Positions 1 through 20,000 of a DNA stretch of 20,000 bases are shown here, in pieces. Source of the DNA: Vermamoeba vermiformis (lineage: Eukaryota); the NCBI GenBank assembly GCA_045837725.1, contig JBEWZL010000221.1, positions 171,270 to 191,269 on the forward strand, in the 5' to 3' direction. Under the pieces are notes generated by a model. The model did no database searches. It saw only the letters and a program-made list of their open reading frames with translations, and was not told the origin of the DNA. Made by a program: the position numbers and the translations under genes. Each line of letters begins with the position of its first letter. Position 1 is the stretch's first letter.

Positions 1-147
1 AAATATTTGTATCTGAAAGGCCACCAGTTAAGCGCTTCAAAAATGTCGGAAGTCATCTCAATGCCGTCATTAAAGAGAATACACTTAAATGGTACCTTAG
101 TAAAGGAATGACGAGTTTAAAAATAAATTATACGATTTGGTCGGCGT

Positions 148-163
148 TGACACGTGTCATTGG
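148..163. promoter_or_regulatory. Palindromic G-box/E-box-like element TGACACGTGTCA with an adjacent reverse CCAAT box (ATTGG), upstream of the LRR kinase
   Basis: A perfect 12-bp palindrome with a CACGTG core lies at 148-159, ~130 bp before the ATG, with ATTGG at 159-163. Function is inferred only. Confidence 0.35.
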
Positions 164-291
164 CCTCGAGTTTTTTTGCTTGCATTTTACGAAGCACAAA
201 ATACGAACAACAATGCTCAGGCATTGAAATATTATTTATTTATTTGTAATTTCTTCAATCCAAGGCAGAGAGGCTTTAAAGAGAAGAAAAA

Positions 292-3200
292 ATGTGGCTG
301 ATCAGATCTCTGCTTTTGATAGTCGTTTTATACGGCGTAATTACTCCTTCCACAACGTTGGAGAGCCAAGAATATTCTTTTTTTCAGGATTTTTTCCTCT
401 TAAATCCGCCAGCGTGGACACGCTATTTAACACCAGGATGGGACTCAACCCAAATCGTATCAGCTTGCGATTGGGCAGGTGTAATATGCAACAGCAATCA
501 AACTAACGTTATACGATTGTAAGTTTAAAGATCAATATTGAAGCAAAAAGTTACAAGACAGATCATGACATCTGATTTCAATAGAATTTAAGATTTAACG
601 AAATTATAATTTTATATATCGTTTATTTATTTACTGCAATCGAATGCTCCTTATATTTTAATTAATTAATGAGATACTCTTTGAATTCGAATTTTCTCGC
701 GAAAGAGACGGCTAGCACAAACGTCGTCCATTTTACCTTTTAGGGCTTTTATTTGACTATCAATCATGTACTGAATTAAGGAATCACGACATAACGAATC
801 AATTTTATTACTAGGGTTTTGGACGGAATCCGATCGCTAACGACCTCGAATATAACATTGCCGCCGTCAATTAACAAATTGACGCAGCTACAAGAGCTGT
901 AAGTATTGCATAATGAAAAGATTAGAACATGAACCTCATTGTGCACGTGCAAATCCGCTGTCGTTTGGCGTATTTTAGTTGTGATTCACGCGGCATTATT
1001 AGAACAAATATACTCTAGCACTTATTGATTAATATGACTCAGATCTCTTGGCCAAATTCCGCTGGGACGTTTGCCGGATGCAGTTACACAACTTTCGAAC
1101 TTGCAAATTCTGTAAGATCAACGTTTTTTAGAACCATATTATTTTTAATAATACTAATTCTCATTAAGGAACTTGGATCGGACGAATATTCCCTCTTTGC
1201 CAGACAATATTGGCGCGTTAAAAAATTTAACTCGAATGTAAGTGCTCCTAAATTACTATTTATTGAGTAATAATTGCTAATTTAATATTGCAGTGATTTA
1301 CCAGCTATATCAAGTTTACCACTATCATTTAGAGATTTAACGTCACTTACGCAACTGTACGTCAATTTTTTAGATCTGAAAAGCAGCTTAATTTACATTA
1401 TTAATTATAGAAATGCTAGAACGTTTAATTTTCGAGCGATGCCTACTATTTTATGCGAGCTAAAATCGCTTCAAATAATTCGTATTGTCGGTGGAATACT
1501 TAGCGAAGCTTTCCCGCCCTGCTTTGGACAATTAACGGACTTGATTGAACTGTAAGTAAAACGCTATTAAATAAGGCATATAAGCTAATCCGTATCATTT
1601 TGCAGCAACATTCAATCGTCAAACTTGAACCACTTTCCTCTTTTTTCAACCTGGCAAAAACTAGAGATTTTGTAAGTCTCAAGAGAAAAGCTTATGACCT
1701 AATAATTAATCGGTCATATTATTTAGGACGATTGGATACGCTAATTTGCAAGGCACAATTCCGGAAATAATTGGATCGCTGACCAACCTTCGTGAACTGT
1801 ACGACAAGTCAACATTACTTTCCACGACCATCAACTAATATTAATCTATTTGCAGTACGCTTCGCAGCAACATGCTTACGGGAACATTGCCCAGATCGAT
1901 CGGCAATCTGCAAAATTTGGTCTCTTTGTTCGTGGATGTCAACAGGTTAACAGGGACGATTCCAAGTACCATTGGTAACTTGACCAATCTAAGTACGCTG
2001 TAAGTATACTACTTGAAGCCTATACGACGAGCATATATTTATTGACCTAATTATAGCATGCTATTGTCCAATCAGTTCACCGGAACATTGCCTCGTGAAA
2101 TTGGCAATTTGATTCATTTGCAGCACTTGTAAGTTTATTTTATTTTCATGAAATATCTATTATTAACATTGTAAAAGGGATATAAGCACTAATAGGCTTA
2201 CGGGATCACTCCCTGAAGAGCTCGGACTTTTGACCAACCTGACAGCTTTGTAAGCGGATCTGACACGTCTTCACTTCAACCTATACTAATATATGAGTAT
2301 TATAGCGCATTCACCGATAACTTGTTCAGCGGATCTATTCCTGCATCAATTGTCAATACCTCCTTGCGTTCAATGTAAGATTGGATCTGCAGATCCGTTT
2401 GTCACATTGCCGTTGATTCTAATGTATTATTCATAGTAACGGAGGCAATAACCAGCTGAGCGGGCAAATTCCAGACGATATTGGAAAATTACCTTTAAGA
2501 ACAGTGTACGCATCCGCAGATCAAATCCGTTATTTTTTTTCGTAACTTATCATCATTTTGCTTAGATTGCTGTCTAATAATCAGCTCTCTGGAACACTGC
2601 CGCCAAGTTTTGAGAATTGTACCATGATGAGAGATTTCAACGTCGCTTTTAACTTAATTTCTGGCCCTGTGTTCGACTTCACCAAGTTTACCCAATCAGT
2701 CTCCTTGTACGTACTCGAAAATAATTCTTTTCTTATTAATTAATTAATTTTAGGTCCTTTCAATTCAATTTGCTGAACGGAACATTGCCTAGCGAAGGTT
2801 ACGAACAATTAATTAGACTGGAAACAATTTCATTTCAGAATAATGACATTCGCGGAACAATTCCGTCGTCTTTAGGTGCGATTAATGCTCGAACAATGTA
2901 AGCACAAATAGCACAAATTATAACTAAAGTCACTGAACTGACACCTTTTTTAGTAACTTGTCGAGTAACTGGCTGATCGGAACTATTCCGCCAATTCTTC
3001 TCGTAAACAACACGCGCGTTACGTTTATGTAAGTCTATTTGTTAAAATTATCGTATTTTCGCTAATTTTTTTGTTACAGCGATCTTTCTGACAACTTAAT
3101 CTCGGGCACTATTCCTCCCATCGATCTTGATAACATCCAAACACTGTAAGAACGGCATTAATATTCTTTTGGATTTGCATCCCTAATATTAACTGTTAAT

Positions 3201-6200
3201 ATAGATTCTTTGAGGACAACATACTTAGTGGTCCTACACCTCCAACGAATCATTTGAATAATTTGCAGTTTTTGGATTTCAGTCACAATCATCTGTCGGG
3301 AACTTTGCCGGCTTTTTCATCGAGATTGATATATTTGTAAGTACTATAACTATATTTATATATACTTCATACATCAAGCTCATTAGTTTAATAGGGCACT
3401 TAACTTTAACATGTTAGAAGGCACTATTCCACCTGAAATTTTCAACATCAACGGCCTCGGATTGCTGTAAGTATTGCCATTTATGGTAATAGCCGGCACT
3501 GACTAACACGTGTGCCTTAATAGGGACTTGTCGTATAACTTCTTGAACGGCACCATTCCACGACTTCCAACCAGTCAAACCAGTTTGCGACACATGTAAC
3601 ACCTAACTTGATTTTATTTTGTTTTGTACGCGGTGCTAATTTCTATTGGCCTAGTGACTTGTCAAACAACAGACTGACCGGAGAACTTCCGCAAAGTTTA
3701 GTTACGATGGTTTCTATTCAGAACATGTACGTCAATTTCAACTATCATTTGATATTATTATGCAGTTACTCGATTGATCATTTGATACTCAAATGAGTTG
3801 TTTAAAAATACGGAGCGAGATCTAATGATTTTTTTTAGCATTTTGTCCAATAATTTGCTGTCTGGAAACTTCCCGTTCACTGGCACTCTGTTCAACATTA
3901 ACATTCTGTAAGTATCGTATTGTTTAATATGGAGCCTTATACTAACATTGAATGCAGTCGAATTGATCGAAATTTCTTGACGGGAAATTTCCCACGACAC
4001 TTTTTGGCAGCGGTTAACTTGGAGATTCTGTAAGTACACGTTAAATGGCCTATTTAATACATTTATAATATCTTTGCAGAGATTTATCGGACAACGAGCT
4101 GACTGGAGTTATTCCGTCGACCGCTGATCGGCCACGTAGATTGAAGGAATTATCGCTCGCCAGAAACAAATTAACGGGCGCAATTCCGCCGACTTTGTCC
4201 AATATTGCAGGTTTGGAACGATTGTAAGCTTACCATTGGTTATAATAATTCAGGCTTGTTAGAGGTTCTAACAATGTTTTAGGGATTTGTCGGGCAATCT
4301 GTTCATCGGAGGTATTCCGCCACAATTAGGAACTTTGCGACGATTACGAGCAATTGATTTCTCGAAAAATGATTTGATCGGAACCATTCCTGACACAATC
4401 GAAGACTTGACACAATTGGAGGTTTTGTAAGTGTTACGCTAACGGCCTAGTCACGTGCTTAACTGTGTTTCATGAACAGGGATCTTTCAGACAATCACAT
4501 CGAAGGCACGATTCCCGAATTCATCGGCAACTTGTTCCAACTTCAAGTGCTCAATCTTGGAGGCAACAACTTGGTTGGCTCTATCCCGAACTCGATTTTC
4601 AATTTGCGAGCCCTGGTCGAGCTGTAAGTATCGCGAATGACACGTCAAAAAAATGTCACATAACTAACTGACACCTTGTCTAGTGACTTAGGCGATAATC
4701 ATCTTCAAGGCACGGTTCCCAGAACTTTATTTACTTTACAGCGTGCTAAGGGACTGTAAGTACTAATCTTTTTTTTTGAAAGTCTGACCCGTGTCTCACG
4801 TACTTTTCTCAGCGATCTCTCGGACAACAATTTTGTAGGAACCTTGCCTTCAACATTGTCTCAGATGCGCACTCTCGAGTACTTGTAAGCCCTTAATAAC
4901 CACCCCATTAACTTTTTTTCTAACGTGTTTGCAGTAACATTGCCAACAATGCCTTCACTGGTCAAGTGCCGCCATTGCACAGCTTGGCTAACCTTAAAGA
5001 GATGTACGTTACATTAATCAAGTGACTAGCCAGTATATTAATGGTCCTTATAATAAGCTATGTGCAATCGAACAAGTTCAGTGGCTGCATCCGGTTGCCG
5101 CCGCAGTTCTCGGATCTGGATTCGAACAGCACGTGTGTTCTCGACAACAACAACTTTTGTTGCGCTGATTCAGCGTACAATTGTCGATTTACTGATGGTA
5201 CGTACGAATGAATACAGCTTTTTCTGGCACTTTCTAATGGTTCTGCAATAGGCCGATGCGACATCAATTCAGTTCTCAGAATTTCCTCAGGAAATCGAGT
5301 GAACATCAACGACGCTGATAGTTTCACAAGTAAGTCTCGAGTACAATGAGTATATACGGCAGTTTCTAATATTATCGTTTTAGAGCTCGTTGTGGAACGA
5401 GGTGGAACCTTGGTCATAACGCCATCAGCCAGCATGTCGCTAGATTGTTTGGAGCTGCAAGGCACAATTGACATTGAAGTGAATGAAGAGTACGAGGACA
5501 AGCAGTTTGAAATGGACTTGTTCGTCTATACCTGTGGATCCACGCAGAACGCGACTTTCCGCACCAGCAAAGGTTGTCGCATTTCACAGAACCGAACGAT
5601 CAGTCAAATTTCAGGCAATTTCAGATACGAACTGCAGCTGGATTGTTCGCTGAATTATATCTCGCAAGGTACACTCAAGTTTTCAATTTTTTCATGTTTT
5701 CGACATCTGGATCCCGCGGGACTTAACTTATGTCTATTTTTAGGCACTATCATTGCTATTATTGTAGCGTCATGTATCGCAGGAGCACTCGCGATTATTG
5801 TTGGTGCGGTGACGTACAGATACTTCAGAGGCAAGCGCCGTGTGAAGCAACTACTCAACAGAGTCGAGTTGTTGACTTTGACAACAAAAACGTCTGATTA
5901 TTCCACTCTACCGCAATGGCACGCTCCCGAACATTACGCTTTGAAACCAATTGAAGATATGCCTATTTACGTTGGTGGAACGAGGTTTGATTTTGGCGCC
6001 AAAGGCAACTTGCTCAGAATCGAGACCCAGTACAAAGATGTAATGAAAGTGCAAATCAAAACAAAACAAGCACGAAGAGGCGGTCGCGGCCCTGGTCTAA
6101 TCGAACGATTGCTCGACAAAAATATTACGGTGAAACTGCATCCCGTACAATCGGAGAAGTACCAGCTCGCGATAGATCCGCCCGAAATTCAAGTCAACGA

Positions 6201-7299
6201 AAAAGACACGGTAGACGTCACTTTATTACTGCAAATGAAGATGACTACGAAGACCAACGTGTCTTTATGGGTTGAAATCCCTGAGCTGAAGGAGTTCTCG
6301 TTGCTCGAGTTTACCGCCGCAAGTGAACCGTCACCTTGGGTCGACATTGACGAAGTTGATGGCATTACTGAATCACTCGGAGAAGGTGGTTTTGGCACAG
6401 TCTACAAGGCTCGATATAGAGGTCAAACTGTCGCCTATAAGAAGTTGAAGGTAAATCTCGCGGCATGCTTCAAAGTGATCACTCCTAACGCTCGATTTTT
6501 TTTTCACAGTTCCAAGAATTGAACGTGCAACAGTTCGAAGAGTTCAATCGTGAAGTCGCTATGATGATGAACTTGCATCATAAGAGCATTGTTCAGTTCA
6601 TTGGTGCGTCAAAAGTGCCAGGCAAACTTGCCATCTTGACCGAGTTCATTCCTGGCGGTAACTTGCAAACGCTGTTGAACACGAAAACTTTGGATATTAC
6701 GCTCAAGCTTAAGATTGCATTGGACATTGCCGAGGCATTACAGTTCTTGCACACGAATAATATTCTTCATCGCGACATCAAAGCGGAAAATATCTTGGTC
6801 GTGACCACGAACAGAGACGCCGCGATCAACGTCAAGTTAACGGACTTTGGCACAGCAAGATCAGTGTCTGAACAAGTCACTATGAAGTTCACTAAGGGCA
6901 TCGGCACTCCGACTTACATGGCTCCCGGTACGAACACTTTTTTTGACACGTGTCAAACAGTCACTTTTGGTTGCTGAAACTAACTTCGTATGTATAGAAA
7001 TCTTGGATAATAAGACATATGAAAAAGCAGCCGACGTCTACAGTTTTGGCATTCTATTATGGGTGCTAATAACGCAAGAGCAGCCCTACTCGTTCGTCCA
7101 ACAAGCATGGGAAGTCGCGAGTTACGTAATCTCCGGAAAGAGATTGCCTATTCCGTCAGACACACCAGTATCGGTTGCAGAGCTGATTAGAAAGTGTTGG
7201 GCTCAATTACCAGCCGACAGACCGACGTTTGATGATGTAGTGAAAGAGCTTTCGGTCATAGTAGAGATTTCAATGACGAAACTAATTAGCTTTTTCTAA
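292..7299 (+). CDS. LRR receptor-like kinase (signal peptide, N-cap, ~37 LRRs, Cys-rich/beta juxtamembrane region, single TM, cytoplasmic Ig-like linker, TKL-type kinase); 35 exons, ~1568 aa
   Basis: Manually spliced GT-AG exons: 292-518, 815-898, 1043-1111, 1169-1237, 1294-1356, 1411-1551, 1606-1671, 1727-1798, 1856-1999, 2057-2128, 2178-2249, 2306-2374, 2437-2505, 2566-2706, 2754-2897, 2954-3028, 3080-3145, 3205-3336, 3395-3466, 3524-3595, 3655-3726, 3839-3907, 3958-4029, 4080-4223, 4283-4426, 4480-4623, 4684-4755, 4813-4884, 4935-5003, 5058-5197, 5252-5329, 5384-5668, 5744-6450, 6510-6927, 6998-7299. They total 4707 nt in one open frame. Motifs: hydrophobic N-terminus MWLIRSLLLIVVLYG; N-cap CDWAGVIC; repeats such as LDLSDNHIEGTIPEFIGNLFQLQVL; TM TIIAIIVASCIAGALAIIVGAVTY followed by RGKRR; kinase motifs GEGGFG, VAYKK, HRDIKAEN, DFG, GTPTYMAPE, DVYSFG. 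Confidence 0.95.
815..5100 (+). repeat. Array of LRR-coding exon cassettes (one or two LRRs per exon)
   Basis: There are 28 internal exons: 20 single-repeat exons of 63-84 nt (mostly 69 or 72) and 8 double-repeat exons of 132-144 nt. All lengths are multiples of 3 and all exons are flanked by phase-2 introns at the same LRR position. Confidence 0.93.
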
Positions 7300-7468
7300 T
7301 AGTTGTACAATATAACGAAGTGATTGAAGTCATGGAGTTGTTTATTAAATAACAAATACCACATGATTTTATTCTTTCCGTTGTAAAAATATTTATTTAT
7401 TTATTATTTTATTTGTACAACGATATTATCATTTCGTGATAACCATAACCATATCTGATAGGGTAGTT

Positions 7469-10127
7469 CTATATGTCCTCATCATCATCAAGGGAATCGT
7501 TTTCTTCACCTTCTTTAATGGGTATGGGTGCCAAACTCGTCAGTTGTTTCATCGATGGCATAGACCAATCGTTCTTGAAGAAATCAAGCATCAACAAGAA
7601 TCCTGGGCCCGTTTGGCTGTCTTCGCTGGCAGGAATAGCGACGAAGCTGATTGGTGGAACAAGTAATTTTGGTGTAGGAATGTCTTCGAGCTCTACCCTA
7701 GCGGTCTCAAAGTCATTGAACGCGGCTAAAAAGGAAGTTAAACGTACGTTAGGTTTTTCAGAGATTAAGTCAAAAATATTATTAATAATTATAATTATTA
7801 TTTTTAATACTTACAAGCAAAGTTGCAGAAAAGTGGCTCGTTGCCAAAGCCAATCATAATTTTGTCGTTTTCAATTAATATCTTCTCCTTATCGATTTGA
7901 TATTCTTGATTGAACAAAACTAACGTAGAGGATTTCACTTCGAACAGGCCTTCTTCCAAAAGTTCCTGCCAATTAGTATCGTCTTTTTCATAGCCTGCCA
8001 TATATCGTTTCTTAATAGCTTTGAAATCGATCGGGCCCAATATTGAATTCGCAGAAATGTTTTGTAATTTCCTGACTTTTCTCCATAAATTTGATAAAAT
8101 GAAGGCTGAGGTCTGAGTGGCCGGATTTTTCGGATCCGAAATAACCTTTGAAATGCATTGCAATCCAAACGCTGTGAAAATGTTCGAGTTCGATGGTGTA
8201 CCTTTGTCACGTGATCGACCATTAAAATAATCCAAAACAGCAATGATCGCTATTTCCTTCAGATAGTCGTGTGGTGTACTTCCATTCACTGAACCAGGTT
8301 CATGAACGTAAGGGAACCAATAGTCGCATCCATTCGTTGCAAACACAAAGTTGCCTCGCCATCGTTTTTGCAGGACTAAAGGCGGCGCGGAAGTGTCATC
8401 TGTCAAGCCCCAGTGCAAATTGTTGACACGTTCGTAGAGCTCGTGAGCGTAGCGTGAGAGTGCAGGTTGAAAAGTGCTTTGAAGTGTCATGTAGACTGCT
8501 GAGTTGAACAGTTTGCCGACTTCAGGCGTGTGGTTCAATTTCCAGTATTTAAAAATGAGCTCGGTGCGTAAAAACACTTTGTTTGTCTTCACGAACGGAT
8601 TGCCTTCGTGCAAATACTGCTGATCGAAAATGACGCAATCGAATTGTTTCACTTTAGTCAGCTCAAACGCGCTGTTTTTCTCGGAATTTTCGTCGCTATT
8701 ATCCCACACCTTCATAACAGGACTGCCAGATCCGCTACTGAGATAAATAATCATCGTGAATTTTGACACTTGCCCTTTAGCAGGATCATAGTAAGGAGTG
8801 TCCATATGGGCTTCAAACTTTGCATCGCCCGGGGCAAATCTGTTGCAGCGAAACACATGATTCACCGCCGTAAACCTCTTGCAATCCAGGTCGGCTGAAT
8901 CTTTTTCCATAGCTTCAAATGCCTCGGTCAACGCGCTGCTTAACTTCTCAGAAGAGAAAATGAAGCGCTCGCCACCTCTCGTGCTCGAATTTGACGGTTT
9001 TTGATAAAGTCCCAACTGATCCAATTGTAGGAGCAGATCCAGACTCGACCCACCAATAGTCGTTTTGTAAATATGCATCGTCTCGGATAAATTTTCAAGA
9101 GGAGACATTGTAAATGCCATGCTTTGTTTGTCGCCAAGATGTAACGCTCGATCCAGCGGCAAAATGCACTCAAAGTTGTGATAGGACAAGTCGCGACCAT
9201 CGACCCATACTGCATATAGTGGGCTGTTTGCGTCGTTATTTTTGTTGTCATCACTTTGTTTTTCGCTCACTTCATCGTCTTCGTCTTTGGTCGCTTTCTT
9301 GTGTCGGTTTGAGGGTAACTTTGGGATGCTTTTTGGAGCCAGCTGTGCGACAGATTGAAGCAGCGATTGATCGATGTCAGAGAGCTCTTCGAGGTCTTTG
9401 ATATATTTGAGAATTCGTCTGTTCTTCGAGGGGCAGAAAGAGAACGGCAGTGATTGAAACTCCGCGGAGGGCACAAATTCGTCATCCAAAATGTCCAGTA
9501 ATTTGTTCAAAACTTGCTTCTCGCTTTGATCTAACCAGCCACGCGAGTCAGCCAACCATAAATCGCGCACTCCAACGCAAAAATAGAGTGCTTCTTGTTC
9601 GTTCAGAGAAGTCAGTATTGAGGGATCCCTACAAACTTGTTGCATGAATGCCAGAGACCTTTTCGAGGCTAATTGGTGAGTACTTTTGTCGATTATAAGC
9701 GGCCATAGCTTTCCAGTGATAATAGCTCCTGAAACAAGATTTTGCATCAAAAGTTGATCTTCGATCTCTGCAGGCTCGAGAGCGTTGTTGAGCTTTTCAT
9801 CGCATAATATCAACACTTTATCTTTTTTGTTCACTTTGAGCGTTTGAACCTTGCAATACCTTGCGATTTGCGAACTGTAATAAATAAAATTATTCAATTA
9901 TTAGATCGAGGTTAGATCTGATCAAAAATTCAAATCTGCTTACGAATCATTAACACGTTCATGTTTGTTTTTTATAGATTCCTCTTTTTCCGTTTTCCTG
10001 GAGCTGATAATAATTTTAGATCTTGAATCATTAATACCAGCGATTGCTTCTAAGTTACGTACCTAATTTTTGCTTTCTTATTCGGAGCAAGATCTTCTTT
10101 ATTGCTCAATTTTCTTTTGCGTTGCAT
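7469..10127 (-). CDS. Uncharacterised 2-oxoglutarate/Fe(II)-dependent oxygenase-domain protein, 4 exons, ~813 aa
   Basis: Exons 10127-10063, 10003-9944, 9874-7815 and 7725-7469 total 2442 nt, in frame, with GT-AG junctions. The facial triad is H-x-D (FEAHMDTPYYD) plus a distal His (QYLHEG), followed by KVFLRTE in the expected 2OG-binding position. The N-terminus MQRKRKLSNKEDLAPNKKAK resembles a bipartite NLS, and the C-terminal tail is acidic. Confidence 0.8.
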
Positions 10128-10494
10128 AGTGGCTAAACTCGAGAGAATAATGCGGAAAAAAAATTCAATCAAAGAATTAAATAGCCAGGGACCTTCAACT
10201 TTTCCTGGAATTTATTACGTAAATTGTGCCATGTTTTCTGGCCCGTAGAAGCAGAAATAATGTTTTATAATTGATCTTGGTCCACAAACAGGGGAAGCTC
10301 ATCTTCATTCGTAGGTAAGCGACCTCGAAGTTACCTTCAAATTGTTGTTTATGATACATAGAGTAGTATAGTAAAAGTAGTATGACCGTTGCGTAACAAT
10401 ACCTTACGAGGCCGCAAAAAAGGTTTAAATCCGTTTCTCCGTTTGTCCGTGTTCGAAAATAAATATCCGAGCAGGCAATTGTGAAACAATAATT

Positions 10495-11542
10495 ATGAAA
10501 CAACACGTATTACTATTATTAACATTTATTATCGCCTTACAAGTCGGCACGATGATGGGCAAAGCGTACAAAGCTGTGATTATTGGCGCATCTGGTGAAG
10601 TCGGTGGTCACGTCTTAAAAGCACTTTTGAGCTCACCAAACTGCACTCATATCACTAGTATTGGCAGAAGAAAATTGGAATTTCCTGAAGATCAACAAGG
10701 CCTCGAGAAATTGAGCCAGCACGTAGTCGACATGGACAATCTGGAACAAGAAGTAAGTCAAATATTATCTCAATAATTTTAAAATAATTTTAGGAATATT
10801 TTGTTAATATTTTAAATTGTATTTGTAATATTTGAGTTGTCTGGAATTTTTCACTAAATTTTTCAAGGCGAAAGATCTCGTGAAGGACCACGAAGTCGCT
10901 TTCATTACTCTCGGAGTCGGTAGACCGTCGAAAGAAACAGAGGAATACTTGAAGAAAGTTGAAGTTGGATATAATACAGCTTTTGCAAAGGCGTGCAAGA
11001 ACGGAGGCACAAAACACATCTCTTTCTTGTCCTCGCCTGGAGTCAGCCACAGCTCTTGGATTCCTGTACTAAGAGTACGTATATAATACAAGCATTACGG
11101 ATACGATTACTAGGTTCCTATAGAAAATGTTCTGAGCATGTACGGAATCTGACTGCATCCGGTTTTATTAGGTCAAAGCTCAACTGTACGATAATCTCAA
11201 GGAGCTCAATTTCGCAAGAACGAGCTTTTTCTGCCCAACAGTAATCATGACACCTCAAGCGCGCTACGGATGGGTGGATTCGTTTTACATTAACTTGTGG
11301 AAGGGTCTGTCGCCTATTCTACCTAACAAATACAAAGGCGCAACATCAGAAAGCATCGGAAAATCAATGGTATTGAATGCTGAGTTGACTGAAGCAACTG
11401 GCGTCGAAGAATTGTATTGGACGGTAAGTAGTCCCTTTGATTCGCAAAAATTAGCTGCACGTTATTAATCTTATTGCCATTTTAGGACTTTAAAAGAATA
11501 TTGAGATTGAAAGATCCTAAAGCTGACCCCAGCAAGTGGTAA
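10495..11542 (+). CDS. NAD(P)-binding atypical SDR, HTATIP2/TIP30/CC3-like; 4 exons, ~257 aa
   Basis: Exons 10495-10752, 10868-11074, 11172-11423 and 11486-11542 total 774 nt. It has the Rossmann motif VIIGASGEVG plus SIGRRKL, AFITLG and FAKACKNGGTKHISFLSS, which are typical of the CC3-like SDR subgroup. The true start could be the downstream Met (MMGKAY). Confidence 0.85.
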
Positions 11543-11689
11543 AGCACTCAATGAAATTTTCATCGACCTAAGCTTTCGCGACAACTCATGTAAATATATC
11601 AAAGGTTATGATAAAGAGCTTTAAAATTACATTTAAATCTACCGAATTATAAAATACAACGGCACGTGGGTCAGCAAAAAAAAAAAGGT

Positions 11690-14600
11690 TTACTGCTGGG
11701 CTGATTCAGACACCGAACTCGTGGCGTCAGTGTCCGAAGAAGAGCCACCTGAGTCAGATGAAGACGAGCTCATTGAAGCCTCAATTGCCAACTTGCCAAA
11801 TGCAGTCTTAAGCACATCACGTGGCTTAGGGCGTTCACTGAAAACGATTGCATGAGATAAAATTTCGAAAGGTGAAAATTATATAAGGTACTTACAGCGC
11901 ACCAAAGCCGTTGCTCAACTTAGGGTTAGATTTCCAAGAATAGACACACTTTCCTTTTTTGGAAAAGACGAGGACAGCAGGCTGGGCCATACCGTTAACA
12001 TATCCGTGTCGCCTAATAAGCGGCAGTCAGCAAGGGTCGCTTAATAAATGAACGCAAAGGTACGTACTCTGAGACATTCAACATGAACTGATCAGCAATT
12101 GTATTTTCAGGCTCGCCAATCACAGGATAAGTCAAGCCCCACTTGTTAGCGGTCTTTGTGATGCTGCGTTGGTTTTCAGATGAAATTCCGACTAGCATGC
12201 CTCCCTTAGCAAGGATCTTCGTGAAGTACTTGTTCCAGTTTTGCATGTAGCGCTTCATGAAAAATTTTTAGATCCAAAAATTTACGCTACAAAATAAACG
12301 TGCCACTTACGTTGCAGAATGGGCACCACGAACCACGGAAGACCACTACAACGAGGAATCGGTGCTTTGAAATTTCATCGTTCAACCAATCAACGAGTCG
12401 CTCGTACTTCTCGGGAGATTTCGTCAAAAATCCAACGTTGGGAATGAGACTTGAATTAGCGCTTGACAAAGATCTGCTCGAGACGGAAGTCAATGAGCTA
12501 CTTGACACTCTGCTGTCTAGTGACGGTCGGTTCTCAACCGAAGATTCGATTTCCGAGTCTTCTTCTTCTGGGAAAGTACCAGGAGGTGCGAACGCTAGAC
12601 ATATAAATTAGCATTATTGCATATAAATTTTTTGTTGTACCTTTGAGAATGGCTTGTTGGATGTAATCAGTAACGCCCTCTTCGTCGCCGACATCCCCAG
12701 CACAACGAGTGCACATTTGTTGGGCTTCAGGCATCTCTTCGGCCTTCTGTTTGAATTTTCTCAAGACAGGAAGGTACTGCGATATGTTCTCGTTCAAACG
12801 ATCGATGATCTTAGGCGACATGTAGAGCACAAATCCGCCGACCATGAAGTAGTCTTTGTCGAGCATCACGTGATCAGGGTTCAATGACTTTGTTATTCTC
12901 TTTTGCGAGATGCGTTTTGTGACCAACGTGCTCTTTTTCTAAACTATCGCATTGTTAGTTACTTCAATACTTGATCACATGTTAGTAACTTACCGAAATA
13001 GTGTCGAGGAGCGTATTAATCTTAGTGGCATTTTCTTTGCAGAAATCTTGCAAAGCTGGCTCTGCGACAGGTTTGCCTAAGGCGACGCTCTCAAGCAACA
13101 GCGATAAGCGAGACAAGTTGTAACGAGCAGCAGGTGAGATGGGCTCTGTTTATATCACGTTGTTAGGATTGGTCGTGAAATTTCACGTGCACAAAGAGGA
13201 CGTACCTTTTGTTAAACCAGCCGCGTCAGGAGCGGCTATAGCGCGGCAATAGAACTTCTCGAACATAATTGCTGCAATACCCTTAGTCTTAATCACGTCT
13301 TCATGAGCAAAAGAGAAGGTCGATTTCATCTTGGCATCGATGCGTTGCAACAAGGCGACCATTTGAGTCGGGATCGAGTTCTTATTGTCAATAATTCCGT
13401 TGATCATCTTCGTGGCAAACTTGATTAGTTGCTTGGCATTCTTGGCGCTTTCATTTTCTTCTTTAGTTCGCTTCTTATTGCTGACCATGCTCGACACTTG
13501 GAGCTCCTTGTCGTACTTCAGAACATCAGCGATGACGTCACCGAACATTTTTTTCATGTGAGACGAGCAAGTCAAGCATAAGTATCGCACGATGATTTGC
13601 GTAGTGATTCTAGTGTCGTAGAATAAGAGCTCGAAAGATGGGAAATCATCTTTCATGATGAAGCCCCAGTTGTCTTTGAAGTTTTGCTTCACTGAATCTA
13701 ATGACAAAGCCGATATTAGTTATGCTTACTCTAGTTAGAATGATTAGTACCTGATGACGTGAACTCAAGGTCAACAGCCCAGTTGAGCAGATCCGCCAAT
13801 CGACCCTCGTCATTGAACACACGTAACAAACTGTCAATAAGCGCGACATCGACACGTGCTCCGTAGCTGCTTTGAAACAGAACGTTCATGAAATTCTTGT
13901 CAGAAGTGAGGGTATTGAGCATTTCCTGGCCGACCACGTTTTCGGTGATTTGTTGATACTTAACACTCTGTAATAAACGTCAGATCCGGTCGCCAAAAAT
14001 AAACGAAAATTAACTAAGTCTTACCTTTTTGACTCGCTTGGAGAGCTTCTTGTAGAGTCTATTATTAGGCTTCCAATGGCAACATCAATTTGCCCGCCTT
14101 CTTGTTCTTTGTCAGTGTTGAAGTATGAAACAAAGAACTCGCCCTCAGGGGTCATTAAAAATCGATGTTTTTTGCCAGGAAAAGTCTTTGATTTTAACGG
14201 CACGAAGCGCTCGTCCAAAGAAATGTCCCATACGTTGATTTCTATAAATAGACATATTGAGTTACCTTATTGCTAATCCATATCGGATGACTTACTGTTT
14301 TTAACCAAAACTAGTAAAAATCCATTCCTGAAGCAAATCCAGTTCACACGGGCTTCCATTAACTCCTTGAAATTCTTCTTTGAGGCGCCCATTGAAGAGG
14401 CATTATGGAAAGATTGTCCCTTCATATGGTTAGGCATGTAGTAGAAGTCTACTAAGCCCTTTACGTTGCCAGTAACAAGCGTGTTTTCGTAGATCTTCAT
14501 AGCGGAGATTGCAAATTCGGTTGATACTTCATAGTCGCGAGCTGGTTGGGAAAAACGGTTAGCCTCAACTGCGCCCAAAATATTGCGAGAGAAATTTTAG

Positions 14601-15533
14601 GTAAATTTCATATTTAACAATTTCCAAAAACGGAAAATCACGTATTTTTAGATTAATTGATTTTAACTTACTCTCATCCGCAATATTCCAGATATAAAGC
14701 TTCTCAGATGTAGCTGCGGCGATAAACTTTTCGTCTTGCTCGATCATAGTGATTTTGAAGTAATTTTTGAGTATTCTTCGGAAGATCAATTTGCCGCTTT
14801 CTGTGTCGAACACCAAAACCGACAAGCCATCACTAAATAACAATCGGCTGTTATTAATAGATGACAGTTTATGGTCGAATTGTTCGGTGGTAGCGACTTC
14901 TTCACCTTCTAATTGCACGGGCTTGGATTTGGCCGCTTGAAAACCTTTTAAAGTCAAAAGCATTAGTATCCATTGCTCAAGGAGAGAAGCAACGATATTT
15001 TAAAATATGATTGAGCAATAAAGCTTACTTTGTGACATTTCTTCTATGGATCCCTTTTGGTCTAGATGCGGTTTGTTAGCCAATGCTTTTCTTGTCCTAT
15101 TTTGTTACATACCTTGCCATTTAATATTCAGAAGCGAGCCACCTGTTAGTACGCAGAATAAGGATTCTTCTGAAGCCAATGTAACGGCGATCTTCAGATC
15201 TTTTTCTTGCGAGGTTGAAAATTTCTTCTTTGACTCCACATTGTAAATTTGAAGCTCTTGGTATTGAGCCGTCCTTTGGTGCACGGAGGCAATGAAGGGA
15301 TAGGAAAATTGGAATGATACTGTTGGGTTTTGATTCTTTACCGTGATCTCGTTCTTGCGTGCCAGATCCGAGAAGATGTAGTCGCCGGTATTATTAAATG
15401 CGGTGACCACATAGACGTCTTCTTGAGTAGCAATATCATTCTTGCTTATGAGGCTATAGGCTTGACGGCCATAGTATTTTTCTTTCAAGAAACTAGGACT
15501 GATGTCGCCTGCTATAGCAATCGTAGTAGCCAT
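11690..15533 (-). CDS. Multidomain protein: WD40-like beta-propeller region + degenerate RasGAP domain + Ser-rich linker + AhpC/TSA (peroxiredoxin-like) CxxC domain; 13 exons, ~1035 aa
   Basis: Exons 15533-15113, 15061-15029, 14944-14672, 14568-14296, 14241-14025, 13967-13751, 13697-13206, 13145-12994, 12938-12641, 12594-12311, 12252-12068, 12012-11896 and 11837-11690. All junction phases match except exon 5/6 (see findings). WD-like strands: LYIWNI, LVTGNVKGLVDFY, INVWDIS. RasGAP-like: LLNWAVDLEF, LLFYDTRITTQIIVRY, IMFEKFYCRAIAAPDAAGL, ARYNLSRLSLLLESVA, INTLLDTIS. Redoxin: VVVVFRGSWCPFC, LVGISSE, YPVIGEPENTIA, QPAVLVFSKKGKCVYSW, ERPKP. Confidence 0.8.
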
Positions 15534-15678
15534 TTGTGTTGTTCTATTAATCTATTTAATTGTAAATAATTGTCCGAGATTTCAGATTTGTTTTTGGATG
15601 GCAAAGTTGTAAACTTAGTTAATTTACCATAAAAGGATATTTTTATGACGAAATTAAATCAGATCAGAACTTACTTTT

Positions 15679-17372
15679 TCAATGCCAGTCAAAATGATGC
15701 TTGATCCGATCGAACCTCTGGCCGTTCAGATCGTGTTGATGAATAGTAACTTCCATTAAGCCGTTGTCACCAAACATCCAATCCTGATCCGTCTCCACTT
15801 CCATAAGCAGCCGATCTTGACATTGGTGCGGGTAATCACGTGAGCAAACGATATGATCGCTATGGTAGCTATTATACACTCGCTCTTGTTCGTTGTTGGC
15901 AGACGGAGCGCAACTCCGAAGGTTCATCTCGTCGCAGTACTTCGCCAGACAGGCCTCGTATGTCCTTTGAAATGGCGTGCTCAATCCTAACAGCGCATGC
16001 TTGCCATACTTCTTGCGTAGAAAATTCGTGATCGTAGTGAGAGCGAGGTCTTCGTCGTCCGTCAAATCAAACAGCGGCAAGTTGTGCGAGTACTTCCCGA
16101 TCGTGAGGATCTGCGTGAACTCCGCGCGACAAGACTTGTAGATGTGTCGCGCCTTCTCGGAATTTGGGCCCACAGGTCTCGTTCTGATTAAATTTTCGTT
16201 TGTGTTAGACGCGTAGAAGTGAAGTTTAGCGTTGCTGTGAAGGTTCTTGTGGTCACTGTTAACGAGCACGTAAAATATTCCGCGCTTTGGCAATAATCGC
16301 CTAATATGGAAATCATCGGGAATATCTTCAAGATTCAATTGAAATAGCAGCTGCGGGATTTCTAAGCCCTTTTCCGTTTTGAAGTTCGGCACCCAACTCT
16401 CGGGCAGATCGGGACATCCTCCGAACTTGCTTCGTCCTACAGGTATGTTGTCTTCATTAGGCTCGGGGACTGTATTAATTCGCACCTGCCAGTACATTTG
16501 ATAGGCTGCTTTATATAGAGCTCGGTCGTTCTTCAGAAACGGCTCGTAGACTTGCATCCGTAACTCGTTCTTGTGATCTTCAAGCAGCTTCTTTAAGTAC
16601 TCTCCTTTATCTCTGACCTCTAATAATATGTTAGTACTGTTTTAACAAATGTTTGCAATTGATTAGCGAGAACGGATCTCGCGATCAAGCGCAGTTGGAG
16701 ATATCATCGTACGTACCTCTTATTTTCGATATCCACTTGCGCCACGAGATATTTCCTAATTTAGGCACAACATCTTCTTTCGTAATTTTAATTGCGTTTG
16801 CGGGATCGAATGACAGTTTGGCACGTCGCAGTTTTCCGCACCAGCGGTCCCATAGAGCTTGGTTGTGGCTATTGACGATATCAATCCACAGCTGGAAGTG
16901 CGGGGAAGAGCTCAATTCCTATGTGATTCAAGTTGTTAGCTGCAGATTCAAATTTTATGATTAAATCCGTTACCTCGTGCAACGTGAACCATTCAGCCAA
17001 TGCAACACTTTGCCATTGCTTACAAACGTGAAGTAAATATTTTGCATCAACGAGCGAGAATATATAACGCTGAATCTCGGCTGGTAAGGAGCGCCAACAT
17101 TTGGAACGGATGGCGCTATTTAATTTTGCAATTTTAGAATTAATATTCGCGCTATAATTTTTTGTGTCAATGCTGTCTAATATATTTTGTGCTTGGCTAA
17201 TATTCCCTTGATTTATAAGCGCTAATGATTTTTGTAAGATGGCGTAGATGTTGCCAGGATTTGCTAACAGAATTTGATCTACGAGCTTAAGCGCCAGACT
17301 CGTATTATTGGCATCAATTAATGTTGCAACATGGTGCAATTGCTTCTTCAGCGCCTCAGATGAGATGTCCAT
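15679..17372 (-). CDS. TPR-like + F-box + DUF1963 (YwqG-like) protein; 3 exons, ~513 aa
   Basis: Exons 17372-16974, 16918-16717 and 16619-15679 total 1542 nt, in frame. TPR-like helices: ALKLVDQILLANPGNIYAILQKSLALINQGNISQA. F-box: SLPAEIQRYIFSLV..LLHVCKQWQSVA. DUF1963 motifs: SKFGGCPDLP, LLFQLNLEDIP, LPKRGIFY, HALLG, WMFGDNGLMEVTIHQHDLNGQRFD. Confidence 0.85.
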
Positions 17373-17613
17373 CTGTCAATTCGCAACGGTAACTTGAAGT
17401 AATTATTACTTTAAGGCTGGTCTGCGCACGTAACTTTGTAGTACTGAACTAACATCCGTGTATTCATCAACACAACTTTGAACGAAAAGGCAAAACCGAA
17501 AAATTCTGGATGCCAAAAAGCGAAAAATCGAAAGCGGAGCGTTCGGTACAAAAAAGATTCTTCTTACTTCAAATCACATCGCCACGAACAACAAAACACA
17601 GTGCAATCTTCAA

Positions 17614-18793
17614 ATGAAAGCAGTCTTGGTATTGCTTTTCGCTACCAGCGCGATGGCCGACAATACCCGGAGTTACGAACCTCCAGTGACCTCTATCATA
17701 TTTAGTAAGCTCCTTAACACGATAGCCTTCTTGTATGACATATTAATAAGTATTTCAGCGATCATTTTTGGCACCGTTTCGGTTCTTAACGTGATCTGGC
17801 TTGTAAAGCTCAGGCGACGAAAAATTGACACTGCTCCTCTAAATATTGAGAAGTAAGTAATTAACTATCAAAAAAATTTAAATGACGAAAAGAAAGAAAT
17901 TTGAGCGGATCTTATTCGCGCATACGACTAAAAATGAGGATTAATCTAGATTTTTAGGCAAACGTTAGTAAATTCAACACTTCCCGAGGGAGTAGTTGCG
18001 AGCAACATCAATGTTTCCGATAAGAGTCGTCCTAGCTTGTTACGCGAAGTTCGTCAGGATGAGCAGCTCGCTTGGGCTCACGAAAGGCCTGCTCCAAGTA
18101 AGTACTATACAATTACTAAACATATATAATATTCATTATGCTGATGTAACTAATTTCTTCAGTGATGCAAAACCTTACCGTCTTTTTGATCTTGGCTACT
18201 TTCTTGTCCGTCGGTACATTCGCTGTTGCCTTGTCATTTTCTTTTGTGCAAGGTTATATCGACATTGTTTTCTTAACTTTGTACTGTCCTATAGCTTTCA
18301 TTGTGTAAGTTGAAATGTTTCCAAATCTGGATTTCGCGAATCCAGTACTTACTTTTTTTTTAGTGGCATTTTCGATCTCACAACCTTTCTTGTCTCCAAA
18401 CAAGTGAGCTCCTCTGTGATCTACGCAGTCACTAGCAAACGAGTTTTCATTTTTTCATCGGTGAGATCTGGTGGTTGCTGCGGCGGAAAGATCGAGACAG
18501 TGCGTGCTTATGACCTCGATGGCATTCATCAAACTACAATCACTCGAAAGGATGACGGTAGTGGTACTTTGACTTTCAGCGCTAGTGCTGTTGATGAGGG
18601 TACGTTGTCAAATGATCTGCTTGCGATCCAAAAAATTTCCGCTAACTTACAATGAATGATAGATTTCAACCACCATGACCACCACAATTACGGCTTGTCC
18701 TTCGCCTTCACTGACATCCCCAATGTTACCGCGGTCAAGGATCTGATCGAGCAGTACAAAAGTCTCAGAAAGAAACAAGCTGTTAACCATTAA
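17614..18793 (+). CDS. Membrane protein with a bacterial PH-like (YdbS/YdbT-type, membrane-flanked) domain, copy A; 6 exons, ~277 aa
   Basis: Exons 17614-17704, 17759-17852, 17958-18097, 18163-18304, 18364-18599 and 18663-18793 total 834 nt. Order of motifs: signal peptide MKAVLVLLFATSAMA, a TM followed by KLRRRK, EQLAWAHERP, a TM hairpin, then YAVTSKRVFI, DGSGTLTF and FTDIPNVTAVKDLI, which match the bacterial PH pattern. Confidence 0.75.
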
Positions 18794-18993
18794 CAAACTT
18801 AAGTAGTAGTCAGTTGTACGGTATAATATATGCTGTTAATTATTCGTGTTCAATTCTCGTGTAATTTCTGGATGCCAAAAACGCGAAAAATCGAAAGCGG
18901 AGCGTTCGGTACAAAAAGTAAAGAAAGGATTCTTCTTACTTCAAAAACATCATATCATTGCCACGAACAACAATGGTCGCACTTAATTTTCAA

Positions 18994-20000
18994 ATGAAAG
19001 CAGTCTTGGTATTGCTTTTCGCTACCAGCGCGATGGCCAACCATACCCGTGGTTATGATCCTCCAGTGACCTCTATCATATTTAGTAAGCTCCGTAACAC
19101 GATAGCCTTCTTGTATGACATATTAATAAGTATTTCAGCGATCATTTTTGGAACAGTTTCGGTTCTTCATGTGATCTGGCTTGTAAAGCTCAGGCGACGA
19201 AAAATTGATACTACTCCTTTAAATATTGAGAAGTAAGTAAATTAAAATACTGTCAAAAAAAATTAAATGACGAAAAGAAAGAAATTTGAGCGGATCTTAT
19301 TCGCGCATACGACTAAAAATGAGGATTAATCTAGATTTTTAGGCAAACGTTAGTAAATTCAACACTTCCCGAGGGAGTAGTTGCGAGCAACATCAATGTT
19401 TCCGATAAGAGTCGTCCCAGCTTGTTACGCGAAGTTCGTCAGGATGAGCAGCTCGCTTGGGCTCACGAGAGACCTGCTCCAAGTAAGTACTATATAATAC
19501 TAAACGTAGATAATATTCGTTATGCTGATGTAACTAATTTCTTTAGCGATGCCAAGCGTTATCGTCTTTTTGATCCTTGCTACTATCTTGTCCGTCAGTA
19601 CATTCGCTGTTGCCTTGTCATTTTCTTTTGTTATGCAAGGTTATATCGACATTGTTTTCTTAGCTTTGTACTGTCCCACAGCTTTCCTTGTGTAAGTTGA
19701 AATTCATTTCCAAATCTGGATTTCGCGAATCCTTACTTTTTTTTTTTAGTGGCATGTTCGATCTCACCGCCTTTATTGTCTCCAAACAAATGGGCTACTC
19801 TGTGATCTACGCAGTCACTAGCAAACGAGTTTTCATTTTTTCGTCGATGAGAGCTGGTGGTTGCTGCGGCGGAAAGATCGAGACAGTGCGTGCTTATGAC
19901 CTCGATGGCATTCATCAAACTACACTCACTCGAAAGGATGACGGTAGTGGTACTTTGACTTTCAGTGCTGCTGCTATTGCTGACGGAGGTTCGTACCAAA
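18994..20000 (+). CDS. Tandem paralog (copy B) of the bacterial-PH-like membrane protein, truncated by the window end
   Basis: Exons 18994-19084, 19139-19232, 19343-19482, 19547-19691 and 19750-19988 have the same structure and phases as copy A, with an intact frame. The last exon lies outside the window. Confidence 0.75.

Follow-up and report, generated by a model that had tools for sequence, protein, structure and literature searches.

A single minus-strand gene in the window (the whole 20,000-nt stretch of DNA analyzed, in whose positions all coordinates are given) encodes a 1026-aa protein that combines a propeller-like region, a RasGAP-fold region and an AhpC/TSA-fold domain with a CxxC motif. 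A preliminary description of this DNA had proposed this combination, and it is borne out by 13 exons that splice in frame and are collinear with a homologous protein (P0008). The fusion is conserved in other eukaryotes, and residue substitutions mark both its GAP and its redox modules. On balance, we lean towards reading this gene with fungal-type short introns as one that codes for a propeller, a pseudo-GAP and a PRX-like2 CxxC redoxin, joined in what would be a scaffold protein.

Splice search and translation yielded a model that runs on the minus strand from the ATG at 15533 to the stop codon at 11690–11692. Every intron is of the GT-AG type, with sizes of 46–130 nt, and the spliced coding sequence (3081 nt) has a single stop at its end. 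Exons 6–13 are in phase and stop-free, as described before, but exon 6 starts at 13965 (acceptor ending in TTACAGAG) rather than at 13967, because the latter position would break the phase. The features of the gene are as follows.

11690–15533, minus strand: whole gene, 13 coding exons, 1026 aa (splice search, translation, collinear blastp alignment to P0008)
15113–15533, minus strand: exon 1, aa 1–140, start codon at 15533 (148-codon open frame with ATG)
15029–15061, minus strand: exon 2, 33 nt, aa 141–151, uncertain micro-exon (good GT/AG sites, CTAAC branch)
14672–14944, minus strand: exon 3, aa 152–242, beta-propeller blades (weak Pfam propeller matches; P0001 begins here)
14296–14541, minus strand: exon 4, aa 243–324, beta-propeller blades (aligned with P0001 58–138)
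14025–14241, minus strand: exon 5, aa 325–396, last blade and low-confidence connector (gene model)
13751–13965, minus strand: exon 6, aa 397–468, RasGAP-fold N-terminal helices (aligned with P0001 213–283, helical in the AF2 model)
13206–13697, minus strand: exon 7, aa 469–632, RasGAP core (PF00616; P0001 87% identical)
13618–13620, minus strand: Tyr 495 at the arginine-finger position, LLFYDTR versus canonical FRxN[ST] (MAFFT with canonical RasGAPs and P0037)
13228–13263, minus strand: degenerate FLR motif FEKFYCRAIAAP, Lys 616 for Arg and Arg 620 for Pro (alignment)
12994–13145, minus strand: exon 8, aa 633–683, RasGAP-fold C-terminal helices (aligned with P0001 449–499, helical, pLDDT >90)
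12641–12938, minus strand: exon 9, aa 684–782, post-GAP helical region and start of the linker, with CTRC (model)
12311–12594, minus strand: exon 10, aa 783–877, Ser/acidic linker, helix YERLVDWLNDE, beta-1 and WCPFC (alignment with P0008, P0037 and P0074)
12068–12252, minus strand: exon 11, aa 878–938, AhpC/TSA-fold core (PF00578; 48% identical to P0008)
11896–12012, minus strand: exon 12, aa 939–977, with GMAQPAV at 11973–11993 (alignments)
11690–11837, minus strand: exon 13, aa 978–1026 and stop, last redox-domain helix (ERPKPRDVL) and Ser/Asp-rich tail (the junction GFGAL/ERPKP equals LFGALARPKP of P0037)

The gene model is predicted from the genomic sequence, and the database evidence for it comes from single exons or through homologues. 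The donor of exon 3 and the acceptor of exon 4 recreate the ADETRDYEV join of P0001, and the GTACTA donor of exon 6 at 13750 recreates another junction of this protein. Exon 2 is optional, as the frame is also kept when it is skipped. No relative aligned with exons 1–2 (aa 1–151) in blastp searches, and exon 1, which has no Pfam match, probably contributes putative N-terminal propeller blades. Six of the 12 exon ORFs scanned matched no Pfam family at E ≤ 1, and an Rfam scan of the whole window gave no match.

The N-terminal region had been described as WD40-like strands. Propeller blades are indeed predicted there from the AF2 model of P0001 and its Foldseek matches, but no window exon has a significant Pfam WD40 or other propeller match (exon 3 scored best, E 0.08 and 0.13). 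A relative, P0014, reached 23 bits against Beta-prop_WDR3_1st (cut-off 154) and E 0.04 against WDR5. The P0001 model has four-stranded beta blades and matches propellers (E 1e-5 to 1e-6); for the P0001 and P0008 models together, the propeller matches include designed 8-blade propellers, Fbw7, beta-TrCP and WDR11. Only about four blades are modeled with confidence, in residues 1–180 of P0001 and 160–325 of P0008, and the N-terminal 150–190 residues lie outside the models. The part of P0001 that matches exon 4 is beta with a pLDDT of about 65–88; pLDDT falls below 50 in residues 147–222.

The RasGAP-fold region noted earlier was confirmed at the levels of profile and fold. The exon 7 ORF matches PF00616 well above the cut-off (E 3.2e-14, 53.7 bits, cut-off 28.3). 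Furthermore, the AF2 model of P0001 (pLDDT 76.5 overall and >90 in the GAP half) matches the NF1 GRD and p120GAP in Foldseek, with E about 1e-7 and TMt 0.62–0.75 for its GAP half against 6v6f_B, 1wq1_G and 6ob2. The all-helical RasGAP fold is thereby seen in models of homologues, P0001 being 79% identical to aa 187–683 of the gene model. Exon 7 matched no solved structure among the PDB sequences at E ≤ 0.01, which indicates strong divergence.

This divergence extends to the catalytic residues, which we assigned from MAFFT alignments at 20–25% identity. The arginine-finger column holds Tyr in the window protein and P0001, Leu in P0008, Lys in P0074 and P0092, and Arg in P0037; P0019 has Leu, but its local alignment is ambiguous (Leu or Gln). 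Five of the six canonical RasGAP sequences aligned have Arg in this column and the sixth, P0075, has Leu. P0037 is anchored to the SynGAP, p120GAP and NF1 structures, and its FRENTL is identical to that of SynGAP (3bxj). The second catalytic element, the FLR motif, is defined as FLRXXXPAXXXP in an excerpt of PMC12871552. The window protein keeps its F, A and last P and replaces L by E, R by K and P by R. Since the same excerpt also speaks of a 'secondary arginine/lysine', having Lys at position 616 is not disabling by itself. A finger Tyr together with a Lys for the FLR arginine suggests a pseudo-GAP, and the domain is thus best described as RasGAP-like and probably inactive as a GAP, as judged from these residues. 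Loss of the arginine finger is not proof that all GAP activity or GTPase binding is lost.

Alternatively, in line with the redox gate suggested in the preliminary description, the protein could be a working, redox-gated RasGAP, in which other residues (for example, Arg 498 of LLFYDTR or Lys 616) would catalyze and oxidation of the CxxC would act as the switch, turning the GAP on or off. An Arg does lie three residues past the finger position (LFYDTR), and the retained F, A and P of the FLR region fit this view. Furthermore, P0037 has canonical FRENT and FLRF motifs beside the same redox domain, so a link between GAP and redox modules exists in the wider group. Nevertheless, we consider this alternative unlikely. 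Arg occupies the finger column of P0037 only, in contrast to the Tyr, Leu or Lys of the window protein, P0001, P0008, P0019, P0074 and P0092, and exon 7 has diverged beyond recognition by any solved RasGAP at the threshold used. In the IQGAPs, moreover, finger loss and a changed FLR motif accompany lost GAP activity (excerpt of PMC12871552).

The C-terminal domain carries the intact FRGSWCPFC reported before (aa 868–876, 12340–12314), with the WCPFC site at 12314–12328. Its AhpC/TSA profile match is just above the cut-off in the exon 11 ORF (PF00578, E 3.7e-6, 27.3 bits, cut-off 26), a low score explained by the splitting of the domain over exons 10–13. The whole AhpC-TSA domain of the relatives scores 39.9 bits in P0008 and 51.6 bits in P0037, and the spliced C-terminus is 38% identical to that of P0037 over 144 aa (E 2e-34). 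The CxxC site reads WCPFC in the window protein and P0074, WCPWC in P0008 and WCIFC in P0037.

The label 'peroxiredoxin-like' given to this domain holds for the AhpC/TSA fold with its CxxC but not for the catalytic residues. The second CxxC cysteine of P0008 aligns with the peroxidatic cysteine of Xanthomonas PrxQ (TPGC). The PxxxTxxC context around it is lost, the Thr column being the first CxxC cysteine and the Pro column the Arg of FRGSWCPFC. Similarly, the column of the catalytic Arg (PrxQ iERSTFLL) is taken by the Pro of GMANPG in P0008 and GMAQPA in the window protein, where Pro 950 sits at this position. The WCxxC of P0008 also aligns whole with the WCGHC of PDI A4. Passages of PMC3514251 describe PRX-like2 proteins as having a thioredoxin CXXC and lacking the peroxiredoxin catalytic signature, and by that definition a CxxC within an AhpC/TSA fold that lacks the signature places the window domain in this group. 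The NCBIfam SelL-related family NF040769 matched P0037 only (E 3.9e-8, 33 bits, far under the cut-off of 120); window exons 10 and 11 and P0008 had no NCBIfam match. A WCPFC site with Pro for the peroxiredoxin Arg and no peroxiredoxin Thr argues for a PRX-like2/thioredoxin-type domain rather than a peroxidase. The domain is thus most likely a predicted thiol-disulfide oxidoreductase or redox sensor.

A true peroxidase, that is, a C-terminal PrxQ/BCP-type peroxiredoxin that scavenges or senses H2O2 on a signaling scaffold, appears distinctly improbable. The domain does fall into the Pfam family AhpC-TSA, PrxQ/Bcp1 proteins come out on top when the modeled C-terminal domain of P0008 is compared in Foldseek (TMt 0.66–0.70; 5iiz 0.68, 3drn 0.70), and the second CxxC cysteine aligns with the peroxidatic one. 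These likenesses are set against the Thr-to-Cys and Arg-to-Pro replacements, the alignment of the CxxC with the PDI site and the missing catalytic signature that passages of PMC3514251 report for PRX-like2 proteins.

The linker that connects the GAP and redox regions is Ser-rich and acidic as described (17 Ser in 58 residues). The second CxxC noted in it, CTRC (aa 759–762, 12713–12702), is present, but it is absent from P0008 and is not a CxxC in P0074.

The continuity of the gene across this linker is supported by one-piece alignments. Residues 187–1015 of the model match 172–970 of P0008 in one blastp HSP (E 2.9e-67), and P0074 likewise gives a single HSP (E 2.9e-33) that runs from the GAP region through the linker to the CxxC. 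The reading frame of exon 10 contains no Met; further downstream, Met occurs only past the CxxC. With these alignments and the co-occurrence of RasGAP and AhpC-TSA in three of the 92 relatives found (P0008, P0037 and P0074), the lack of a Met before the CxxC argues that the fusion is no artifact of the model. A weak point is the exon 9–10 junction, which combines a weak non-consensus donor (GTACAA) with the shortest intron (46 nt), and where retention of intron 9 leads to a stop after 35 more codons. The donor and the stop, together with P0019, in which propeller and RasGAP occur with no redox domain, would suit two merged neighbors, namely a propeller-RasGAP gene whose end lies near 12640 and an independent gene for the redoxin. 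We regard this arrangement as highly improbable given the Met-less exon 10, the single HSPs of P0074 and of P0008 (whose complete ORF comes from assembled transcripts), and the helix preceding the redox domain (Y..L.DWL..E...H.F, end of exon 10), which is kept in all four proteins (the model, P0008, P0037 and P0074).

The architecture had been called unfamiliar. It is rare among the relatives, and full-text literature searches found no paper on it, but it also occurs outside this genome. All three domains of the spliced model are shared by P0008, an ORF of 970 aa that comes from a transcript assembly and is flagged as complete (RasGAP 484–646, AhpC-TSA 813–914); PF00578 and PF00616 are already annotated in its database entry. 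Its AF2 model is poor (mean pLDDT 61.9, residues 1–160 below 50), the N-terminus because the alignment is shallow there (depth 1–4); it matches IQGAP1, SynGAP and NF1 as well as WDR11, Fbw7 and beta-TrCP in Foldseek. We set aside two larger MAFFT alignments for P0008, in which fragments were dispersed and proteins with a GAP but no redox domain were drawn into the redox columns. P0037 combines RasGAP and AhpC-TSA with its GAP motifs intact; an ESM Atlas search with it gave no usable match. The redox module appears not to be obligatory in the family, as P0019 lacks it, unless its model is truncated.

A tree of the RasGAP domain was built from 79 of the 86 rows that had a domain match, leaving out seven rows with fewer than 150 profile positions. 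The model and P0001 group with P0019, P0074 and P0092 (SH-aLRT 83). The branch leading to P0008 is very long, and P0037 is placed elsewhere. The fusion proteins are not all united and the 79-row tree recovers no single origin of the fusion. Word-index searches of longer proteins with exon 7 gave P0001 as the sole match among 403 candidates; none of 207 candidates matched exon 10 (linker and CxxC), and the redox region of P0008 found only P0008 itself among 210.

We also scanned bacterial genome contigs with a two-row alignment as the query and retained 17 loci from 182 pattern matches. The motif F[FY]RGxWCPFC is common to the window protein and 16 of these loci, all stand-alone FRGxWCPFC proteins; the remaining locus (L017) has GGEWCPWC. 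Three of the four bacterial ORFs scanned belong to PF00578. The bacterial relatives stand alone at 161–262 aa, whereas the window domain is the C-terminus of a signaling-type protein. Sequence identity is just 21–34%, which gives no sign of recent transfer, and we dropped a recent bacterial origin of the redox domain.

Comparison with known systems sets the protein apart from each of them. Its likeness to canonical RasGAPs (p120GAP/RASA1, the neurofibromin GRD and SynGAP) lies in the exon 7 match above the PF00616 cut-off and in the all-helical fold of the homologue P0001, which matches NF1 GRD and p120GAP structures. The window protein differs from them in its finger Tyr, its FEK for FLR and its lack of C2, PH, SH2 and Sec14 domains, in place of which it has the propeller and redox domain. 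The GRDs of IQGAPs (IQGAP1 3fay, IQGAP2 5cjp) likewise have the RasGAP fold with a lost finger and an altered FLR (Thr and YYR, versus Tyr and FEK in the window protein), and that of IQGAP1 is the rank 2 structural match of the P0008 model. IQGAPs are described as lacking RasGAP activity (excerpt of PMC12871552). Unlike the window protein, they lack a propeller and a redox domain and instead have CH, IQ and WW domains, and the RasGAP-domain tree has no specific grouping of the window protein with IQGAP-like sequences. By analogy with the IQGAPs (same excerpt), it is doubtful whether the RasGAP-like domain binds Ras at all. PRX-like2/SelL-related proteins share with the window domain the AhpC/TSA fold, the thioredoxin-type CxxC and the absence of the peroxiredoxin signature (passages of PMC3514251). 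A likeness in concept only is seen with TBC1D24. This protein joins a TBC RabGAP-like domain, a GAP fold without its catalytic arginine, to a TLDc domain linked to oxidative stress; the folds are unrelated, TBC not being RasGAP nor TLDc AhpC/TSA. PRXL2A/B also belong to the PRX-like2/SelL-related CxxC proteins of the AhpC/TSA superfamily.

The reading that we favor, a scaffold with a pseudo-GAP and a redoxin, would work as follows. The WD40-like propeller region (aa ~1–390) is likely a protein-docking platform. The RasGAP fold (aa ~400–700), most likely a pseudo-GAP, would provide no canonical stimulation of GTP hydrolysis and would at best bind a small GTPase or another partner. The disordered Ser/acidic linker would then tether the PRX-like2-type domain with its thioredoxin-like active site. 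In this manner, the scaffold may bring the CxxC redox module to partners of the propeller and pseudo-GAP, possibly a Ras-family GTPase; the preliminary description had proposed such a coupling of thiol redox to Ras signaling, which may exist. The canonical-looking residues of P0037 would fit descent from an active RasGAP-redoxin fusion, with catalysis lost later in those proteins that have a propeller.

Domain fusions are among the few clues to functional links that sequence alone can offer. Small GTPases are redox-sensitive, for example through oxidation of a Ras cysteine, and in the full text that we searched, no paper describes a dedicated protein in which a thiol oxidoreductase is linked to the fold of a GTPase regulator. 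Should the redox domain be a mere passenger, or should no GTPase bind to the GAP fold, the protein would be just another lineage-restricted multidomain protein. A more ambitious view, to which we give little credence, is that these proteins form an undescribed small family of eukaryotes, each with a GTPase-binding module of the RasGAP fold permanently coupled to a thioredoxin-type CxxC domain. They would read or write the thiol redox state of a Ras-family GTPase or its complex, with P0037-like active, redox-controlled GAPs on one side and propeller-bearing pseudo-GAP scaffolds that deliver a reductase to the GTPase (this gene and P0008) on the other. Since apparently active-GAP and pseudo-GAP members carry the same CxxC domain, the group constitutes a natural experiment.

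The gene limits in the preliminary description (11690 and 15533) match a 13-exon model that we obtained by translation and by searching every GT..AG pair linking neighbouring open frames in phase, with one junction set by comparison with a homologue's protein. The window is eukaryotic in character, with short introns, GTAAGT-like donors, CTAAC-like branch sites and YAG acceptors. The model and its neighbours are as follows.

Features of the window
5350-7299, plus strand: multi-exon gene; a large first frame, unmatched in Pfam, has a hydrophobic stretch resembling a membrane span, and a protein kinase domain follows over two frames (Pkinase, E 3.1e-31; PK_Tyr_Ser-Thr, E 2.4e-20)
7804-9897, minus strand: uninterrupted 697-codon open frame without a Pfam match at E<=1e-3; no other unexplained coding stretch of the window is as large
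10429-11468, plus strand: opposite-strand open frames immediately downstream of the stop of the gene studied, no per-exon Pfam match at E<=1e-3; glycine-rich GASGEVGGHV motif, which resembles an NAD(P)-binding fold
11690-15533, minus strand: gene studied; ATG at 15533, stop at 11690-11692, 13 exons, 3081-nt CDS, 1026 aa, single terminal stop
15679-16641, minus strand: 320-codon open frame just upstream of the gene studied, on the same strand; DUF1963 (PF09234), E 8.3e-16
16881-17375, minus strand: open frame, TPR_19 (E 8.2e-7) and a sub-threshold F-box-like match (E 1.1e-4)
17605-19986, plus strand: tandem duplication, period about 1385 bp, five collinear blocks at 90-96% identity; every copy has frames opening with a signal-peptide-like MKAVLVLLFATSAMA plus a Cys/Gly-rich frame; no Pfam match in the three frames scanned

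The stop of the DUF1963 frame lies about 146 nt from the gene's start codon, and the intergenic space is therefore very tight. Introns of the gene model span 46-130 nt. Exon 6 starts at 13965 rather than at 13967, as first described, because the latter position breaks phase. Exon 2 has 33 nt and the frame is kept when it is skipped; exons 1-2 found no homology support when the spliced model was aligned to homologues.

We scanned twelve exon-level open frames of the gene, not the spliced protein, against Pfam; half of them (6/12) matched no family at E<=1.

Pfam matches of exon-level frames
Exon 3: two beta-propeller families, E 0.08 and 0.13, sub-threshold
Exon 7: RasGAP (PF00616), E 3.2e-14, 53.7 bits (cut-off 28.3)
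Exon 10: Redoxin, E 0.13, sub-threshold
Exon 11: AhpC-TSA (PF00578), E 3.7e-6, 27.3 bits (cut-off 26)

The motif FRGSWCPFC reported earlier is present at aa 868-876, as is the Ser-rich linker (17 Ser in 58 residues), and the C-terminal tail of the spliced model is Ser/Asp-rich. The second CxxC that had been proposed in the linker does exist (CTRC, aa 759-762) but is not conserved, being absent from P0008, a homologue with the same three domains, while the homologue P0074 has no CxxC there; we therefore give it no weight.

The preliminary description had read these exons as a single-gene fusion, and both the exon structure and the homologues bear this out. Exon 10, which carries the linker, first strand and CxxC, is free of Met; the first downstream Met lies past the CxxC, so the redox domain is not translatable alone from these exons. 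Retention of intron 9 would end the frame after 35 codons. An exhaustive HMMER search (E<=1e-3) with P0001, a 508-aa homologue that starts at exon 3 (identity 87% over exon 7, 79% over 499 aa), retrieved 92 proteins. A Pfam scan of them all found RasGAP and AhpC-TSA together in three: P0008 (970 aa), P0037 (705 aa) and P0074 (563 aa), the last with an AhpC-TSA score of 24.6 bits, slightly below the cut-off. P0008 is a complete ORF from a transcript assembly, with PF00578 and PF00616 listed on its record, and aligns to the spliced model in a single HSP (model 187-1015, P0008 172-970; 25% identity, E 2.9e-67). A single HSP with P0074 likewise runs across the GAP, linker and CxxC (E 2.9e-33). Furthermore, the exon 12/13 junction (GFGAL/ERPKP) has its counterpart in LFGALARPKP of P0037. 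Because of the Met-free exon 10, the intron 9 stop, the single-HSP homologues and this junction, we treat the predicted fusion as real, and consider it very improbable that separate RasGAP and redoxin genes were wrongly joined.

The RasGAP fold assigned earlier to the middle region agrees with the Pfam match on exon 7 and with the AF2 model of P0001, which has pLDDT >90 across most of its helical half and matches the NF1 GRD and p120GAP (E ~1e-7, TMt 0.62-0.75). The fold is thus intact as modelled. The predicted GAP sequence is very divergent, and a PDB sequence search with it gave no match at E<=0.01. RasGAPs carry an arginine finger and FLRXXXPAXXXP as catalytic and Ras-binding signatures, according to a review (PMC12871552). 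We aligned the GAP domain with six canonical RasGAP hits and family members. Both signature columns are tied to solved structures through P0037, which matches SynGAP (3bxj, E 3.7e-17), p120GAP (1wer, 5e-16) and also NF1, and has exactly the FRENTL and FLRF of SynGAP.

Residues at the arginine finger (canonical FRxN[ST]) and FLR Arg columns of the alignment
Gene studied: finger Tyr (LLFYDTR); FLR Arg column Lys (FEKF...)
P0001: finger Tyr; FLR Arg column Lys
P0008: finger Leu; FLR Arg column not Arg (alignment ambiguous)
P0019 (propeller and GAP, no redox domain): finger Leu (ambiguous, L or Q); FLR Arg column Asp
P0074: finger Lys; FLR Arg column Lys
P0092 (family member): finger Lys; FLR Arg column Arg
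P0037: finger Arg; FLR Arg column Arg (FLRF)

Among the six canonical hits, Arg fills both columns in all but P0075, which has Leu (finger) and Lys (FLR). The full FLR-region motif of the gene studied is FEKFYCRAIAAP. The same review (PMC12871552) describes IQGAPs as having a finger Thr and YYR for FLR, with neither RasGAP activity nor Ras binding via the GAP domain; the gene studied has instead Tyr and FEK. Alignment and model together indicate that the domain has the RasGAP fold and is probably a pseudo-GAP, a GAP fold without the catalytic arginines. P0037, with canonical FRENT and FLRF and no propeller, carries the same CxxC redox domain and, by its motifs, looks like an active-GAP counterpart.

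The C-terminal domain had been described as an AhpC/TSA-type CxxC domain. Fold and CxxC hold, but peroxiredoxin (Prx) catalysis is improbable, the Prx Thr being replaced by Cys and the Arg by Pro. By sequence, the domain of P0008 has weak PDB matches to PDI A4 (8.4e-4) and Xanthomonas PrxQ/BCP (5e-3). The second Cys of its WCPWC aligns with the peroxidatic Cys of PrxQ (TPGC), the first with the Prx Thr, and the Prx Arg (iERSTFLL) with the Pro of GMANPG; the entire WCxxC aligns with WCGHC of PDI. The corresponding residues in the gene studied are WCPFC and GMAQPA. The redox domain is confidently modelled in P0008 (pLDDT 86-95) and resembles both PrxQ 5iiz and Sulfolobus Bcp1 in structure (TMt 0.68-0.70). 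PRX-like2 proteins, as characterized in a study of cyanobacterial peroxiredoxins (PMC3514251), are without the typical Prx catalytic signature and have thioredoxin's CXXC. NCBIfam gives P0037 a weak SelL-related match (33 bits, cut-off 120). Stand-alone bacterial relatives share the F[FY]RGxWCPFC motif at only 21-34% identity, and PF00578 was found in three of the four scanned. We take the domain to be a predicted thiol-disulfide oxidoreductase, or else a redox sensor, rather than a peroxidase.

The WD40-like strands proposed upstream are seen as blades in homologue models but have no significant WD40 profile match, and Pfam returned no significant profile match for the N-terminal region. Four-strand runs occupy residues 1-180 of the P0001 model (pLDDT about 63-88 up to residue 145) and residues 160-325 of the P0008 model. 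Foldseek matches (1e-5 to 1e-6) include designed eight-blade propellers, Fbw7, beta-TrCP, Cdc4, WDR11 and IFT-A WD40 domains, and P0014, a fragmentary relative, weakly matches WDR5 and RACK1. The models support propeller blades, of which only about four are modelled.

In a quick maximum-likelihood tree built from 79 RasGAP domains (7/86 rows excluded for short coverage), the gene studied and P0001 cluster with P0019, P0074 and P0092 (SH-aLRT 83). The branch of P0008 is very long, and P0037 falls among ordinary RasGAPs without resolution; the tree is compatible with one or several origins of the fusion. The architecture had been called unfamiliar, and full-text literature, with thin coverage of subscription journals, yielded no description of RasGAP joined to a redoxin, AhpC, peroxiredoxin-like or thioredoxin-like domain; sequence databases already store it under automatic Pfam labels. 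We rate the gene product as a member of the RasGAP family whose partner domain is unusual.

The alignments and models show one predicted polypeptide in which a putative propeller and a RasGAP fold that lacks the canonical catalytic arginines are joined, through a Ser/acidic linker, to a CxxC module of thioredoxin type; we describe the propeller as docking and the linker as flexible. We lean slightly towards reading it biochemically as a pseudo-GAP and a CxxC oxidoreductase in one protein, and regard a dedicated redox-GTPase coupling device as unlikely. In the proposed working, the propeller and pseudo-GAP would pick a partner, possibly a Ras-family GTPase, and the tethered CxxC domain would reduce, oxidise or sense a cysteine on that partner.
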